From contig JAIXUD010000010.1 of NCBI GenBank assembly GCA_027483645.1, forward strand, positions 1 through 64,000: a stretch of DNA of 64,000 nt. Reading direction: 5' to 3'. Made by a program: the position numbers and the translations under genes. The DNA comes from Sphingobacteriales bacterium (GTDB lineage: Bacteria; Bacteroidota; Bacteroidia; Chitinophagales; CAIOSU01). Positions 1-64,000 of the stretch are shown one piece after another. The first letter of the stretch is position 1; every line of letters starts with the position of its first letter. The notes below the pieces were generated by a model. The model was given only the letters and a program-made list of their open reading frames with translations. It did not search any database and was not told the DNA's origin.

Positions 1-25
1 GGGGTATCCAAAACAAAAGCAAAAA

Positions 26-97
<72 letters not shown>

Positions 98-156
98 CTG
101 AAAGGTATTAGAGTATTATAATTATAAAACCTGATTTTTTTAAAAGTATCTCAGTC

Positions 157-1344
157 ATGGCAAAAGAAAAATTCATTAAAAACAAACCGCACGTTAACGT
201 AGGTACTATTGGCCACGTTGACCACGGTAAAACCACATTGACCGCTGCTATTACCACCGTATTGGGTAAGAAAGGCTTGAGCGCTTTGCGTTCATATGAT
301 TCAATCGACGCTGCTCCAGAAGAAAAAGAGCGTGGTATCACTATCAACACTGCTCACGTAGAGTATGAGACTTTGACCCGCCACTATGCACACGTTGATT
401 GCCCAGGTCACGCCGATTACATCAAGAACATGGTTACCGGTGCCGCTCAAATGGACGGTGCTATCTTGGTAGTAGCTGCAACTGACGGCCCGATGCCACA
501 AACCCGCGAGCACATTCTTTTGGCTCGTCAGGTAGGTGTACCTCAGATCGTTGTATTCATGAACAAAGTTGACTTGGTTGACGACCCTGAGTTGTTAGAG
601 CTAGTTGAAATGGAAGTTCGTGAATTGTTGAGCTTCTACGAGTTTGACGGTGATAACATCAGCGTAATCCAAGGTTCTGCTTTGAAAGGTTTGAACGGCG
701 ATCCAGAAGGTGTTGCTGCTATCGAGAAATTGATGGATGCAGTTGACAACGATATCCCAGTTCCTGCCCGTGCTATCGAGAAGCCTTTCCTAATGCCTGT
801 AGAGGACGTGTTCTCTATCACTGGCCGTGGAACTGTTGCTACTGGTAAAATCGAGCGTGGTGTAATCCACACTGGCGATCCAGTTGAAATCATTGGCTTG
901 CAAGAGGAAAAAATCAAATCAACCGTAACTGGTGTTGAGATGTTCCGTAAGATCCTTGACATTGGAGAAGCTGGCGAAAACGTTGGTATCCTGTTGCGTG
1001 GTATCGAGAAAACCGATATCAAACGTGGTATGGTTATTTGCGCCCCTGGTAGCATCACCCCTCACACTGAGTTCAAATGCGAAGTTTACGTATTGAGCAA
1101 AGAAGAAGGTGGTCGTCACACGCCATTCTTTAACAAATACCGTCCACAGTTTTACCTGCGTACTACCGACGTAACTGGCGAAATCACTTTGCCTGAGAAC
1201 GTTGAGATGGTAATGCCAGGTGATAACATCACCTTGACCGTTCAACTTATCTACCCTGTAGCTTTGGAGAAAGGTTTGCGTTTCGCTATCCGTGAAGGTG
1301 GCCGTACCGTAGGTGCCGGACAGGTAACTGAAATTTTGAAGTAA
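157..1344 (+). CDS. tuf: Elongation factor Tu
   Basis: 395-aa ORF with GHVDHGKT P-loop and DCPGHADY motifs; full-length EF-Tu. Confidence 0.98.
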
Positions 1345-1500
1345 GCTTTTCAGTATCAAGTAGCAAGTATCAAGTAGCAAGACCTGTTGCTTTGCCTATT
1401 GATAGTTACCGCTTGATGTCGAAATAGTGAATACAAGTATAGAGTATCAAGTGTCAGGATGAATAATCTTGATACTTGATACTCACTACTTGATACTAAT
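1345..1500. repeat. Direct and inverted decamer repeats (agtatcaagt / cttgatact) flanking the tRNA-Trp promoter region
   Basis: agtatcaagtagcaag occurs twice in tandem, with further agtatcaagt and inverted cttgatact(t) copies before the tRNA. Confidence 0.6.
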
Positions 1501-1505
1501 AACAA

Positions 1506-1578
1506 ACGGGTGTAGCTCAATTGGTAGAGTGTCGGTCTCCAAAACCGCAGGTTGGGGGTTCGAGTCCCTCCTCCCGTG
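1506..1578 (+). tRNA. tRNA-Trp (anticodon CCA)
   Basis: Anticodon loop ctCCAaa, T-arm gggggttcgagtccctc, D-arm gctcaattggtagagt. Canonical tRNA-Trp-secE-nusG arrangement. Confidence 0.85.
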
Positions 1579-1594
1579 CTAGATAAAAGAAACG

Positions 1595-1792
1595 ATGAAC
1601 AAGCTTTCATTATACATTCAGGAAGCTTACAACGAGCTGCTGAACAAAGTAACTTGGCCTACCTGGAAAGAGCTTCAAGAAAGCGCTTTGGTGGTATTGG
1701 TTGCTACGGTTATCATCACGTTGGTTGTGCTTGCCATGGATCTCACCTCGAGGTTCGTATTCGGTGGTATCTACGATTTACTGATAGGTTAA
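1595..1792 (+). CDS. secE: Preprotein translocase subunit SecE
   Basis: 65-aa ORF with a single C-terminal TM helix (LVVLVATVIITLVVLAM), sitting between tRNA-Trp and nusG. Confidence 0.85.
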   Translation: MNKLSLYIQEAYNELLNKVTWPTWKELQESALVVLVATVIITLVVLAMDLTSRFVFGGIYDLLIG

Positions 1793-1819
1793 GCATAACA
1801 AAGCAAAAAAAGTACAAGC

Positions 1820-2368
1820 ATGACCGCAGAAAATAAATGGTATGCTTTGAGGGTAATCAGTGGGCAAGAGCGTAAGCTGAGAGACTATATTGAGAACGAC
1901 GTAAAGCGTTCGAAATGGGACTCGGTGATAAAGCAGATACTGGTACCAACAGAGAAGGTATATAAGATACAGAACGGAAAGAAAGTTATCAAAGAGCGTA
2001 ACTTCTTGCCGGGCTATATTCTTGTTGAAGCCATAGAAGGTGGTATGAGCGCCGAGATGATCAGCAGCATTGCTGGCGTTACGGGAGTTATCCATTTCCT
2101 AGGCAAAGAGCATCCAACACCGTTGCGTGCATCTGAAGTAAACAGGATACTGGGTACAGTTGATGAAATGGAAGACGCTGGCGAAACAGCCAACGAGCCG
2201 TTTATTGTTGACGAGATGGTTCGCATCATTGATGGACCTTTCAACGACTTCAAAGGTACCATTGAGGAAGTGAATGAAGAGAAGAAAAAGCTCAAGGTGA
2301 TAGTGAAGATCTTTGGTCGTCGCCAACCTGTTGAGTTGAGTTTTATGCAAGTTGAGAAATTATCATAA
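1820..2368 (+). CDS. nusG: Transcription termination/antitermination factor NusG
   Basis: 182 aa with an NGN domain and C-terminal KOW (KVIVKIFGRRQPVELSF); conserved synteny. Confidence 0.95.
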   Translation: MTAENKWYALRVISGQERKLRDYIENDVKRSKWDSVIKQILVPTEKVYKIQNGKKVIKERNFLPGYILVEAIEGGMSAEMISSIAGVTGVIHFLGKEHPTPLRASEVNRILGTVDEMEDAGETANEPFIVDEMVRIIDGPFNDFKGTIEEVNEEKKKLKVIVKIFGRRQPVELSFMQVEKLS

Positions 2369-2377
2369 TTATTAGCA

Positions 2378-2824
2378 ATGGCTAAGGAAATAGAAACCTA
2401 TATTAAGTTGCAAGTAAAAGGTGGACAGGCGAACCCTGCACCTCCAATTGGTCCGGCCCTGGGTTCAAAGGGTTTGAACATCATGGACTTCTGCAAACAA
2501 TTCAACGCCCGTACCCAGGAGAAAATGGGCCAGGTATGTCCAGTGGTTATCACTGTTTACAAAGACAAGTCTTTTGACTTTGTAATCAAAACCCCACCAG
2601 CCTACACCTTGCTCGTTGAAGCCTCTAAGGTAAAACTTGGTAGCGCCGAGCCTAACCGTATCAAGGTTGGCAGCGTATCTTGGGACGACGTGAAGAAGAT
2701 TGCCGAGATTAAGATGCCAGACATGAACTGTTTCACGCTTGAGAGCGCCATGAAAATGGTAGCAGGCTCAGCGCGTAGCATGGGCATGACCGTAAGGGGC
2801 ACTGCACCTTGGGAAAAGAACTGA
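2378..2824 (+). CDS. rplK: 50S ribosomal protein L11
   Basis: 148 aa containing PPIGPALG. Confidence 0.97.
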
Positions 2825-2851
2825 TACGTAATTAATTAAAACCCCATATAA

Positions 2852-3544
2852 GTGAAACTCACAAAACAACGTAAGGGAGTGCAGGGGAAAGTGGATAAAA
2901 CTAAGTTTTATTCGCTTACAGAGGCTTCGGCCTTGGTAAAAGATCTTACCAAGCTGAAATTTAACGCTTCTGTCGATCTGCACGTTAACCTTGGAGTGGA
3001 CCCCCGCAAAGCCGACCAGGCCGTACGCGGAACGGTGTCGCTTCCTGCCGGTACCGGCAAAGACAAAAAAGTATTGGTGCTATGCCCGCCTGAAAAGGAA
3101 GAAGAGGCAAAAGCTGCCGGTGCTGACTATGTTGGTCTGGACGAATATTCTGATAAGATCCTAGCCGGTTGGACCGATGTGGATGTAATCATCGCAACAC
3201 CTAGCGTGATGCCGAAGATTGCCCGCCTTGGCCGTATCCTGGGTCCACGTAACTTGATGCCAAACCCTAAGAGCGGCACTGTTACCAACGACGTAGGTGA
3301 AGCGGTAAAAGAAGTAAAGAAAGGTAAAATCGCGTTTAAGGTTGACAAGTTTGGAATTATCCACAGCTCAATCGGCCGCGTATCTTTCACCCCTGAGCAA
3401 ATTACGGAGAACGCCCGTGAGTTTTTGAACACACTATCTAAGATGAAGCCAGCTTCAGCCAAAGGCGTGTATTTTAAAAGCATAACCATGGCAAGCACCA
3501 TGAGCCCAGGTATCAAAATTGATGCAAAACAAATAACGGTTTGA
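2852..3544 (+). CDS. rplA: 50S ribosomal protein L1
   Basis: 230 aa, L1 family, correct synteny. Confidence 0.97.
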
Positions 3545-3551
3545 TCTAGTT

Positions 3552-4079
3552 ATGAAACGTGAAGAAAAACAACAGATCATAGACGAATTGACGGTTCTAT
3601 TCGGTACTGAGCAAAACTATTACCTTGCTGATGCCAGTGGATTGAGCGCTTCTCAAGAAAGTAGCTTACGTCGTCTATGTTTCAATAAAGGAATTCAGCT
3701 ACGGGTAGCTAAGAATACCTTCATCTCAAAAGCGCTTCAGGCACAGAAAGCCGACTTGTCAAGCGTTTACAACCATCTAAGTGGACCGACTGCCATCTTT
3801 ATTTCTGAAGATATGAAGGCCCCTGCTAAATTGATTTTGGACTTCCGCAAGAAAGGCGTGAAACCAGAGTTGAAGGCAGCCATCATTGGCGGTACTGACG
3901 TGTTCATTGGTGACAACCAATTGGAGACCCTTACCAAGCTCAAAACCAAAAACGAGCTTATCGGCGAGGTTATCGGGTTGTTGCAATCCCCTGCCAAAAA
4001 TGTTATTTCTGCCCTACAAGGCAGCGCTGGTAACAAAATTGCAGGCCTTGTTAAAACATTACAGAATCGTCCAGAGTAA
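3552..4079 (+). CDS. rplJ: 50S ribosomal protein L10
   Basis: 175 aa, synteny rplA-rplJ-rplL. Confidence 0.95.
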   Translation: MKREEKQQIIDELTVLFGTEQNYYLADASGLSASQESSLRRLCFNKGIQLRVAKNTFISKALQAQKADLSSVYNHLSGPTAIFISEDMKAPAKLILDFRKKGVKPELKAAIIGGTDVFIGDNQLETLTKLKTKNELIGEVIGLLQSPAKNVISALQGSAGNKIAGLVKTLQNRPE

Positions 4080-4142
4080 TCTGAACTTTTTAGAAGATAT
4101 TACCATTATTATTTACCATAACCCTTTTCAAAACTCAGTGAA

Positions 4143-4520
4143 ATGGCGGATTTGAATTCAATTGCCGAACAATTAGTAAACCTTACCGTTAAGGAAGTTA
4201 ACGAGCTTGCTGCCATCTTGAAAGATCAATACGGTATTGAGCCTGCTGCTGCTGCAGTTGTATCTGCTGGCCCTGCGGCTGGTGGTGCTGCTGAAGAAGT
4301 TGTAGCTAAAACATCTTTTGACGTAATTCTTAAAGCCGCTGGTGCCAACAAATTGGCCGTAGTTAAGCTTGTAAAAGAATTGACTGGTCTTGGCTTGAAA
4401 GAAGCTAAAGATTTGGTTGACGCTGCTCCGAAGCCTTTGAAAGAAGGAACTTCGAAAGACGACGCCGATGCATTGGTAGCTAAGCTTACCGAAGCTGGTG
4501 CCGAAGTAGAAGTTAAGTAA
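4143..4520 (+). CDS. rplL: 50S ribosomal protein L7/L12
   Basis: 125 aa with an Ala-rich hinge and the C-terminal L12 domain ([19 protein letters not shown]). Confidence 0.97.
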
Positions 4521-4528
4521 GGTCTGAT

Positions 4529-4543
4529 GCGCCCCTTGGGCGC
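4529..4543 (+). terminator. GC-rich hairpin after rplL (attenuator-like, no U-tract)
   Basis: gcgccc-ctt-gggcgc stem-loop; no T-run follows, so a partial terminator or processing site before rpoB is likely. Confidence 0.35.
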
Positions 4544-4616
4544 GTCCAACAAATCAATGGGTTTAGTGTGTCTACACTAAACCTATTCGTTGTATATCTA
4601 AAAGCATACCCTATTT

Positions 4617-7600
4617 ATGGCTCAATCGCAAAATGCTCAGGAACGGATTAACTTTGGCCGAATAACCAAACACTCCGATTACCCTGATTTGCTGGAGATC
4701 CAATTGAAATCGTTTAAGGACTTTTTCCAATTGGAAACTACAGCCGAAAACAGGAAGGAAGAAGGACTATATAATGTATTCCAAGAAAACTTCCCCATCA
4801 GCGACGCCCGGAACATTTTCGTTCTGGAGTTCTTAGACTACTTTATCGACCCTCCGCGCTACACCATGGAGGAATGTATTGATAGGGGGTTGACCTATGC
4901 ATTGCCGCTCAAAGCCAAATTGCGCCTGTCGTGTAACGATGAGGAGCACGTCGATTTTGAGACTATTGTACAAGACGTATTTCTTGGCAACATTCCATAC
5001 ATGACCCCTAAGGGTACGTTTATTGTAAACGGCGCTGAGAGGATTATTGTATCTCAATTGCACCGTTCACCTGGTGTGTTTTTTGGCCAAAGCTTTCACC
5101 CGAACGGAACCAAGATTTATTCCGCACGGGTAATCCCGTTTAAGGGAGCTTGGATGGAGTTTGCCACCGATATCAATAACGTGATGTATGCGTACATTGA
5201 CCGTAAGAAGAAATTCCCGGTTACCACGTTGCTGCGCGCTATCGGTTTCGATAATGATAAAGACATCCTGCAATTGTTTGGCCTAGCCGATGAGCTGAAG
5301 CTGAACAAGAAAAACGTAGCATCGTTGGTAGGCCGCAAGCTTGCCGCAAGGGTGTTGCGTAGCTGGGTTGAGGATTTTGTGGATGAGGATACCGGTGAGG
5401 TGGTTTCTATCGAGCGTAACGAAGTTATTCTTGAGCGCGATACCATCCTTAACGAGGACAACATCCGCCAGGTAATGGATATGGACATCGACACTGTTAT
5501 TCTTCAGAAAGAAGAGATGAGTGCAGATTACTCCATTATCTACAACACGTTGCAAAAAGATACTTCTAACTCTGAGTTGGAAGCCGTGCAACATATCTAC
5601 CGCCAATTACGTGGTAGCGATCCACCGGATGACGAGACCGCGCGTGGCATTATCGAGAAGTTGTTCTTCAGCGATAAACGTTACGATTTGGGCGAAGTTG
5701 GCCGCTACAAAATCAACAAGAAGCTATTGCTGAATACCTCTGATGAGACCAAGGTTCTAACGAAGCAGGATATCATCGAGATTGTTAAGTACCTAGTTCG
5801 CTTGATTAACAGCAAAGCCGAGGTGGATGATATTGACCACTTGAGCAACCGCCGTGTACGTACCGTTGGCGAGCAGTTGTTTGCCCAGTTCGGTGTTGGT
5901 TTGGCCCGTATGGCGCGTACCATCCGCGAACGTATGAACGTGCGTGATAATGAGGTGTTTACCCCAATCGATTTGATCAACGCGAGGACTTTGTCTTCAG
6001 TTATCAACTCGTTCTTCGGTACCAGCCAGTTGTCACAGTTCTTGGATCAAACCAATCCGCTATCGGAAATCACCCACAAGCGTCGTATATCGGCCCTAGG
6101 GCCAGGCGGTTTGAGCCGTGAGCGTGCAGGCTTCGAAGTAAGGGACGTACACTATAGCCACTACGGTCGCTTGTGTACCATCGAAACTCCGGAAGGCCCG
6201 AACATCGGTTTGATAAGCACCCTTTGCGTACACGCTAAAGTGAACCGCATGGGCTTTATCGAAACTCCTTACCGCCCGGTAACGAACGGTATTGTTGATG
6301 TTGATGGTAGCCGTTATTTGTCAGCGGAAGAGGAGGATACCAACGTTATCGCACAGGCAAACGCCATAATCGATAAAAAAGGTAACTTCCTAAGCGACCG
6401 TATTAAGAGCCGTCACCATGGTGACTTCCCTATATCTACCGCCACTGAGCTTCAGTTCATGGATATTTCCCCTAACCAAATTGTGGGTGTATCTGCTTCC
6501 TTGATTCCTTTCTTGGAGAATGATGATGCAAACAGGGCTTTGATGGGATCGAACATGCAACGCCAGGCAGTGCCGTTGTTGGTGCCACAAGCACCTATCG
6601 TGGGTACTGGTTTGGAGAAAGTTGTAGCTACCGACTCTCGCTTGCTACTGAACGCCGAGCGCGCTGGTGTGGTGGAGTATGTAGATGCCGATACCATTAT
6701 CGTGAAATATGACTCAACCCCTGAGGAGGATTTGTTGAGCTTTGTGAGCAGTACCAAAACGTACAACCTTACCAAGTTTAAGAAAACCAACCAAGGTACC
6801 TGTATCAACTTGAAACCTATTGTTCGTAAAGGACAGGCGGTTAAGTTTGGCCAGTTGCTTTGCGAAGGATATGCTACTGATAATGGCGAGTTGGCCCTTG
6901 GCCGTAACTTGAAAGTGGCGTTCATGCCATGGAAAGGTTACAACTTCGAGGATGCTATCGTACTTTCGGAGCGTGTGGTAAAAGAGGACATCTTTACTTC
7001 GGTGCATATTGAAGAGTATGAGCTGGAAGTGCGTGATACCAAGCTTGGCGAAGAGGAACTGACTCCAGATATCCCTAACGTAAGCGAAGACGCAACCAAA
7101 GACCTTGATGAGCACGGTATTATCCGTATCGGTGCCCACATTAAGGAAGGCGATATCCTTATCGGTAAAATTACCCCTAAGGGCGAAACCGACCCAACAC
7201 CTGAGGAGAAGCTTTTGAGAGCTATCTTCGGTGACAAGGCCGGCGACGTAAAAGACGCAAGCTTGAAAGCACCTCCGAGCACCAAAGGCGTAGTTATCGA
7301 CAAGAAACTATTTGCCCGTGCCAAGAAGGACAAAACAGCTAAAACCCGTGAAAAGGTACAGTTGGATAAGCTGGAAGGCGAGCACAAGAAAGCTAAAGAA
7401 GCGGTAATTGATACCCTTGTTGACAAACTTTCGAAAGTGCTTAAGGATAAATCTTCTGCAGGCGTGATAAACGTTTATAAAGAGGAAGTGGTGCCTAAAG
7501 GCGTGAAATACAGCCAAAAACTGTTGAAAGACCTTGATTACGATAACATCGACTTCAACAACTGGACGAAGGACGAAGATGTGAATAGCGACGTTAAAGC

Positions 7601-8423
7601 CGTGTTGCACAACTTTAAACTACGCTTGAGCGAAGAAGTAGGCCGTTACAAGCGCGAGAAATTCAACATCAGCATTGGCGATGAGCTACCTGCTGGCGTA
7701 TTGAAACTTGCGAAGGTTTATTTGGCTAAAAAACGTAAGCTGAAAGTAGGTGATAAATTGGCAGGTCGCCACGGTAACAAGGGTATTGTAGCCCGTATCG
7801 TTCGTGACGAGGATATGCCATTCCTAGAAGACGGCACCCCGGTGGATATCGTATTGAATCCACTTGGTGTACCTTCAAGGATGAACCTTGGACAGATTTA
7901 CGAGACCGTATTGGGCTGGGCCGGTCAAAAAATGGGTGTTAAATATGGCACTCCAATCTTTGACGGAGCAACGCTTGATCAGATTGAAGAAGAAGTACAA
8001 AAAGCTGGTCTTCCATCGTACGGACAAACATACCTGTACGACGGCGAAACAGGCGACCGTTTCCACCAGAAGGCTACTGTAGGTGTTATCTACATGCTGA
8101 AACTGGCACACATGGTGGACGACAAGATGCACGCACGTTCAATCGGACCATACTCACTTATCACTCAACAGCCGCTTGGCGGTAAGGCCCAATTCGGTGG
8201 CCAGCGTTTGGGTGAGATGGAAGTGTGGGCACTCGAGGCCTACGGTGCTGCGAACATCTTGCAGGAGTTGCTTACCATTAAGTCGGATGATATTGTGGGC
8301 CGTGCAAAAGCCTACGAAGCCATCGTTAAAGGTGACAACCTTCCTCGCCCGGGCATCCCAGAATCATTCAACGTGTTAGTACACGAGTTGCGTGGTTTGG
8401 GCTTGGAGCTCAGTTTTGAATAA
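4617..8423 (+). CDS. rpoB: DNA-directed RNA polymerase subunit beta
   Basis: 1268 aa with conserved beta-subunit motifs ([22 protein letters not shown]). Confidence 0.99.
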
Positions 8424-8455
8424 TATTAGGTTAACCTCATTTCAAAGGAGTTGAT

Positions 8456-11400
8456 ATGCCTTTAGTAAAGGATAAAAAAGCAACCAATACCTTTAACAAA
8501 ATCATCATAAGCCTAGCGTCTCCAGATAGTATTCTGGAGCGCTCTTATGGTGAAGTGTTGAAGCCTGAAACCATCAACTACCGTACTTATAAACCAGAGC
8601 GCGACGGCCTTTTTTGCGAACGCATTTTCGGCCCGGTGAAGGATTATGAGTGCTATTGCGGTAAGTACAAGCGTATCCGTTATAAGGGTATTGTGTGCGA
8701 CCGTTGCGGTGTTGAGGTAACAGAAAAGAAAGTACGCCGTGAGCGCATGGGCCACATCAAGTTGGTGGTGCCTGTGGTGCACATTTGGTACTTCAAATCA
8801 TTGCCAAACAAGATTGGTTATTTGCTCGGCATTTCATCCAAGAAGCTGGAAACTATTGTTTATTATGAGCGATATGTGGTAATTCAGCCGGGTGTTGCTG
8901 CCGCTTACGAAGACCAGAAAGGTACCCCAATAGAGTACTTGTCATTGCTTTCGGAAGAAGAATACTTGGATACCTTGGACAAATTGCCTCCAGGAAACCA
9001 AGTATTGGATGACAACGACCCAAACAAATTCATCGCTAAAATGGGCGCAGATGCTATCCGCGACCTATTGGCCCGTATCGAGCTTGACGAGTTGTCATAC
9101 AGCCTTCGTCACCAAGCTGCCAACGAGACCTCACAACAGCGTAAAGCTGAGGCCTTGAAGCGCTTGAGCGTAGTAGAAGCTTTCCGTGATGCCAATGGCC
9201 GCATAGAAAACAAGCCTGAGTGGATGGTAATTCAATACCTTCCAGTGATACCACCAGAGTTGCGCCCGTTGGTGCCGCTTGATGGTGGCCGTTTCGCCAG
9301 CTCGGATTTGAACGATCTTTACCGTCGGGTAATTATCCGTAACAACCGCTTGAAGCGCCTTATCGAGATTAAAGCGCCTGAAGTGATTTTGCGTAACGAG
9401 AAACGCATGTTGCAAGAAGCTGTTGACTCCTTGTTCGACAACAGCCGCAAATCCAATGCCGTGAAGGCTGAGGGTGGCCGCGCGCTGAAATCGTTGAGCG
9501 ACGTGTTGAAAGGTAAGCAAGGTCGTTTCCGTCAGAACTTGTTGGGTAAACGTGTCGATTACTCTGGCCGTTCGGTTATTGTGGTTGGCCCTACTTTGAA
9601 ATTGCACGAGTGCGGTCTTCCAAAAGACATGGCAGCCGAGCTTTTCAAGCCGTTTGTTATCCGTAAGTTGATTGAGCGCGGTATTGTTAAGACTGTAAAA
9701 TCTGCCAAAAAATTGGTTGACCGCAAGGAGCCAGTAATTTGGGAGATACTAGAAAATATCCTGAAAGGTCACCCAGTATTGTTGAACAGGGCACCAACGC
9801 TTCACAGGTTGTCAATGCAATCATTCCAGCCTAAGCTGATTGAGGGCAAGGCCATCCAGTTGCACCCATTGGTATGTTCTGGTTTCAACGCCGACTTTGA
9901 CGGTGACCAAATGGCAGTGCACGTTCCGTTGAGCAACGCTGCTATCTTGGAAGCCCAAATGTTAATGTTGTCTTCGCACAACATCTTGAACCCGCAGAAC
10001 GGTGATCCAGTTACCCTTCCTTCTCAGGACATGGTATTGGGCCTTTATTATATGACTAAAGGCCGCCGCACTACCGAAACTGAAAAGGTTCGTGGTGAAG
10101 GCAAAACGTTCTATTCCAACGAGGAAGTTATTATTGCCTACAATGAAGGCCGTATTGACATGCACGCTTGGATTAAAGTGCGCGTTACGATTAAGAGCGA
10201 AACCAGCACTAAACTTGAATCAAGGATTATAGAAACTACTGTAGGCCGTATACTCTTCAATGAAGTGGTACCACCTGAAGTAGGATATATGAACGTGTTG
10301 CTTACCAAAAAAGCATTGCGTGTTGTAATCTCTACTATCGTTCGTGAAACGGATGTACCTCGTACCGCTGCTTTCTTGGATGATATTAAGGACCTAGGTT
10401 TCCGTTGGGCATTCCGCGGTGGTCTATCGTTCAACCTTGCGGATTTGATTGTACCGAAAGAGAAAACTCCATTGCTGGATAAAGCCCAGTTGGAAGTGGA
10501 CGAAGTTTGGGACAACTACCAAATGGGTTTGATTACCAACAACGAGCGTTATAACCAAACGATTGACATCTGGACACGTGCGAACACCCGCTTGACGGAA
10601 GTAACACTACACCAGTTGGCTACCGACCGCCAAGGTTTTAACTCTGTGTTCATGATGCTTGACTCAGGCGCAAGGGGCTCGAAAGAGCAGATTCGCCAGT
10701 TGAGCGGTATGAGGGGTTTGATGGCCAAGCCGCGTAAATCGGGCAGCACCGGTTCAGAGATTATCGAGAACCCAATTCTATCGAACTTGAAAGAAGGTCT
10801 GTCGGTATTGGAGTACTTTATCTCTACCCACGGTGCCCGTAAAGGTTTGGCTGATACAGCTTTGAAAACCGCTGATGCGGGTTACCTAACCCGCCGTTTG
10901 GTGGACGTAGCCCAAGATGTGGTAATTACTGAAGAAGATTGCGGCACATTGCGTGGTATTGCTATCGCTGCGTTGAAAGACAACGAGGATATAGTAGAGC
11001 CATTGACTGACCGTATTTTTGGCCGCGTAAGCTTGCACGATGTACAGCACCCGCTTACCGGTGAGATATTGGTGAAAGCCGGTGAAGAAATTTCTGACTT
11101 GATTGCGCAGCAAATTGATGGTACTGCTATCGACGTTGTGGAGATTCGCTCGGTGCTAACCTGCGAAACCAAACAAGGTGTTTGTGTGAAGTGTTATGGT
11201 CGTCACTTGGCCAACAACCGTATGGCGCAAGCCGGTGATGCCGTGGGCATTATTGGTGCACAGTCAATCGGTGAGCCAGGTACACAGTTGACACTACGTA
11301 CCTTCCACGTGGGTGGTACCGCATCCAACATCGCTACAGAGTCTCAATTGGTTGCCAAGTTTGATGGCGTGATTGAGTTCGATAGCATCCGCTCTATTGA

Positions 11401-12769
11401 GTTCGTAGATGCACAAGGCGAGAAGAGCTTGAAAGTATTGGGCCGTACCGGTGAGATCAAAATCAACGACGAGTCTGGTAAAAACTTGAAAACCGATCAC
11501 GTATCCTATGGCTCTGAGCTATTGGTGAAAGACGGACAGAAGGTGAAGAAAGGTGACGCTCTTGCTTCTTGGGATCCTTACAACGCGGTAATCATTTCTG
11601 AGATTAGCGGTAAAGTAGAGTTTGATAACTTGATAGAAGGTGTTACTTACCGTGAGGAATCGGACGAACAGACCGGTCACCGCGAGAAAGTAATCATTGA
11701 GAGCCGTGATAAGCGTAAGATTCCGGGCTTGAACGTGAAAGGCAAAGCCGACGTGAAACAGTACAACACACCAGTAGGTGCGCACGTAGTGGTAAACGAT
11801 GGGGACGCTATTAAACCAGGTGAGGTATTGATTAAGATTCCTCGCGTATTGGGCAAGGTTCGAGATATTACCGGTGGTCTTCCACGTGTAACTGAGTTGT
11901 TTGAAGCCCGTAACCCATCTAACCCGGCAGTAGTGTCGGAGATTGACGGTGTGGTAGCGTTCGGCTCAATTAAACGTGGTAACCGTGAGATTTTGATCGA
12001 AAGCAAAGAAGGCCAAGTACGCAAGTACATGGTGCCGCTTACCAAGCACATTTTGGTTCAGGAGAACGACTTTATAAAAGCCGGTACTTCTCTATCAGAA
12101 GGCGCTATTACCCCAGGCGACATTCTTTCTATCAAAGGACCATTTGCCGTACAAGAGTATTTGGTGAACGAGATACAAGAGGTTTACCGCTTGCAAGGTG
12201 TGCGTATTAATGACAAGCACATTGAGACCATCGTACGCCAAATGATGCGTAAAGTAATGATTCTGGATGCCGGTGATACCCGTTTCCTTGAGAATGAACC
12301 AGTTGACAAATTTGAGTTCATTGAAGAGAACGACCGTATTTTCGACAAGAAGGTTATTACTGACCGCGGCGATAGCGAGAACCTGCGTGTAGGCCAAATT
12401 GTTACCGTTCGTCAGATTCGTGAAGAAAACTCTTTGCTGAAACGTAGCGATAAAAAAGCGGTTGAGTATCGTGATGCTGCGGCTGCCATTTCGGAGCCAA
12501 TGCTACAAGGTATTACTCGAGCCTCTTTGGGTACGCAAAGCTGGATTTCGGCTGCGTCGTTCCAAGAAACCACCAAAGTATTGAGCACTGCATCAATTGC
12601 AGCCCGCGAAGACTTGTTGTTGGGCTTGAAGGAGAACGTGATTATCGGTCACCAAATTCCTGCAGGTACTGGTATGCGCCGCTTTGCTGACGTTATCGTT
12701 GGCTCTCGCGAAGAGTACGACCGCTTAACTGAGTCTCGCAAGGCCCAGGAAGTAGCCATCGAAGATTAA
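8456..12769 (+). CDS. rpoC: DNA-directed RNA polymerase subunit beta'
   Basis: 1437 aa with the [12 protein letters not shown] catalytic motif and zinc-binding cysteines. Confidence 0.99.
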
Positions 12770-12810
12770 TATTGTTCCTTACTTGCCGAATGGCATGATA
12801 TCCTAAGAAA

Positions 12811-12838
12811 GGTAGCTGCGCAAGTGGCTACCTTTTTT
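12811..12838 (+). terminator. Rho-independent terminator after rpoC
   Basis: ggtagc-tgcgcaagtg-gctacc hairpin followed by tttttt. Confidence 0.7.
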
Positions 12839-12844
12839 AATTTT

Positions 12845-12957
12845 AGTTGCGAGTTGATAGTTACGAGTTACAAGTTGGCAGTAGTAATACGGGAGAATAA
12901 TTTCCTGTAGTATTATGCTTAAAAGAACTCGCAACCCGTAACTCGTAACTCGCAACT
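12845..12957. repeat. Palindromic element built from CGTAACT/CGCAACT heptad repeats (inverted arms)
   Basis: Left arm agttgcgagttgatagttacgagttacaag and right arm aactcgcaacccgtaactcgtaactcgcaact are reverse-complement related. The same heptad motif recurs at 15341, 20827 and 23551. Confidence 0.6.
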
Positions 12958-13011
12958 ACTTTTCCATTTTTTTCCCGTAAAATTGTATTCCATAAAATAA
13001 GAACTATAGCA

Positions 13012-13332
13012 ATGGCCGAAATTCAAGATCCAAACCAGAACCAACTCAATATTGAGTTGAGCGAAGAGATAGCAGAAGGTGTGTATTCCAACCTTGCCAT
13101 CATTACCCACAGTAACGCAGAGTTCGTAGTGGACTTTATACGCGTAATGCCGGGTGTACCGAAGGCGAAAGTAAAGTCGCGCATCATTCTTACCCCGCAG
13201 CACGCCAAGCGCCTGTTGCGCGCCATGAGCGACAACATTAAGAAATACGAGCAGGCGCACGGTACTATCGAAGAAGATGAGAGCTACCCTGGAATGCCAT
13301 TGAACTTTGGCACGCCAACAGCACAGGCTTAA
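13012..13332 (+). CDS. DUF3467 domain protein
   Basis: 106-aa ORF; family commonly found after rpoC in Bacteroidetes. Call rests on family memory, not a search. Confidence 0.6.
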   Translation: MAEIQDPNQNQLNIELSEEIAEGVYSNLAIITHSNAEFVVDFIRVMPGVPKAKVKSRIILTPQHAKRLLRAMSDNIKKYEQAHGTIEEDESYPGMPLNFGTPTAQA

Positions 13333-13360
13333 TCAGCCACCATTTTGCGCCAATAAAAAA

Positions 13361-13392
13361 GCCTTGGACCAGTATCTGTCCAAGGCTTTTTT
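13361..13392. terminator. Bidirectional rho-independent terminator
   Basis: aaaaaa-gccttggac-cagtatct-gtccaaggc-tttttt between convergent genes. Confidence 0.8.
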
Positions 13393-13414
13393 GTGTTAGG
13401 ATATTTTGTAAAGC

Positions 13415-15193
13415 TTATTGCTTTACAACCTTGTGCGTGCTTACGCCTTTGGCAGTAGCAACTTGTACAATGTAAAGGCCATTGTTCAGGCTGCTGATGT
13501 CCATTTTAATGGTAGTGTTAGCGTTTACGCCTTGCTCCATTACCAAGCGACCAGTAAAGTCGAATACTTTTACGCTCTCGGCTTGGGTATTGGCTTCTAG
13601 CACAATGTTCACCATGCTCGAAGTTGGGTTAGGGTAAACTGCAGTTACACCGCTGTATACATCTTCAATACCAACAGTGCTTATGATGTCGCTTTGTTGA
13701 CGAGGGCCGATTTGGTAAAAACGGTTGTAACGACCTTGGCTACCACCATCAAATTGACGGCCAGTGCCGATTACATTAAAGCGTGAAGGGAAGCTGTTGC
13801 TTACGCCAGCGGCACTATAGATTACCATTTCGAAAGTATCAACACCATTGGTAATGTCATAAGTTAAAGGGTCGCCGCTACCGCTTGGCTGACCTATAAC
13901 ACGCACACCATTTAACTGGATCAAGTCGCCTTCAGTATCTTCGTTAAGGTCGGTTACAATGCGTGGGGCAGGTACAGTTCCTGTTCCAAGTAAGGTAATG
14001 TCGGTCAGGTTGGTCATTTGGGCCAAACCATTAAAGTGGCTTACAGTACCAGTTACTTCGATAGAATCACCTTCTTGAACATTGCTATAACCTAAGTTTC
14101 CGCTTGGAGAGAATACACTCATGCCCGCAGTACCATCGTTAAAGGTAAAGTTTAGGCCACTTGGGCGTAAGTTAACTCCCAAAACGGTACCACGCACGAT
14201 AGCTACAATGCCTAATGAATCTGGCAAACCATTGGTGTTGCCGCCGCGTACTTGCGTAATAGTTAAAACAATTGCTGGTTTGATGGTAAGGGTAAATAAG
14301 CTATCGGCACCCAAATCAACACCGTTTGAAGGGTTGCGAAGTGCAAATACCAAAGTGGCTGGGTTAGTTAAAGAACCGGCAGTAACATTGATGGTAAGCG
14401 TATCCGTAACATCGCTATTGAAGGTTGCGGTTTGGGTAGTAAAGTTATCAACCAAAGCAGCATTGCCACTCTTCAACACCACGTCGGCAGTAAAGTTAGA
14501 GGCATTGATGCAAAGATTAAGATTTGCCACAATTTTAGTAGTGGTAGCGCTAATGTAAGTAGTACCGCTTGTGGTTGCAAATTGTACGGTGGTATCAGTA
14601 GCTGCAATGCAAGCGCTACAATGGTCGCCCAAATAAGTGGTAGTGTTTACTGGGAAAACGTTCCACTGGGTAGCGCCGGTAGTCCAGTTGGTAGTGCCTT
14701 CTTGTATAGTTGGCTTGCGTACTAAAGTATAATCCAAAGTAGAACCGCTGCCAACGGTATATCTTCCGTTCGCTGGCGGGGTAGTAGCATTGTAATCGCC
14801 CACTACATCAACAATTTCGCCAGCAACTACATCATACAATGCTACTGCATCATCGCCATTAAAGTTGATTACCGAATCGGTAGTGGCATCGGCGATGCCT
14901 TGTATGGTTTGGTTGGCACCAACATTGGCCACCACGTATACCGCTCCTGAAGCTAAGGTACCACTCAAGGGCATCGTATCTGGCGCGAAAGATTGACCGC
15001 TGTTGTTAAAGCCGCGCAAAATCAAACGATAGTTGCTCAGGTTTACAGCAGTTGCCGTAGGATTATAAATTTCGATTGCTTTATTGTTGCTGCTACCCTC
15101 CAAATACTCGGAGATAAATAGGTTGCTGCAATTCTGTGCCCATAAGCCCGAGGCAAGCATCAGCGAAAGCATGGTAAGCGTAAAATTTTTCAT
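13415..15193 (-). CDS. Secreted lamin-tail-domain protein with T9SS C-terminal sorting domain
   Basis: Signal peptide; N-terminal LTD-like segment (ISEYLEGSSNNKAIEIYNP...YRL); C-terminal Por/T9SS CTD (VYPNPTS...GLYIVQV...KVVKQ). Confidence 0.75.
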   Translation of the reverse strand: MKNFTLTMLSLMLASGLWAQNCSNLFISEYLEGSSNNKAIEIYNPTATAVNLSNYRLILRGFNNSGQSFAPDTMPLSGTLASGAVYVVANVGANQTIQGIADATTDSVINFNGDDAVALYDVVAGEIVDVVGDYNATTPPANGRYTVGSGSTLDYTLVRKPTIQEGTTNWTTGATQWNVFPVNTTTYLGDHCSACIAATDTTVQFATTSGTTYISATTTKIVANLNLCINASNFTADVVLKSGNAALVDNFTTQTATFNSDVTDTLTINVTAGSLTNPATLVFALRNPSNGVDLGADSLFTLTIKPAIVLTITQVRGGNTNGLPDSLGIVAIVRGTVLGVNLRPSGLNFTFNDGTAGMSVFSPSGNLGYSNVQEGDSIEVTGTVSHFNGLAQMTNLTDITLLGTGTVPAPRIVTDLNEDTEGDLIQLNGVRVIGQPSGSGDPLTYDITNGVDTFEMVIYSAAGVSNSFPSRFNVIGTGRQFDGGSQGRYNRFYQIGPRQQSDIISTVGIEDVYSGVTAVYPNPTSSMVNIVLEANTQAESVKVFDFTGRLVMEQGVNANTTIKMDISSLNNGLYIVQVATAKGVSTHKVVKQ

Positions 15194-15340
15194 CTGGTAA
15201 ATGGTCTATGTTAAGTAATTGTGCAAAGGTAAAGGATTTAACACCAAAATAATAAAGCGTGGTGTTAACGTATTGTTGTGGGTTGATTACTTGTTATTGG
15301 TTATTGGTTGATGTGTTTCTGAAGAATAGGATTCTAATAT

Positions 15341-15366
15341 CAACTGGCAACTCGTAACTCGCAATT
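15341..15366. repeat. CGTAACT/CGCAACT heptad repeat copy
   Basis: caactggcaactcgtaactcgcaatt, 175 bp upstream of the LTD gene start. Confidence 0.5.
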
Positions 15367-15372
15367 ATCATT

Positions 15373-16821
15373 CTACCTCGATACGGCAAACTTGCCACGG
15401 CCGTTTAGCTCATTGCCTTCTATCGAGAATATATAGTATCCAGGGGCCAAAAGTTCGGTTTGATAGGTAATGGTTTGCGCACCTGCCGATAAGTTTACCA
15501 CATCTTGCGAAACCAATTTGCCGCTAAGGTCATACACTGTAAAGGTTGAAGACTGAGCAACGGGTGCGGCAAATGAGATGTTTATCAAATCAGTTGTGGG
15601 TTGTGGGTATATGGCGAAATCAACTTGGCTGGTTGCTTCGGCAATGCCTACAAAGCCTGCACAATTGCCTGTAAGGGTCATGTTATTGAAATTGATGCAA
15701 TTCACCAGATTAGGGAAGTCGATAAATGGGTTGCGGTTACCTTGTTTGCTGAATACATATTCGTGCCTGGCTTTTTCGAAACCATCAGGCAAGTCGGCAA
15801 AGTGCCAGTCAAGTAGCACCTGCAACTCTTGATTGTCGGCATCACTTAGCAAGTTGTCCAAGCCCCAGTTTTCACCGTACTTGCCATTGTAGCACAGCAT
15901 CATATAAAATTTGGCTCGGGCGGCATCTCCCTTACGGGCATCGGTAATGTCGGCTACATCTTTATTACGGTAGTCATTCCCTTTGGTAAATTCCAAGTAA
16001 ACGTATTCGCCGGTTAGCGCAGTTCCAAAGGGGTGGTTGCTACGTTGAAAATTCACGTCGTTGTTAGATAGTTCCAGGGCATGTATATCGCAACCTTCGG
16101 GGGTAATCTCAAAATCAGCACGGCTGATGCCCGTGAAGTTTACCCAAGAAAAGGGCATGCGGTGCTCTCGGCTATAGTTATTGGCACCAAAACTAAATGT
16201 GCCTTGGTATAGCAGGTACTCGTTGCTGTATTGGCAGTTTACCACTTTCTGTCCATTAGTGGTGTCTCGGGCATGAAACTCTGCCACTAAGGTAGGCCCC
16301 ATATCGCCATAGGCTACCAACGTATGCGGGTTAATAAGCGTTTTCAAATCAACTAGCACATTGCTGCTATTAAAATCAATGCCATCGTAGTATCCATCTA
16401 TGTGGTTGTTGATGCTGCGCAGGGTACCTGTTAGCGGGTTGGCCTGCAAGTAATTGATGGTGCCCGCGTCGGTGCCGGTAATGTTGTAAGCATACACCGC
16501 AAAGTAGTAATCGGCCCCGGCGGCTACTTCTTTTATCCGAATTGCGGTAGAGCTGCTGGTAGAAAACACCTTGGCATTGCCCAAGCCTTGGCCCTTGGTA
16601 TAAACTACTCCATCAACTGGTGTGGCTACTATGGGCTGGGTGCTTCGCAGCACTAGGTATGCATCGGCGGCAGATGCATCAATTTTAATATCGAACACCC
16701 AAGCTTTGTCGTAAGCATCTTTGCGCAGGTTGGTAGGCTGGGCGGTTGGCTCTGATGCCAATTGTGCCATGGCATTCATGGATAATAAACCTACACATAC
16801 TGATAGTAAAATTCGGAACAT
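15373..16821 (-). CDS. Extracellular endonuclease I family nuclease with T9SS C-terminal domain
   Basis: Signal peptide; Endonuclease-I-like motifs (DWHFADLPDGFEKARHEYVFSKQGNRNPFIDFP); C-terminal T9SS CTD (FTVYDLSGKLV...GYYIFSI). Confidence 0.7.
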   Translation of the reverse strand: MFRILLSVCVGLLSMNAMAQLASEPTAQPTNLRKDAYDKAWVFDIKIDASAADAYLVLRSTQPIVATPVDGVVYTKGQGLGNAKVFSTSSSTAIRIKEVAAGADYYFAVYAYNITGTDAGTINYLQANPLTGTLRSINNHIDGYYDGIDFNSSNVLVDLKTLINPHTLVAYGDMGPTLVAEFHARDTTNGQKVVNCQYSNEYLLYQGTFSFGANNYSREHRMPFSWVNFTGISRADFEITPEGCDIHALELSNNDVNFQRSNHPFGTALTGEYVYLEFTKGNDYRNKDVADITDARKGDAARAKFYMMLCYNGKYGENWGLDNLLSDADNQELQVLLDWHFADLPDGFEKARHEYVFSKQGNRNPFIDFPNLVNCINFNNMTLTGNCAGFVGIAEATSQVDFAIYPQPTTDLINISFAAPVAQSSTFTVYDLSGKLVSQDVVNLSAGAQTITYQTELLAPGYYIFSIEGNELNGRGKFAVSR

Positions 16822-17032
16822 CGGCTATAATAATAGAAACAGAATACGCCAAAAATTAGACGGGAAAGTAAAGTTAAGAAAAGAAAAACAAATGCCTCCG
16901 GGATTTCTATGGTAGCATGTATGGTGTTTTTTGATAACGTTTTAGATGGTTTTCGTATAACTTGCCAGCGTTGTACGTTGCGCTTTGCCTTTTATTTCCT
17001 AAATTTCCACATTAAACCACAACATACTTTCA

Positions 17033-18145
17033 TTGAGAACTGCAAGCCTCGTATTACTACTACTTATTAATTTGGGCCTCGTCGCCCAAAATAGTAAGTT
17101 GCTGGAGCGTGGCATAGCGCACTTTGAGCAGGGTAGGAGGGGGCCTGCACTGGCGGCTTTCAACCAGCACTTGGTAGTTAACCCAGGCTCTACCGCTGCT
17201 TATTACAACAGGGCGCAGGTATATTTTGCTATGGATAGTTTTCAATTGGCATTGGCTGATTTGAAGTTTACCGAGCCCGACTTTGCTGCTAAAGCAAACT
17301 ATTGGCAACTTTTAGGAAGGGTTTTAATTAAACTTGAAAAGTATCAAGATGCCTTGGCTGCTTTGGATAAAGCGCTGGAATTGAATTTTTTGGATAGAGA
17401 TGCATTTCTCAACCGTGGTTATTGCTACTACAAACTCGGTTTTGTTGAGAAGGCAATAGCTGATTATGATGCCGCCCTAAAACTTGACCCATCCTTACCC
17501 GAAGGCTATTACAATCGTGCCTTGGCCTATCGCGTTCAAAAAAACGACTCTGCCGCACTTGCCGATTTGGATAAGGTGATTATTTTAAGCCCACCGTTTC
17601 TTAAAGCACGGTTGGAGCGTGGCAATATTTTATTTGAAATGGGCGCTTACGCCATGGCTATTGAGGATTACGATAGTTACATAAACGTGTATACCGATGA
17701 TGCCTTAGCACTAAACAACCGTGGCCTAGCGCATTCGCGCACCAATCAACACCTAGAGGCCATTGATGATTTTAGTGTAGCCATTGAAATAATGCCCGAC
17801 CGTGGCCGATTTTACTTCAACAGAGCTACTGAGCGGTTTTTTTTGAAGGAATTTGAAGCCGCCATTGCCGATTTCTCCAAGTCCATCGAACTATTGGAAG
17901 ATCCTAGCGAGGCTTATTATTTTAGGGGTAAGTTATACTATGAAAACAAAATGTATGATAAGGCTGTTGACGATTTGAAAATAGCCCATGAGCTAAAGCC
18001 TGACGACCGCCGTGCAACTGATTTATTGTTTTCGGCACGCATGGTGTTGTTCCTTTCGCGTTACTGGATATATTTGATAGCCATAGTGCTGTTGGCAATC
18101 AATGGCATTAGGCTTTATAGAAGGAATAAGACATTTGTGCGATAA
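17033..18145 (+). CDS. TPR-repeat protein with signal peptide and C-terminal TM helix
   Basis: Multiple 34-aa TPR units (AYYNRAQVYF, GYYNRALAYR, FYFNRATERF etc.) and a C-terminal hydrophobic helix. Confidence 0.75.
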   Translation: MRTASLVLLLLINLGLVAQNSKLLERGIAHFEQGRRGPALAAFNQHLVVNPGSTAAYYNRAQVYFAMDSFQLALADLKFTEPDFAAKANYWQLLGRVLIKLEKYQDALAALDKALELNFLDRDAFLNRGYCYYKLGFVEKAIADYDAALKLDPSLPEGYYNRALAYRVQKNDSAALADLDKVIILSPPFLKARLERGNILFEMGAYAMAIEDYDSYINVYTDDALALNNRGLAHSRTNQHLEAIDDFSVAIEIMPDRGRFYFNRATERFFLKEFEAAIADFSKSIELLEDPSEAYYFRGKLYYENKMYDKAVDDLKIAHELKPDDRRATDLLFSARMVLFLSRYWIYLIAIVLLAINGIRLYRRNKTFVR

Positions 18146-18157
18146 TAGTGCGAGTTT

Positions 18158-18251
18158 GTCTGAATCAGAATTTACAGAATTTCAAAATTGTAGAATTTGT
18201 TTCGACACTTGAATTCGGTAATTCTTAAATTCTGCAAATTCTGATTCAGAC
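18158..18251. mobile_element. MITE-like element with perfect 16-bp terminal inverted repeats
   Basis: gtctgaatcagaattt ... aaattctgattcagac flank an AT-rich 62-bp core. A partial copy (gaattcggcaattctgaaaattctgattcagac) is at 40799-40831. Confidence 0.55.
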
Positions 18252-18285
18252 TAATTAAACCATAATAACCAATAACTAATAACCA

Positions 18286-19905
18286 ATGAAACTAACCCAC
18301 AGCTACAAGCAAACTAAGGTAGATGGCCAATTTGATGTTATTGTTATCGGTTCTGGCATTGGTGGCCTAACTTCGGCGGCTTTGCTAGCAAAGGCAGGTA
18401 AGAAAGTATTAGTACTAGAGCGGCATTACACGCCTGGCGGATTCACCCACATGTTTAAGCGTAAGGATTACGAATGGGACGTGGGTATCCATTACTTGGG
18501 AGAGGTGCACCACCCTACTTCGGTGCTGGCCCAAGTGTTTGATTACCTAAGTGATGGCCATTTACAATGGGCCGACATGGGTGAGGTGTATGACAAAATT
18601 ATCTTTGGTGATGAAGTTTTTGATTTCCGTACTGGTGTTGGGGAGTTTAAGGCACAGCTAAAAAAATATTTTCCTGATAATGCCGACCATCAAGCCATTG
18701 ACGAATACGTGCAACTGGTATTTGAGGTGGCCAAGGCATCGGGTGGTTTTTTTGCAGAGCGCGCGGTACCCAAGGCGGTTAGCTTTCTTTTTGGCAGTTT
18801 TATGCGCCGTTCTCTTGATAAAATTGCCAGCCAAACTACCCGGCAAGTGCTAGAGGGCATTACTAAGAATGAGAGGCTAATTGGCGTGCTCACCGGTCAG
18901 TATGGTGATTATGGTTTGCCGCCTAGCCAAAGTAGCTTTGCCATACATGCTATGGTTGCTAAGCATTATTTCCGAGGCGGGGCATACCCTTTTGGCGGCT
19001 CCACCCGAATTTTCGATACCATTGCCCCGCTCATCATTAATGCAGGGGGCGCCATTTATACCAATGCTGAGGTAAAGGAGATACTTACCCAAGGCGGCAA
19101 GGTTACGGGCGTGCGCATGGCCAATGATGGCGTGATAAACGCACCTATGGTTATTAGCAGCGCTGGGGTGATGAATACTTACAACCACTTGCTTAACAAA
19201 GATTTGAGCGCCAAGTTAGGCCTGCCAGAACAAACGGCCCAGCTTACGCCAAGCTCGGGCCACTTGAGTTTGTATATAGGGCTTAAGCATACCGCGAAGG
19301 AGCTAGGCATACAAAAGCCCAACCTGTGGATATATCCGGATAATTATAACCACGACGAGAACATAGCCCGTTATGCGACCGATGAAAACGCGCCGCTGCC
19401 AGTGGTCTACATCTCTTTCCCAGGGGCGAAAGATCCTGATTTTACTAATCGGTTCCCCGGCCGCACTACCATCGAAATCATTACCGTGGCGCCATATGAG
19501 CGCTTCGCAAAATGGGATAACAGCCGCTGGAACCACCGTGGCGAAGATTATGAAGTCTATAAGGAAAAGCTCGCACAACGCTTGCTAGCGTACCTATACA
19601 AGTACGTACCCCAAACCCAAGGTAAGGTGGACTATTATGAGCTTAGCACGCCCCTCACTACCAAGCACTTTGTGGGCTATCAGCACGGCGAGATATACGG
19701 CATTGACCACACGCCGGACCGTTTCGCCAAAAAATTCCTCCGCCCGCAAACGCCTATTAAGGGGCTATACCTAACTGGGCAGGATATTGTAACTGCCGGT
19801 ATCGGCGGGGCATTGTTTGGTGGAGTAATCACCGCTTCGGCCATCCTTAAGAAGAACGTGATAAAAGGGATATTGGAGGATAGGGCGAAGGAAAGGAAAG
19901 GGTAA
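18286..19905 (+). CDS. FAD/NAD(P)-dependent oxidoreductase, phytoene desaturase (CrtI)-like
   Basis: N-terminal Rossmann fold DVIVIGSGIGGLTSAALLAKAGKKVLVLE; 539 aa typical of the CrtI/retinol-saturase family. Confidence 0.7.
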   Translation: MKLTHSYKQTKVDGQFDVIVIGSGIGGLTSAALLAKAGKKVLVLERHYTPGGFTHMFKRKDYEWDVGIHYLGEVHHPTSVLAQVFDYLSDGHLQWADMGEVYDKIIFGDEVFDFRTGVGEFKAQLKKYFPDNADHQAIDEYVQLVFEVAKASGGFFAERAVPKAVSFLFGSFMRRSLDKIASQTTRQVLEGITKNERLIGVLTGQYGDYGLPPSQSSFAIHAMVAKHYFRGGAYPFGGSTRIFDTIAPLIINAGGAIYTNAEVKEILTQGGKVTGVRMANDGVINAPMVISSAGVMNTYNHLLNKDLSAKLGLPEQTAQLTPSSGHLSLYIGLKHTAKELGIQKPNLWIYPDNYNHDENIARYATDENAPLPVVYISFPGAKDPDFTNRFPGRTTIEIITVAPYERFAKWDNSRWNHRGEDYEVYKEKLAQRLLAYLYKYVPQTQGKVDYYELSTPLTTKHFVGYQHGEIYGIDHTPDRFAKKFLRPQTPIKGLYLTGQDIVTAGIGGALFGGVITASAILKKNVIKGILEDRAKERKG

Positions 19906-20056
19906 TTTGAAGATTTGGGAATTTGAAAATTTGAAAATGGGTTTCCAATAATAATTCATGAACTTATCGGCAAAACGAATTGTCATATTGTTGTCATAAT
20001 ATCTTTAATCCGTTTTTCAATAGCTTAAAAATGATAAATTGCTGCAAATATAAGCC

Positions 20057-20539
20057 ATGCGAGTTATAGCCTATATTCTAACATTCTGTATAATAGCTTG
20101 GGGTTGCCAAAAGGATGTTGGTATCCAAGAAGAGGATGAAAAGCTAACCCAGAATCAAGCATGGAAACCTCTATATTGCCCTAGCTTATTGGGTACATAC
20201 CAAATGACAAGCTACTGTAGCTTTTTTGATATAACCAATGGTTTAATACAGCCTGATACCTTAACAGCCACGTTTAGTATCGATACTACTTTAGAAATGA
20301 ACCGAGATACGTTTGCTAAGGCGTCAGCTTCTTTTATTACTTTTTTTGACGAGGACAACTTCGACCCTGGTATATATCTTATGGTGGAGAACGGTACCTT
20401 GGTCTTACATTCAGAGCGAGTTAATGGTAGATTGATGACAGACTCCACTTGCGATGCCATCATCGATGGTGGTTACCAATTTGAGTACTTCGATGCTCTT
20501 TGGGATTGTGATAGCGTATGGGCAGTTAAAATTCTTTAA
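20057..20539 (+). CDS. Hypothetical lipoprotein
   Basis: Lipobox-like N-terminus (FCIIAWGCQ); no recognisable domain. Confidence 0.5.
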   Translation: MRVIAYILTFCIIAWGCQKDVGIQEEDEKLTQNQAWKPLYCPSLLGTYQMTSYCSFFDITNGLIQPDTLTATFSIDTTLEMNRDTFAKASASFITFFDEDNFDPGIYLMVENGTLVLHSERVNGRLMTDSTCDAIIDGGYQFEYFDALWDCDSVWAVKIL

Positions 20540-20567
20540 GTTTTGATGTCGCCCTGTATGTTTGAAG

Positions 20568-20812
20568 GCGGTCAGACGACTACGGTGGTGCGGGTAGTAA
20601 CCTAGCGTGTGGCAGAGCATTCTATTCGGAAAGGGCGTCCGACCGCTAAGATGAGGACCCTAGGCAACCGCCGCCATTATCTTACTTCAGTATTATAATT
20701 AGCATCATCCTTATCGCATAGACCGCTCGATAACAAGCGGTCGGACGGCTCTACGAATGAAAACCTCTCGATTCTAAAACTTATACCCGCACCACCGTAG
20801 CCGTCTGACCGC
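20568..20812. repeat. 245-bp imperfect palindrome (MITE-like or structured RNA) with nested inverted repeats
   Basis: Outer arms gcggtcagacgactacggtggtgcgggta / tacccgcaccaccgtagccgtctgaccgc match at 28 of 29 positions, and the single mismatch would be a G-U pair in RNA. Inner arms are gcgtccgaccgct / agcggtcggacggc. Confidence 0.6.
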
Positions 20813-20826
20813 ATCCCCTGCTTAAA

Positions 20827-20858
20827 AACTCGTAACCCGTAACTCGTAACCCGTAACC
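20827..20858. repeat. CGTAACC heptad tandem repeat copy
   Basis: aactcgtaacccgtaactcgtaacccgtaacc, about 85 bp upstream of the CocE/NonD gene. Confidence 0.5.
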
Positions 20859-20944
20859 ACCCCTCCAACTATTAAATCTCCTGCTCCATGCAACGGCTGG
20901 CGTAGCTGTGCGGTCATAACAACAACTAACCCCAACCCGCGTTA

Positions 20945-22831
20945 ATGAGATATTTGCTATTGCTGGTGCTTTGCGCCGCTACTGTTACCGTTTCGGCACA
21001 AAAGAAGAACAAAGATTACGTGGCTACCGATTGCTTGGCGCCCATCCCCGTACCGTACAACTACCAAGCAAACCAGTTGTATGATAAAATTGAAAGCAGC
21101 TCCTTTTACCTCACCATGCGCGATAGCGTGCAATTGGCCGTAAACCTATACCTGCCCAAGGGCCTGCCCGCTGGTGCCAAAGTGCCCACCATACTATACC
21201 AAACCCGCTACTGGCGCGGCGGTAGTTTCCGCTGGCCGTTCAATATGTTCCTCAGCAACTTCAGTACTGAGTATGGCAAACTGATCAAGGAAGTCATTAA
21301 GTCGGGCTATGCGGTAATGGCTGTTGATGTTCGCGGTTCGGGCGCATCCACCGGCAACAGCCCCTACCCATGGACGGCCGACGAAATAAAAGACGGTGCC
21401 GAGCTGGTGGATTGGGCCATCAAACAGCCTTGGAGTAATGGCCGCGTGGGCGCTGCGGGCGTATCTTACAGCGGCACTACTGCGGAGTTTTTGGCAGCCA
21501 ACATGCACCCTGCGGTAAAGTGCGTGGTGCCCATGTTCTCGCTGTTTGATGTATATGGCGATATCTCCTTCCCCAACGGGGTTCATTTTGATTATTTCAC
21601 CAAGAACTGGGGCGCGGCCAACGAGGCATTGGACAACAACCGATTGCCCGAAAAAGACAAAAAAGCGCGATTGGTGGTTCGTGGCGTAGAGCCAGTAAAA
21701 GGCGAGAAAGCCATGGTAAAAACCGCCGTGGAAGCACACCAAGAAAACCTAAGCGTATATGAAGGGGCGAAGACGATAGTTTACCGTGACGATCGCTCCA
21801 CCAACAAAGCCAACGTGAAGGCGGAGGTGTTTAGCCCATACTACTATAAAGACCAAATTGATAGCAGCGGCACGGTGGTGTACAGCATTAGCGGCTGGTA
21901 CGATGGCGACTACCAGCGCGCCTGTACCAAGCGTTTTTTAACCTACAACAACCCGAACAACAAACTGATACTCGGCCCTTGGGAACATGGCGGCAAGTAC
22001 AATTGCAGCCCCAGCAACTATGGTTTATCAGGTTTTGATAAGCTCAACGAATTGATGAAGTTTTTCGACCACTACTTGAAGGATGTGCCTACTGGTATTG
22101 AGAAGGAACCGCGGGTGCACTACTTTACCATGGTGCAGGAACAATGGAAAGCGAGCGATGTATGGCCACCGGCCGGTACCGTGCCCACCCCCATCTATTT
22201 TGCCCCTGACCATAAAATAGGCCCTACTGCCAACAACGCTACTGGCGAGGTGTATTATGAATACCAAGTAGATACGCTGGCGGGCACCGGCCCCGATGCC
22301 CGTTGGAACTCCGTTTTCGGAGAGCTTTACACGCCCAACGCATATAGCGATTTTAAGCAGCGGTTGGATAATATGCTAGTTATTAAAGGCGATGCCCTGC
22401 CCTCTGATATGGAGATTACTGGTCACCCCATTGCCAACCTATATATAAGCAGCAGCGATGAAGACGGGGCGGTGTTTGTGTATCTGCTGGAAGAACTGCC
22501 CGACGGCAGCATACGCTATATAACCGAAGGGAACATGCGCTTGATACACCGTAAGCTGTCCAACGATGCAAAGCGCCCCTATGTGGATTGTGTGCCGTAC
22601 CACAGTTTCTTGAAAGAAGATGCCGCGCCCATGGTGCCCAACAAACCAGAGAAAGTAGTGCTTGATTTGTTACCGGTATCATATTTGGTAAAGCAAGGTC
22701 ACAAATTAGTGGTTGCTGTAAGCTGTGTAGACAGAGACCACTTTGAAATTCTAGACAAGCCCGAAGATAAAATAAGAATATACTATACCGGACAAATGCC
22801 CTCGGGAGTGGTGCTGCCGGTTGTGAAGTAA
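20945..22831 (+). CDS. CocE/NonD family hydrolase (S15 X-Pro dipeptidyl-peptidase-like)
   Basis: Signal peptide; AVDVRGSGASTGNS nucleophile region; 628 aa. Confidence 0.75.
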   Translation: MRYLLLLVLCAATVTVSAQKKNKDYVATDCLAPIPVPYNYQANQLYDKIESSSFYLTMRDSVQLAVNLYLPKGLPAGAKVPTILYQTRYWRGGSFRWPFNMFLSNFSTEYGKLIKEVIKSGYAVMAVDVRGSGASTGNSPYPWTADEIKDGAELVDWAIKQPWSNGRVGAAGVSYSGTTAEFLAANMHPAVKCVVPMFSLFDVYGDISFPNGVHFDYFTKNWGAANEALDNNRLPEKDKKARLVVRGVEPVKGEKAMVKTAVEAHQENLSVYEGAKTIVYRDDRSTNKANVKAEVFSPYYYKDQIDSSGTVVYSISGWYDGDYQRACTKRFLTYNNPNNKLILGPWEHGGKYNCSPSNYGLSGFDKLNELMKFFDHYLKDVPTGIEKEPRVHYFTMVQEQWKASDVWPPAGTVPTPIYFAPDHKIGPTANNATGEVYYEYQVDTLAGTGPDARWNSVFGELYTPNAYSDFKQRLDNMLVIKGDALPSDMEITGHPIANLYISSSDEDGAVFVYLLEELPDGSIRYITEGNMRLIHRKLSNDAKRPYVDCVPYHSFLKEDAAPMVPNKPEKVVLDLLPVSYLVKQGHKLVVAVSCVDRDHFEILDKPEDKIRIYYTGQMPSGVVLPVVK

Positions 22832-22945
22832 AGGATTGCAGATCAAGCTGTGCTAGCACACTCCCGATGGGTTTTAACAATTGTGTGGAATGTTGTTAGG
22901 CTGTTTTACGTTATAATGGCTATATTCAAATTTTATTTTCGGGCC

Positions 22946-23179
22946 ATGACAACATTAACCGTTAAAGTAACAGACCCTAAGTTTGCAGAAATGCTGGAAA
23001 AGATGCTGCGCTCCATGGAGTTTGTGGATGCTGTGGAGGTTTCTGAAGACAATTATCAACTTACCGATGGTGAGATGATGATGTTGAAAGAACGTAGGGA
23101 AGAATATCGTAAAAACCCTAGCCAAACCCGCAGTTGGGACGAAGTTCAAAAAGAACTGAAGCAGCGATATGAGTTATAG
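22946..23179 (+). CDS. Type II antitoxin (putative addiction-module component, TIGR02574-like)
   Basis: C-terminal LTDGEMMMLKERREEYRKNPSQTRSWDEVQKELKQRY motif typical of this antitoxin family. Overlaps the toxin gene by 11 nt. Start chosen at the internal ATG. Confidence 0.6.
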   Translation: MTTLTVKVTDPKFAEMLEKMLRSMEFVDAVEVSEDNYQLTDGEMMMLKERREEYRKNPSQTRSWDEVQKELKQRYEL

Positions 23180-23465
23180 TATAAGGACCATTAGCAAGGC
23201 TGAGCAAGATATCGCCTCTGCTATTGAATGGTATCTGGAAATTAGCAAAGACTTGGCTATTCGCTTTAATCAAGAATTAGATGAGATCTTTTCTAAGCTA
23301 TTGGCTTTTCCAGAGGCTTACCCTATTGTATTCTTAGATATGCGAATGTATTTGATGAAGACTTATCCTTACAAAATTTTGTATGTGATAGATGGATCGG
23401 AAATAATTATCCATGCCGTTGTTCACTACAAGATGCACCCGAATAGTTGGCAAAGAAATAGATAA
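23169..23465 (+). CDS. Type II toxin, ParE/RelE superfamily
   Basis: 98 aa, small basic protein, with YRILY-like and IIIHAVVH segments. Gene overlap with the upstream antitoxin. Confidence 0.6.
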   Translation: MSYSIRTISKAEQDIASAIEWYLEISKDLAIRFNQELDEIFSKLLAFPEAYPIVFLDMRMYLMKTYPYKILYVIDGSEIIIHAVVHYKMHPNSWQRNR

Positions 23466-23550
23466 CAACCATCCATACTTATTTGCTCGTTTTTTGAACT
23501 ACCACGCTCCCTTTGCGTTTATGTGTAAGTACATTCAAATTCGGGCATTA

Positions 23551-23583
23551 CAACTCGTAACCCGCAACCCGTAACTCGCAACC
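23551..23583. repeat. CGTAACC/CGCAACC heptad repeat copy
   Basis: caactcgtaacccgcaacccgtaactcgcaacc immediately upstream of the ATPase gene. Confidence 0.5.
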
Positions 23584-23588
23584 ATCAC

Positions 23589-25055
23589 ATGACCCAACCC
23601 CAAAACCTCGGCCAATTAAAAGCCTCCGGATATACCCCTAAAAGCATCAAACAAGAAATACGCGATAACCTGGTGGCGCGCATGAAGGCCAGCAAGCCCA
23701 TGTTTGCCGGCATTTTGGGTTACGACCAAACCGTGATACCTGATGTGCAGCGCGCCATCCTCTCTCGCCACAACATGATATTGCTGGGCCTGCGCGGGCA
23801 AGCGAAAACGCGCATAGCCCGCCTAATGGTGGACCTTTTGGACGAGTGGGTGCCCGTACTGGAAGGTAGCGAACTGAACGAAGACCCACTGCTGCCCATC
23901 ACCAAGCAGAGCTATGATAAAATAGCCGAACTAGGCGACAAAACCCCCATCACCTGGCTGCACCGCAACGATAGGTATGCCGAAAAACTGGCCACACCCG
24001 ATGTATCGGTAGCGGATTTGATTGGCGATGTGGACCCAATTAAGGCGGCCAACCTGCGCTTGAGCTATGCCGACGAAAGGGTGATACACTTCGGCTTGGT
24101 ACCGCGCAGCAACCGTTGCATCTTTGTTATCAACGAGTTGCCCGATTTGCAAGCACGTATACAAGTATCGCTGTTCAATATTTTGCAAGAGGGCGATGTA
24201 CAGATACGCGGTTTCAAACTGCGCCTGCCGCTGGATATCCAGTTTGTATTTACCGCCAACCCCGAGGATTACACCAATCGTGGTTCGATTGTAACGCCGC
24301 TAAAAGACCGTATTCAAAGCCAGATATTGACCCACTACCCTAAGGATATTGAAATATCAAAGTCCATTACCTTGCAAGAAGCCGCCATTACCAAAGAGCA
24401 GAAGGCAACGGTAGGGTATAGCGATTTGGCTCTGACCATGAACGAACAGATTGCCGTTGAAGCTCGTGGCAGTGAGTTTGTGGATGCGAAGAGTGGCGTA
24501 AGCGCCCGCTTGACTATCTCTGCTTTCGAAAACCTGTTTAGTGCTGCCGAGCGCCGCGCCATCATTAATGGGGAGGATAAAACCTTCATCCGCATGGGCG
24601 ACTTCTGGGGTATCATCCCCGCCATTACGGGTAAGATAGAGTTGGTTTATGAAGGTGAGCAAGAGGGCCCATACATAGTAGCACAAAACCTTTTGGGCAA
24701 ATCCATCCGTACGCTGTTTGCCCAGCTCTTCCCGAATCCGGAGAAGTTGCGCAAAAAGAAGGATGCCAACCCATACCAAGAAATCATTGATTGGTTCAAC
24801 ATTAATTCGCTCGACATCCTCAACGAGGTAAAGGACAAGGACTACGCCCACCGCCTATTGGCCGTGGACGGTTTGGACGACCTCGTTAAAAAATATCACC
24901 CAGCGCTAAAAGGCCCCGAGAAGCTATTTTACATGGAGTTTGTGCTGCACGGCCTAGCCGAATATAGCCTCCTCAACAAGCACCAACTAGAAACCGGCGT
25001 GCGGTTTAAAGATTTGCTAGGGGCAATGTTTGATATGAGCGGGGGTGAAAACTAG
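23589..25055 (+). CDS. AAA+ ATPase, Mg-chelatase ChlI-like / sigma-54-interaction-domain-like
   Basis: 488 aa; degenerate Walker A (LGLRGQAKT) and Walker B (CIFVINELPD). The family assignment is by resemblance only. Confidence 0.45.
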   Translation: MTQPQNLGQLKASGYTPKSIKQEIRDNLVARMKASKPMFAGILGYDQTVIPDVQRAILSRHNMILLGLRGQAKTRIARLMVDLLDEWVPVLEGSELNEDPLLPITKQSYDKIAELGDKTPITWLHRNDRYAEKLATPDVSVADLIGDVDPIKAANLRLSYADERVIHFGLVPRSNRCIFVINELPDLQARIQVSLFNILQEGDVQIRGFKLRLPLDIQFVFTANPEDYTNRGSIVTPLKDRIQSQILTHYPKDIEISKSITLQEAAITKEQKATVGYSDLALTMNEQIAVEARGSEFVDAKSGVSARLTISAFENLFSAAERRAIINGEDKTFIRMGDFWGIIPAITGKIELVYEGEQEGPYIVAQNLLGKSIRTLFAQLFPNPEKLRKKKDANPYQEIIDWFNINSLDILNEVKDKDYAHRLLAVDGLDDLVKKYHPALKGPEKLFYMEFVLHGLAEYSLLNKHQLETGVRFKDLLGAMFDMSGGEN

Positions 25056-25066
25056 ACACAAGATTT

Positions 25067-25117
25067 GAGACACAAGACACAACACTTTTTTTGCAGCTAT
25101 CTTGTGTCTTGTGTCTC
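25067..25117. terminator. Bidirectional hairpin between convergent genes (GACACAAGACAC repeat family)
   Basis: gagacacaagacacaa ... ttgtgtcttgtgtctc form a perfect 16-bp stem; the right arm overlaps the WYL-gene stop codon. Confidence 0.6.
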
Positions 25118-26123
25118 AACCCTGATACTGCTCCAGCGCCTTCATTAGCCGGTATTTAATAGACCGCGCCAAACGCGAAGGCTTCAACACCTTTACATTA
25201 TCACCAAAGCCCAGTATCTCGCGCTCGAGCTCAAAGTTGTGTTTTACCTGGATGCAGATGGTAGTGCCTGCTTCGGTTTTCGCTACAATTTCTTGGGTGG
25301 GGTGTATCGGTTTGGTGAGTACGTAGGGTGCATGGGCTGGATCAACAAGCAGGTGTACTTCCAGCACGTCGCTGCGGCTATCAGTTACCCCAATTAAATG
25401 CTTAAAATAGGTTTGCGTATCGAATAGCTCGTTCTCCATATAAGGCACAGAAGCTTTTTCTATCCCCTGTATACGGTCAAGCGCTAGGTTGAGCAGTTGA
25501 TTTCGGTGGTTGGGTGTGCCCAAAAGAAACCAGCGGTTGCGATACTGTTTTAATAGGTATGGGTGGAAAACAATATCGCCCGCCTGCCGCGCCTTGAAAC
25601 TTTGGTAAGTAATAGTAAGCGGTTGTTTATCGATAATAGCATGATACAGCACATCCAAGTGCTCCAACCCACGCAGGTCTTCGTTCTTTTCAAAATCGAT
25701 AACCGGTGTAGTGTGCGATTTGGAGGTATAAATCTGGTCTTCCAGCTTGCTCACCATCTCACTTACTCCGTTAAAGTGCGAAAAGCCTTTAAACTGTTTC
25801 AGTATATCCACCACACCATTCAGCATACCCAGGTCTTGGTCGGTAAGCGGTATGTTGCTTATGCTGTAATCGGGGTCTTCGTAAGTGTAATACTTCTTGT
25901 CGACTACAATAATAGGCGCTTTGTAGCCCAGCTTTTCGCTGCGCATCATCTGTATATCCATCTGCACGCTGCGGCGGCTGATGCCTTTATCAATTCCTTC
26001 GTACTCGTACAAGGTATCGCTACAGGCATCTATCAAATCCTCCAAAGTCCACTTACGGTAACGGTTTTGCAGGCATTTATCAATGGTTCGGTATCGGATG
26101 AGCGCATTCCTATTTACAGGCAT
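25116..26123 (-). CDS. WYL-domain transcriptional regulator (wHTH + WYL)
   Basis: N-terminus MPVNRNALIRYRTIDKCLQNRYRKWTLEDLIDACSD is the characteristic HTH of WYL regulators; about 335 aa. Start placed at the internal Met because the 40-aa upstream extension is non-conserved. Confidence 0.7.
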   Translation of the reverse strand: MPVNRNALIRYRTIDKCLQNRYRKWTLEDLIDACSDTLYEYEGIDKGISRRSVQMDIQMMRSEKLGYKAPIIVVDKKYYTYEDPDYSISNIPLTDQDLGMLNGVVDILKQFKGFSHFNGVSEMVSKLEDQIYTSKSHTTPVIDFEKNEDLRGLEHLDVLYHAIIDKQPLTITYQSFKARQAGDIVFHPYLLKQYRNRWFLLGTPNHRNQLLNLALDRIQGIEKASVPYMENELFDTQTYFKHLIGVTDSRSDVLEVHLLVDPAHAPYVLTKPIHPTQEIVAKTEAGTTICIQVKHNFELEREILGFGDNVKVLKPSRLARSIKYRLMKALEQYQG

Positions 26124-26159
26124 TTCAAACTTTTTTTGAAAAATAGTAAAAATATTTTT

Positions 26160-26198
26160 CACTGCGCAAAAAGACTGCGCACTAGCATGTAAACTTTG
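26160..26198 (+). promoter_or_regulatory. Operator-promoter motif copy 1 (ACTGCGCA-N6-CTGCGCA-N11-ACTTTG)
   Basis: cACTGCGCAaaaagaCTGCGCActagcatgtaaACTTTG; same architecture as copies 2 and 3. ACTTTG fits the Bacteroidetes -7 TAnnTTTG element. Confidence 0.6.
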
Positions 26199-26226
26199 CA
26201 TCGTTAATAAGAAAAAACACATCGTT

Positions 26227-26373
26227 ATGTCATCATTTATCAAACATCAGTTGGACGGTAATAAGAAGCAGCAAGGTAACTTGGGTATAGCCTATATAGG
26301 CAGCCTCGGCATGCCGGGACTGCGCCCCGACCAAAGCAGTGAGACAAAACGAGATTGTAGCCGGAAGGTATAG
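26227..26373 (+). CDS. Small ORF (48 aa) or sRNA driven by motif copy 1
   Basis: ATG 29 nt after TTTG with an A-rich leader; ORF MSSFIKHQLDGNKKQQGNLGIAYIGSLGMPGLRPDQSSETKRDCSRKV; followed by a strong terminator. Coding status is uncertain. Confidence 0.3.
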   Translation: MSSFIKHQLDGNKKQQGNLGIAYIGSLGMPGLRPDQSSETKRDCSRKV

Positions 26374-26400
26374 CATCATAATTACACCGTAGTTATATGT

Positions 26401-26434
26401 AAGCCCTGGCCATCTCGCCGGGGCTTTTCTTTTG
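26401..26434 (+). terminator. Rho-independent terminator (plus strand)
   Basis: aagccctggc-catctc-gccggggctt 10-bp stem, then ttcttttg. Confidence 0.75.
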
Positions 26435-26479
26435 CATGAGATTTTGCAATCTCAAGTCCCACACAAGTTTTATTCAACC

Positions 26480-26589
26480 GTATTCGTAGCTCAAGTGTTA
26501 GAGCCACCCACTTTTAATGGGTGAGTTATAGGTTCGAACGGCGAAGCCCTCACTGAGCTTTTTGCGAAGTAGTCCTATCGGGTACACCA
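26480..26589 (+). ncRNA. tRNA-like gene (Lys-like, anticodon TTT) with a 34-nt insertion in the T-loop and an encoded CCA
   Basis: Acceptor gtattcg/cgggtac (two G-U pairs), D-arm gctc-aagtgtta-gagc, anticodon arm accca-cttttaa-tgggt, T-stem atagg...cctat. The T-loop reads ttcgaac and is followed by the insert ggcgaagccctcactgagctttttgcgaagtagt. The 3' end is ACCA. Confidence 0.55.
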
Positions 26590-26674
26590 ATATGGGCATT
26601 GCCTTAGGGTGGGCTATGCCCAAGCTACCCGCCATCGGCTTTAGCGTGCCGATGGCGGTGGCACCAAGAATTAA

Positions 26675-26746
26675 CTGGAGGGATAACGGTGGTTGTTTAC
26701 TCGCTTTGGAAGCGAGTGGTCGCAGGTTCAAATCCTGCCCTCCAGA
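26675..26746 (+). tRNA. tRNA-Pro (anticodon TGG)
   Basis: C1-G72 acceptor ctggagg/cctccag, anticodon arm ctcgc-tttggaa-gcgag, T-arm gcagg-ttcaaat-cctgc. Confidence 0.75.
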
Positions 26747-26924
26747 CAAAAACTCCTAACCAACAAGTTGAGGAGGAAAGAGCTTGCTTGTGGCACCACT
26801 GGCGCTAGTGGTTGGTGGTGTGCAAACGGGAGTGGTTGAAGCCCACGGTTCCGACACTAAGCAGGAACAACGTTCGAAAAAGCCCATTTGACGGCCAACG
26901 GGCAAGCTCTTTCAAAGCATAACA

Positions 26925-26996
26925 GGAACCGTAGTTCAGCGGTAGAATCCCCGACTGTCTATCGGGTGGTCACGGGTTCGAATCCCGTCGGTTCCG
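26925..26996 (+). tRNA. tRNA-Asp (anticodon GTC)
   Basis: ggaaccg/cggttcc acceptor, anticodon arm cccga-ctgtcta-tcggg, T-arm acggg-ttcgaat-cccgt. Confidence 0.85.
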
Positions 26997-27000
26997 CTTT

Positions 27001-27096
27001 AGGCCTGTAGCCCAACGGCAGAGGCACCAGATTTAGGATCTGGACAGTGTGGGTTCGAACGGCGAAGCCCTCGTGCCAACACTCCCACCAGGCCCA
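27001..27096 (+). ncRNA. tRNA-like gene (anticodon TAG, class-I shape) with a 23-nt T-loop insertion
   Basis: Acceptor aggcctg/caggccc, anticodon arm ccaga-tttagga-tctgg, 5-nt variable loop, T-stem gtggg...cccac. The T-loop ttcgaac is followed by the insert ggcgaagccctcgtgccaacact, sharing its first 12 nt with the 26480 element. Confidence 0.55.
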
Positions 27097-27104
27097 CAAA
27101 TTAT

Positions 27105-27177
27105 TGGATGGTAGTTCAATTGGAAAGAGCATCGGGCTACGAACCCGAAGATGCAGGTTCGACTCCTGCCCATCCAA
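27105..27177 (+). tRNA. tRNA-Arg (anticodon ACG)
   Basis: Acceptor tggatgg/ccatcca, D-arm gttc-aattggaaa-gagc, anticodon arm tcggg-ctacgaa-cccga, T-arm gcagg-ttcgact-cctgc. Confidence 0.8.
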
Positions 27178-27188
27178 CTAACAAAAAG

Positions 27189-27403
27189 GGCGTCATTGCG
27201 AAGGCCTACTAGGTCTTGCAGTTCGAGCTAAACTTTAATGGCCTGAAGCAATCCCCCGACGAGGGGAGTGAATCGCATAGACCACTAAAGTGATGGTATT
27301 ATGTACTTGGTTCTGCGGTAAGCACAAACTATGCTCCGTAGCAGGGGATTGCTTCGTCGTTCAATTGCGCGAAAGGCGCAAATTGACTCCTCGCAATGAC
27401 GGC
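27189..27403 (+). ncRNA. Unclassified highly structured RNA candidate (about 215 nt) embedded in the tRNA array
   Basis: Closing helix gcgtcattgcgaagg / cctcgcaatgacggc. Nested helices gaagcaatcccc / ggggattgcttc and gcatag / ctatgc. Hairpins tcccccgacgagggga and ttgcgc-gaaag-gcgcaa. Confidence 0.45.
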
Positions 27404-27427
27404 TAGGGATTGGAGGTGATGTTAAAT

Positions 27428-27499
27428 TGTCTGGTGGTCTAATGGTTAGGATACTTCGTTTTGGAAGAAGTGGTGGTGGTTCGAATCCATCCCGGACAA
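27428..27499 (+). tRNA. tRNA-Gln (anticodon TTG)
   Basis: U1-A72 acceptor tgtctgg/ccggaca, anticodon loop ttTTGga, T-arm ggtgg-ttcgaat-ccatc, 4-nt variable loop. Confidence 0.7.
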
Positions 27500-27539
27500 C
27501 AAAAAATGAAAAAGTTGAAAATAAATTTTACTGCGCAAC

Positions 27540-27577
27540 AACGCTGCGCACCAGCGTTTCAACTTTGACATATTGTT
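27540..27577 (+). promoter_or_regulatory. Operator-promoter motif copy 2
   Basis: tACTGCGCAacaacgCTGCGCAccagcgtttcaACTTTG; spacing identical to copies 1 and 3. Confidence 0.6.
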
Positions 27578-27590
27578 ATTTGAAATCAAT

Positions 27591-27790
27591 ACTCCTCTAG
27601 CTTAAAAGGAAGAGCTGTGGTAAAAGTTACGGAACCATGTAGTGCCGGGATGATGCCTATAGAATCTCGCATTTTATAGGCTAGAATTTGCAGATGCACC
27701 GAAACACCGCTCTATAGAAGTGTAGTAGGGAAGCGCATTTATAGCCCGGCTGCCCTCGCGGGAGTCTCGGTTCGAGTCCGGGGAGGAGTG
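27591..27790 (+). ncRNA. 200-nt tRNA-like RNA with acceptor stem and canonical T-arm but about 150 nt replacing the anticodon region
   Basis: 5' actcctc pairs with 3' gaggagt. T-arm ctcgg-ttcgagt-ccggg sits directly before the 3' acceptor strand, and an agct...agct D-like stem follows the 5' strand. Internal helices include gcctata/tataggc and gccggg/cccggc. Begins about 15 nt after motif copy 2. Confidence 0.45.
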
Positions 27791-27796
27791 CGATTA

Positions 27797-27867
27797 GCAC
27801 CAGTAGCTTAATGGCAAAGCCCCTGTTTACCAAACAGGCAACGCAGGTTCGATTCCTGCTTGGTGCT
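27797..27867 (+). tRNA. tRNA with atypical anticodon ACC (Gly-like), 4-nt variable loop
   Basis: Acceptor gcaccag/ttggtgc, D-arm gctt-aatggca-aagc, anticodon arm cctgt-ttACCaa-acagg, T-arm gcagg-ttcgatt-cctgc. An A34 anticodon is unusual in bacteria outside Arg. Confidence 0.55.
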
Positions 27868-28005
27868 CAGTTAATGGTCGATTTGTGTAAGACCTGATCA
27901 GGGTTTCAAAATGGCCCGGTAGTGTTGCCACGCCCTGCGTTGCAATATGCTGCTTATCATTTTGGCATTAACTACCATGCTGTTTTTTGAAACAGTTTTG
28001 GAAGC

Positions 28006-28082
28006 GTGGGTTCGAATCCCACCATGCGTACACGCATGTGGCTCAGTGGTTAGAGCATGTTTTGGGCTCATAATCCAAACAT
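28006..28082 (+). ncRNA. Permuted-looking Met-like tRNA element: 3' half (T-arm + acceptor 3' strand) immediately upstream of the 5' half (acceptor 5' strand, D-arm, CAT anticodon arm)
   Basis: The 3' half gtggg-ttcgaat-cccac-catgcgt-a is followed 1 nt later by the 5' half acgcatg-tg-gctc-agtggtta-gagc. The anticodon stem is extended (atgttt/aaacat plus ggg/tcc) with loop CTCATAA, the Met/initiator-type loop. The two acceptor strands are exact complements. Confidence 0.4.
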
Positions 28083-28470
28083 TTCCCAAAAGTTGATCAC
28101 TTGTAAAAATGATCGCAGGAAAGTAGCGGCGGTGTCCTGGCCTTGCCATTATGGTTCGCCATAAAACCCAGGCAGTTGGACAGCGACCTGAAAAAGGAGG
28201 ATACCGTTGCAACAAGTTCGTTGGCTTTGCCCGGTAAAGGGATTTCTATAAATCGAGTATCAAAAGGGCCTCGAATTAACGAAACACCCACTGTGCAAAC
28301 CCGGCAAACACGTTCAGCTCAATCCGGCTTCCATTGTTGGAAGATGGGGCATCGGCGCTGCTTTCTATTTTTTTTGAAACGTATTTGAAAACCCGAAACG
28401 TGTAAGTCCCTCTCCCCTTGGGAGAGGCTAGGTGAGGGTTGAATTATAACAAGCATTAAAACACACAATT

Positions 28471-29574
28471 ATGTTCAACACAAGAATCAACGAAGGAACA
28501 GTAGGTATCGTTACCAAGTACGGCAACTATAACAGGATAGTATCGGCAGGTACTTTCTGGGCAATGTTCAATGAGCAGGTGGAAACCTACAACGTGGATA
28601 CGCTGTATGGCGCTTTCCCTAAGCTCGACATTATGCTGAAAGACGAGCGTTTCCGCGCCATGGTAGAAGTACTGGAAGTAAAGGATAACGAGATTGCCTT
28701 GCAGTTTGTAAACGGCAACTTTGTGAGCATACTGAAGCCAGGTCGGTACTTCTACTTTAAAGGCTACGCCAACATCAAGTTTGTGGTGGTAAACCTGGGC
28801 AAGGTAGAGATTACCGAAGGCATCGATATGGCGGTACTGTTAAGGTCGGAGGTGGCGCACTATATCCGCGCCTTCTCGGTGCTGCCTTACGAGGAAGGCC
28901 TGCTGTTTGTGGATGGTAAATTCCAAAGGAAGCTGACCAAGGGTACCTACTACTTCTGGAAGAACCCCATCACCATTGAGGTGTTGAAGGCGGATATGAG
29001 GCAGTTGCAAATGGAAATCTCCGGTCAGGAAATCTTGACCATGGATAAAGCCGCACTGCGTGTAAACTTCTATGCCCAATACCGAGTGGTGGATACCGAA
29101 GTGGCCTTGCTGAACAACAAAGACTTCGAGAAGCAATTGTACATACTGGTGCAGTTGGCCTTGAGGGAATTTGTGGGCACCAAAACCCTGGATGAGTTGC
29201 TGGAAAACAAAGACTCCGTGGGCCAGTTTGTAGCCGATGCGCTGAAAGGCAAAGCGGCCAAGCTGGGCGTAGAGATTGTGAACAGCGGCATCAGGGACGT
29301 GATACTGCCAGGTGAAGTGAAGGAGATTATGAACCAAGTATTGGTGGCCCAAAAACAGGCCCAGGCCAACACCATTACCCGTAGGGAGGAGACAGCTTCT
29401 ACTAGGAGCTTGTTGAACACCGCCAAACTGATGGAGGACAACGAAATGTTGTTCAAACTGAAGGAGATGGAGTACGTGGAGAAAATCGCTGCGAAAATAG
29501 GTGAGATTACCGTATCGGGCAATGGCCAGGTGTTGGACCAGTTGAGGGACATTTTTTCGGCGAAATCAAAATAA
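28471..29574 (+). CDS. SPFH/Band-7 (stomatin-prohibitin-like) domain protein
   Basis: 367 aa with an SPFH-like core and a C-terminal coiled region; the family call is from overall resemblance. Confidence 0.6.
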   Translation: MFNTRINEGTVGIVTKYGNYNRIVSAGTFWAMFNEQVETYNVDTLYGAFPKLDIMLKDERFRAMVEVLEVKDNEIALQFVNGNFVSILKPGRYFYFKGYANIKFVVVNLGKVEITEGIDMAVLLRSEVAHYIRAFSVLPYEEGLLFVDGKFQRKLTKGTYYFWKNPITIEVLKADMRQLQMEISGQEILTMDKAALRVNFYAQYRVVDTEVALLNNKDFEKQLYILVQLALREFVGTKTLDELLENKDSVGQFVADALKGKAAKLGVEIVNSGIRDVILPGEVKEIMNQVLVAQKQAQANTITRREETASTRSLLNTAKLMEDNEMLFKLKEMEYVEKIAAKIGEITVSGNGQVLDQLRDIFSAKSK

Positions 29575-29589
29575 TTAAACAAAAGTTTG

Positions 29590-29627
29590 CACTGCGCAAC
29601 AACACTGCGCAGTGCATCTTTTACTTT
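29590..29627 (+). promoter_or_regulatory. Operator-promoter motif copy 3 (immediately upstream of rtcB)
   Basis: cACTGCGCAacaacaCTGCGCAgtgcatcttttACTTTG; the rtcB ATG is 23 nt downstream of TTTG. Confidence 0.65.
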
Positions 29628-29643
29628 GTATTGTCAATGATAA

Positions 29644-31032
<1,389 letters not shown>

Positions 31033-31048
31033 TTAGACGCAAGACGCC

Positions 31049-31297
31049 AGACACAAGACACAAGACTGCATTTAGCTCGCTGCAAAATTGCCAGACTGCA
31101 AGAGATCTTCCCGTCCGTGGCTCGCCTTCGTGAAAAACTTCGGTTCGCAAAGCAATCGCTCGCGCCCTTCGACAGGCTCAGGGTGACAGCTCGTTTCCAC
31201 AAAACATCTGCTTCCGGTGGCGCCGGGGCGGTAGCTTTTTGCGAGTGATGCTCGTTTTGTTATTTCTTTTTTGAAACAGTCTTATGTCTTGTGTCTC
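31049..31297. repeat. About 250-bp element flanked by 18-bp inverted repeats of the GACACAAGACAC family (MITE-like)
   Basis: agacacaagacacaagac ... gtcttatgtcttgtgtctc. Related copies are at 25067-25117 and 51661-51680. Confidence 0.5.
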
Positions 31298-31551
31298 TAA
31301 AATATTTTAACCAACTGAAAATCAATAAGTTGCTATTCTCTTGGAAATAAATCGCAACCCGGTGTAACTTTTTGAAACCGTAGGCGTACAAGAAGATAAT
31401 TAAACCCACGGTTATGAAAAAGATGATACGATTTGGAGCGGCGGTTTGTATAATAGCTTGTTTCACCAGCTTTACCCCTTCACAAGATGATGTTCAAACT
31501 CAAGTGAAAACTACTGTAGAGCCTATTGCTTGTCTAAAATAATATTGTAGC

Positions 31552-33054
31552 CTATATCCCGAAAAGGAAATGGCCAAATAATAGCATAGTGCCTGTTATG
31601 ATGATGGCGCCTGCCAAGTCCAGTAAAAAACCTGCACGAGCCATTTCCCTAGTTGTTATCATTTCCGAACCGAATACGATGGTGTTGGGTGCGGTAGCAA
31701 CAGGAAGCATAAAGCCCAGTGATGCGGCGAATGTAGCAGGCAACATTAAATAAAGTGGGTTGATGCCCGACCCAACGGCGATTGCCGCCAAAATAGGCAG
31801 TACCAGAGTAACCGTAGCCACATTGCTGGCAAACTCACTCAACACGGTTACCAATACACAAATCAAAAGTATCATTGCCCACATAGGCAGCGCAGTAAGA
31901 AAAGTGATTTCGCCTGCAATCCATTCGGCCAAGCCCGATACCCCGAACCCTTCAGCCAAGGCAAACCCGCCACCGAACAATAGGATTACACTTAGCGGCA
32001 TTTTTTGCACCGTTTTCCAATCCATCAATGTGGATTTTTTGTCGTTTCTGGAAGGGATAATAAACAGCAAGCTGGCCATGGCAATGGCTACCGTGCCATC
32101 TAGAAAGTATCCTTTGTTATCGCCAAACAAACTGGCCCAGCCAGGAAAGTTGAAGTTCCCGAAATCGGCTTCGGCACGGGTAAACCACAGTAGTGCCGTA
32201 ATGCCAAAAACTAAGCTCACCATCTTTTCCTCATAAGTCATCTTGCCCAGAGAGGCATACTCCGTTTTAAAAATGTGCAAAGTTGCTTCGGGGTTTTCCA
32301 GTTTGGGTATTTTATGCTGCCAGCGTAAAATAAAATAGCAAGCAAAGAGCATCAAAAGTGAGGTAGGCACCCCATACATAAACCACTGCAAAAACGTAAC
32401 CTGTGGCTGATCGGGGAAAATGGCTTGATGCTGAGATACGAATATCATGTTGGTGGGCGTGCCTATCATGGTTGCCATACCGCCAATACTAGCCGCGTAG
32501 GCAATACCCAGTAAAAACGACTTAGCCACCGGCATCGCCCTATCGCCCAGCAAATCCTTCATTTTGGCAATCACCGCGAGGGTTGTGGGCACCATCATCA
32601 TCGTGGTAGCCGTGTTACTAATCCACATAGAAATGAAGTAGGTTGCCGCCATCATGCCCAGCAGCACCAGCTTTAAATCGGTACCGATAAAGAGGATGGT
32701 TTTGAGGGCGATGCGCCGGTGGAGGTCCCATTTTTCCATAGCGAAGGCCAAAATAAACCCGCCTATAAAGAGCATCAGCACATCGTTCATGTAAAGCGGG
32801 GCAACCGCTTTGGCACCCATGATGCCTAGTATCGGGAACAAAAACACAGGCAAGAAAGAAGTAACCGCCAGCGGCACGGCCTCGGTAATCCACCACACGG
32901 CCATCCAAATAGTAACCAACATCATTGCCGAAACCAAAGGTTCGGGCTGAACAACGCTCATGGCAGCATACGCGGCGCCACCCAACAAGGGCCCCGATAA
33001 AATCTTTATCCAACGGTTCATTGGGGCTAAAGATAAAAATATTTTGTTGCGCAC
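31552..33054 (-). CDS. DASS/SLC13 family anion (di/tricarboxylate or sulfate) symporter
   Basis: 500 aa, polytopic, with duplicated hairpin-loop regions typical of ArsB/NhaD-superfamily DASS transporters. Confidence 0.65.
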   Translation of the reverse strand: MRNKIFLSLAPMNRWIKILSGPLLGGAAYAAMSVVQPEPLVSAMMLVTIWMAVWWITEAVPLAVTSFLPVFLFPILGIMGAKAVAPLYMNDVLMLFIGGFILAFAMEKWDLHRRIALKTILFIGTDLKLVLLGMMAATYFISMWISNTATTMMMVPTTLAVIAKMKDLLGDRAMPVAKSFLLGIAYAASIGGMATMIGTPTNMIFVSQHQAIFPDQPQVTFLQWFMYGVPTSLLMLFACYFILRWQHKIPKLENPEATLHIFKTEYASLGKMTYEEKMVSLVFGITALLWFTRAEADFGNFNFPGWASLFGDNKGYFLDGTVAIAMASLLFIIPSRNDKKSTLMDWKTVQKMPLSVILLFGGGFALAEGFGVSGLAEWIAGEITFLTALPMWAMILLICVLVTVLSEFASNVATVTLVLPILAAIAVGSGINPLYLMLPATFAASLGFMLPVATAPNTIVFGSEMITTREMARAGFLLDLAGAIIITGTMLLFGHFLFGI

Positions 33055-33176
33055 TTCGGCTACGCTTCGTTTTGCAATAGTTGCTTCGATTTTCGTAATT
33101 AACCATTTACCAAGTAATCGATGAAAACAATATCATCACTACCTATTCGTCCTTTGAAAAGTATAACTTTGCACTT

Positions 33177-34064
33177 ATGCCAGCATCAGCCACTTTAAAG
33201 AAATCCGTAACCGTACAACCCGCGCCCGCCCAGTTCAATGTAGCCGCTATTGGCGAGGGCAGTTGCACGCTCACCTCCTATACCCGTCGGGATTTCTATA
33301 AAATAACCTTGGTGATAAAAGGCACCAGTTGCCTACAATATGCCAGTAGGGATATTGAGGTTGATAAATCGGCATTGGTGTTTAGCAACCCCATGGTGCC
33401 CTACTCGTGGGATAGTACTGGCGAACAGCCCACGGGGTACTTTTGTGTGTTTACGGAAGAGTTTTTACAAGCGGGCAACCGCATAGCAGGCCTGCAAGAC
33501 AATGCTCTGTTCAGGGCGGATGGCAACCCCGTTTACCTGCTGGATGATGCCCAGGTGGAATACCTGAGCAGCATTTTCGCCCGTATGCGCGCCGAGCTAG
33601 ATAGCGACTATATACACAAGCAGGAACTGTTGCGAAGCCACGTGCACCTAGTAATACACGAGGCGCTAAAGATGCAGCCCGCCATTGCCAACAACACCCC
33701 GCCCAATGCCGCGGCGCGCATTACCAAGATATTCCTCACGTTGCTAGAAAGGCAGTTTCCTGTGGACTCGCCGCAGCACCCGCTACTGCTAAAAAAGGCC
33801 AGCGACTATGCCCAGCGCCTTTCCGTACATGTAAACCATTTAAACGCCGCCGTGCACGAAGTAACGGGCAAATCGACTACTGCGCACATCAACGAGCGCA
33901 TTGTTGCCGAGGCTAAATCGTTGCTAATCCATACTGATTGGAGCGCAGCTGAGATAGCCTTTAGCCTTGGTTTTGAGTATGCCTCTTACTTCAACAACTT
34001 CTTCAAAAAACATACAGGCAATACGCCTCTGCAAGCACGAAACGGTAAATTGGCCGATATTTGA
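33177..34064 (+). CDS. AraC-family transcriptional regulator
   Basis: C-terminal double HTH (…AAEIAFSLGFEYASYFNNFFKKHTGNTP) and an N-terminal cupin-like sensing domain. Confidence 0.8.
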   Translation: MPASATLKKSVTVQPAPAQFNVAAIGEGSCTLTSYTRRDFYKITLVIKGTSCLQYASRDIEVDKSALVFSNPMVPYSWDSTGEQPTGYFCVFTEEFLQAGNRIAGLQDNALFRADGNPVYLLDDAQVEYLSSIFARMRAELDSDYIHKQELLRSHVHLVIHEALKMQPAIANNTPPNAAARITKIFLTLLERQFPVDSPQHPLLLKKASDYAQRLSVHVNHLNAAVHEVTGKSTTAHINERIVAEAKSLLIHTDWSAAEIAFSLGFEYASYFNNFFKKHTGNTPLQARNGKLADI

Positions 34065-34152
34065 ATTGTGTAACAATCGCTTTGATTTGTACAATCGGTT
34101 GGCGGATATTAAGGCTACCTTTGTTTCATACAAAAAACAAGGAGAGCCCAAC

Positions 34153-34857
34153 ATGGATATCAAAAACGCAAAAGTTTTAATTACGGGCGGTAGCTCGGGT
34201 ATCGGTTACGAAACCGCCAAGCTATTGCGCTCGCAAGGTGCGCAAGTGGTAATATGCGGCCGCAACGAAGCCACCATACAAAAGGCAGCAAAAGAACTGG
34301 ATGTGCATGGCATACAAGCCGATGTTGCCAGCGATGCGGACGTGGAGAAGCTGTTTGCTTTTGCCATCGAAACATTGGATGGGCTGGATGTGCTAGTCAA
34401 CAATGCGGGTATTGGCTACTTTGGTAGCTTGGTAAATACCGGCACAGAAGATTTTACCCGCATTTGGGAAGTGAACGTGAGGGGAGCCTTCTTGTGTGGC
34501 AAGGCTGCGGCCAAGCATTTTATCGCCCAAAACAAGGGTAACATCATCAATATTGCTTCCACCGCAGGCTCTAGGGGTTTTGCCAATGGCTCGGCTTACG
34601 TGGCCAGCAAGTTTGCGCTAACGGGCCTTACCGAATGCTGGCGTGCAGAATTGCGCAAGCACAACATACGGGTAATGCAGGTAAACCCCAGTGAAGTAAT
34701 TACCGATTTCGGCAACAAGCTGGGCCAAGAACAAACCAAACTTGAGAGTAAACTAAAGCCTACCGAAATAGCGCATGTGATTGCGGCAATGCTTACCATG
34801 AATGAGGTGGGCTTTATACCCGAAGCCACCGTATGGGCTACCAATCCATTATCTTAA
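34153..34857 (+). CDS. Short-chain dehydrogenase/reductase (SDR)
   Basis: TGGSSGIG cofactor motif and NNAG; catalytic Y-x3-K (YVASK). Start at the internal ATG, not the longer ORF. Confidence 0.85.
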   Translation: MDIKNAKVLITGGSSGIGYETAKLLRSQGAQVVICGRNEATIQKAAKELDVHGIQADVASDADVEKLFAFAIETLDGLDVLVNNAGIGYFGSLVNTGTEDFTRIWEVNVRGAFLCGKAAAKHFIAQNKGNIINIASTAGSRGFANGSAYVASKFALTGLTECWRAELRKHNIRVMQVNPSEVITDFGNKLGQEQTKLESKLKPTEIAHVIAAMLTMNEVGFIPEATVWATNPLS

Positions 34858-34878
34858 TCCGCTAAAATAAACTTTACC

Positions 34879-35889
34879 ATGAGTACTACAAATAGAACAA
34901 AACTGGGCAGCCAAGGGCTGGAAGTACCCCTGCAAGGCCTTGGCTGCATGGGCATGACCACGATTGCTGGCGGTAATGTATACGGCCAAGCCGATGAACA
35001 GGAATCCATAGCCACCATACACCGCGCTCTAGAGTTGGGCATCAACTTTTTAGACACCGCCGACCTATACGGCCCGCTGCTGAATGAACGCCTGATTGCG
35101 AAAGCCATTAAGGGCAACCGCGAGAAGTACACCATCGCCACTAAGTTTGGCTTTGAGGTGGATGATAACGAGCAGCTTACTTGGGCCATCAACGGCAACC
35201 CGGAGTATGTTCGCAAAGCCGTGGAGCGCTCCCTAAAAAATCTCGGCACCGATTATATTGACCTTTATTATCTGCATAGGCAAGACCCTAACGTGCCAAT
35301 TGAAGATACGGTAGGGGCAATGGCCGATATGGTGAAAGAAGGCAAAGTGAAGTACATCGGATTATCAGAAGTGTCGCCAGAAACGATACGTAAGGCACAT
35401 GCTATACATCCGCTTACCGCCGTGCAAACAGAGTACTCGCTCTTCGAGCGTGAGCCTGAAGCCAATGGGGTAATAGAGGTATTGAAGGAGCTGGGCATTG
35501 GCTTTATCGCTTACTCGCCGCTGGGCAGGGGCTTTATTACCGGCGAACTGAAAAGCCCGGATGATTTCGCCGAAAATGATTTCCGCCGAGGCATTCCGCG
35601 CTTTCAAGGCGAGAACTTTTACAAGAACCTTGACTTGCTGAAACAGATACAAACCTTGGCAGCAAAAAAAGGCATCTCTGCTGGCCAATTAGCCTTGGCT
35701 TGGGTGATAGCCCAAGGCGCTGTGCCCATCCCTGGTACCAAGCGTGTGAGCCGCATTGAGGAAAACGCCGCAGCAAGCAACGTGGTATTTACCGCCGAAG
35801 AAAAAGCATCTTTGGAGTCCATCATACCCGTTGGCATTACCGCCGGCAACCGCTACGATGAGTGGGGTATGGGTTTAGTGAATCAGTAA
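34879..35889 (+). CDS. Aldo/keto reductase
   Basis: 336 aa; AKR motifs (LGCMGM, IDLYYLHRQD, IGLSEV). Confidence 0.85.
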   Translation: MSTTNRTKLGSQGLEVPLQGLGCMGMTTIAGGNVYGQADEQESIATIHRALELGINFLDTADLYGPLLNERLIAKAIKGNREKYTIATKFGFEVDDNEQLTWAINGNPEYVRKAVERSLKNLGTDYIDLYYLHRQDPNVPIEDTVGAMADMVKEGKVKYIGLSEVSPETIRKAHAIHPLTAVQTEYSLFEREPEANGVIEVLKELGIGFIAYSPLGRGFITGELKSPDDFAENDFRRGIPRFQGENFYKNLDLLKQIQTLAAKKGISAGQLALAWVIAQGAVPIPGTKRVSRIEENAAASNVVFTAEEKASLESIIPVGITAGNRYDEWGMGLVNQ

Positions 35890-35917
35890 GCGGTTTGTTG
35901 ATAATATTTTTTGGAAA

Positions 35918-35950
35918 GAAGGACGGCTGTGAGGTCGTCCTTTTTTTATG
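35918..35950 (+). terminator. Rho-independent terminator
   Basis: aaggacg-gctgtgag-gtcgtcc followed by ttttttt. Confidence 0.75.
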
Positions 35951-35999
35951 TTTACAGAAGCAGGATTTATGAGATAATTTTAGCCATACGAAGGTGCTA

Positions 36000-36821
36000 T
36001 TAGAACAGTAGCCCTTGAGAAATATGTTTTGGATGGAAAGTTCCTATTATTACAAAAGGATTAAGTGCTTTCCGTCTATGAAACTCAAGAGTAGTACCTA
36101 AGTAAAAATGTAAATCCTTTGTTTTGGCAAAATCCTCGAAATATTTCTTCCTTACCATTTCACATGCTTTTGCCTCATTTCCATTTGCACGGTAAAAACA
36201 ACTCCAAAACAGTTGACCAACTTCCCAATCTTCAATCATCAAAGTACTTCTGGTATTTGTTTCATCTTCGAAAGTAAACGAAAATTTATAAGGCAGTTTT
36301 CTTACAATTTCTAACCGATTATTGTCTTGTACATTTTCAAACAGGTTGATTTGCTTTAGTGATTCGAGTTTGTCTGCAGACCAATCTCTTTCAACTTCTT
36401 CCCAACTAAAATCTATAATTTTTGTAGGCTTAAAGACAGCTAACGAGGTCGTGATATTTGTATCAAGGGATTCGGCAATAAGCGCTTTCAAATTTCGATG
36501 GATTGTTTTCAACACTATTTTCCTTCGATCATGCCAAGCGTCTCCATCAGCAGCAATATCACTTAAAACTTTGATTTTTGCCTCATGAGAAGCTGGGCGG
36601 AAACTTTCGGGTCGAAAATCTTTTTCATTTTTAACCAAATCAATTTCTATCCATTGGTATTTCTTGTACTGCTCATGATAAGGGCGTTTTCTAAACTGAA
36701 TAGGGTAAATTCTAATCCAGCTTCCATCCTCTCGAAACCCAGCAGTACAAACTAATTCTGAATGTTTTTTTGAAATAGTAGGATAGGTTTTTACCGTAAT
36801 TAAAACCTTAGTTAGCGTCAT
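36000..36821 (-). CDS. Hypothetical protein, translationally coupled partner of the Panacea-DUF488 gene (candidate toxin/effector)
   Basis: 273 aa, no recognisable domain. Shares one nucleotide (36821) with the upstream gene. AT-rich relative to flanks. Confidence 0.5.
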   Translation of the reverse strand: MTLTKVLITVKTYPTISKKHSELVCTAGFREDGSWIRIYPIQFRKRPYHEQYKKYQWIEIDLVKNEKDFRPESFRPASHEAKIKVLSDIAADGDAWHDRRKIVLKTIHRNLKALIAESLDTNITTSLAVFKPTKIIDFSWEEVERDWSADKLESLKQINLFENVQDNNRLEIVRKLPYKFSFTFEDETNTRSTLMIEDWEVGQLFWSCFYRANGNEAKACEMVRKKYFEDFAKTKDLHFYLGTTLEFHRRKALNPFVIIGTFHPKHISQGLLF

Positions 36822-37723
36822 TAAATATGCTTTATCTCATAATTAAACCCAGGTAGGTTTCCTATTGATTCAGCTAAAGGTTTGCGATGACATTGGCAAA
36901 TATTCGCTTCAAAACAAGTTATTGCTACCCTATTGTACTTATGTAGCAAGTTTAATATTTTTTCTTGGAATTCTGTTGTGTTTTTTAAACTTTCATTTTT
37001 ATACCCTTCAAAAAGAGTATCATAGTCTTGTTGGGTACTTAATGTCTGCCTTTCATCAGAATTAATTCCAAGCTCTGGTATATGAATAAACTTAATTCCT
37101 ACACCTTCACAAGCGTTCAACAATTGTGATTTGCTAAACCCATATTTCATGCTGAATGAGTTTTTCCTAACATCACAAAGCACCTTTACGTCATTTCGTA
37201 TTAGCTTATTTAAATAAGATTCCAATGAAAGGCCCTCATATCCAATAGTAAAAAGGACTTTTTCATTCGATGTTGGTCGGAGGGAATTAACTTTCGCTAT
37301 TTCTTCTACATTCAATACTTGACTAAGTATTGTACTATTGATTGCGTAGTATGGATAGCGTTTATAGGTTAATTTTACTAAGTCGGTACCTGTTTTTGCT
37401 TTGTAATAAATTTTAATATCCGACAAGTGTTTTTGATCTTCCTTCTTTAATCCCCTTATATAGTCCAATGGGTCAGTTTTTACCCAACCTTGTTCAGTTT
37501 CCTGAACTTGTCCATATTTAGTCATCGTACCCAAATCGGCGTTAGCTTGAAAAGAATAACATCCGAATTTATATGGCACAAAATGGTATGAAGGCTCCTT
37601 CTGACCATTTGATAAAAGGAAAAGCAGCTTTTGCAATTGTACCTTTTCAAGCTTGTTGTCAAATGCTTGTAAAAGGGCTAAAAGTACTTTTCTTCTGTAA
37701 AACATTATGTAAAGATACTTCAT
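36821..37723 (-). CDS. Panacea (DUF4065)-like N-terminal domain fused to C-terminal DUF488 domain
   Basis: N-terminus LEKVQLQKLLFLLS...FVPYKFGCYS resembles the DUF4065/Panacea core (L-KLQKLLY...W-YGPV). C-terminus has DUF488 hallmarks TIGYEG and C-x5-CHR (ITCFEANICQCHRKP). Confidence 0.55.
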   Translation of the reverse strand: MKYLYIMFYRRKVLLALLQAFDNKLEKVQLQKLLFLLSNGQKEPSYHFVPYKFGCYSFQANADLGTMTKYGQVQETEQGWVKTDPLDYIRGLKKEDQKHLSDIKIYYKAKTGTDLVKLTYKRYPYYAINSTILSQVLNVEEIAKVNSLRPTSNEKVLFTIGYEGLSLESYLNKLIRNDVKVLCDVRKNSFSMKYGFSKSQLLNACEGVGIKFIHIPELGINSDERQTLSTQQDYDTLFEGYKNESLKNTTEFQEKILNLLHKYNRVAITCFEANICQCHRKPLAESIGNLPGFNYEIKHI

Positions 37724-37850
37724 GAATCCATGAAAGTCTAAATCAATATCCCCAATATGTTAACATGGTTGTACCAAAGGCTGGTCAAATGTCATTTTAT
37801 TCAGTAGAGGTTGATTCAGTTTTTCCAGTAACCAACCAACCAATAACTAA

Positions 37851-38013
37851 TCACCCCTTCTTAGGGCATTTCTTGCACGACTCGTTGCCTTTCTTTTTGT
37901 ACTTCTGGCAGCACTCTTTTTTGACCACACAGCAACAGCTCGCACATGGCGATAACCTGCTTCGGCTCTAGGAGCTCTTCTATAACTTGCTGACGAACTA
38001 AGATTTGTTTCAT
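37851..38013 (-). pseudogene. Cys/Lys-rich small-peptide gene, copy 1, frameshifted in an A-run relative to copy 2
   Basis: Frame 0 gives MKQILVRQQVIEELLEPKQVIAMCELLLCG; a +1 shift in the A6 run is needed to read the conserved tail KKECCQKYKKKGNESCKKCPKKG. About 80% nt identity to 40959-41120, with substitutions mostly at third codon positions. Confidence 0.45.
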
Positions 38014-38207
38014 GTATCAAGATTGGTGGGCTTACAAAAACGCAAAAATAGGAGTTAGGTCGGATTGTTTGATACAGTGAATGCCCTGTCTTTAATACTT
38101 TGCCCACTTTATATTAGCAGCGAATAGGTACTCTTGCTAATGCCGCTTGCTTATATCGCCTTTTCTGAAATTTTTCATACATTTACGCCCCTCAACTATT
38201 TACTACT

Positions 38208-39839
38208 ATGGCTGATCTGTTTAGAAAGAAATCCATCGAGCACCTGATGAAGGAAGCCGAGCCTGGCGAACATACGCTTAAGCGCACGCTTGGGCCTTGG
38301 GCGCTAATTGCCATCGGTATTGGTGCCATCATTGGTGCAGGCTTGTTTGTACAAACGGCCAATGCCGCTGCCAGCCATGCCGGCCCTGCGGTTACCATTG
38401 CCTTTGTACTGGCCGGTTTGGGCTGTGCGTTTGCTGGCCTTTGCTATGCAGAGTTTGCCTCTATCATCCCTATTGCCGGTAGTGCCTACACGTACAGCTA
38501 TGCCACTATGGGCGAGTTTGTGGCTTGGATTATCGGGTGGGATTTGGTGCTGGAGTATGCCATTGGCGCTGCTACTGTAAGTATTGCATGGAGCGAGTAC
38601 CTAAATAAGCTGCTAAGCTATTTCGGCGTTGAAATACCCTATGCCTGGTGCCACTCGCCATTTGAGCACGTCAATGCTGTACTGGGGCCAAACATTGCCC
38701 AGTTCCCCGCTGAACTGGCTTCAACCGCTAAGGAAGGTATGTTATTGTTGCGCGATGACCAACTAGCTGCCTTGCCTGCCAATCTACAAGGCTTGGTAGA
38801 AACCTCGCAAGGCATGATAAATTTGCCTGCCCTGTTTATCCTTTTAGCACTCACGCTATTGCTTATTCGTGGCATGCAAGAGTCGGCTTTTGTAAACGGA
38901 TTGATAGTAGTTGCCAAGGTATCGGTAGTTATTTTATTTATCGTATTGGGTTGGTCATACATCAACCCGGTTAACCATGCCGAGTACATCCCTGCTGCTA
39001 CTACCTTCACCACTACCGATGGGGTTGCACATGCCTTTGGGGGGTTCTGGGGTATTATTGGTGCCGCAGGTGTTGTATTCTTTGCTTTTATCGGTTTCGA
39101 TGCCGTATCTACCACAGCTCAAGAAGCTAAAAACCCAGGCCGCGATATGCCAATCGGTATCCTAGGTTCTTTGGCTGTTTGTACCGTTTTGTATATCCTT
39201 TTTGCCCACGTACTTACTGGCGTAGCAAGTGTTGAAGATTTCCGTACTAATGGTAAGGAAGCCTCGGTGGCTTTTGCAATACAGCACTACATGCCGGGCT
39301 ACGATTGGTTAGCTAAGGGCGTAACGGTGGCCATTTTGGCCGGTTTCTCTTCGGTAATATTGGTAATGTTGATGGGCCAGTCGCGCGTGTTCTACTCCAT
39401 GAGCCGCGATGGTTTGGTACCAAAAGTGTTCTCTGATATCCACCCTAAATTCAAAACCCCGCACAAATCCAATTGGATATTCTTGGTATTCGTAGGTGCT
39501 TTTGCGGCTTTTGTACCTGGTAGTATTGTGGGCGAAATGACCAGTATTGGTACCTTATTTGCCTTTATGCTGGTATGTGCCGGAGTATGGATTTTGCGCG
39601 TGAAACATCCTAACCTACCTCGCAAATTCAAAACCCCGCTGGTGCCATTGGTGCCCATCTTGGGTATTTTGGCTTGTGGCGTAATGATTTACGGCCTTGG
39701 CTGGACTAACTGGATGCGACTACTTGTATGGCTCGCCATTGGAGTGGTTATCTATTTTATATACGGTATACGCAAGAGCAAGCTGGGTAAAGGAAATGAG
39801 GCTTCGGTCGATAAACTGGACCTGCCCACGCCTGAGTAA
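38208..39839 (+). CDS. Amino acid permease (APC superfamily)
   Basis: 543 aa, 12 or more TM helices, APC-type N-terminus (…WALIAIGIGAIIGAGLFV). Confidence 0.85.
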   Translation: MADLFRKKSIEHLMKEAEPGEHTLKRTLGPWALIAIGIGAIIGAGLFVQTANAAASHAGPAVTIAFVLAGLGCAFAGLCYAEFASIIPIAGSAYTYSYATMGEFVAWIIGWDLVLEYAIGAATVSIAWSEYLNKLLSYFGVEIPYAWCHSPFEHVNAVLGPNIAQFPAELASTAKEGMLLLRDDQLAALPANLQGLVETSQGMINLPALFILLALTLLLIRGMQESAFVNGLIVVAKVSVVILFIVLGWSYINPVNHAEYIPAATTFTTTDGVAHAFGGFWGIIGAAGVVFFAFIGFDAVSTTAQEAKNPGRDMPIGILGSLAVCTVLYILFAHVLTGVASVEDFRTNGKEASVAFAIQHYMPGYDWLAKGVTVAILAGFSSVILVMLMGQSRVFYSMSRDGLVPKVFSDIHPKFKTPHKSNWIFLVFVGAFAAFVPGSIVGEMTSIGTLFAFMLVCAGVWILRVKHPNLPRKFKTPLVPLVPILGILACGVMIYGLGWTNWMRLLVWLAIGVVIYFIYGIRKSKLGKGNEASVDKLDLPTPE

Positions 39840-39860
39840 TAGCCAGTTAAATTGAACATA

Positions 39861-39900
39861 AAAAATCCCGCCTAGCAATGCGCTTGGCGGGATTTTTTAT
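39861..39900. terminator. Bidirectional rho-independent terminator
   Basis: aaaaa-atcccgcc-tagcaatgcgctt-ggcgggat-tttttat. Confidence 0.8.
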
Positions 39901-39924
39901 ATTAAAAGATATGGCATCTTAACG

Positions 39925-40701
39925 TTATCCCATACCCTTTGCATCAATTATAGCAAAGCTCTTTTCGCCTATTGATAGAAAATATCCATTCGGTAAGCCT
40001 ACCAACCCTGGTGCATAATGGCTAAACATGGTTACGGTATCTGTAGTCCTATTCCAACAAAAGAAATCTGTTTTGTGATGGTAGCTGGCGTGAAAGAAGA
40101 TTTGATTGGCGTTACTTGAAATTGCAGAGGCACCAACAAAGGCTTCAGGAGTATCGGTGCCAGTAACTTCAAAAGTATCCAAATTTAATTCATACAAAAT
40201 GAAATCGGTATAGGTATATAACAGCACACGGTTTGTACCATGCTTGCACATGCAATAGCAGTCCAAAACATAAGGTTGTTTGTAAGTATCGTTTAATCCG
40301 AATAGTAGCTTCCCGTCCAAGTCAAAAACCGCCACTCCACTATTGTTAGGGCCAGTCATCCCCATTACGCCTTCATCAAAATAGCTTACTACAATTTTGT
40401 TGCGATGCACCAAAACATCTTGCACACCGTCGCCGACAAGGAAAGAGTACAATAATTGCCCTTCCAAGTTAAAAACATGCGCATTCTCTGGTCCCTTTGT
40501 ACGGGCGGCAATCACTAAGATACGGTGGTCTTCTAATCTTCTAATAATCGGAAATGTGATAGCAAATGGTAACTTAACATGACCGTAATTGCTAAATACA
40601 TTTAGCTCATTCGTCAAGGCTAAATAGTTACCTGCAATATCGGAATCAACATCCAATAATGTTTCGATACCAATATCGAGATCAAAAACAGTAACTTCCA
40701 T
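39925..40701 (-). CDS. Hypothetical protein
   Basis: 258 aa, repetitive beta-rich composition, no recognisable motif. Confidence 0.45.
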   Translation of the reverse strand: MEVTVFDLDIGIETLLDVDSDIAGNYLALTNELNVFSNYGHVKLPFAITFPIIRRLEDHRILVIAARTKGPENAHVFNLEGQLLYSFLVGDGVQDVLVHRNKIVVSYFDEGVMGMTGPNNSGVAVFDLDGKLLFGLNDTYKQPYVLDCYCMCKHGTNRVLLYTYTDFILYELNLDTFEVTGTDTPEAFVGASAISSNANQIFFHASYHHKTDFFCWNRTTDTVTMFSHYAPGLVGLPNGYFLSIGEKSFAIIDAKGMG

Positions 40702-40798
40702 ATCAAATCCAAAATAATTAGGCTGATTGTAATGACGTGTAAATTTGCCAAAAACTAGTTAAATAACAAGTATTACCAAGATAGAGGTAGGGGTAAAT

Positions 40799-40831
40799 GA
40801 ATTCGGCAATTCTGAAAATTCTGATTCAGAC
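40799..40831. repeat. Partial copy of the 18158-18251 MITE-like element
   Basis: gaattcggcaattctgaaaattctgattcagac matches the right half of the 18-kb element. Confidence 0.5.
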
Positions 40832-40958
40832 ATAATCGTAACAGCATCACTATATCGCCCGAAGGTCCCTCGTGAAAAACTCGGGATGACAAAACGTGTT
40901 AAGCCTTATTAATAACCAACCGTGGACCATCGACTGTGGGCCGTCAACCAATAACAAT

Positions 40959-41120
40959 CTATCCCTTTTTCGGGCATTTCTTGCAAGGCTCTTTGCCTTT
41001 CTTCTTGTACTTCTGGCAGCATTCCTTTTTGGCGCACTGCAACAACTCGCACATGGAGATGCCTTGCTTCGGCTCTGGGAGGCCTTCTATAATCTGCTGT
41101 CGTACTAAGGTTTGGTTCAT
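40959..41120 (-). CDS. Cys/Lys-rich small peptide (53 aa), copy 2 (intact)
   Basis: MNQTLVRQQIIEGLPEPKQGISMCELLQCAKKECCQKYKKKGKEPCKKCPKKG. Paralogous to 37851-38013, with conservation biased to codon positions 1 and 2. Confidence 0.5.
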   Translation of the reverse strand: MNQTLVRQQIIEGLPEPKQGISMCELLQCAKKECCQKYKKKGKEPCKKCPKKG

Positions 41121-41451
41121 GTGGAAAGAATGATGATAACTCTTCGCAAAACTATACCTTGTTTAGACGCAATCCAAATAACTTTACACTCCATTTTGGC
41201 TTTCACCTGTTTAGGTGAGGGTTTGGAAAGCACAAGAAATCGATGGCATTTTTTTGCACACAATGAACATTCATTTTGTGGGGAACTAATGGGTTCATTT
41301 CTTGTAATCGGTAAAGATGAAGTGTAACTTGAAATCACATTTCGGGTCTATACCAAGGAATGATTCATCCAATATTTACGTTGAAAATAAGCTAGCCATG
41401 TTGAAAGATGCCGACACCTTGGTGGTAACCGCCGCCGAAACCACCAGTACT

Positions 41452-44016
41452 ATGAAGACTACGAAAGGCGTAAAAACCTACACCTACGAGGAAGCCCTTG
41501 CTGAAAGTATTATTTACTTCAGGGGCGATGAGCTAGCTGCCAATGTTTGGATCAACAAATACGCTATAAAGGACTCGTTCGGCAATATCTACGAAAAGAG
41601 CCCTGACGATATGCATCGCCGTATGGCCAGCGAAATTGCCCGCATGGAAGCCCGCTACCCAAATCCGATTACAGAGGAGGAAGTGTATGCCGTGCTGAAA
41701 GATTTTAAGTATATAGTACCGCAAGGCGGCCCTATGACCGGTATTGGCAACAACTTCCAAGTGGCATCGCTGAGCAACTGCTTTGTTATCGGCAATTATG
41801 ATAATGCGGATAGCTATGGCAACATAATGAAAACCGATGAGGAGCAGGTGCAACTGATGAAGCGCCGCGGTGGGGTAGGGCACGACCTGAGCCACATACG
41901 CCCTACTGGCAGCCCGGTAATGAATAGCGCCTTAACCAGCACCGGTGTAGTGCCGTTTATGGAGCGTTTTAGTAACAGTACCCGCGAGGTGGCACAAGAT
42001 GGCCGCCGTGGTGCGTTGATGCTATCTATATCTGTAAAGCACCCCGATGCTGAGAAGTTCATCGATGCGAAATTGGACGGTACTAAAGTTACCGGTGCCA
42101 ACGTATCGGTAAAACTTGATGATGAGTTTATGCGTGCCGTAAAAGCCGGTAGTGCTTATACCCAGCAGTTCCCGGTGGTGGGCAATAACCCACGCATCAA
42201 AACGGAGATTAACGCCAAAGCGCTTTGGGATAAGATAATTTACAACGCATGGAAGTCGGCAGAGCCAGGCATTTTGTTCTGGGATACAGTTATTCGTGAG
42301 TCGATACCGGATTGCTACGCCGATTTGGGCTTTAAAACGGTGAGCACCAACCCTTGTGGTGAAATTCCGCTTTGCCCATACGATAGCTGCCGCCTGTTGG
42401 CCATCAACCTATATAACTACGTAACCAATCCGTTTACTCCAGAGGCGAAGTTCGACTTTGAACTGTTCAAGCAACATGCACGCTTGGGCCAGCGCATCAT
42501 GGATGATATTGTTGATTTGGAGCTAGAGAAGGTAGATGCCATCATCAAGAAGATAGAGCTGGACCCTGAGCCTTTCGAACTGAAACGTACCGAGCACGAG
42601 CTTTGGCAGAAGATACGCCGCAAGTGTATCGAAGGCCGCCGCACCGGTGTGGGCATTACTGCCGAAGGCGATATGATGGCCGCTTTGGGCATCCGCTACG
42701 GTTCTGAGGAATCGATTGTTTTTGCAGGGGAGGTTCAAAAGACCTTGGCTCTAGAGGCTTACCGCGCCAGCGTGGAGATGGCCCGCGAGCGTGGCAAATT
42801 CCCGATTTTCGATGCCGAGCGCGAGAAGAAAAATCCGTTTGTAAACCGTATTAAAGAAGCCGACCCAGCCCTATATAAAGATATGGTGAAGTACGGCCGC
42901 CGCAACATAGCGTTGTTGACCATTGCACCAACCGGCACCACCAGCCTAATGACGCAAACTACCAGTGGCGTGGAGCCTGCCTTTATGGTAAGCTACAAGC
43001 GCCGCCGCAAGGTAAACCCTAACGACCAGCAGAGCCGTGTAGACTTTGTAGATGGCGTAGGCGATAGCTGGGAAGAATACCACGTGTTCCACCACAAGTT
43101 TACCACTTGGTTGGAGACACAAGGCTACAGCCCTGAAGAGGTTGCCACTTGGGATACCGAAAAGCTGAACAGCATTATCGCTACATCGCCGTACCATGGC
43201 GCTACGGCCAATGATGTGGATTGGGTAATGAAAGTGAAACTGCAAGGTGCTATTCAGAAATGGGTTGACCACTCGATAAGCGTAACGGTAAACATACCGA
43301 ATGAAACTACCGAGGATATGGTGAGCCAAATATACATGACCGGCTGGGAGAGCGGTTGCAAAGGTATCACCGTATATCGCGATGGTAGCCGCAGTGGTGT
43401 ATTGCTGGCCGACGACAAAAAAGAGAAGAAGGAAGCGGTAGCCGAAAAAGGCCACAACGAGTTTGTAGAAACCGAAGCCCCAGTGCGCCCGCACAAATTG
43501 GAAGCCGATTTGATCCGCTTTAACAACAACAACGAGAAGTGGGTTGCCGTGGTAGGTTTGTATAAAGGCCGCCCTTATGAAATCTTTACCGGCCGTGCGG
43601 AGGATTCTTTCCTTACGCCAAGCTATGTAAACCAAGGGTGGGTTTTGCGCAACATTGACGAAGACGGCAAAACCCGTTATGACTTCCAGTTTCAAGACCG
43701 CGATGGCTACAAAGTAACCATTGAAGGTCTAAGCCGCTCGTTTACCAAAGAATACTGGAACTATGCCAAGTTGATAAGCGGCGTATTGCGCCACGGCATG
43801 CCGATACAATTTGCGGTGGACATTATCGAAAACCTGCACTTTGATGGCAGCGACCTAAACACGTGGAAAGCTGGTGTGGCCCGTGCGTTGAAGAAATTTA
43901 TACCCGATGGCACCCTGCCAGCCGAACGCCAGTGCAGCAACTGCGGCGACAACTCGTTGGTATACGAAGAAGGTTGCTTGAATTGCAAAAGCTGTGGGCA
44001 TAGCAAGTGCGGCTAG
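41452..44016 (+). CDS. nrdJ: Class II (adenosylcobalamin-dependent) ribonucleotide reductase
   Basis: Conserved RNR catalytic core (NPCGEIPL, thiyl-radical Cys region) and a C-terminal zinc ribbon CSNCGD...CLNCKSCGH. Start chosen at the internal ATG; 41317 and 41398 are alternatives. Confidence 0.85.
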   Translation: MKTTKGVKTYTYEEALAESIIYFRGDELAANVWINKYAIKDSFGNIYEKSPDDMHRRMASEIARMEARYPNPITEEEVYAVLKDFKYIVPQGGPMTGIGNNFQVASLSNCFVIGNYDNADSYGNIMKTDEEQVQLMKRRGGVGHDLSHIRPTGSPVMNSALTSTGVVPFMERFSNSTREVAQDGRRGALMLSISVKHPDAEKFIDAKLDGTKVTGANVSVKLDDEFMRAVKAGSAYTQQFPVVGNNPRIKTEINAKALWDKIIYNAWKSAEPGILFWDTVIRESIPDCYADLGFKTVSTNPCGEIPLCPYDSCRLLAINLYNYVTNPFTPEAKFDFELFKQHARLGQRIMDDIVDLELEKVDAIIKKIELDPEPFELKRTEHELWQKIRRKCIEGRRTGVGITAEGDMMAALGIRYGSEESIVFAGEVQKTLALEAYRASVEMARERGKFPIFDAEREKKNPFVNRIKEADPALYKDMVKYGRRNIALLTIAPTGTTSLMTQTTSGVEPAFMVSYKRRRKVNPNDQQSRVDFVDGVGDSWEEYHVFHHKFTTWLETQGYSPEEVATWDTEKLNSIIATSPYHGATANDVDWVMKVKLQGAIQKWVDHSISVTVNIPNETTEDMVSQIYMTGWESGCKGITVYRDGSRSGVLLADDKKEKKEAVAEKGHNEFVETEAPVRPHKLEADLIRFNNNNEKWVAVVGLYKGRPYEIFTGRAEDSFLTPSYVNQGWVLRNIDEDGKTRYDFQFQDRDGYKVTIEGLSRSFTKEYWNYAKLISGVLRHGMPIQFAVDIIENLHFDGSDLNTWKAGVARALKKFIPDGTLPAERQCSNCGDNSLVYEEGCLNCKSCGHSKCG

Positions 44017-44137
44017 ATTTGCACTTCGACGGAGTTTATCCTGAGCGATAGCCGAAGGGCTCAGTGTGACATCTATGCGTCAGATTAAAGGGATTTATTG
44101 GATTAAAATTTGAGTTTTGAAATTTGCAAAGCCTTCC

Positions 44138-44176
44138 CCGCCAGGAGGGCTTTGTTTGTTTTAGCCTGACGATAGT
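44138..44176 (+). terminator. Rho-independent terminator after nrdJ
   Basis: aagccttcccc-gccagg-agggcttt hairpin followed by gtttgtttt. Confidence 0.55.
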
Positions 44177-44286
44177 AGTCGGAAGATTCGTAATGGTTTT
44201 ACAACAAAACGAAAATAATTCAATCCAACAAATCCATAAATCTCACGAACAATCTCACGCGCAGCGTAATCCGAATTCAGATAATC

Positions 44287-45681
44287 TTATTCAGCTAAAG
44301 GCGCATCATTCAGGGTAACCATGGTAGGCTCTGGCTCTTCGAAATCATCTTCCCACCAGGCGATTACGTAGGTAGCTAGGCAGTTGCCGATAACGTTTAC
44401 TGAAGTGCGGGCCATATCCATCAACTCATCGATAGCCAGTATCAAGAAGATAGGCTCAATGGGCAGGCCAAACTGCACGGCTGTGCCCAGCAAGATGATT
44501 AGCGACGCCCGTGGGACTCCTGCAACGCCCTTACTAGTAAGCATCAGGGTAAATACGATTAATAGCTGTTGACCGATGCTGAGGTCGATACCAGCAACGT
44601 TGGCCACAAATATGGTGGCAAGGCTAAGGTATAGCGTAGTACCATCCAAGTTGAAACTATAGCCCATGGGCATTACAAAGGCCACTATGCGCTTGGGCAC
44701 CTTCATGCTCACCATGGCTTCCATTGCCTTGGGCAGGGCCGCTTCGCTACTGGTGGTGGCGAAAGCGATGGAAACCGGCTCGGCCATTACTTTGATGAAT
44801 TGAATGATAGGCATTCGTACCACCAAAGCAACAATGAGCAATAGACCTAAAAATACCAGCAAAGCACCATACAACGTAAACAGGAGTTTGAATAGCGGCT
44901 GCAGCACACCTATACCCATATGCCCGACCGTTACGGCCATAGCCGCGCCAATGGCAAACGGTGCAAAGTACATCACCACATTTGTAAACTTAAACATGGT
45001 TTCCGAAAGGCTCTCGGCGAAGTTGAGCAATGGCTGGCGCTTCTGCGTTTCCTTTACCAGCGCCAGGCCAATACCAAAAAGCACACTAAATATCACTATC
45101 TGCAATACCTGCCCCTCGGCAATCGATTTGGCAATGTTCTCAGGGAAGGAATGCAGTATAATCTGCTCCCAGGTTTGGGGCTCGGCTGCGGGTAGTTCTT
45201 CTTGTGCCAAGCCAGCTACGCTAAGCCCTTTGCCTGCTCCCGTAAAGTTGATGGCTGCAAGCCCAATAAACAAGGCAATGGTGGTAACCACCTCAAAGTA
45301 CAACAACGATTTCCAAGCCATACGCCCTACCTGCTTTAGGTTGCTGTGGCCAGCAATGCCCACTACCAGCGTACCGAAAATGAGCGGGGCAATAATGGTT
45401 TTGATAAGCTTGAGGAAGATTTTGCTGATAACCTTAAGGTTCTGTGAAAACGCTGGGAAATCATGACCTACTTCGGCACCAAGTACCATGCTCAACAATA
45501 TCCAAGTTGTGAGGCTTTTGCGTCGGAAAGCAAACACAATCAATACTACTATTGACAACCAACGCAGCACCGTAAGTGCGCTGGCAGAAATGGCTACCTC
45601 GCCAGTCTCATTCAAAAAAGTAAGTAAGCTGGTAATGGCTAATGCCCCAAGCCCGGCTATCACCAGATATGAATTTTTCAT
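44287..45681 (-). CDS. Dicarboxylate/amino acid:cation symporter (DAACS, GltP-like)
   Basis: 464 aa with DAACS-like hairpin regions; the family call is from overall resemblance. Confidence 0.8.
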   Translation of the reverse strand: MKNSYLVIAGLGALAITSLLTFLNETGEVAISASALTVLRWLSIVVLIVFAFRRKSLTTWILLSMVLGAEVGHDFPAFSQNLKVISKIFLKLIKTIIAPLIFGTLVVGIAGHSNLKQVGRMAWKSLLYFEVVTTIALFIGLAAINFTGAGKGLSVAGLAQEELPAAEPQTWEQIILHSFPENIAKSIAEGQVLQIVIFSVLFGIGLALVKETQKRQPLLNFAESLSETMFKFTNVVMYFAPFAIGAAMAVTVGHMGIGVLQPLFKLLFTLYGALLVFLGLLLIVALVVRMPIIQFIKVMAEPVSIAFATTSSEAALPKAMEAMVSMKVPKRIVAFVMPMGYSFNLDGTTLYLSLATIFVANVAGIDLSIGQQLLIVFTLMLTSKGVAGVPRASLIILLGTAVQFGLPIEPIFLILAIDELMDMARTSVNVIGNCLATYVIAWWEDDFEEPEPTMVTLNDAPLAE

Positions 45682-45746
45682 AGGCTGTAAAAATGGGAAA
45701 TTTTTTCTGGACCACAGACCACGGACAACAGACGACGGTGAAAAAG

Positions 45747-46628
45747 TTAACTCGCTTTTGGATTATCCTTAAATCTTCTATGCCCCCACCATACTATACC
45801 GCCTACCGTGGCATACATTATCAAGCTATATACGGCTGCTGGAAATGCATATCCGTTTTCGCCCAGCCCACCGTCACCCAAGGTGCTAGCAACCGCCATG
45901 GCCAAAGTTGTATTGATGATACCCGTTTCAACAGCAATGGTTACCGCTTGTTTCTCATTTATTTTGAACAACAGCGGTATGCCATACCCGATACCTAAGG
46001 CAATGACGTTCATTAGCAGGCACAACGGACCCGCTTTGGCAATAAGGGCACCCAGGTGCTCCTGGTTTTGAATGACTATGCCAATGATGATAACGATAAG
46101 CAGCACCGCCGAAACAATGCGAACGGGCTTGTCGGCTTTGGCCGCTATTGCTGGTTGGTACCTTTTAACAAGCATACCAAGCGAAACAGGGAAAATAGTA
46201 ATGGCAATAATCATTAAGATGGTTTTGCCAACCGGCAATTGTGCTACGGTTGCATTTACGCCTAGGTTCTTAAGGGCCAGCTCAGTAAACAACGGTATGG
46301 TAAGCACCGTTATAAAACTTGCTACAGCGGTAAGGGTAACCGAAAGCGCCACATCGCCCCGGCACAAGCCGGTGATAATATTGCTGGTTGCGCCGCCTGG
46401 GCACGCCGCAAGCAATATAAACCCTACGGCCAGCTCAATGGGCTGGTTGGGCCAAACCAACAGGATGCCAAACATAATGAAGGGCAATACCAGCACTTTC
46501 AATGATAGGCCAACAGCTACAGCCTTGGGATACAGCAGCACCCTGCGGAAATCATTCCATACCAAATCGAGGCCCATACCTATCATAATAATGAATAGTG
46601 CCCCAGCCAAAAACAATTCTGCGGTCAT
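45747..46628 (-). CDS. Bile acid:sodium symporter (BASS) family transporter
   Basis: 293 aa, about 9 TM helices, BASS-like motifs. Confidence 0.7.
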   Translation of the reverse strand: MTAELFLAGALFIIMIGMGLDLVWNDFRRVLLYPKAVAVGLSLKVLVLPFIMFGILLVWPNQPIELAVGFILLAACPGGATSNIITGLCRGDVALSVTLTAVASFITVLTIPLFTELALKNLGVNATVAQLPVGKTILMIIAITIFPVSLGMLVKRYQPAIAAKADKPVRIVSAVLLIVIIIGIVIQNQEHLGALIAKAGPLCLLMNVIALGIGYGIPLLFKINEKQAVTIAVETGIINTTLAMAVASTLGDGGLGENGYAFPAAVYSLIMYATVGGIVWWGHRRFKDNPKAS

Positions 46629-46852
46629 AGTGCGAGTGGTGTATAAGGCTAATATATGGATTTTGGGGCAGTGATAGTTTTGTACTGCTATATTCCAGTA
46701 AAATTGATTCGGTTCATGCTCATAGCTCTACAACTATTATCTAACCTAAGTCAATTAATTTTTCGGTTGTTGTTGTCCAATCCTAATTTATTTCTAATTT
46801 TAGAAGCAACACAACACCGCTACTTTAAATTAACCAACCTAACCTGCTAACT

Positions 46853-49789
46853 ATGAGGAACCTGCTAGCCCTCTGCCTGTTACTTTTGCCTATCCTTATG
46901 TTTGCCCAAGAACGAACCGTGCAGGGCACGGTGAAGGGTGGCGATAACCGCGAAACCCTGCCACAGGTAACTGTGGTGATAAAGGGCACTACCACCGGCA
47001 CCGTTACCGACTTGGATGGAAACTATACCCTAACCGTGCCCGAAGGTGTAGATGTTATTGTTTTTAGCTACCTAGGCTATGAAGAGCAAGAGGTAAACCT
47101 AAGCTCTTACACCGGCAACCCAATTACCATTAACATTTCGCTGAAGACGGTAAACGTTGGCCTAAATACGGTGGTGGTGAGCGCATCCAAAAACCCCGAG
47201 AAGGTATTGGATGCCCCTGCATCGGTAACCGTTATCGGTATGGATAGGATCCAGTCTCAAGCACCACTTACGGTGGCTGACAATTTGAAGACTACGCCAG
47301 GGGTTGATATATTAACCACTGGCTTGATTTCAAACAACGTAAACGTTCGTGGTTTCAACAACATCTTTTCTGGTGCCGTGCTCACGATTGTTGACTATCG
47401 CTTTGCTGCTGTGCCTTCGCTCAGGGTAAATGCGTTACAGCTTATACCAAATAATACCTTCGATATGGAGCGTATTGAGGTGGTGCGTGGCCCCGGTTCG
47501 GCATTATACGGGCCTAATGCAGCCAATGGCGTACTTGCCATATTTACACGCTCGCCGCTAGATATGCCTACCCGGTATGAAACCACAGTGGCCATGTCGG
47601 TAGGTTTAGCTGGTGGCAACCCATTGTTTAAGCCTGAGTTTCGGCATGCGGGAAAAAGTAAGAACAACAAATTCGGTTATAAGATATCGGGCTCATACTT
47701 ACAGGGCACCGATTTTAAATATTACGACCCCCGTGAGCCGCAAATTGGTGACTCTATTTTATTTGGCAACGTGAGCTACGGCCGCCCCTTTGTAGAAGAT
47801 ACCACCATCCCTCGTACAACCTTCGATAGGGATTTTAACTTGCAGAATTACTCAACCGATGTTAGATTGGATTACCGCTTGAACAAGAACACCGAGTTTA
47901 TTGTAAACGGAGGTTTTGCTACTCTTAATAACTTAGAGCTTACCGGCTTAGGTGCTGGCCAGTGCAGAAACTGGCGCTATTACTACGCTCAGGCGCGTTT
48001 CCGTTACAAGCAATTGTTTGTGCAGTACTTTGTGAATGTGAGTGATGCGGGAGATACCTACCTAATACCGCAAGTAGGCGCCGATGCCTCGCCTCCACAT
48101 CAGTTTCAGTTGCTGGTGGACAAAAGTAAGCAGCATGTAGCACAGGTGCAGCATGTATGGAAGCCCATTAGCCAGTTGAACTTTATTTACGGTATTGATG
48201 CAATTTTTACCCTTCCTGAAACCGAAGGTACTATTAACGGCCGATTTGAGGGGGATGACAACATTTTTCAAGGGGGCGTATACTTGCAAGGCGAGTACCA
48301 AGCGCATGAGAAGCTGAAGTTTGTGGCGGCATTGCGTGGCGATTACCATGACCGCATAAACAATGTGTTCTTTTCGCCAAAGGCGGCTGTCGTGTTTAAG
48401 CCAAACCCAAGAAACAACATCCGCTTTACCTACAACCGTGCCTTTAGCTCACCCAGCACCCTCAACCTGTTTTTGGATCTTTCAAACGGCCTAATACCTA
48501 ACGGCATCAACATACGTGGTATTGGTAATACCGATGGCTACAGTTATAGGTATAGTGATATAGATGGGCGAGCACAGTTTAGGAGCTCATTTAACTTTAC
48601 TAATGGCGTAAACACTGCTGGTTGGCAAGATGTAGGCGACCGATCTAACAACTACCGCTACTTTGATGAGATAACTACTGTAATTGCAGATGGCTTGGCC
48701 TCCTCAAGAGGGCTGCCTATGCAAACGGTTACTGATTTGGTTACCGCACTTACTGCTGGTATTGCCGGCCCAACTGGTACCATCCAAAATGTTGGCCACA
48801 CCACAGTTGATTATGTAAAACTTGCCAGTGGCGCTACCATTGCCGAAAGCGCTTACGATATAAGTGGCTTCTCAGACCGAAAGGGCATTGATAACCAAAT
48901 TACCCAAACTTATGAGATAGGTTATAAAGGTATATTGGGCGATAAATTCTTTTTAACTGCCGATGCATACATTACCCAAGTAAAAGATTATGTGAGCCCA
49001 CTTACCTTGGCCTCTGCGAGCGTATTGTTTAATCCTACCGATTTATTCGGCGTACTGGGCGGGCCTGCACCTGGTGGGCAGTTGTATGACAATATTGAGA
49101 ATACGGGCGCTAAAGGTTTATTGGTGGCTTTGTTAGATAACGACCCTTCTTTTCAAGATGCCTCAGGCGCTATACCATCTATTAGTGGTGAAGTGTGGGA
49201 CGAGATTGCCGTGATACTGATGGGCGCAAGCCGCCAAATACCCATTGGCAGTGTAACCCCTGATGACGAGTTTGTGGGCAGCGATGTGATATTGACTTAC
49301 GCAAACCTTGGAGATTTCACAGTAGGCGGTTTCGATTTGTCGGGTACATACATGCCGATACCGAACCTTTCAATCACCGCCAACTATTCTTTTGTAAATA
49401 GGGACCGTATACCGCTGGCCGGTGCGCAAGAGGGCTACGTAGGCTTGAACGCCCCTAAGCACAAAACTGCCGTATCTGTAGAGTACGCACATGCTAAAAG
49501 CCGCCTTACTACCCGTGCTACTTGGCGCTGGCAAGATGGGTTCCCGGCCAACTCTGCAGTATATGTAGGAGATGTAAAAGCTGCCAACTTGGTTGACCTG
49601 AACGTAAACTATAAAGTACATGGCTTGGAAGGCCTCACCCTAACGGTGGACGTGAACAATATATTCAACTACCAGTTCCAACGTTTCCCGGGTACGCCGA
49701 AAATTGGTACCATCTTGATTGGTAAAGTAGCGTATACCTTTACCGAGAATACTTTCAAGAAGAAAACATCTACAGGAAGCGAGTTTTAA
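46853..49789 (+). CDS. TonB-dependent receptor (SusC/RagA-like, with carboxypeptidase-regulatory-like N-domain)
   Basis: Signal peptide; N-terminal VTVVIKGTTTGTVTDLDGNYTL domain; plug; 22-strand barrel; C-terminal aromatic residue. Confidence 0.85.
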   Translation: MRNLLALCLLLLPILMFAQERTVQGTVKGGDNRETLPQVTVVIKGTTTGTVTDLDGNYTLTVPEGVDVIVFSYLGYEEQEVNLSSYTGNPITINISLKTVNVGLNTVVVSASKNPEKVLDAPASVTVIGMDRIQSQAPLTVADNLKTTPGVDILTTGLISNNVNVRGFNNIFSGAVLTIVDYRFAAVPSLRVNALQLIPNNTFDMERIEVVRGPGSALYGPNAANGVLAIFTRSPLDMPTRYETTVAMSVGLAGGNPLFKPEFRHAGKSKNNKFGYKISGSYLQGTDFKYYDPREPQIGDSILFGNVSYGRPFVEDTTIPRTTFDRDFNLQNYSTDVRLDYRLNKNTEFIVNGGFATLNNLELTGLGAGQCRNWRYYYAQARFRYKQLFVQYFVNVSDAGDTYLIPQVGADASPPHQFQLLVDKSKQHVAQVQHVWKPISQLNFIYGIDAIFTLPETEGTINGRFEGDDNIFQGGVYLQGEYQAHEKLKFVAALRGDYHDRINNVFFSPKAAVVFKPNPRNNIRFTYNRAFSSPSTLNLFLDLSNGLIPNGINIRGIGNTDGYSYRYSDIDGRAQFRSSFNFTNGVNTAGWQDVGDRSNNYRYFDEITTVIADGLASSRGLPMQTVTDLVTALTAGIAGPTGTIQNVGHTTVDYVKLASGATIAESAYDISGFSDRKGIDNQITQTYEIGYKGILGDKFFLTADAYITQVKDYVSPLTLASASVLFNPTDLFGVLGGPAPGGQLYDNIENTGAKGLLVALLDNDPSFQDASGAIPSISGEVWDEIAVILMGASRQIPIGSVTPDDEFVGSDVILTYANLGDFTVGGFDLSGTYMPIPNLSITANYSFVNRDRIPLAGAQEGYVGLNAPKHKTAVSVEYAHAKSRLTTRATWRWQDGFPANSAVYVGDVKAANLVDLNVNYKVHGLEGLTLTVDVNNIFNYQFQRFPGTPKIGTILIGKVAYTFTENTFKKKTSTGSEF

Positions 49790-49850
49790 GAATTTTTCTA
49801 GTAGATAAGATACAACGGCGGCTAGGGTTTCCTAGCCGCCGTTTTTATAT

Positions 49851-50897
49851 TTACGAAATACCTACAGTGCCCAACATCACATCCATATGTTGCTCTAGTG
49901 TCATTCCCTTTTGCAGTAAAATGTCTTCGGGTATGGAGAATGGATGGCTTAGTGCCTTTTCGATGGCTTTAGCCCATAGCTCGGGCTGCAAATGGGGCAC
50001 AACCAAACCCAGTAGGGTGTTGAGTATTTCCTTAGCGCCAGTTTTATCGCTTACCAGCACTGGGCAGCCACAAGCCAAAGCCTCGGCCACCGCTTGGCCG
50101 AAGGGTTCGTATACTGCCGGGTGCACCAGCAGGTCGGCGGCCCAATAAAGCTTCTTCATATTGGTATGGAAGCCCAGCGATACCACGTTATCTGGTAAGT
50201 TGTGTTGCGGGGTGCCCGCAATAGCTAGTTGTATAGGTTGGCGCTGCAGTTGTTGCATCACCTGTAGCATTAGCGGCAAGCCCTTGCGGTTGTGGCTGGT
50301 GCTTACCAGTAGCAAGGTTTTTTTATCGGGGTCGAGGCCCAATTCACGCTTTAGTGTGCTTTTACTTTGTATGGCATTGGGGTTAAAGTCAAAAGGGTTG
50401 ATAGGGGGGTAAAGCGTGTGTACCTTATTACCATCGATATTATACAAGTCTATCACTTCCTGCCTTACCATTTCGGAGCAGGCAAAAATGTGCGGTGTGC
50501 TGTAGAATGCCTTTTGGTCAAGCTTATTGGTCATCCAATCAATTGGGCTATTTAAACGCTTGTTGAGGGTTTGCAAATAACCTTTGTGTGTATTGGGCGC
50601 GATCAATACTTTTTGACTACTAGTGCGGGCTAAGGAGAGCGAGAAATCGAACTTAGTGGTTTGCATCAACTCTTCAACCTTGTTGGCAAACACCCACGGC
50701 CGTAAAGGCTTTGGGGTGGAGCTTACGTCAATTTTCATAATGTCCACCTCCTTAGGTATCTCAATACCCAAAGCAATTTTGGAGGTAATTACCATCACCT
50801 TATCCCCTCGCTTAATGAAGTAGCGCATGTAGTTGTACAGGCGTGTTTCCAAGCCACCCTTTAGGCCAAGGTTCATGTGTATGAGTGCTACCCTCAT
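49851..50897 (-). CDS. Glycosyltransferase family 4 (GT-B)
   Basis: C-terminal E-x7-E region (VYEPFGQAVAEALACGCPVLVSD). Start at the internal Met, overlapping the upstream gene's stop as ATGA. Confidence 0.75.
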   Translation of the reverse strand: MRVALIHMNLGLKGGLETRLYNYMRYFIKRGDKVMVITSKIALGIEIPKEVDIMKIDVSSTPKPLRPWVFANKVEELMQTTKFDFSLSLARTSSQKVLIAPNTHKGYLQTLNKRLNSPIDWMTNKLDQKAFYSTPHIFACSEMVRQEVIDLYNIDGNKVHTLYPPINPFDFNPNAIQSKSTLKRELGLDPDKKTLLLVSTSHNRKGLPLMLQVMQQLQRQPIQLAIAGTPQHNLPDNVVSLGFHTNMKKLYWAADLLVHPAVYEPFGQAVAEALACGCPVLVSDKTGAKEILNTLLGLVVPHLQPELWAKAIEKALSHPFSIPEDILLQKGMTLEQHMDVMLGTVGIS

Positions 50898-51634
50898 GCT
50901 GGTATAAAGTGTATGTCGGTATCCTGTAAGGTTTGCAGGCCTTTGTATCGTAATATTAAGCGTGCCGCGGTGGCCACATCTTTTTCGCAATAGATGCGGA
51001 TACGGTCCAGGTTATCTTCTTGCCAGAATACCCTTGCCACATCGCTGCCGTCAATATCATCCTTCGGGGTAGGAATATCAAAAATGGCTGCCAGTAGCTT
51101 TAACGAGGTATAGCTCTTGTAGTCGCCAAACTTCCAGTGTTGCAGTGTATCAAAGTTTTTTACTTCCCACGGCTTGCGGCCAGCTAGGTCTAGGATGCCG
51201 GGCAATTCAATACCATGCACCAACATACGGCGGCAGCAGTACGGTATATCAAACTCGCAGATGTTGTGGCCCGCGAAGTAATGCGTACCCACTTGGTTGA
51301 AATGCTTATTGAGCATGTCGGAAAACGATTGGAGCAAGGCTTTCTCGTCCCTATCGGCAAATGAGCGAATACGCAGGCTGTGCCGACCCGTGTCAGGATC
51401 CTTCTTAAAGTACCCTGCCGATATGCAGATAACCTTACCAAACTCCCCGAAGATACCCGCCCAAGTTGCATAGCTTTCGGCTACGGTTACTTGATTTTGT
51501 AGGTAGCCCATTTTAGTTGCTTTGTGCTCCCAAAGCTCCTGCATGGCAGGGGAGAGGTCTTCAAAGTGTTTTACGCCCGGTGCGGTTTCAATATCGAATA
51601 CCAAGGCATGGTCAAGTATTACATGGTCTAGCAT
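50894..51634 (-). CDS. DnaQ-like 3'-5' exonuclease (DEDD family)
   Basis: LVFDIETAPG Exo I motif and downstream YCEKDV Exo III-like segment; 246 aa. Confidence 0.7.
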   Translation of the reverse strand: MLDHVILDHALVFDIETAPGVKHFEDLSPAMQELWEHKATKMGYLQNQVTVAESYATWAGIFGEFGKVICISAGYFKKDPDTGRHSLRIRSFADRDEKALLQSFSDMLNKHFNQVGTHYFAGHNICEFDIPYCCRRMLVHGIELPGILDLAGRKPWEVKNFDTLQHWKFGDYKSYTSLKLLAAIFDIPTPKDDIDGSDVARVFWQEDNLDRIRIYCEKDVATAARLILRYKGLQTLQDTDIHFIPA

Positions 51635-51765
51635 AGTGGCGGTAAAATTACATAAAACCTAGACACAAGACACGAGGCAGGAGATTCAAAACGCCCCATG
51701 CCTTTATTTGCACAATGGTTGATTTAATCCATTTGAATAAGGGAATAAAGTAACCAATCAAATCC

Positions 51766-51990
51766 TCAATCCAGCGAACAACTAAACACTTCAGCGCCTG
51801 GGTCTATTTGGTTCAGTTCATCTTCTCGTTGGCTGCAAAGGTCGCGGGCAATATCCTCGCTGGCGTATTGGGTATCGCTTTCCACAATCTGCCCGGCTAT
51901 GTTTCGGCACTCGCAGCGGTGTTCCACTACCTTATTGCAACCCACCATACCTAGGGTTACTATTGCTATTGCTATTATGATAATTCTCAT
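51766..51990 (-). CDS. Small hypothetical lipoprotein
   Basis: MRIIIIAIAIVTLGMVGC lipobox, followed by a Cys-rich segment (HRCECRN…CSQ…CS). Confidence 0.4.
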   Translation of the reverse strand: MRIIIIAIAIVTLGMVGCNKVVEHRCECRNIAGQIVESDTQYASEDIARDLCSQREDELNQIDPGAEVFSCSLD

Positions 51991-52107
51991 GGCATCAGGT
52001 TTTATATAGCGGGGCAAAGTATGTGCCATCACTTTAATCGGTACAAAGGCATTACTTATTATCTTTCTGCTTATTATTGCCTTCTCGAATATTTTAACAA
52101 TAAACCT

Positions 52108-53721
52108 ATGCCCATTTCTAAGAAGTGGTACTTATTAGCTTTTTTGCTGGTAGCGTATTTTTTGGTAGCGCTTTACCCCATTTTGCTCAGCGGTTTTTAT
52201 TCTGATGATATCCTGTTTATGCAGGGTACTAGGGGTAAAATTATATATGATAACACCAGTTTGTGCGAGTTGGTGGTGGAGGATACTAATGCGTGGATGG
52301 CCAATGCACGGTTTGCCCCGCTATTTTATCTAGAAATGCGATCCGTATTTTATTTCATTAGTGATGTGTTAAGCTACAAAGCTTACATCTTGGTTTTAAA
52401 CTTGGTGGCTGTTTTTTCTTTTGCTTATTTTCTATACACACTCAATAAAGACAGAAAATTCTTAATAATAGCACTCTTGGTGCTACCAGCGTTCTTTCAG
52501 TTTAGGGTAATGAGCCATGATGCATACACCACTTTCGGCGGATTGTATCAAGGTATTGCCATACTCAATTTCCTGGCTTTATCCCTATTTGTTTTGTACC
52601 TCCAAAAAGAAAGAGGCTATTATCTATTTGCCTCAATGGGCATGTTACTAGCGGCGTTTTGTTTCTCAGAAATGACGCTGATTTTTATACCGGTCTATTT
52701 GGTTGTGGCACTTTGGTTAAACAAGTCGACCGAAACCAAGTTGCTATACCTATCCAAAAAACTGGCTTCGGTAGCTTTAATTACCGGAATCTACCTTGCA
52801 TTAGTCATAGGCTTAAGGGCAAGTCAACCACCTGATTTTTACCAATACCCTGGCTTACGCACCTCTTTTAATGGCTCAAAAATGATGCGACTCTTCCATG
52901 GGCAGCTTATTTCGGCTATACCTATGAGCTACATTAATTATGAGAAGAATTTTTTAAAGGTTGAGCCAAAAATTATTTTCGGCCAAATATGGCTATACCT
53001 ACCCATAGGCTTGGCTATATTGCTCATGATAGTGTTTTTGCTAGTTTTCCAACAATATTGGGGAATACCAAAACTTGATGGACTTACACATAGCAAATGG
53101 TTGATTATTATTGGGCTACTGCTCTTGTTGTTACCCGGTGCACTTATAATGCCATCGGATAAGTATCAAAGAATGGTATTGCCTGGTAACGGATACCTAC
53201 CGGTATACCTTCAAAATTTCGGCGGTGCCATGCTTTTTTCATTATTGATGCACTGGCTGTTAGGTGCTGCTAGTAGGTTGAAAAATTACCTAGGTATTGG
53301 TATGGTTGTGCTGTTTTTGCTGATTGTGCCGCTCACTTTTGCCAACAATGTACGCTTGGTGACCAAGCAGAATTTCACAGCCCATAATCCTAGCTTAGCG
53401 TTGGAGAAGGCCCTTACCGATGGTTTGTTAAAAGCGGTACAGCGAAGGAATGTAATATGGCTGGCCAACAATCACCATTGGGGTGGTACCGACTACTATA
53501 AGTATTTATTTACCGAAAAGGCAAATAAGCGGGTTACGGTGGTAAACTCTTTACAACCAGCTGATTTCGACCCTGCTAACCAGCCTGTGTTTTACTTGTC
53601 TTTTCCTGCTGGCAACCCGAATATAGTAAGCTTGAAACGAGTTATTGCTATTGATGAAGATGGTTTGCCCCAAGTAGATGATAGCGAGCGGGATAGGGTT
53701 TTTAGCTATGATTTGGAGTGA
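52108..53721 (+). CDS. Polytopic membrane protein, putative glycosyltransferase (ArnT/PMT/YfhO-like)
   Basis: More than 10 TM helices, with the largest inter-helix loops near the N- and C-termini. No strict motif identified. Confidence 0.45.
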   Translation: MPISKKWYLLAFLLVAYFLVALYPILLSGFYSDDILFMQGTRGKIIYDNTSLCELVVEDTNAWMANARFAPLFYLEMRSVFYFISDVLSYKAYILVLNLVAVFSFAYFLYTLNKDRKFLIIALLVLPAFFQFRVMSHDAYTTFGGLYQGIAILNFLALSLFVLYLQKERGYYLFASMGMLLAAFCFSEMTLIFIPVYLVVALWLNKSTETKLLYLSKKLASVALITGIYLALVIGLRASQPPDFYQYPGLRTSFNGSKMMRLFHGQLISAIPMSYINYEKNFLKVEPKIIFGQIWLYLPIGLAILLMIVFLLVFQQYWGIPKLDGLTHSKWLIIIGLLLLLLPGALIMPSDKYQRMVLPGNGYLPVYLQNFGGAMLFSLLMHWLLGAASRLKNYLGIGMVVLFLLIVPLTFANNVRLVTKQNFTAHNPSLALEKALTDGLLKAVQRRNVIWLANNHHWGGTDYYKYLFTEKANKRVTVVNSLQPADFDPANQPVFYLSFPAGNPNIVSLKRVIAIDEDGLPQVDDSERDRVFSYDLE

Positions 53722-53813
53722 ATTGACTAACAATATTCGCCATTGCGCCGTAATGGTCAAGCTACTATCACCCCTATCTGCGAAGTACAATTTGGTATAA
53801 TGCTGGCTATGGA

Positions 53814-54989
53814 TTACTCCTTTTTAGTATCGACTAACTTGGTAACGCCATCCACAATATCCACCATAAATGCGGTGCCTTTGCGACCCGTGTAGCGCTG
53901 GTAGTATTGCTCAATATAGGCTATGAAAGATTCTATGGCGTCTTTCTTAACCAAGGCAAAGGCGCAACCGCCAAACCCTGCGCCCGACATTTTTGCGCCG
54001 ATGCAACCAGGGTGTTGCTGTGCCCCTTCTACCATAGTATCCAGTTCGTGCCCGCTTACCTCGTAGTCGTTCTTCAAAGAGCGGTGAGAGTCGAATAATA
54101 GGTAGCCAAACGTATCTAAATCCGACCTACGGAGTGCCGCCGCAGCTTCTTGCACTCGGCGTTGTTCGCTAGCCGCGTGGTGTGCCCTGCGGCGCAGTAT
54201 TGGGTCTTTTATGTATTTGGTTATATCCCTTGGGTCGGCCTGTACCAAGTGCTGTATACCCGTTTTCGGTTGAAGCAACGCCAGTGCGGCGCGGCATTCG
54301 GCTACACGCTCATTGTACTTGCTTTCGTGCAGTGCCCGTTGCTTGTTGGTGTTGAGTACTACTATGCGGTATTCGCCCAGCCTTACAGGTACATGGGCAT
54401 ATTCCAGGGTTTCGCAGTTAAGCAGTATAGCGTTGCCTTTTTTGCCGTGGGCAATGGCAAACTGGTCCATAATGCCGCTTTGTACACCGATGAAATCGTT
54501 CTCCGCTTTTTGGCCCATTTGGGCAAGTTCGGTTCGGTCCATCGGTTTGCCAGCCATCTCGGCAAACATATAGCCCGTAAGCACCTCCACACAGGCTGAA
54601 GACGATAGGCCCGCCGCTACGGGAAGATTACTTTGATACATCACCTCTGCACCGGGCAGCTCATAGCCTTTTTGTAGCAACTCGTTCAATACGGCCATTG
54701 GGTAATTGGCCCAGCCACGGCTTTTTTCGAATTGGATGGGATTGGTAAGGTTGCTCACCAGATCATGGTCATCCAATTGCGACCGCATCCATACTATCTT
54801 GTTATCCTCTTTGCGCACTGCTGCATATATGCCGCGCGAAATGGCTGCGGGCATTACCCAGCCGCCATTGTAATCTATATGCTCACCAATAAGACAGATG
54901 CGGCCAGGTGCAAAATAGAACTCTACCGGGTGGGGGTCTTCCCGTCCGTACAGTTGGTAAAAGCTTTTGCGCAGGCTCTTTATCTCCAT
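53814..54989 (-). CDS. galK: Galactokinase
   Basis: Galactokinase signature RICLIGEHIDYNGG and GHMP kinase motif (PVAAGLSSSA). Confidence 0.9.
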   Translation of the reverse strand: MEIKSLRKSFYQLYGREDPHPVEFYFAPGRICLIGEHIDYNGGWVMPAAISRGIYAAVRKEDNKIVWMRSQLDDHDLVSNLTNPIQFEKSRGWANYPMAVLNELLQKGYELPGAEVMYQSNLPVAAGLSSSACVEVLTGYMFAEMAGKPMDRTELAQMGQKAENDFIGVQSGIMDQFAIAHGKKGNAILLNCETLEYAHVPVRLGEYRIVVLNTNKQRALHESKYNERVAECRAALALLQPKTGIQHLVQADPRDITKYIKDPILRRRAHHAASEQRRVQEAAAALRRSDLDTFGYLLFDSHRSLKNDYEVSGHELDTMVEGAQQHPGCIGAKMSGAGFGGCAFALVKKDAIESFIAYIEQYYQRYTGRKGTAFMVDIVDGVTKLVDTKKE

Positions 54990-54990
54990 A

Positions 54991-55998
54991 TTAGCCTTGT
55001 GTAGTTTGGTAACGATTGAGAGCCTCCCTTAATTGCGGGGCTGTATCTTCTACGAGCAAAGTATTGGCTGCAGCCCAAGCACCTGTTTCTGAAGATGCCA
55101 ACCATTTGATGCGGTCGGCCGCACGTAGGGGTGTATAAAACTCAATGTGGAAAGGGTAATATTTAGCGGCATCAGCATATTCGGCATTGTTCACAGGTTG
55201 CTGATACAGGCACATCATATACGGGAAAGGCTTGTTGAAGAGTGTATCCATAGCACCAATTACCTGCCTTAATATATCTGCCAAACTAGTGCGCTCTTGT
55301 TCGTTCATATCGCTTATGCTACTCTTGCCCTGCCTGTTTACGATATAAACCCCGTAAGGATAATCATTGAACCATGGTATAAACGCTGCAAAATGCTCGT
55401 TGTGGGTTATCATTCTACGGCCATCCTGCATTTCGGTTGCCACCATATCCAACAAAAGTGAGTTGCCTGTTGACTGATAGTGGTTTAAACAATTATCAAG
55501 CTCCGTTTTTACCTTCAGGGGTATGAATGGGTAGGCATATATCTGCCCGTGTGGGTGGTGTATGGTTACGCCAACTTCCTCGCCGCGGCTCTCAAAAGGG
55601 AATATATACTGCACGGCCCTATCCTTACTCAACTCCTCGAAGCGTGTAGCCCATGCATTTACCAACTTCAATACATGCTCTAACGGTAATTGTGCCAAGC
55701 CCTTATTATGATCAGGCGAATACAGTACTACATCGCAATGGCCAGCTGCTTGGGCAGTATGATAAAATGCCGTAGGGCCAGGTGCTGGCTGCGGATGATT
55801 AGGTGATAATGCAGGAAAGTCATTAGCATAAAGCAAAACCTCGTAATCATCCGGTACTTGGCCAGAACCTGGGCAAAAAGGGCACCCTTGCTTAGGCAAA
55901 TGCGGGCGATGCTGGCGGTTGGGCGCCACCATGTTATATGTGCCAAGTAACGGATTCCAACGCAGGTGCGACATGCTATTTCCTTTGAGGGGACGCAA
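54991..55998 (-). CDS. galT: Galactose-1-phosphate uridylyltransferase
   Basis: HIT-like HPHGQIYAY active-site motif, Cys/His zinc site (CPFCPG); adjacent to galK. Confidence 0.85.
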   Translation of the reverse strand: MRPLKGNSMSHLRWNPLLGTYNMVAPNRQHRPHLPKQGCPFCPGSGQVPDDYEVLLYANDFPALSPNHPQPAPGPTAFYHTAQAAGHCDVVLYSPDHNKGLAQLPLEHVLKLVNAWATRFEELSKDRAVQYIFPFESRGEEVGVTIHHPHGQIYAYPFIPLKVKTELDNCLNHYQSTGNSLLLDMVATEMQDGRRMITHNEHFAAFIPWFNDYPYGVYIVNRQGKSSISDMNEQERTSLADILRQVIGAMDTLFNKPFPYMMCLYQQPVNNAEYADAAKYYPFHIEFYTPLRAADRIKWLASSETGAWAAANTLLVEDTAPQLREALNRYQTTQG

Positions 55999-56270
55999 AG
56001 GTAAATATAATATAGTTTCTAGTTTCGAGATACGGCAACAAGTTTCATGCTTTTATGAAACTTTCTTTTTACCTCACCTTACCGTAGCAATTCATTCACA
56101 AAAAAGCACGGATGATACCGTGCTCTCAAAATGCTTTGTAAATCAACGCAGGTCATGCTTTGATAACAATCTCATCGGTATTGTTGGTTAAGCCCAATGG
56201 CTTTTTCTGAGCATACCTTCCGAGGTAACGAGCAGATGATGGAGGATTGACCAAAGATGTTGCAGAAATG

Positions 56271-58934
56271 TTACTGTTTCAAAAATTTCAGTGCGCTCGT
56301 TTCTCCGTCAATTTTCACTTTTACAAAGTATAGCCCATTAGCCAATGCAGCTATATTTATTCGTTGGTTGTTTTCGTAATTGTCAATCGATAGTACCACC
56401 TTGCCTGTAACATCATTTATGGTTATCGCTGCGGTATTACTATGGTCAAACTTTACAATAATCTCGTTATTAGATGGGTTTGGATACAAGATTATTGAGT
56501 TACCTGAGGCTTTAGTCTCTTTAGCTGCCGTAGAGCTATCAATAGTACTCGTTACCACATTTGTTAGGTACAGTGCTTCATAATCAAGCAATACCAGCGC
56601 ACTGGCCGCTATCTGTGTACCGAGTGATCGGCTAGATTTTGTTTTTATTTGGTATTTGATGACAGCTACGCTTCCTACAGTTGGTTCGGCATTGCTGGTT
56701 AGCTGCATATTTTCAAAATGGAAAATCAAATTATTTCCATCGATTGAAGAAATTTCCACCGGATGCGAAGAGCTAAGGATGGATAGACTAGGGAGGTAGA
56801 GGTTGGTATCAATAGATACTTGAACCTTTCCATCGGTAATGGTTTCCCCTGTCTCGTTCCAAACCCTAATTGTATATTCCAATACAGAATCATTGATGCC
56901 TATTTTACCATCAGTAGTAAACCCATTAGGCTGCACATCAATGAATGCATTAGCAAAGGAGCTATCCAAATCGGTTTTTGGTGTGCCCCAATCAAAGATG
57001 TAATTGTGGTCCGTTGCTGCGTTGTCTGGTAGGTAGGCATCGCTTGCAATGTTAAATTGGGCAGCGTTCTCAATACGGTATATATCAATTGGCAGCAAGG
57101 TAATAGCGGGTTGGGTTACAATTTCTATGGAGAGGTTTTCGCTTGGTTGAAAATTGCTAATGTTCCAAGTTAAGTTGTTGCCGGTTTGCTGGGTTGGTGC
57201 TAGGCTGGTAGACACAATTTGGAGGTTTGTATCTAGTTGTAACGTAATAGTACCCGATATAACATTGGAGCCTACATTGCGGTAAGTTAATGTATTGTTG
57301 TGGATGTTACCCCAAATTGCCGTGCTACTGGAAAGATATATGGCTCCGTCGGTTACATTAGGGGTTATGTAACTTCCTAAAGAGGTGAAGGTTGGTTGTG
57401 TGCTGGAGATAACCGATACTGCAACAGGTTCGTTACAACTGGCGTTCCAATGCCTTGGCAATATTTGTTGCAGGCTGTAAGTACCAATGGGTTTTGAAAA
57501 CGCGAATTCACCAGCACTATTGGTCACGTTATAAACTCGGCTGGGTAGGCACTCCACCACGCGATTGGCTAGTGGAGGTTCACTATTATTTTGGCAATTG
57601 TTATTAATGTCGTTAAAAACCGTTCCGGTCACAGTTGGACCACAATTGTTGGCGCAGTATTTTTTGGTGAAGTTGAAGCTATGAAAACCATTGTGGTGAG
57701 TAGTATTTGTGCTTATGTAGATGTTGTCAACGGAATCTAAGTTACTCCAAAAACTATAAGAATAATTACTGTCTAAAAGCTCCGATGGACCATAAGTCCA
57801 TAATCCGGTCTTACTAATTTGCGCGATGGAATAAGATAATGAATTGTATGCTGAGTTTGGATTTGTAGTATGATATGCTATTGCAAAGTCTTCAGTAGAA
57901 GTGGTATAAGCGTCAATAATATCATTGTAAGTGTCGGCAATGGGTAAATAATTTTTGCTTTCAATTACCATTCCTGAGGGCGAAACATGCGTAAAGTGAA
58001 TCCCTAATAAATCAGTTCCTGTAGAATCAATTTCCACTTTACCAATTAAATAGGTATGATTTGAACTATCGCTATAAATAAGTTCAGGAATAATTTCATT
58101 CCCTTCGATAGCTACTTCCCATTCTATCACAGAAGTATTTATTCCTTGATATCTTTTTAGGCTATAGAATGATATGAAATCTCCATTTATAAGTGAATCA
58201 AAAGGATACAAATAGTACAGGTTTTCTTCGTTATCAACTTTGTAAACCGCATCGTAATCGCCTAATGTTGAAGCTATTAGTTGATATTGCCCATTTGTAT
58301 CTATGCGATATGTATTTATAGTATCATACCCATAGTGGAAAGCATTCAGCAGGATAGTATTATCTGACAACTTGATGAACGAAGGATCAATATCTAAATC
58401 CTCTTTTATCACGGTTTGCCACTGAATATTACCACTGATATCTATCTTCGTAATTTGATATCCGGTATCAATACCCCAAACGCTATGTATAGGAATTATA
58501 TGTTGGTTGTAGAAAAATGTTTCTAGTTCGTAGGCTCTTGTTTGGGTTATGATATTTGTGTTTTGGATGCTTGTTTGGTTTCCTGTCGCTAAGTCAATTG
58601 AATAAATTATATTGAAAAAATTATCATAATATATTAGTGTATTGCTAGATTCTAAATACTTAAAACTTGCATCTTGACCATGTATGTGGTGATACAATAT
58701 AGGACTTAAATAAATAGTCGCGCCCTCTACGTCATATATTTCTATCATGTATTCACTGTTGCCAAAATATGCATAAACAACAGTTGCACCATTTGGTAGA
58801 TAACTTATTATCTCGGCGAAAGCATAAGTGTTCGGGTTATACCTCCCCATATTCCTGGCCCACTCCTCAGTATACTGAGCATTGATGTTGAAGGATAACG
58901 TAAGAAGCAGAAGTAGGGATAATAGGTGGTTCAT
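56271..58934 (-). CDS. Large secreted repeat protein with T9SS C-terminal sorting domain
   Basis: Signal peptide; beta-propeller-like repeats; C-terminal CTD (ILYPNPSNNEIIVKF...GLYFVKVKIDGETSALKFLKQ). Confidence 0.7.
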   Translation of the reverse strand: MNHLLSLLLLLTLSFNINAQYTEEWARNMGRYNPNTYAFAEIISYLPNGATVVYAYFGNSEYMIEIYDVEGATIYLSPILYHHIHGQDASFKYLESSNTLIYYDNFFNIIYSIDLATGNQTSIQNTNIITQTRAYELETFFYNQHIIPIHSVWGIDTGYQITKIDISGNIQWQTVIKEDLDIDPSFIKLSDNTILLNAFHYGYDTINTYRIDTNGQYQLIASTLGDYDAVYKVDNEENLYYLYPFDSLINGDFISFYSLKRYQGINTSVIEWEVAIEGNEIIPELIYSDSSNHTYLIGKVEIDSTGTDLLGIHFTHVSPSGMVIESKNYLPIADTYNDIIDAYTTSTEDFAIAYHTTNPNSAYNSLSYSIAQISKTGLWTYGPSELLDSNYSYSFWSNLDSVDNIYISTNTTHHNGFHSFNFTKKYCANNCGPTVTGTVFNDINNNCQNNSEPPLANRVVECLPSRVYNVTNSAGEFAFSKPIGTYSLQQILPRHWNASCNEPVAVSVISSTQPTFTSLGSYITPNVTDGAIYLSSSTAIWGNIHNNTLTYRNVGSNVISGTITLQLDTNLQIVSTSLAPTQQTGNNLTWNISNFQPSENLSIEIVTQPAITLLPIDIYRIENAAQFNIASDAYLPDNAATDHNYIFDWGTPKTDLDSSFANAFIDVQPNGFTTDGKIGINDSVLEYTIRVWNETGETITDGKVQVSIDTNLYLPSLSILSSSHPVEISSIDGNNLIFHFENMQLTSNAEPTVGSVAVIKYQIKTKSSRSLGTQIAASALVLLDYEALYLTNVVTSTIDSSTAAKETKASGNSIILYPNPSNNEIIVKFDHSNTAAITINDVTGKVVLSIDNYENNQRINIAALANGLYFVKVKIDGETSALKFLKQ

Positions 58935-59129
58935 GGTGGCTCTTTTACACAATAACGTATAATTTAATTGTCTACCAAAATATATTTGGTAAGTGTGTAA
59001 ATGTTAGAGCAATTTATTAATATAAAAGTTGCATAGGGCGACTTTAGTTTTTTAAAGCCATTAACTCCTTCTCCTAACCCACCATCGACACTTTTTGAAG
59101 CAATCCATGGACTGTGGACCATCGACCAA

Positions 59130-60038
59130 CTAATTCCTCCAACCCAACAAAAACTCCTTTACTCCCAATCGTTTTTTGCCTTCCAGTTGTAGTTCTTCTG
59201 CAAGTATGTAGCCATCGGGTGTTGCAAAGCGTAAGTATTGCTTGCCATCGGTATCTGCAAAGCCGGGCGCTTTGCCGTGTGAGGTGAGCTCTTTCTTGGC
59301 GCTATATATTTTCAAGGTTTTGCCGTCTAGCTCCGTCCAAGCGGCGGGGTAGGGGCTCAAGCCGCGGATGTGGTTGTACACCTCATCAACAGGCTTATTC
59401 CAATCAATCTTGCAATCTTCGCGGAAAATTTTTGGGGCATGGGGGTAGTTTCCGCCCATCTCTTGTGGCGTGCCTTTGGCAGTGCCAGCTTGTATCTCTT
59501 TTACCGTATTCAGCATAGTTTCGGCACCCAGCGCCATCATACGGTCATGTACTTCACCCGCATTTTCATCGGGGCCTATGGGCATTTTGGTTTGCTGAAT
59601 GATGCTGCCCGTGTCTATTTCATGTTGTAGGAAAAAGGTAGTTACACCTGTTTCGGTTTCCCCATTTATTACTGCCCAGTTGATGGGCGCCGCACCACGG
59701 TAAGCCGGCAACAACGAGCCATGCAAATTGATAGTGCCCATCGGTGGCAAGTTCCACACCACTTCTGGCAACATACGGAAGGCCACCACCACCTGTAAGT
59801 CCGGCTTTAGGGCGGTAAGCTCTTCTATAAAGCCGGGGGCTTTTAGCTTTTCGGGTTGCAATACCCGCAAGCCATGCTCCAAGGCATATTTCTTTACGGC
59901 ACTTTGCTGTAGCTGGTTGCCCCGGCCTGCGGGCTTATCCACGGCAGTTACCACGGCCACCACCTCAAAGCCATTCTTCACCAAAATATCCAAAGAGGTC
60001 ACCGCAAATTCGGGCGTGCCCATAAACACAATGCGCAT
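59130..60038 (-). CDS. fmt: Methionyl-tRNA formyltransferase
   Basis: MRIVFMGTPEFAV N-terminus and formyltransferase core; 302 aa. Confidence 0.92.
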   Translation of the reverse strand: MRIVFMGTPEFAVTSLDILVKNGFEVVAVVTAVDKPAGRGNQLQQSAVKKYALEHGLRVLQPEKLKAPGFIEELTALKPDLQVVVAFRMLPEVVWNLPPMGTINLHGSLLPAYRGAAPINWAVINGETETGVTTFFLQHEIDTGSIIQQTKMPIGPDENAGEVHDRMMALGAETMLNTVKEIQAGTAKGTPQEMGGNYPHAPKIFREDCKIDWNKPVDEVYNHIRGLSPYPAAWTELDGKTLKIYSAKKELTSHGKAPGFADTDGKQYLRFATPDGYILAEELQLEGKKRLGVKEFLLGWRN

Positions 60039-60041
60039 AGG

Positions 60042-61235
60042 TTAATTTGTAAAGTCAGGGTAAAGCAGGTATTTCTTCCGCATCAGCATGTACTTATCCT
60101 TATCGGCCTGCCATTGCATGCTTATTTCTTGCGAGGTATATCCGTTAATAATCATCTCGCGTAGCATGGTAGTACCTGCCAGCTTTTCAAAGAAAGGTGT
60201 GAAGAAGGTATCCCCTTTGCCTTGCTCTTTAAAGTATTGGTAAGCCTGGGTAACCCATTGAAAATCGAGCGTGCGGTTCCTTAAGAAATGTTCTAGTCCA
60301 AATTCTTGCAGCTCAAAGCCACGGCTGGGCTGGTTTTTATATGGTGGTTCTTTCGCACCTGGCATGCTTGTGGGGGTAAACTCATAGTCTCCAATCAAAA
60401 ACTCAGGGTGGCCATAAAGCTGAAAGGGCCTATCTGTGCCGCGGCCTACGCTCATAATAGTACCTTCAAAAAAGCAAACCGATGGGTACAAGTATACTGC
60501 TTGCATATTCGGCAAGTTCGGTGAGGGCTTTATGGGCAGATCGTAAGTCATATCGTGGTTGTAGCTTGCGCAGGGTATTACGGTTAGCTTGCACTGCACA
60601 CTATCCTTTAGCCATAGCTCGCCATTAATCATTTTTGCCAGTTCGCCCACGGTAAGTCCGTGCACCACTGGTATGGGGTGCATACCGATGAAGCTCTTGA
60701 AGGTGGAATCCATAATAGGGCCATCCACATAAAAACCGTTGGGGTTCGGTCTATCCAAAATAATCACTGGGATGCCCGCCTCGGCGCAGGCCTCCATTAC
60801 ATAGTGCATGGTGCTTATGTAGGTAAAAAAGCGCACGCCCACATCCTGTATGTCAAATATTACCACATCCAAGCCTTTCAGGTGTTCGGGTGTGGGTTTT
60901 TTGGTGGCTCCGTATAGGGATATAACAGGCAGGCCAGTAAGGGGGTCCGTTTCACTATTTATCTCTTGCCCGGCATCGGCCGTGCCACGGAAGCCATGCT
61001 CCGGGGCGAACACCTTGGTTACTTTCACTCGCTTTGCCAGCAGGGTATCCACCAGGTGCGCTTGTTTAGGGCCCACTACCGAGGTATGGTTCACCACCAA
61101 GCCTACTGATTTGCCCATAATACCGGGCACATATTCCATCATGCGTTCGGCGCCTACCAGCAGTGGTTTGGTGGCTTGCGAAAATACCGAGGTGGCAAAG
61201 AATAATAATACTGCAATGACGCTTACAATTTTCAT
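60042..61235 (-). CDS. DUF1343 family protein (NamZ/YbbC-like exo-beta-N-acetylmuramidase)
   Basis: 397 aa with signal peptide; DUF1343 hallmarks (…GIPVIILDRPNP…). Confidence 0.7.
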   Translation of the reverse strand: MKIVSVIAVLLFFATSVFSQATKPLLVGAERMMEYVPGIMGKSVGLVVNHTSVVGPKQAHLVDTLLAKRVKVTKVFAPEHGFRGTADAGQEINSETDPLTGLPVISLYGATKKPTPEHLKGLDVVIFDIQDVGVRFFTYISTMHYVMEACAEAGIPVIILDRPNPNGFYVDGPIMDSTFKSFIGMHPIPVVHGLTVGELAKMINGELWLKDSVQCKLTVIPCASYNHDMTYDLPIKPSPNLPNMQAVYLYPSVCFFEGTIMSVGRGTDRPFQLYGHPEFLIGDYEFTPTSMPGAKEPPYKNQPSRGFELQEFGLEHFLRNRTLDFQWVTQAYQYFKEQGKGDTFFTPFFEKLAGTTMLREMIINGYTSQEISMQWQADKDKYMLMRKKYLLYPDFTN

Positions 61236-61316
61236 ATTTTTGATGCGTTCGTGAGCTTGAAGGCTAGCCTATAAAGTTAGCCATTTCATTTTAACCGCCC
61301 GAACCCTTCCTAGGAT

Positions 61317-62627
61317 TTGAGACTCGAGCATTTTTTAACCCGGCGATTAGCCTTCAGCAAAAAGCGTACCTTTTCGCGCTTTATCATCGTTATTGCCACC
61401 GCCGCCGTGGCCCTGAGCATGACGGTGATGATAGTGGCCGTATCGCTAGTGAACGGTTTCCAAAAGGAAGTGAGTAATAAAGTTTACGGTTTTTGGGGTC
61501 ACATCGTCATCAGTAACTACGGTTTTGGGCAGCGCTTTGAAGAAACACAGCCTATTAACTTGAATACCCTGGAGTTGAAGGAGATTAAGGTGCTTGATAA
61601 CGTGCGCCACATGCAAGCCACGGCTTACAAACCGGGCATCATAAAAGCTAATGACAATATTGAAGGCGCAGTGCTAAAGGGTATTGGTGCCGACTTTGAT
61701 TGGGCATATTTCAAAAAGCATTTGGTAGCGGGCGATACCTTGCTCTTAGGTGACAGCCTACCGCAGCGCGATTTGCTGATTTCGCAGATTACGGCCAAGC
61801 GGCTGGGGCTACAGGTGGAGGATAACCTTGAGATTCACTTTATGCGGCAAGTGCCCTTGGTGCGAAAGTTTAAGGTACGAGGCATTTATAATACGGGGCT
61901 TGAGGAGTTTGATGATAAGTTCGCGCTAGTGGATATAAGGCATATACAGCAATTGAATGGCTGGAATGCCGACCAGGTGGGTGCGTTGGAGGTTTTTGTA
62001 AACGATTATGAAAGTAACGACCTGCTTAAAAAGATAAGTGAGTTGTCCGATTCTATGTTTGGAAAATCACCATTTACCCCTGAATATGTAGACCCACTAT
62101 TTGCCACCAACGAGCTAATAATGTATGATTTGCTAGGCAGCAATACCGTGTTGATGTCGCAAACCTTGAAAGAGATTGAGCCCAACATATTCGATTGGCT
62201 GGCCTTGCAAAACCTCAATAAGTACATCATCCTCACCCTTATGGGGGTGGTGGCCTTAATCAATATGGTTACCTGTATACTGATATTAATACTGGAGCGC
62301 ACCAACATGATTGGTATTTTGAAGGCTCTTGGTGCTACCAACTCGGTTATCAGCCGCATGTTTTTGGTGAACGGGGCTTTTATTTTAGGTACTGGTTTGT
62401 TAATAGGCAACATATTGGGCATTGGGCTTTGCCTCGCGCAGGATCATTTTCACTTTATCACCCTGCCGCCAGAGAGCTACTACGTGCAGTATGCCCCAGT
62501 GGATATCAATTACATTACCATACTCATCATTAATGTGCTGGTATTTGCGTTTTGCGAGGTGCTGCTCTTTATCCCATCGCTGTTGGTAAGCCGTATTTCT
62601 CCCATCAAAGCCATCCGTTTCAGCTAA
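61317..62627 (+). CDS. FtsX-like ABC transporter permease (LolC/E family)
   Basis: N-terminal TM helix, large periplasmic domain, C-terminal FtsX 3-TM module. Confidence 0.8.
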   Translation: MRLEHFLTRRLAFSKKRTFSRFIIVIATAAVALSMTVMIVAVSLVNGFQKEVSNKVYGFWGHIVISNYGFGQRFEETQPINLNTLELKEIKVLDNVRHMQATAYKPGIIKANDNIEGAVLKGIGADFDWAYFKKHLVAGDTLLLGDSLPQRDLLISQITAKRLGLQVEDNLEIHFMRQVPLVRKFKVRGIYNTGLEEFDDKFALVDIRHIQQLNGWNADQVGALEVFVNDYESNDLLKKISELSDSMFGKSPFTPEYVDPLFATNELIMYDLLGSNTVLMSQTLKEIEPNIFDWLALQNLNKYIILTLMGVVALINMVTCILILILERTNMIGILKALGATNSVISRMFLVNGAFILGTGLLIGNILGIGLCLAQDHFHFITLPPESYYVQYAPVDINYITILIINVLVFAFCEVLLFIPSLLVSRISPIKAIRFS

Positions 62628-62631
62628 GCCT

Positions 62632-63567
62632 ATGTGGTTATCCTACCTTAAAATATCCCGACCGCTCAATTTGCTGATGATGTTGGCCACCATGGTGTTA
62701 GCGCGCATATTGGTGGTGCAGCCAGTTTTTGACCTACACCGCCAAGTCATCCATACCGATTGGCTTCAATTTGCTTTGATGGTGCTAGCGACTGTTATGA
62801 TTGCTGCGGCAGGTTACTGGCTCAACGATTTTAATGACGTGGAGGCTGACAGCATCAACCGCCCCAACACCAACCCTGTAGGCAAGCAACTAGACGGCCA
62901 GAAGGTAATGAAAGGCGCACTAGTGCTCACCTTAGCTGGGGTATTGCTCGGCAATGGTGTTGCAATTTGGCTGGGCGCTTATCGGCTGGGCTTTTTATAC
63001 ACGCTACCCGCTATTTTGCTGTGGTTTTACAACATCAAGTTCAAGCATTGGCCATTGGTTGGCAACGTGGTTATCTCGATGTTGATTGGCTTGGTACCTA
63101 TGCTGCCCGGCATACACGAGCTGGCTACCCTCAACCAAACCGATGTGCTGGATGCTGCATTGTTCAACTACATCTTTATCGGCAGCTTGGGCTATGGCAT
63201 TTTGGCTTTCGGCATCAACTTGATACGGGAGGTGGTAAAAGACATACAGGATATGCAGGGCGACGACCATATTGGTAGCCGCACGCTACCATTGTTTGTA
63301 GGCGAGCGGCAGGCTAAGTTTATAAGTATTTTATTGATGCTGGGGCTAATAAGGGCTGTGCTGTATGCCCAGCAAATGTACCTAGAGGAGCAAGATATGG
63401 TGCTGCCCATCTATCTGGCAGCGGCAGTGCAATTGCCTTTATTGGTTACCATAGCAATGCTAATGTTTGCCAATAGCCAAAAACAATACGCCAGGGTAAG
63501 CCTGGTGCTTAAGTTGATAGCAGCGCTTGGTGTAGGTTCTATGTTATTATATAATATACCGCTATGA
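62632..63567 (+). CDS. UbiA-family prenyltransferase
   Basis: NDFNDVEADSINRPNTNPV (first Asp-rich motif) and a second D-rich motif; 8-9 TM helices. Confidence 0.8.
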   Translation: MWLSYLKISRPLNLLMMLATMVLARILVVQPVFDLHRQVIHTDWLQFALMVLATVMIAAAGYWLNDFNDVEADSINRPNTNPVGKQLDGQKVMKGALVLTLAGVLLGNGVAIWLGAYRLGFLYTLPAILLWFYNIKFKHWPLVGNVVISMLIGLVPMLPGIHELATLNQTDVLDAALFNYIFIGSLGYGILAFGINLIREVVKDIQDMQGDDHIGSRTLPLFVGERQAKFISILLMLGLIRAVLYAQQMYLEEQDMVLPIYLAAAVQLPLLVTIAMLMFANSQKQYARVSLVLKLIAALGVGSMLLYNIPL

Positions 63568-64000
63568 AGTATTTGATGCCCGAAGTGAAGCTGGTGCTTG
63601 GCTCTAAGTCGCCACGCAGGAAGTATATATTGGAGCAGGCCGGTTTTCGGTTTGAAGTGTTGACCAAAGAAGTGGAGGAGGTGTACCCGCCCGAAACCCC
63701 ATTGCGCGATGTACCAATCTACCTAGCCAAATTGAAGGCAGAAGCCATAGCCAATGAGGCACCTGCGGATGCAGTAGTGATTACCAGCGATACTATCGTA
63801 TTGCTCGATGGGGTAATCTACGGTAAGCCGGTTGACCGCGCCGATGCGGTGCGGATATTGCAAACACTATCGGGCAACATGCACGAGGTAATTACAGGCG
63901 TTTGTTTGGCTAAAGGTAACCGCACTCAAGCTTTCAGTGAAACCACGAAGGTCTATTTTGATGAACTTACTGATGAGGAGATTGATTGGTACGTGGATAA
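63564..64000 (+). CDS. maf: Maf-like nucleoside triphosphate pyrophosphatase (truncated by window end)
   Basis: LVLGSKSPRRKYIL N-terminal Maf signature; ATGA overlap with the upstream gene. Confidence 0.85.
   Translation, partial: MKYLMPEVKLVLGSKSPRRKYILEQAGFRFEVLTKEVEEVYPPETPLRDVPIYLAKLKAEAIANEAPADAVVITSDTIVLLDGVIYGKPVDRADAVRILQTLSGNMHEVITGVCLAKGNRTQAFSETTKVYFDELTDEEIDWYVD

Follow-up and report, generated by a model that had tools for sequence, protein, structure and literature searches.

Two adjacent genes on the minus strand, here called A and B, form an AT-rich island within the 64,000-nucleotide stretch of DNA that we analysed (the window; Table 1). Both ORFs are intact, and the GC content of the pair is 0.34, compared with 0.466 for the remainder of the window; over positions 36000–37800 it is 0.32–0.36, against approximately 0.50 in the immediate flanks. 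These values agree with the preliminary description of this DNA, which had recognized a two-gene AT-rich island here and had placed it just after the terminator of an AKR gene. Consistent with that placement, we found a hairpin with a U-run in the 110 nt between the end of the AKR gene and the island. The hairpin terminates the convergent AKR gene, and its minus-strand version, which is weaker (−9.1 kcal/mol, z = −2.65), could also end the A–B transcript. The translational coupling of A to B that had been proposed was likewise evident, as base 36821 is common to the TAA stop of A and the ATG of B, giving a 1-nt overlap.

Table 1. Features of the A–B locus in window coordinates
Feature	Position	Strand	Description
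Gene A	36821–37723	−	300-aa ORF; two-domain protein; match to PADLOC PDC-M19A
A N-terminal domain	37274–37705	−	Approximately residues 7–150; helical/winged-helix; like the DarG C-terminal (DarT-binding) domain; remote Panacea/DUF4065 relative
A C-terminal DUF488	36869–37225	−	Pfam match to residues 167–285; domain extends to approximately residue 300; PTP/rhodanese-phosphatase-like fold
A–B stop/start overlap	36819–36823	−	TAATG; couples A to B; read from sequence
Gene B	36000–36821	−	273 aa; match to PADLOC PDC-M19B; predicted dual OB-fold nucleic-acid binder
B N-terminal half (predicted OB fold)	36447–36821	−	Approximately residues 1–125; most family-invariant residues lie here
B C-terminal half	36027–36446	−	Approximately residues 126–265; beta1-beta2-beta3-helices-beta4-beta5; invariant D198-W199-E200
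Hairpin and U-run	35914–35947	+	Terminator of the convergent AKR gene; folding energy −21.6 kcal/mol, z = −4.3

A and B are genuine genes rather than chance ORFs, because homologues of each form more than 7,000 clusters at 90% identity and because the pairing of the two, with A upstream of and overlapping B, is conserved in 78 of the 80 genomic loci that we fetched. The genes adjoining the pair in the window are metabolic or transport genes. A repeat of approximately 190 nt upstream of A (37837–38028, with a second copy at 40945–41135) was considered as part of the module and rejected; it is a paralogous small ORF, frameshifted here, that is not found beside A–B elsewhere. A sigma-70 promoter scan returned 5 sites against 7.8 expected by chance and is uninformative for what is probably a Bacteroidota genome. 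Looking up strains with an identical AKR gene and no island yielded short contigs only.

Public sources gave no names for the exact A and B proteins. By profile matching, however, the pair is already catalogued. A matches PADLOC PDC-M19A (PDLC04505) with E = 1.6e-126, residues 7–300 aligning to positions 1–294 of a 294-position profile, and B matches PDC-M19B (PDLC04508) with E = 1.5e-119, residues 1–270 aligning to positions 1–266 of 269. The two proteins thus match their models end to end and lie adjacent, as the candidate system requires, with no difference from PDC-M19 at the sequence level. This fits the earlier label of a candidate defence or toxin–antitoxin (TA) module. By contrast, the suggestion that an architecture joining Panacea to DUF488 was undescribed did not hold, as both PADLOC-DB and PHROGs contain models for A and for B; the paper on Panacea does not mention DUF488 in its main text (PMC8832971). 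PDC-M19 is an unpublished and unvalidated defence candidate, and membership therefore tells nothing about function. Searches of the literature for PDC-M19, DUF488-N3 and DuOB found nothing relevant, and no experiment on PDC-M19.

Domains of the two proteins

In almost all homologues of A, the first residue corresponds to M7; the true start of A is therefore probably at 37705, giving a protein of 294 aa. The AF2 model of A has a pLDDT of 90.5, and the motifs LQKLLFLL, VPYKFG, TIGYEG and CFEANICQCHR are all found in the protein. That A ends in a DUF488 domain, as previously proposed, was clear from a match to PF04343 of 76.5 bits against a gathering cutoff of 22.2 (E = 3.5e-21) and from the family motifs kept in A (TIGYEG, DVR, SMKYGF and CFE...CHR). 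T159–G164, D184–R186, C270/E272 and C278-H279-R280 are invariant in 37 homologues, numbered with the window protein as the reference row. A scored 18.6 bits against PF22751 (DUF488-N3a), under the cutoff of 27, and all 37 relatives gave weak matches to this model (best E = 2.2e-7). DUF488 itself is without a nucleic-acid-binding domain, and we found no experimental function for it in the searchable literature.

The N-terminal domain had been described as Panacea (PF13274; SocA, DUF4065). A direct Pfam assignment failed, as the Pfam HMM did not match the window protein even at E ≤ 10, and we retained Panacea only as a remote relationship. In 15 of the 37 relatives of A, PF13274 gave matches that were collinear but sub-threshold, the best reaching 16.2 bits (cutoff 25.7) and so falling short of the gathering threshold. 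The domain also has the fold common to the C-terminal domain of DarG, and matches of DarG HMMs to A are limited to the C-terminal-domain region of those models. DUF4065/Panacea has been reported to be homologous to this DarG domain (PMC13621843). Together, the collinear matches and the link through DarG suggest that A carries a remote Panacea relative of the toxin-binding type found at the DarG C terminus, for which binding is a prediction. Toxin neutralization is the sole known role of Panacea (PMC8832971). In five Bacteroidota loci, the Panacea-like domain is split off or truncated, with DUF488 and B intact. Gordonia phage gp44, which occupies the position of A, was considered as its counterpart and rejected, having no similarity to the N-terminal domain of A.

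The view that B has no recognizable domain stood as far as profiles are concerned, as we found no domain in Pfam or NCBIfam, but not at the level of structure. B models (AF2, pLDDT 81.9) as a probable tandem OB fold like those of telomere-end proteins, RPA and other ssDNA binders. Foldseek aligned the whole of B to the tandem-OB proteins CTC1, Teb1-AB, RPA70 and POT1 (E = 0.003–0.25), and proteins of this telomere-end/RPA type (POT1, TEBP-alpha, Teb1, CTC1 and RPA70) were its best fold matches, some of them full-length. The N-terminal fold contains the invariant residues P14, G28, R37, D68 and R70, together with further residues of the family (C25-T26-A27, R44, K54, W57, E72, S73, W96 and R99); the predicted topology of the C-terminal half is consistent with a second OB fold. 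We found no recognizable catalytic or toxin fold in B, the fold matches being OB folds. A staphylococcal-nuclease-like ‘D-x-R-P-E’ motif, considered as a sign of a catalytic fold, and a DnaQ-like ‘D-W-E’ exonuclease motif were both rejected. The modelled fold suggests that B binds ssDNA or DNA ends. When sequence profiles of the two proteins were searched against the PDB, nothing meaningful emerged (glutaredoxin at E = 0.84, EncC at E = 1.2).

At E ≤ 1e-3, the family of B takes in 2,451 representative clusters (at least 2,451 at 50% identity); it is spread over at least 572 species genomes and has no Pfam model. B itself does not match PF22557 (DuOB, Dual OB-containing domain). A set of 80 diverse relatives of B matched 31 families, and DuOB is missing from the 25 of these that were listed. 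A distant homologue, gp43 of Gordonia phage Nymphadora, matched DuOB weakly (18.6 bits against a cutoff of 27).

Pairing of B with DUF488-clade enzymes on a mobile cassette

Our principal new finding is a comparative one, namely that B goes with a DUF488-clade enzyme in several phyla and in phages and plasmids. Such an enzyme adjoins B in Bacteroidota, Actinomycetota, Pseudomonadota and Cyanobacteriota, as well as in phages and on plasmids. The partner may be A-like, a stand-alone DUF488 protein of 140–230 aa in any orientation, as in many lineages, or, in one case, a member of the sister family DUF4326 in place of DUF488. Because the partner takes all of these forms, the Panacea-like domain is a lineage-specific add-on and not the core of the pair. 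For the same reason, the core logic put forward in the preliminary description, a Panacea antitoxin that neutralizes an arbitrary novel toxin, has to be given up: Panacea has many unrelated toxins as partners, but the constant partner of B is a DUF488-clade enzyme even without a Panacea-like domain. The pairing is obligate. B homologues lying mostly partnerless in housekeeping contexts, a pattern that would have spoken against the module, were not what we found, because B homologues without a partner are essentially never seen.

In 77 of 78 homologous loci, the A–B junction measures between −4 and +11 nt. With its small co-directional genes overlapping and the A-type gene first, the window pair has a type II TA layout; distant relatives with convergent genes do not. 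In Actinomycetota and Pseudomonadota, A-type and B-type genes are often convergent and not co-transcribed, some of them with overlapping 3′ ends. Among the 150 best representatives of B, none exceeds 330 aa and none is fused to DUF488. Prophage regions contain orphan A-like genes that lack B. In Sulfolobus pSOG2, the gene after B is not DUF488 and encodes a protein with a candidate PD-(D/E)xK-like motif and no PDB sequence match.

The AT-rich island is a real, horizontally mobile two-gene cassette. The GC content of the pair is more than 3 points under that of the flanks in 35 of 63 loci and higher in 1 of 63, and is otherwise similar. Its neighbours vary across loci, and all-against-all clustering of 244 of them revealed no conserved third gene, with no cluster larger than 7 proteins (6 loci). 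Defence or mobile-element genes figure among the neighbours (ResIII, type IIG/III R-M, Drt2, IetA, AbiEi, CapP and integrases), as do, in some loci, other small TA pairs; many loci are flanked by plain housekeeping genes. Lysogeny modules of prophages carry the pair, as do conjugative or mobilizable plasmids of many phyla. On true phage contigs, it lies in the head-morphogenesis module, by Mu-F-like/LPD3 proteins and a DNA methyltransferase, and in Gordonia phages it lies in the lysogeny-expressed region, the usual place of prophage defence genes. The window holds one more, apparently intact, copy of this widespread cassette.

Among known systems, the pair resembles DarTG in that A has a domain of the DarG C-terminal type. 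It differs in that the toxin DarT is a DUF4433 ADP-ribosyltransferase, whereas B has no DUF4433/ART domain and is predicted to have OB folds instead; the DarTG antitoxin has a macrodomain or NADAR, whereas the enzyme of A is DUF488. Compared with DarTG, the domain order in A is reversed, and the A–B gene order is antidote first. The likeness to PanA/PanT lies in the N-terminal domain, a probable remote relative, and in the position of A upstream of and overlapping its partner, but A falls under the Pfam threshold. For the RapZ-C–DUF488–DUF4326 clade, the likeness consists of the intact DUF488 motifs and weak DUF488-N3a similarity of A, the pairing of B-type proteins with DUF488 or DUF4326, and the weak DuOB match of the distant B homologue; the sub-cutoff N3a score of A and the lack of a DuOB match in B set the pair apart.

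Possible modes of action

We tentatively prefer a mechanism in which A and B form a DarTG-like effector and antidote acting on ssDNA or DNA ends. The island would then be a conflict module of the PDC-M19 family, acquired horizontally and complete in its two genes; B, as its predicted fold suggests, would grip single-stranded DNA or DNA ends and A would be its bifunctional partner. DUF488, a putative cysteine-containing phosphatase-fold enzyme of the rhodanese-phosphatase superfamily, may act on a terminal phosphate or sugar-phosphate of the same nucleic acid, or on the product of B. The DarG-C/Panacea-like domain would dock on B and, by analogy with DarG, fill its ssDNA-binding groove as a DNA mimic; because the predicted OB folds of B are of the ssDNA/telomere-end type, an ssDNA-mimic domain would have a natural docking site. 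The module might run like DarTG or a restriction–modification pair. Free B would be harmful, capping or occupying ssDNA or DNA ends and thereby stalling replication, and A would serve as the antidote, both by restraining B directly and by enzymatically reversing or preventing its effect. Phage infection or loss of the element could deplete or titrate A and release B, leading to abortive infection, a replication block or addiction. The domain identities, the obligate pairing, the mobility and the wide distribution are results of the present analysis; DNA binding by B, the contact between A and B, the chemistry of DUF488, the toxicity and any anti-phage effect are inferred.

Several observations argue for an effector and its antidote. 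They include the full-length PADLOC matches, the DarG link of the N-terminal domain, the AT-richness of the pair and its variable neighbours, some of them defence or mobile-element genes, as well as its presence in prophages and on plasmids. The order A then B, in 78 of 80 loci, matches an antitoxin-then-toxin layout, and no B–DUF488 fusion was found among the best 150 representatives. The exchange of DUF488 for DUF4326 parallels the swapping of macro and NADAR erasers in DarT systems (PMC9503650), and the orphan A-like genes, as expected for antidotes, compare with the orphan DarG-like genes that phages carry (PMC11825919). By contrast, if B only binds DNA, there is nothing obvious for a phosphatase-fold ‘eraser’ to remove, many lineages do without the Panacea-like domain, convergent genes in Actinomycetota and Pseudomonadota are atypical for type II TA operons, and PDC-M19 is unvalidated, with plain housekeeping genes at many of its flanks.

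A close rival, which we regard as possible, is that the two proteins cooperate as a two-subunit machine for processing or modifying nucleic-acid ends. B would target ssDNA or DNA termini, and DUF488 or DUF4326 would catalyse the removal, addition or transfer of a terminal phosphate or sugar-phosphate. Bacteria would use this activity to disable DNA that invades them, and a phage might use it to protect or mark the ends of its own genome. The DarG-C/Panacea-like domain of Bacteroidota would serve as a tether or as an auto-inhibitory plug, not as an antitoxin. Adjacency across phyla in every orientation, with or without the N-terminal domain, is what one typically sees for subunits with a common substrate, and DUF488 is without a nucleic-acid-binding domain, just as B is without a catalytic fold. 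A position among phage head-morphogenesis genes is typical of injected or DNA-protecting accessory proteins, and the candidate PD-(D/E)xK-like motif of the pSOG2 partner would point the same way. In 2023, Burroughs and Aravind reportedly predicted DNA-end processing roles in conflict systems for the RapZ-C/DUF488/DUF4326 clade. DUF4326 has, furthermore, been proposed to process terminal phosphates on ribose (PMC9503650). However, the sole characterized relatives of the N-terminal domain, DarG-C and Panacea, neutralize toxins; cooperating subunits commonly fuse, yet B and DUF488 are not fused in the top 150 representatives; A-like genes exist without B; and convergent pairs whose 3′ ends overlap point to co-expression of an antagonistic kind, not a stoichiometric one.

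Carriage on conjugative or mobilizable plasmids of many phyla and in prophages, together with the compact overlapping layout, the small TA pairs nearby and the many chromosomal copies amid housekeeping genes, would also suit a pure addiction module that stabilizes plasmids, prophages and genomic islands through post-segregational killing and has no anti-phage function. We consider this improbable, given the PADLOC listing as a defence candidate, the R-M/Drt/AbiE/CBASS-type neighbourhoods of some loci and the Gordonia phage copies in the usual seat of prophage defence genes; addiction and defence are, moreover, compatible rather than mutually exclusive. It would be very surprising if A and B were ordinary accessory genes of DNA/RNA repair or nucleotide metabolism with no role in conflict. 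Although DUF488 proteins (E. coli YeaO, for example) occur widely and mostly outside defence contexts, and the window neighbours are metabolic or transport genes, the patchy distribution, AT-richness relative to the host, ever-changing neighbours, presence on phages and plasmids and antitoxin-type domain in A all argue against it.

Going beyond the effector and antidote that we prefer, A and B might together be an immunity or addiction system of a new type that targets DNA and has no classical toxin fold, in which a telomere-end-binding-like dual-OB protein caps ssDNA or the DNA termini of replicating (phage) DNA, DUF488 writes or erases a terminal phosphate or sugar-phosphate mark and, in Bacteroidota, a DarG-type ssDNA mimic is the built-in inhibitor. 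We think this rather unlikely. If DNA-end capping were confirmed, it would give a first biochemical function to the large orphan family DUF488 and to DUF4326, and ‘DNA-end capping/processing’ would join the known mechanisms of defence. For the window itself, the result is modest. DUF488 is a very large family, and the tie between B and DUF488 across phyla, phages and plasmids, with the DarG/Panacea-type fusion in Bacteroidota, turns a bare PDC-M19 entry into a concrete, testable hypothesis of a conflict system directed at ssDNA or DNA ends. Tractable experimental systems include lysogens of Gordonia terrae that carry phage Nymphadora (gp42 to gp44), plasmid pRL8 of Rhizobium johnstonii 3841, and Pseudomonas and Arthrobacter plasmids.

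The A–B pair in the window

Gene A, which joins an N-terminal DarG-C/Panacea-like domain to a C-terminal DUF488 domain, and gene B, whose product has a predicted dual OB fold, are a real and intact pair. The preliminary description had placed both minus-strand ORFs exactly, and the one-nucleotide overlap that it described is seen as TAATG, with base 36821 common to the TAA stop of A and the ATG of B. Because the position of M7 is the start in nearly all A homologues, A probably begins at 37705 and encodes 294 amino acids. The AT-rich island is borne out: GC content is 0.32–0.36 across 36000–37800 and approximately 0.50 in both flanks, and the pair averages 0.34 versus 0.466 in the remainder of the window. 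Ahead of it, as described, is the terminator of AKR, a strong hairpin with a U-run that is weaker when folded as the minus strand.

The label of candidate toxin–antitoxin or defence module was fair, but the family is already listed in PADLOC: HMMs PDC-M19A and PDC-M19B of PADLOC-DB v2 match A (E = 1.6e-126) and B (E = 1.5e-119) end to end. Judged by these profile matches, the pair belongs to the catalogued candidate family PDC-M19. PDC-M45B and PDC-M45C also match the DUF488 domain of A, and PHROGs holds families of unknown function for both proteins. The PDC entries are 'phage defence candidates' that have been neither published nor validated, and our literature search found no paper mentioning PDC-M19.

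Features of the window around the A–B pair
Feature	Position	Strand	Remarks
Gene A	36821-37723	-	ORF, 300 aa
Gene B	36000-36821	-	ORF, 273 aa
AKR gene	34879-35889	+	convergent with B
Hairpin and U-run between AKR and B	35914-35947	+	fold -21.6 kcal/mol, z = -4.3
Small ORFs in repeat copies	37861-38013 and 40959-41120	-	
258-aa ORF	39925-40701	-	lower GC (~0.40); no annotation; preceded by second repeat copy
tRNA-Gly, anticodon ACC	27797-27868	+	ARAGORN

Domains of the two proteins

Database searches established the domain identities of the pair. As proposed earlier, the C terminus of A is DUF488 (residues 167–285; Pfam E = 3.5e-21, score 76.5 bits, cutoff 22.2), and its enzyme is probably active; the family motifs TIGYEG, DVR-N, SMKYGF, H-P-G, CFE and CHR are invariant in 37 A homologues (58–65% identity). 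The Panacea assignment of the N-terminal domain is reasonable as remote homology, not as family membership. A Pfam search gave no PF13274 match in the A of the window even at E ≤ 10, but 15 of the 37 homologues match weakly (best 16.2 bits, E = 0.02) and collinearly with this domain, for example residues 26–117 against profile positions 3–109 of 113. DarG models from NCBIfam and PADLOC match residues ~9–109 (E ~1e-4, far below curated cutoffs) through the portion corresponding to the DarG C-terminal domain, the inhibitor domain to which DUF4065 proteins are reported to be homologous (2026 paper, PMC13621843). The AlphaFold model of A is confident (pLDDT 90.5).

B lacks a recognisable domain, as first described: it matched nothing in Pfam, NCBIfam or PDB sequences, and no Pfam match was consistent among 80 diverse relatives. 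Its family is nonetheless large: clustering at 90% identity gives more than 7,779 clusters, and 2,451 of the 50%-identity representatives have E ≤ 1e-3, almost all of them stand-alone proteins of ~270 amino acids. Across 80 representatives (33–50% identity), P14, G28, R37, D68, R70 and W199 are invariant, and residues at least 90% conserved include S17, E22, C25-T26-A27, R44, K54, W57, E72, S73, W96, R99, S126, D198, E200 and T243. In Foldseek searches with the model (pLDDT 81.9), B aligned over its full length to the tandem-OB proteins CTC1, Teb1-AB, RPA70 and POT1, at weak E-values (0.003–0.25); the C-terminal half, modelled in the order beta1-beta2-beta3-helices-beta4-beta5, is what we infer to be a second OB fold. 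Independently of this comparison, gp43 of Gordonia phage Nymphadora, a distant B homologue (30% identity), weakly matches PF22557 DuOB, 'Dual OB-containing domain'. B is thus most likely a dual-OB nucleic-acid-binding protein, and the acidic and polar residues that are invariant in it would also be compatible with catalysis or a partner interface.

Pairing and mobility of the cassette

A scan for close relatives of B, with one genome per species, identified them in at least 572 genomes; 80 loci, overwhelmingly from Bacteroidota, were retrieved for neighbourhood analysis. An A homologue lies directly upstream of B on the same strand in 78, the contig ending at B in the other two, and the junction spans −4 to +11 nt in 77 of the 78, with a 49-nt gap in one. 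No conserved third gene was found across these neighbourhoods. Immediate neighbours mix housekeeping genes with some genes of defence systems or mobile elements (ResIII, type IIG/III R-M, Drt2, IetA, AbiEi, CapP, PDC-S19 and integrases). Of 63 loci, 35 have a pair more than 3 points AT-richer than its flanks, and one has a GC-richer pair. The N-terminal domain is split off or truncated in five Bacteroidota loci that keep DUF488 and B intact. In L053 (5115–5998) and L080 (5095–5989), A occurs as separate N-domain and DUF488 ORFs upstream of intact B, which could reflect a genuine gene split, a frameshift or misassembly of the MAG.

Distant B relatives still adjoin a DUF488-clade enzyme, and often no DarG-C/Panacea-like domain is present. 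The pairing of B with this clade is near-obligate, a DUF488-clade gene flanking B in nearly every locus examined, and the Panacea-like domain is accessory; the Panacea-centred logic of the preliminary description therefore missed the conserved core. Stand-alone DUF488 proteins (140–230 amino acids) flank B on viral (L099, L104–L106, L108) and metagenomic (L114, L116) contigs, downstream on Fischerella and Calothrix plasmids and upstream on a Sulfitobacter plasmid. On other plasmids the two genes are convergent, 8 nt apart in Rhizobium johnstonii (pRL8) and with overlapping 3′ ends in Streptomyces canus, Pseudomonas and Arthrobacter. One locus (L101, 7908–9217) has no DUF488 neighbour; its B homologue is followed by a 118-aa protein of the sister family DUF4326 (E = 1.7e-21), which takes DUF488's place. 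An archaeal B homologue (29% identical) on Sulfolobus islandicus plasmid pSOG2 (L160, 2492–3852) overlaps a downstream 168-aa ORF with no DUF488 signal or PDB sequence match; this ORF carries an 'EIDLV...FEMKL' pattern putatively reminiscent of PD-(D/E)xK nucleases.

The cassette is mobile. On metagenomic phage contigs, DUF488 and B are surrounded by Mu-like head genes and have a DNA methyltransferase gene next to them; in L099 and L105 (IMG/VR, ~5000–11300) the insertion comprises stand-alone DUF488, B and an N6/N4 DNA methyltransferase, and is flanked on one side by a Mu-F-like/LPD3 head-morphogenesis gene and on the other by the scaffold and major-capsid genes of Mu-like phages. In Nymphadora (L120, NC_031061.1, 2021–4268), gp42, annotated 'HipA toxin', is actually a stand-alone DUF488 (PF04343, E = 1.2e-29) convergent with gp43; gp43 in turn overlaps gp44, whose HTH product carries the annotation immunity repressor. 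In this phage and relatives, gp42/gp43 lie in the lysogeny module beside integrase, repressor and Cro genes. Because gp42–gp44 all sit in that module, they may form a system that the prophage expresses, in a host that can be cultured. In five prophage-like loci no B lies within 4 kb of the full A-like gene, which adjoins a canonical SSB gene and small TA pairs of the classical kind. The full-length orphans (DarG-C-like plus DUF488) of L129 (3256–4885) and L135 (3255–4885), 43–45% identical, are divergent from the SSB gene, and small HigB/HigA-like or BrnT/BrnA-like pairs come after them; L135 has an altered CxC-HR motif, CFEENVSTCHR. The single copy in the window is ordinary; the family opens a direct way to assign a function, for the first time, to DUF488 and to a dual-OB family that lacks a model.

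Models of function

All biochemistry in what follows is what we infer. Our tentative preference is an effector–antidote logic like that of DarTG or R-M systems. B would bind ssDNA or DNA ends and be harmful when unrestrained; A would hold it in check with the DarG-C-like domain, which would sit in the OB groove as a mimic of ssDNA, and may also counter it through a reaction of DUF488 on the same substrate. In favour of this model, A has a layout that parallels that of DarG, its N-terminal relatives DarG-C and Panacea are known only as neutralisers, the antidote gene comes first, and the exchange of DUF488 for DUF4326 is similar to the swapping of macro and NADAR erasers. A-like genes also occur as orphans, and no B–DUF488 fusion was seen among the 150 best representatives. 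However, B has no catalytic fold, the N-terminal domain is dispensable and convergent arrangements exist.

A close rival, which we consider somewhat less probable, is a cooperative complex in which B would target DNA termini for DUF488-catalysed end processing, with the N-terminal domain as tether or auto-inhibitor. It fits the phylum-wide adjacency of B and DUF488 irrespective of orientation, and DNA-end processing has reportedly been predicted for a DUF488-containing enzyme clade. Beside the effector–antidote logic, a pure addiction module with no defence role seems unlikely, and a housekeeping role very improbable.

Other features of the window

Two ~80% identical copies of a small gene (37837–38028 and 40945–41135) encode a peptide of ~53 aa whose tail is rich in Cys and Lys (...CELLQCAKKECCQKYKKKGKEPCKKCPKKG). 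Each precedes same-strand AT-rich gene(s), A–B in one case and the 258-aa ORF, which may be another acquired gene, in the other. The copy upstream of A is frameshifted by a 1-nt insertion, and the small gene was not found adjoining A–B in other genomes. The tRNA-Gly gene, whose ACC anticodon is unusual for bacteria, closes a cluster of five tRNA genes (Pro, Asp, Arg, Gln, Gly; 26675–27868).

Follow-up and report, generated by a model that had tools for sequence, protein, structure and literature searches.

Two copies of a small cysteine- and lysine-rich protein gene in a Bacteroidota genome and the putative iron-starvation family to which they belong

Two copies of a small-protein gene

The window, i.e., the whole 64,000-nucleotide stretch of DNA that was analysed, carries on its minus strand two related copies of a small gene, neighboured by genes for an amino-acid permease, the candidate defence pair PDC-M19, an unknown 258-aa protein and a ribonucleotide reductase. 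The features referred to in the text are as follows.

37851..38013, minus strand: copy 1, a paralogous copy with one extra base (ORF listing, MAFFT, single-base deletion scan)
37917..37926, minus strand: stretch holding the extra base of copy 1, GGTCAAAAAA, with the A6 run at 37917-37922 (single-base deletion scan)
38043..38050, minus strand: -7 box of copy 1, TATTTTTG; TAnnTTTGCG is conserved between the copies in the alignment, and similarity is lost further upstream
40959..41120, minus strand, stop codon included: copy 2, the small-protein gene, an intact 53-aa ORF, MNQTLVRQQIIEGLPEPKQGISMCELLQCAKKECCQKYKKKGKEPCKKCPKKG (ORF listing)
41147..41154, minus strand: putative -7 promoter box of copy 2, TAGTTTTG, of the Bacteroidota type (TAnnTTTG), read from the sequence
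41161..41179, no strand: Fur-box-like palindrome ATTTGGATTGCGTCTAAAC (minus-strand reading), spanning the -33 element and spacer of the promoter of copy 2, in the intergenic region shared with nrdJ
41398..44016, plus strand: class II (B12-dependent type) ribonucleotide reductase gene, nrdJ (Pfam Ribonuc_red_lgC, E 2.6e-91)

Both repeats lie on the minus strand where the preliminary description had placed them. Repeat finding gave 85% identity between 37837-37923 and 40945-41031 and 78% between 37919-38028 and 41026-41135, and in the MAFFT alignment the copies are separated by one indel only, of a single nucleotide. Their differences number 4, 6 and 17 at codon positions 1, 2 and 3, respectively (dN/dS ~0.10), in agreement with the third-position excess reported earlier. 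The core, back-translated to a degenerate 26-nt pattern, has two matches in the window, where shuffles predict 0.00. All six related loci (L001-L006) possess an intact ORF of 51-53 aa, changes among the homologues being synonymous and indels in-frame. Since the ORFs are intact in seven loci and the divergence is dominated by synonymous changes, the sequences are shown to be protein-coding and under purifying selection; the proposed conservation of a 53-aa peptide thereby holds, and the repeat is not a non-coding one. Both repeats are real genes, copy 2 being intact and copy 1 being broken by one extra base. Judging by sequence and gene order, copy 2 is a syntenic, conserved orthologue of family members in related genomes.

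In copy 1, a 50-aa ORF occupies 37861-38013 and the conserved tail goes on in another frame (37851-37928), i.e., frame 0 covers the N-terminal 30 codons, and the +1 frame the conserved Cys/Lys tail. According to the single-base deletion scan, removal of any one base of CDS 88-97 (37917-37926) gives the full-length protein again. When G, T or C just 5' of the A-run is removed, the result is C[GV]KKECC; contraction of the run yields CGQKECC, a slightly poorer fit to the family. A +1 shift is thus needed at or beside A6, as had been noticed, but the extra base is not assignable to the run itself. In the shifted frame, 8 of the 9 differences in the tail are third-position ones (dN/dS 0.02): the tail evolved under purifying selection in that frame. 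Upstream of the copy 1 -7 box there is no Fur-box-like palindrome, the only one of the window being that of copy 2. The genes downstream of copy 1, which is situated on the margin of an AT-rich defence island, are the candidate phage-defence pair PDC-M19.

Copy 1 is best explained as a local duplicate of considerable age that selection preserved and that now bears a one-base insertion, due either to inactivation in the very recent past or to an error of sequencing. A search of the window for further homopolymer frameshifts, as a sign of sequencing errors, gave a neutral answer: two suspicious overlapping ORF pairs turned out to be separate genes. Alternatively, copy 1 could be expressed despite the extra base, by +1 ribosomal slippage of tRNA-Lys on CAA-AAA-AGA, by transcriptional slippage or by phase variation of A6. 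The selection acting on the tail in its shifted frame agrees with such expression, as does the possible AAA-to-AAA re-pairing with AGA, the rarest Arg codon in the long genes of the window (1.6 per 1000), in the A site; yet this rare codon arises automatically when Lys-Lys-Glu is read out of frame, A6 is a short run for efficient slippage, and the repair with the best family fit puts the extra base before the A-run. Neither a conserved shift site nor a long homopolymer was found, and the device is not conserved, since all ORFs of the other family members (~120 loci listed and 7 orthologues) are uninterrupted. We therefore consider expression of copy 1 by slippage or phase variation, the latter and programmed frameshifting having been suggested in the preliminary description, to be improbable.

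A family of short basic proteins and its cysteine motif

Sequence comparison places both loci in a large, widespread and so far unnamed Bacteroidota family. A profile search gathered 254 clusters at 50% identity (E<=1e-3), nearly all of 40-60 aa and with members named 'hypothetical protein' only. No related loci were confirmed by a broad-alignment search of metagenome contigs; a degenerate DNA pattern scan of metagenomes, used instead, revealed at least 120 family loci. The proteins range from 25 to 60 aa and combine a variable N-terminus with a very basic C-terminal core, KKxCCKKYKKKGxxCK[KS]CPK, the C-terminal 20 residues being near-invariant across the family. Four cysteines are invariant, spaced as CC-x8..10-C-x2-C, with x8-x9 in most members. 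Pfam contains no family for the window peptide or any of 31 members, a PDB sequence profile search yielded nothing at E<=10, and the peptide core did not turn up in literature searches. The AlphaFold2 model from the 31-sequence alignment (pLDDT 56.6, pTM 0.21) is too poor for judgement of the fold.

In copy 2, the cysteines are arranged as C34 C35 - QKYKKKGKEP - C46 - KK - C49, which is an exact CC-x10-C-x2-C. The same pattern, C-C-X10-C-X2-C, defines the 2Fe-2S site of FhuF, where all ligands belong to one loop (PDB 7QP5); the C-terminus of E. coli FhuF reads RRTCCQRYRLPDVQQCGDC and the window protein KKECCQKYKKKGKEPCKKC. In NCBIfam, 18 of the 31 members matched TIGR03950 or FhuF models and no other families, each time at the C-terminus (best E 2.4e-5), against none of 10 tail-shuffled or reversed controls. 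The similarity is short and statistically weak: the window protein scores 20.7 bits with TIGR03950 (cut-off 137.9) and 15.5 bits with TIGR03951 (cut-off 63.85), over the last 27 model positions only, and hhalign gave a probability of 2.8%. At only 53 aa, the protein has neither the siderophore-synthetase-like domain nor a full-length score of a FhuF-type reductase. From its sequence, binding of an iron-sulfur cluster or of a metal ion is most likely. The small zinc ribbon proposed earlier was apt as regards metal binding, but the family has one CxxC and an adjacent CC pair, not two CxxC knuckles, and the specific match is to the FhuF-type motif.

The Cys-/Lys-rich, aromatic-poor composition resembles that of metallothioneins, and some members of 25-35 aa contain up to 9 Cys (e.g., MADKCCKKKCCKKYKKKGKDHCKKCPKVCKKCEG), so a metallothionein-like buffer or chaperone, which would bind Zn, Cu or Fe(II) directly and supply or sequester it when Fur is inactive, has to be considered. 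It seems an improbable reading: only four Cys are invariant, most members have 4-7 of them in ~47 residues, the strict conservation of non-Cys residues (KKYKKKG, CPK) is more suggestive of a definite fold or a surface for a partner than of a loose thiolate cluster, and iron fits Fur control (see below) better than Zn or Cu. Small size, a bipartite look and an N-terminal 'leader' conserved within the window clade had also led to the reading of the peptide as a RiPP precursor, in which nearby enzymes would modify a Cys-rich core. This reading is largely refuted and scarcely credible, as no radical-SAM, lanthipeptide, YcaO or peptidase/transporter genes adjoin either window copy or occur at the distant loci L007-L009 or in the recurrent neighbour clusters of the 122 loci listed (most clusters were identified by inspection). 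Moreover, a near-invariant C-terminal 'core' behind a variable N-terminus is the reverse of RiPP precursors, and a signal or GG-type cleavage motif is absent.

The copy 2 promoter, the reductase gene and the Fur box

The conserved neighbour of copy 2, absent from the preliminary description, is nrdJ, the gene of the class II ribonucleotide reductase. By tblastn, it lies divergently and upstream of the small-protein gene in six of six homologous loci, and the gene pair with its shared intergenic region is conserved in all seven loci of the clade (Chitinophagaceae-like). The mechanical ORF of nrdJ begins at 41317; the ATG at 41398 is common to all seven loci. As for the unknown gene said to lie downstream of each copy, the PDC-M19 pair and the 258-aa protein are indeed nearby, but their presence is incidental, the downstream genes being unconserved among homologous loci. 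From the divergent gene pair, the small protein might be thought a redox or assembly partner dedicated to the reductase, the C-terminus of which has a Cys-rich tail. The 7/7 conservation of the pair speaks for such a partnership, but outside the clade the genes are unlinked: the neighbours of the distant members L007-L009 are unrelated, and a distant reductase-like gene occurs in only 2 of the 122 listed loci, within the fetched flank. We regard a dedicated partnership as very unlikely.

A putative -33 element of copy 2, TTTG at 41175-41178, is positioned 20 nt upstream of the -7 box; promoters of the -33/-7 type in Flavobacteria are mentioned in PMC5609570. The palindrome at 41161-41179 retains invariant outer half-sites (TTTGGA...TCTAAA) in the window and in L001-L006, only the centre being variable, and it is the sole site of the window with the pattern TTTRGA-N5-TCTAAA. 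It matches the 19-mer ATTTAGAATTATTCTAAAT, the Fur box predicted for Riemerella anatipestifer (PMC5609570), at 13 of 19 positions, the centre being GC-rich and divergent. In position-weight-matrix searches, it was the second-best match in the 64-kb window (the best is at 37399-37417) and the top match in each orthologous locus. From the conservation of this site we infer that copy 2 may be controlled by Fur.

Other readings of the intergenic region were rejected. An RNA hairpin in the 5'-UTR, with which an A-to-G change in the left half is G-U compatible, was dropped, for tandem sites lie upstream of the -7 box and the sequence is that of the published Fur box. The NrdR box is 16 bp long, and the second palindrome, CACACAATGAACATTCATTTTGTG, with its 7-8-7 spacing, seems unlike it. 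A riboswitch in the nrdJ leader is unsupported (RNAalifold -2.65 kcal/mol, almost no covariation), and in the Rfam scan the sole matches of the window were tRNAs, with no credible match within 40700-41450.

At the level of the family, among the loci listed, 51 of 82 distinct family upstream regions contain the Fur box no more than 100 nt from the start (<=4 mismatches to ATTTAGAATTATTCTAAAT), compared with 13 of 434 control upstream regions of the same loci. TonB-dependent receptors are a classic Fur target, and 3 of the 13 control matches precede ORFs of ~700-740 aa with N-termini resembling such receptors by eye. In R. anatipestifer, the box lies no more than ~100 bp from the start codon of Fur targets, and promoter fragments with ATTTAGAATTATTCTAAAT were shifted by the purified Fur in EMSA (PMC5609570). 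The upstream sequences show that most family members carry the Bacteroidota Fur box at the promoter or 5' end.

Putative role in iron metabolism and comparison with known systems

A non-heme ferritin gene was found within ~1.1 kb in 20 of the 122 loci listed (~16%), in three arrangements, between which the ferritins, of the non-heme Ftn type, are only ~37-56% identical; 15 of these 20 loci come from one related lineage, and neither the window nor L007-L009 contain a ferritin. The Fur box, the FhuF-like cysteines and the ferritin adjacency are three independent lines of sequence evidence that tie the family to iron. We propose, with about equal confidence and doubt, that the family consists of miniature Fe-S or metal-binding proteins which Fur represses and iron starvation induces, and which possibly act as Bfd-like partners of ferritin. 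In iron-replete cells, Fur would bind the palindrome and block the promoter; upon iron starvation, the small protein would be produced, and its four invariant cysteines would serve as ligands of a [2Fe-2S] cluster of the FhuF type or of another metal ion. Speculatively, the poly-lysine surface could dock on an acidic partner, most plausibly ferritin, and the docked protein could pass electrons and free the stored iron, in the way in which Bfd serves bacterioferritin. In the window clade, copy 2 and the gene of the iron-independent class II ribonucleotide reductase share a conserved intergenic region with the diverged Fur-box-like site. An Fe-S protein made under iron starvation is a seeming paradox, yet Bfd is made so.

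Lysine-rich Cys knuckles are commonly nucleic-acid-binding, and a Fur-regulated small basic protein, attaching to RNA or DNA by a Zn knuckle and the Lys-rich tail, might alternatively serve post-transcriptional iron sparing in the manner of FbpA/B/C. These Fur-regulated basic proteins of Bacillus subtilis have roles in the iron-starvation response and are proposed RNA chaperones (PMC7430163), and the family shares with them the size, the extreme basicity and the Fur-box promoters. Nevertheless, nucleic-acid binding leaves unexplained the recurrent ferritin adjacency and the specific likeness, down to Tyr at CC+3, to the cluster loop of FhuF, and the profile search of all PDB chain sequences, which should cover deposited Bacteroidota ribosomes, gave nothing; we deem this function rather unlikely.

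A bolder form of the proposed iron-starvation role would make the family a new minimal [2Fe-2S] ferredoxin class (a free-standing ~25-residue FhuF-type loop with poly-lysine docking), the missing Fur-controlled electron donor for the release of iron from heme-free Bacteroidota ferritins; in Chitinophagaceae-like genomes, its regulation would be shared with the change to a ribonucleotide reductase that is iron-independent. This form is possible but doubtful. Iron recovery from heme-free ferritins is poorly understood, the bacterioferritin-Bfd route being the only one described well, and the strongly conserved family with its Fur box, FhuF-like motif and recurrent ferritin neighbours offers a testable candidate for ferritin-iron release across Bacteroidota, which dominate many soil, freshwater, marine and gut habitats. 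The Bacteroidota Fur regulon would gain a gene family missed so far, as genes of 25-60 aa are skipped by gene callers and Pfam/NCBIfam have no model for it, and CCKKYKKKG could serve as a sequence marker for iron-starvation responses in metagenomes.

Among the known systems, FbpA/B/C are likewise small, strongly basic and Fur-regulated, the likeness being one of size, charge and regulation alone; they belong to a different phylum, are proposed to act in RNA chaperoning with the sRNA FsrA and, to our knowledge, have no comparable invariant Cys motif. With the Riemerella Fur regulon the family shares the same 19-bp palindrome within 100 bp of the start codon, but it is absent from the listed Riemerella targets, and the site of the window clade keeps the outer half-sites only. 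FhuF, also an iron-metabolism protein, has the identical cysteine spacing to the window protein, with Tyr three residues after CC and basic flanks (RRTCCQRYR... in FhuF, KKECCQKYK... in the window protein); however, it is a protein of 262 aa with the cluster loop appended to a siderophore-synthetase-like domain, whereas the window protein is approximately the loop alone and scores far under the cut-offs, and most members of the small family have x8-x9, not x10.

Bfd is a small 2Fe-2S ferredoxin that supplies electrons to bacterioferritin via its heme, so that iron is released, and the bfd gene is expressed in step with the Fur-controlled iron response. There is no sequence relation between Bfd and the small family: no Pfam/NCBIfam Bfd-type match was obtained among the 31 members, the Cys pattern of Bfd (C-x-C...C-x2-C) differs from that of the family, and Bfd delivers to the heme of bacterioferritin, whereas the neighbours of the family are heme-free Ftn-type ferritins. 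Bfd is a Cys-ligand protein of ~50-65 aa, often encoded beside an iron-storage gene, with expression that tracks the Fur-controlled iron response; the small family is similar in size, is predicted to be similar in ligands and expression, and has a ferritin neighbour in 20 of the 122 loci listed. The functional analogy would consist in the reductive release of stored iron.

Two paralogous genes for a small Cys/Lys-rich protein

Inspection of ORFs, a repeat finder and MAFFT alignment located both small-peptide genes of the preliminary description, yet on the minus strand. The features concerned are the following:

40959-41120, minus strand: copy 2, an intact 53-codon ORF
37851-38013, minus strand: copy 1, which follows the copy 2 frame for 30 codons and then carries the conserved tail in another frame
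39925-40701, minus strand: a 258-aa ORF of lower GC content (~39-40%) downstream of copy 2
36000-37723, minus strand: PDC-M19, a candidate anti-phage pair with full-length PADLOC matches, two overlapping genes directly 3' of copy 1

The repeat finder paired 37837-37923 with 40945-41031 (85% identity) and 37919-38028 with 41026-41135 (78% identity), the offset changing by one base between the segments, and MAFFT placed a single 1-nt indel between the copies. The core, back-translated as a degenerate pattern, occurred exactly twice in the 64 kb, with zero occurrences expected in shuffles. Once one base was taken out of copy 1, the two genes showed 4, 6 and 17 differences at codon positions 1, 2 and 3, respectively (dN/dS ~0.10). 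Since 8 of the 9 differences located 3' of the indel are third-position changes in the shifted frame of copy 1 (dN/dS 0.02), its tail was under purifying selection nearly throughout the time since duplication, and this duplication is old, as the raw synonymous divergence reaches 0.53. The third-position bias and the intact ORFs of the homologues bear out the proposed protein-coding conservation: the family is coding and conserved.

Two 53-aa relatives were retrieved by a word-indexed search and four more loci by a genome scan (Chitinophaga or Sphingobacteriales MAGs). In these six loci all ORFs are intact (51-53 aa), their differences being synonymous substitutions and a single in-frame deletion of 3 nt. 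Divergently upstream, 6/6 of them carry the gene for class II ribonucleotide reductase (nrdJ; 41398-44016 in the window, assigned by Pfam), and no copy-1-like orthologue was found; hence, the orthologous gene is copy 2, copy 1 being a duplicate specific to the lineage. The genes downstream of the small gene vary from locus to locus, so that its position 'upstream of an unknown gene', to which attention had been drawn earlier, is incidental. Downstream of copy 1, the PDC-M19 pair (E-values 1.6e-126 for M19A and 1.5e-119 for M19B) encodes a 300-aa protein with DUF488 and a DarG-like N-terminal region and a 273-aa protein, and lies in an island of 33-37% GC within surroundings of roughly 50% GC; the 258-aa ORF had no match in Pfam, NCBIfam or PADLOC. 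Repeated ATTGGTT-like units (GTTATTGGTTGG...) are located 3' of the small gene at 40905-40958, at 37815-37850 and in orthologous loci, and GC-rich, REP-like-looking units such as GTGGACCGTCGAC / GACGGCCCACAGTCGATGGTCCACGG occur after copy 2 and in three of the related loci (L003-L005). tRNA genes number seven in the window, with a cluster of five at 26.7-27.9 kb (26675-27867) and others at 26-97 and 1506-1578; they are unrelated to the small protein.

The extra base in copy 1 is either recent or an artefact. In a deletion scan, removal of any one base at CDS positions 88-97 (window 37917-37926, GGTCAAAAAA) restored the protein; therefore the A-run, earlier presented as the shift site, holds as a possible insertion site and is undemonstrated as the actual one. 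Deleting G, T or C just 5' of the A-run gives C[GV]KKECC, with a slightly better family fit than CGQKECC, which results from contraction of the run. By our rough weighting, a recent inactivating insertion stands first, at somewhat below even expectation, and a sequencing or assembly error comes a close second, the intactness of the other window genes checked being a mild argument against a generally error-prone assembly. Decoding through +1 slippage or phase variation is unlikely: the zero-frame CAA-AAA-AGA would permit +1 re-pairing of tRNA-Lys, and no Arg codon is rarer here than AGA (1.6 per 1000), but this AGA is an automatic result of reading Lys-Lys-Glu out of frame, the A6 run is short, and none of the other family members (matches listed and orthologues) carries a frameshift.

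The wider family and its Fur-box promoters

A profile built from the close relatives revealed ~30 further proteins of 42-58 aa with the C-terminal KKxCCKKYKKKGxxCK[KS]CPK. Searched exhaustively with HMMER, 1.84 billion representatives yielded 254 clusters (E<=1e-3), almost all of them of 40-60 aa, and a degenerate DNA pattern detected at least 120 metagenome loci from freshwater, marine and soil samples, with members of 25-63 aa. Only four cysteines are invariant (CC...C-x2-C), while the N-terminus is variable and often contains CxxCxC. Members are named only 'hypothetical protein', no Pfam model or PDB sequence matched the family, and the literature search found no matching paper.

Conservation between copy 2 and nrdJ exceeds that of the coding sequence, and this intergenic stretch contains AAAGTTATTTGGATTGCGTCTAAACAAG immediately 5' of a -7 box. 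Palindromes of this type, TTTRGA-N5-TCTAAA, also precede distant family members, the usual layout being TAnnTTTG-TTTAGAATTATTCTAAATAAGG-ATG. The family palindrome is identical to ATTTAGAATTATTCTAAAT, the predicted 19-bp Fur box of the flavobacterium Riemerella anatipestifer, and promoter fragments carrying this box were shifted by purified Fur in EMSA (PMC5609570). With at most four mismatches and within 100 nt of the start, the box was present in 51 of the 82 distinct regions upstream of family genes (from among the matches listed) vs 13 of 434 control upstream regions of the same loci. Three of these 13 control matches precede ORFs of ~700-740 aa, whose N-termini look TonB-dependent-receptor-like by eye. 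Putative receptor ORFs with good upstream Fur boxes near family members are:

L040, 8762-10861
L044, 6503-8722
L059, 5585-7810

If they are indeed TonB-dependent receptors, the identity of the motif gains independent support in these uncultured Bacteroidota.

In the window, the site 41161-41179 matches the Fur box at 13/19 positions, keeping both outer half-sites with a GC-rich centre, and is invariant except in the centre across seven loci. By matrix score it ranks second in the window (after 37399-37417) and first in each orthologous locus. Copy 1 retains the -7 box only, with no Fur-box-like site. The 51/82 and 13/434 counts show that most family promoters carry a Fur box and support Fur control of the family well, while Fur control of copy 2 is plausible as judged from its conserved 13/19 site.

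Two side observations concern these promoters. ATG is absent in six members (L012, L056, L071, L082, L093, L104), in which an apparent GTG start follows right after the Fur box (…TCTAAATAAGTG…); transcripts of these members would then be nearly leaderless or have an extremely short 5' UTR. A near-perfect Fur box (GTTTAGAATGATTCTAAAT) is placed 1-2 nt 5' of the start codon of two ~213-aa ORFs, L074 6690-7331 and L096 2381-3019, whose N-termini resemble receiver domains of response regulators; both loci also contain the small gene and a ferritin, an arrangement which may represent an iron-responsive regulatory cassette.

The nrdJ upstream region and leader (41180-41397, plus strand) is non-coding and very strongly conserved across seven loci, with invariant blocks GGAATGATTCATCC and GTTGAAAAT directly before the ATG, and two palindromes:

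~41203-41218: palindrome TCACCTGTTTAGGTGA
~41258-41281: palindrome CACACAATGAACATTCATTTTGTG

The region had no Rfam match and no convincing consensus RNA structure, and its conserved elements probably bind proteins that control the class II reductase gene.

Genomic linkage to ferritin

When ORFs up to 3.5 kb from the family gene were clustered for 122 loci (among the matches listed), ferritin was one of the commonest neighbours. These proteins belong to Pfam PF00210, their best NCBIfam match being non-heme ferritin, not bacterioferritin. As determined by tblastn, ferritin lies within ~1.1 kb in 20 of the 122 loci (again among the matches listed), in three arrangements:

directly upstream, same strand: 15 loci
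~0.5 kb downstream: 4 loci, L096 having an intervening ORF that matches DUF6686
~1.1 kb upstream: 1 locus

In the 15-locus arrangement a terminator-like hairpin and then a Fur-box promoter were recognized by eye between ferritin and the small gene. Between arrangements, the ferritins share only about 37-56% identity, and we estimate that chance alone would place such a neighbour in well under 1% of loci. The association is recurrent, in a minority of loci and mostly in one lineage. A reductase-like gene, even a distant one, was nearby in 2/122 of the listed loci; linkage to the reductase is limited to the window's clade, and the contexts of the wider family contradict a role of the small protein as a reductase-specific partner.

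Cysteine motif and proposed function

The only NCBIfam families matched were FhuF-type siderophore ferric reductases (18/31 members, best E 2.4e-5), always at the last 27 positions of the model, and 0/10 controls with shuffled tails or reversed sequences matched them. The E. coli FhuF C-terminus RRTCCQRYRLPDVQQCGDC and the window protein KKECCQKYKKKGKEPCKKC agree in the CC-x10-C-x2-C spacing, in the position of Tyr and in having basic residues on the flanks; in FhuF, C-C-X10-C-X2-C defines an atypical 2Fe-2S site whose four ligands all belong to one loop (bioRxiv 10.1101/2023.07.04.547673). The scores lie far under the membership cut-offs and the hhalign probability is only 2.8%; the cysteine motif is FhuF-like, a resemblance of motif and not of family membership.

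We propose that Fur-Fe would repress the small-protein gene and iron starvation would switch it on, that the four Cys may hold a 2Fe-2S cluster or another metal, and that the lysine-rich surface may dock on an acidic partner, e.g., ferritin, delivering electrons and releasing iron. In the window's clade, an iron-sparing switch would be consistent with a control region common to the small gene and the gene of the iron-independent reductase, though the Fur-box-like site is ~220 nt away from the start of nrdJ. The proposal is weakest with regard to metal binding, for which the structure model was unusable, to the diverged Fur site in the window and to the adjacency of ferritin in a minority of loci, mostly of one lineage. 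The protein could alternatively be a nucleic-acid-binding protein with a Zn knuckle, comparable to the 'Fur-regulated basic proteins' FbpA/B/C of B. subtilis, or a metallothionein-like metal buffer, as the short members with 9 Cys suggest. The RiPP-precursor reading of the preliminary description is contradicted by the inverted conservation pattern and by the lack of modification enzymes beside the window copies and among the recurrent neighbours of the family loci, which were mostly identified by inspection.

The proposed ferritin partnership parallels that of Bfd with bacterioferritin; Bfd, like iron uptake, is down-regulated under iron sufficiency (PMC12363616). As far as found, the family is without annotation or literature, and its parts resemble known things, namely members of Fur regulons, the cluster loop of FhuF and a Bfd-like logic.
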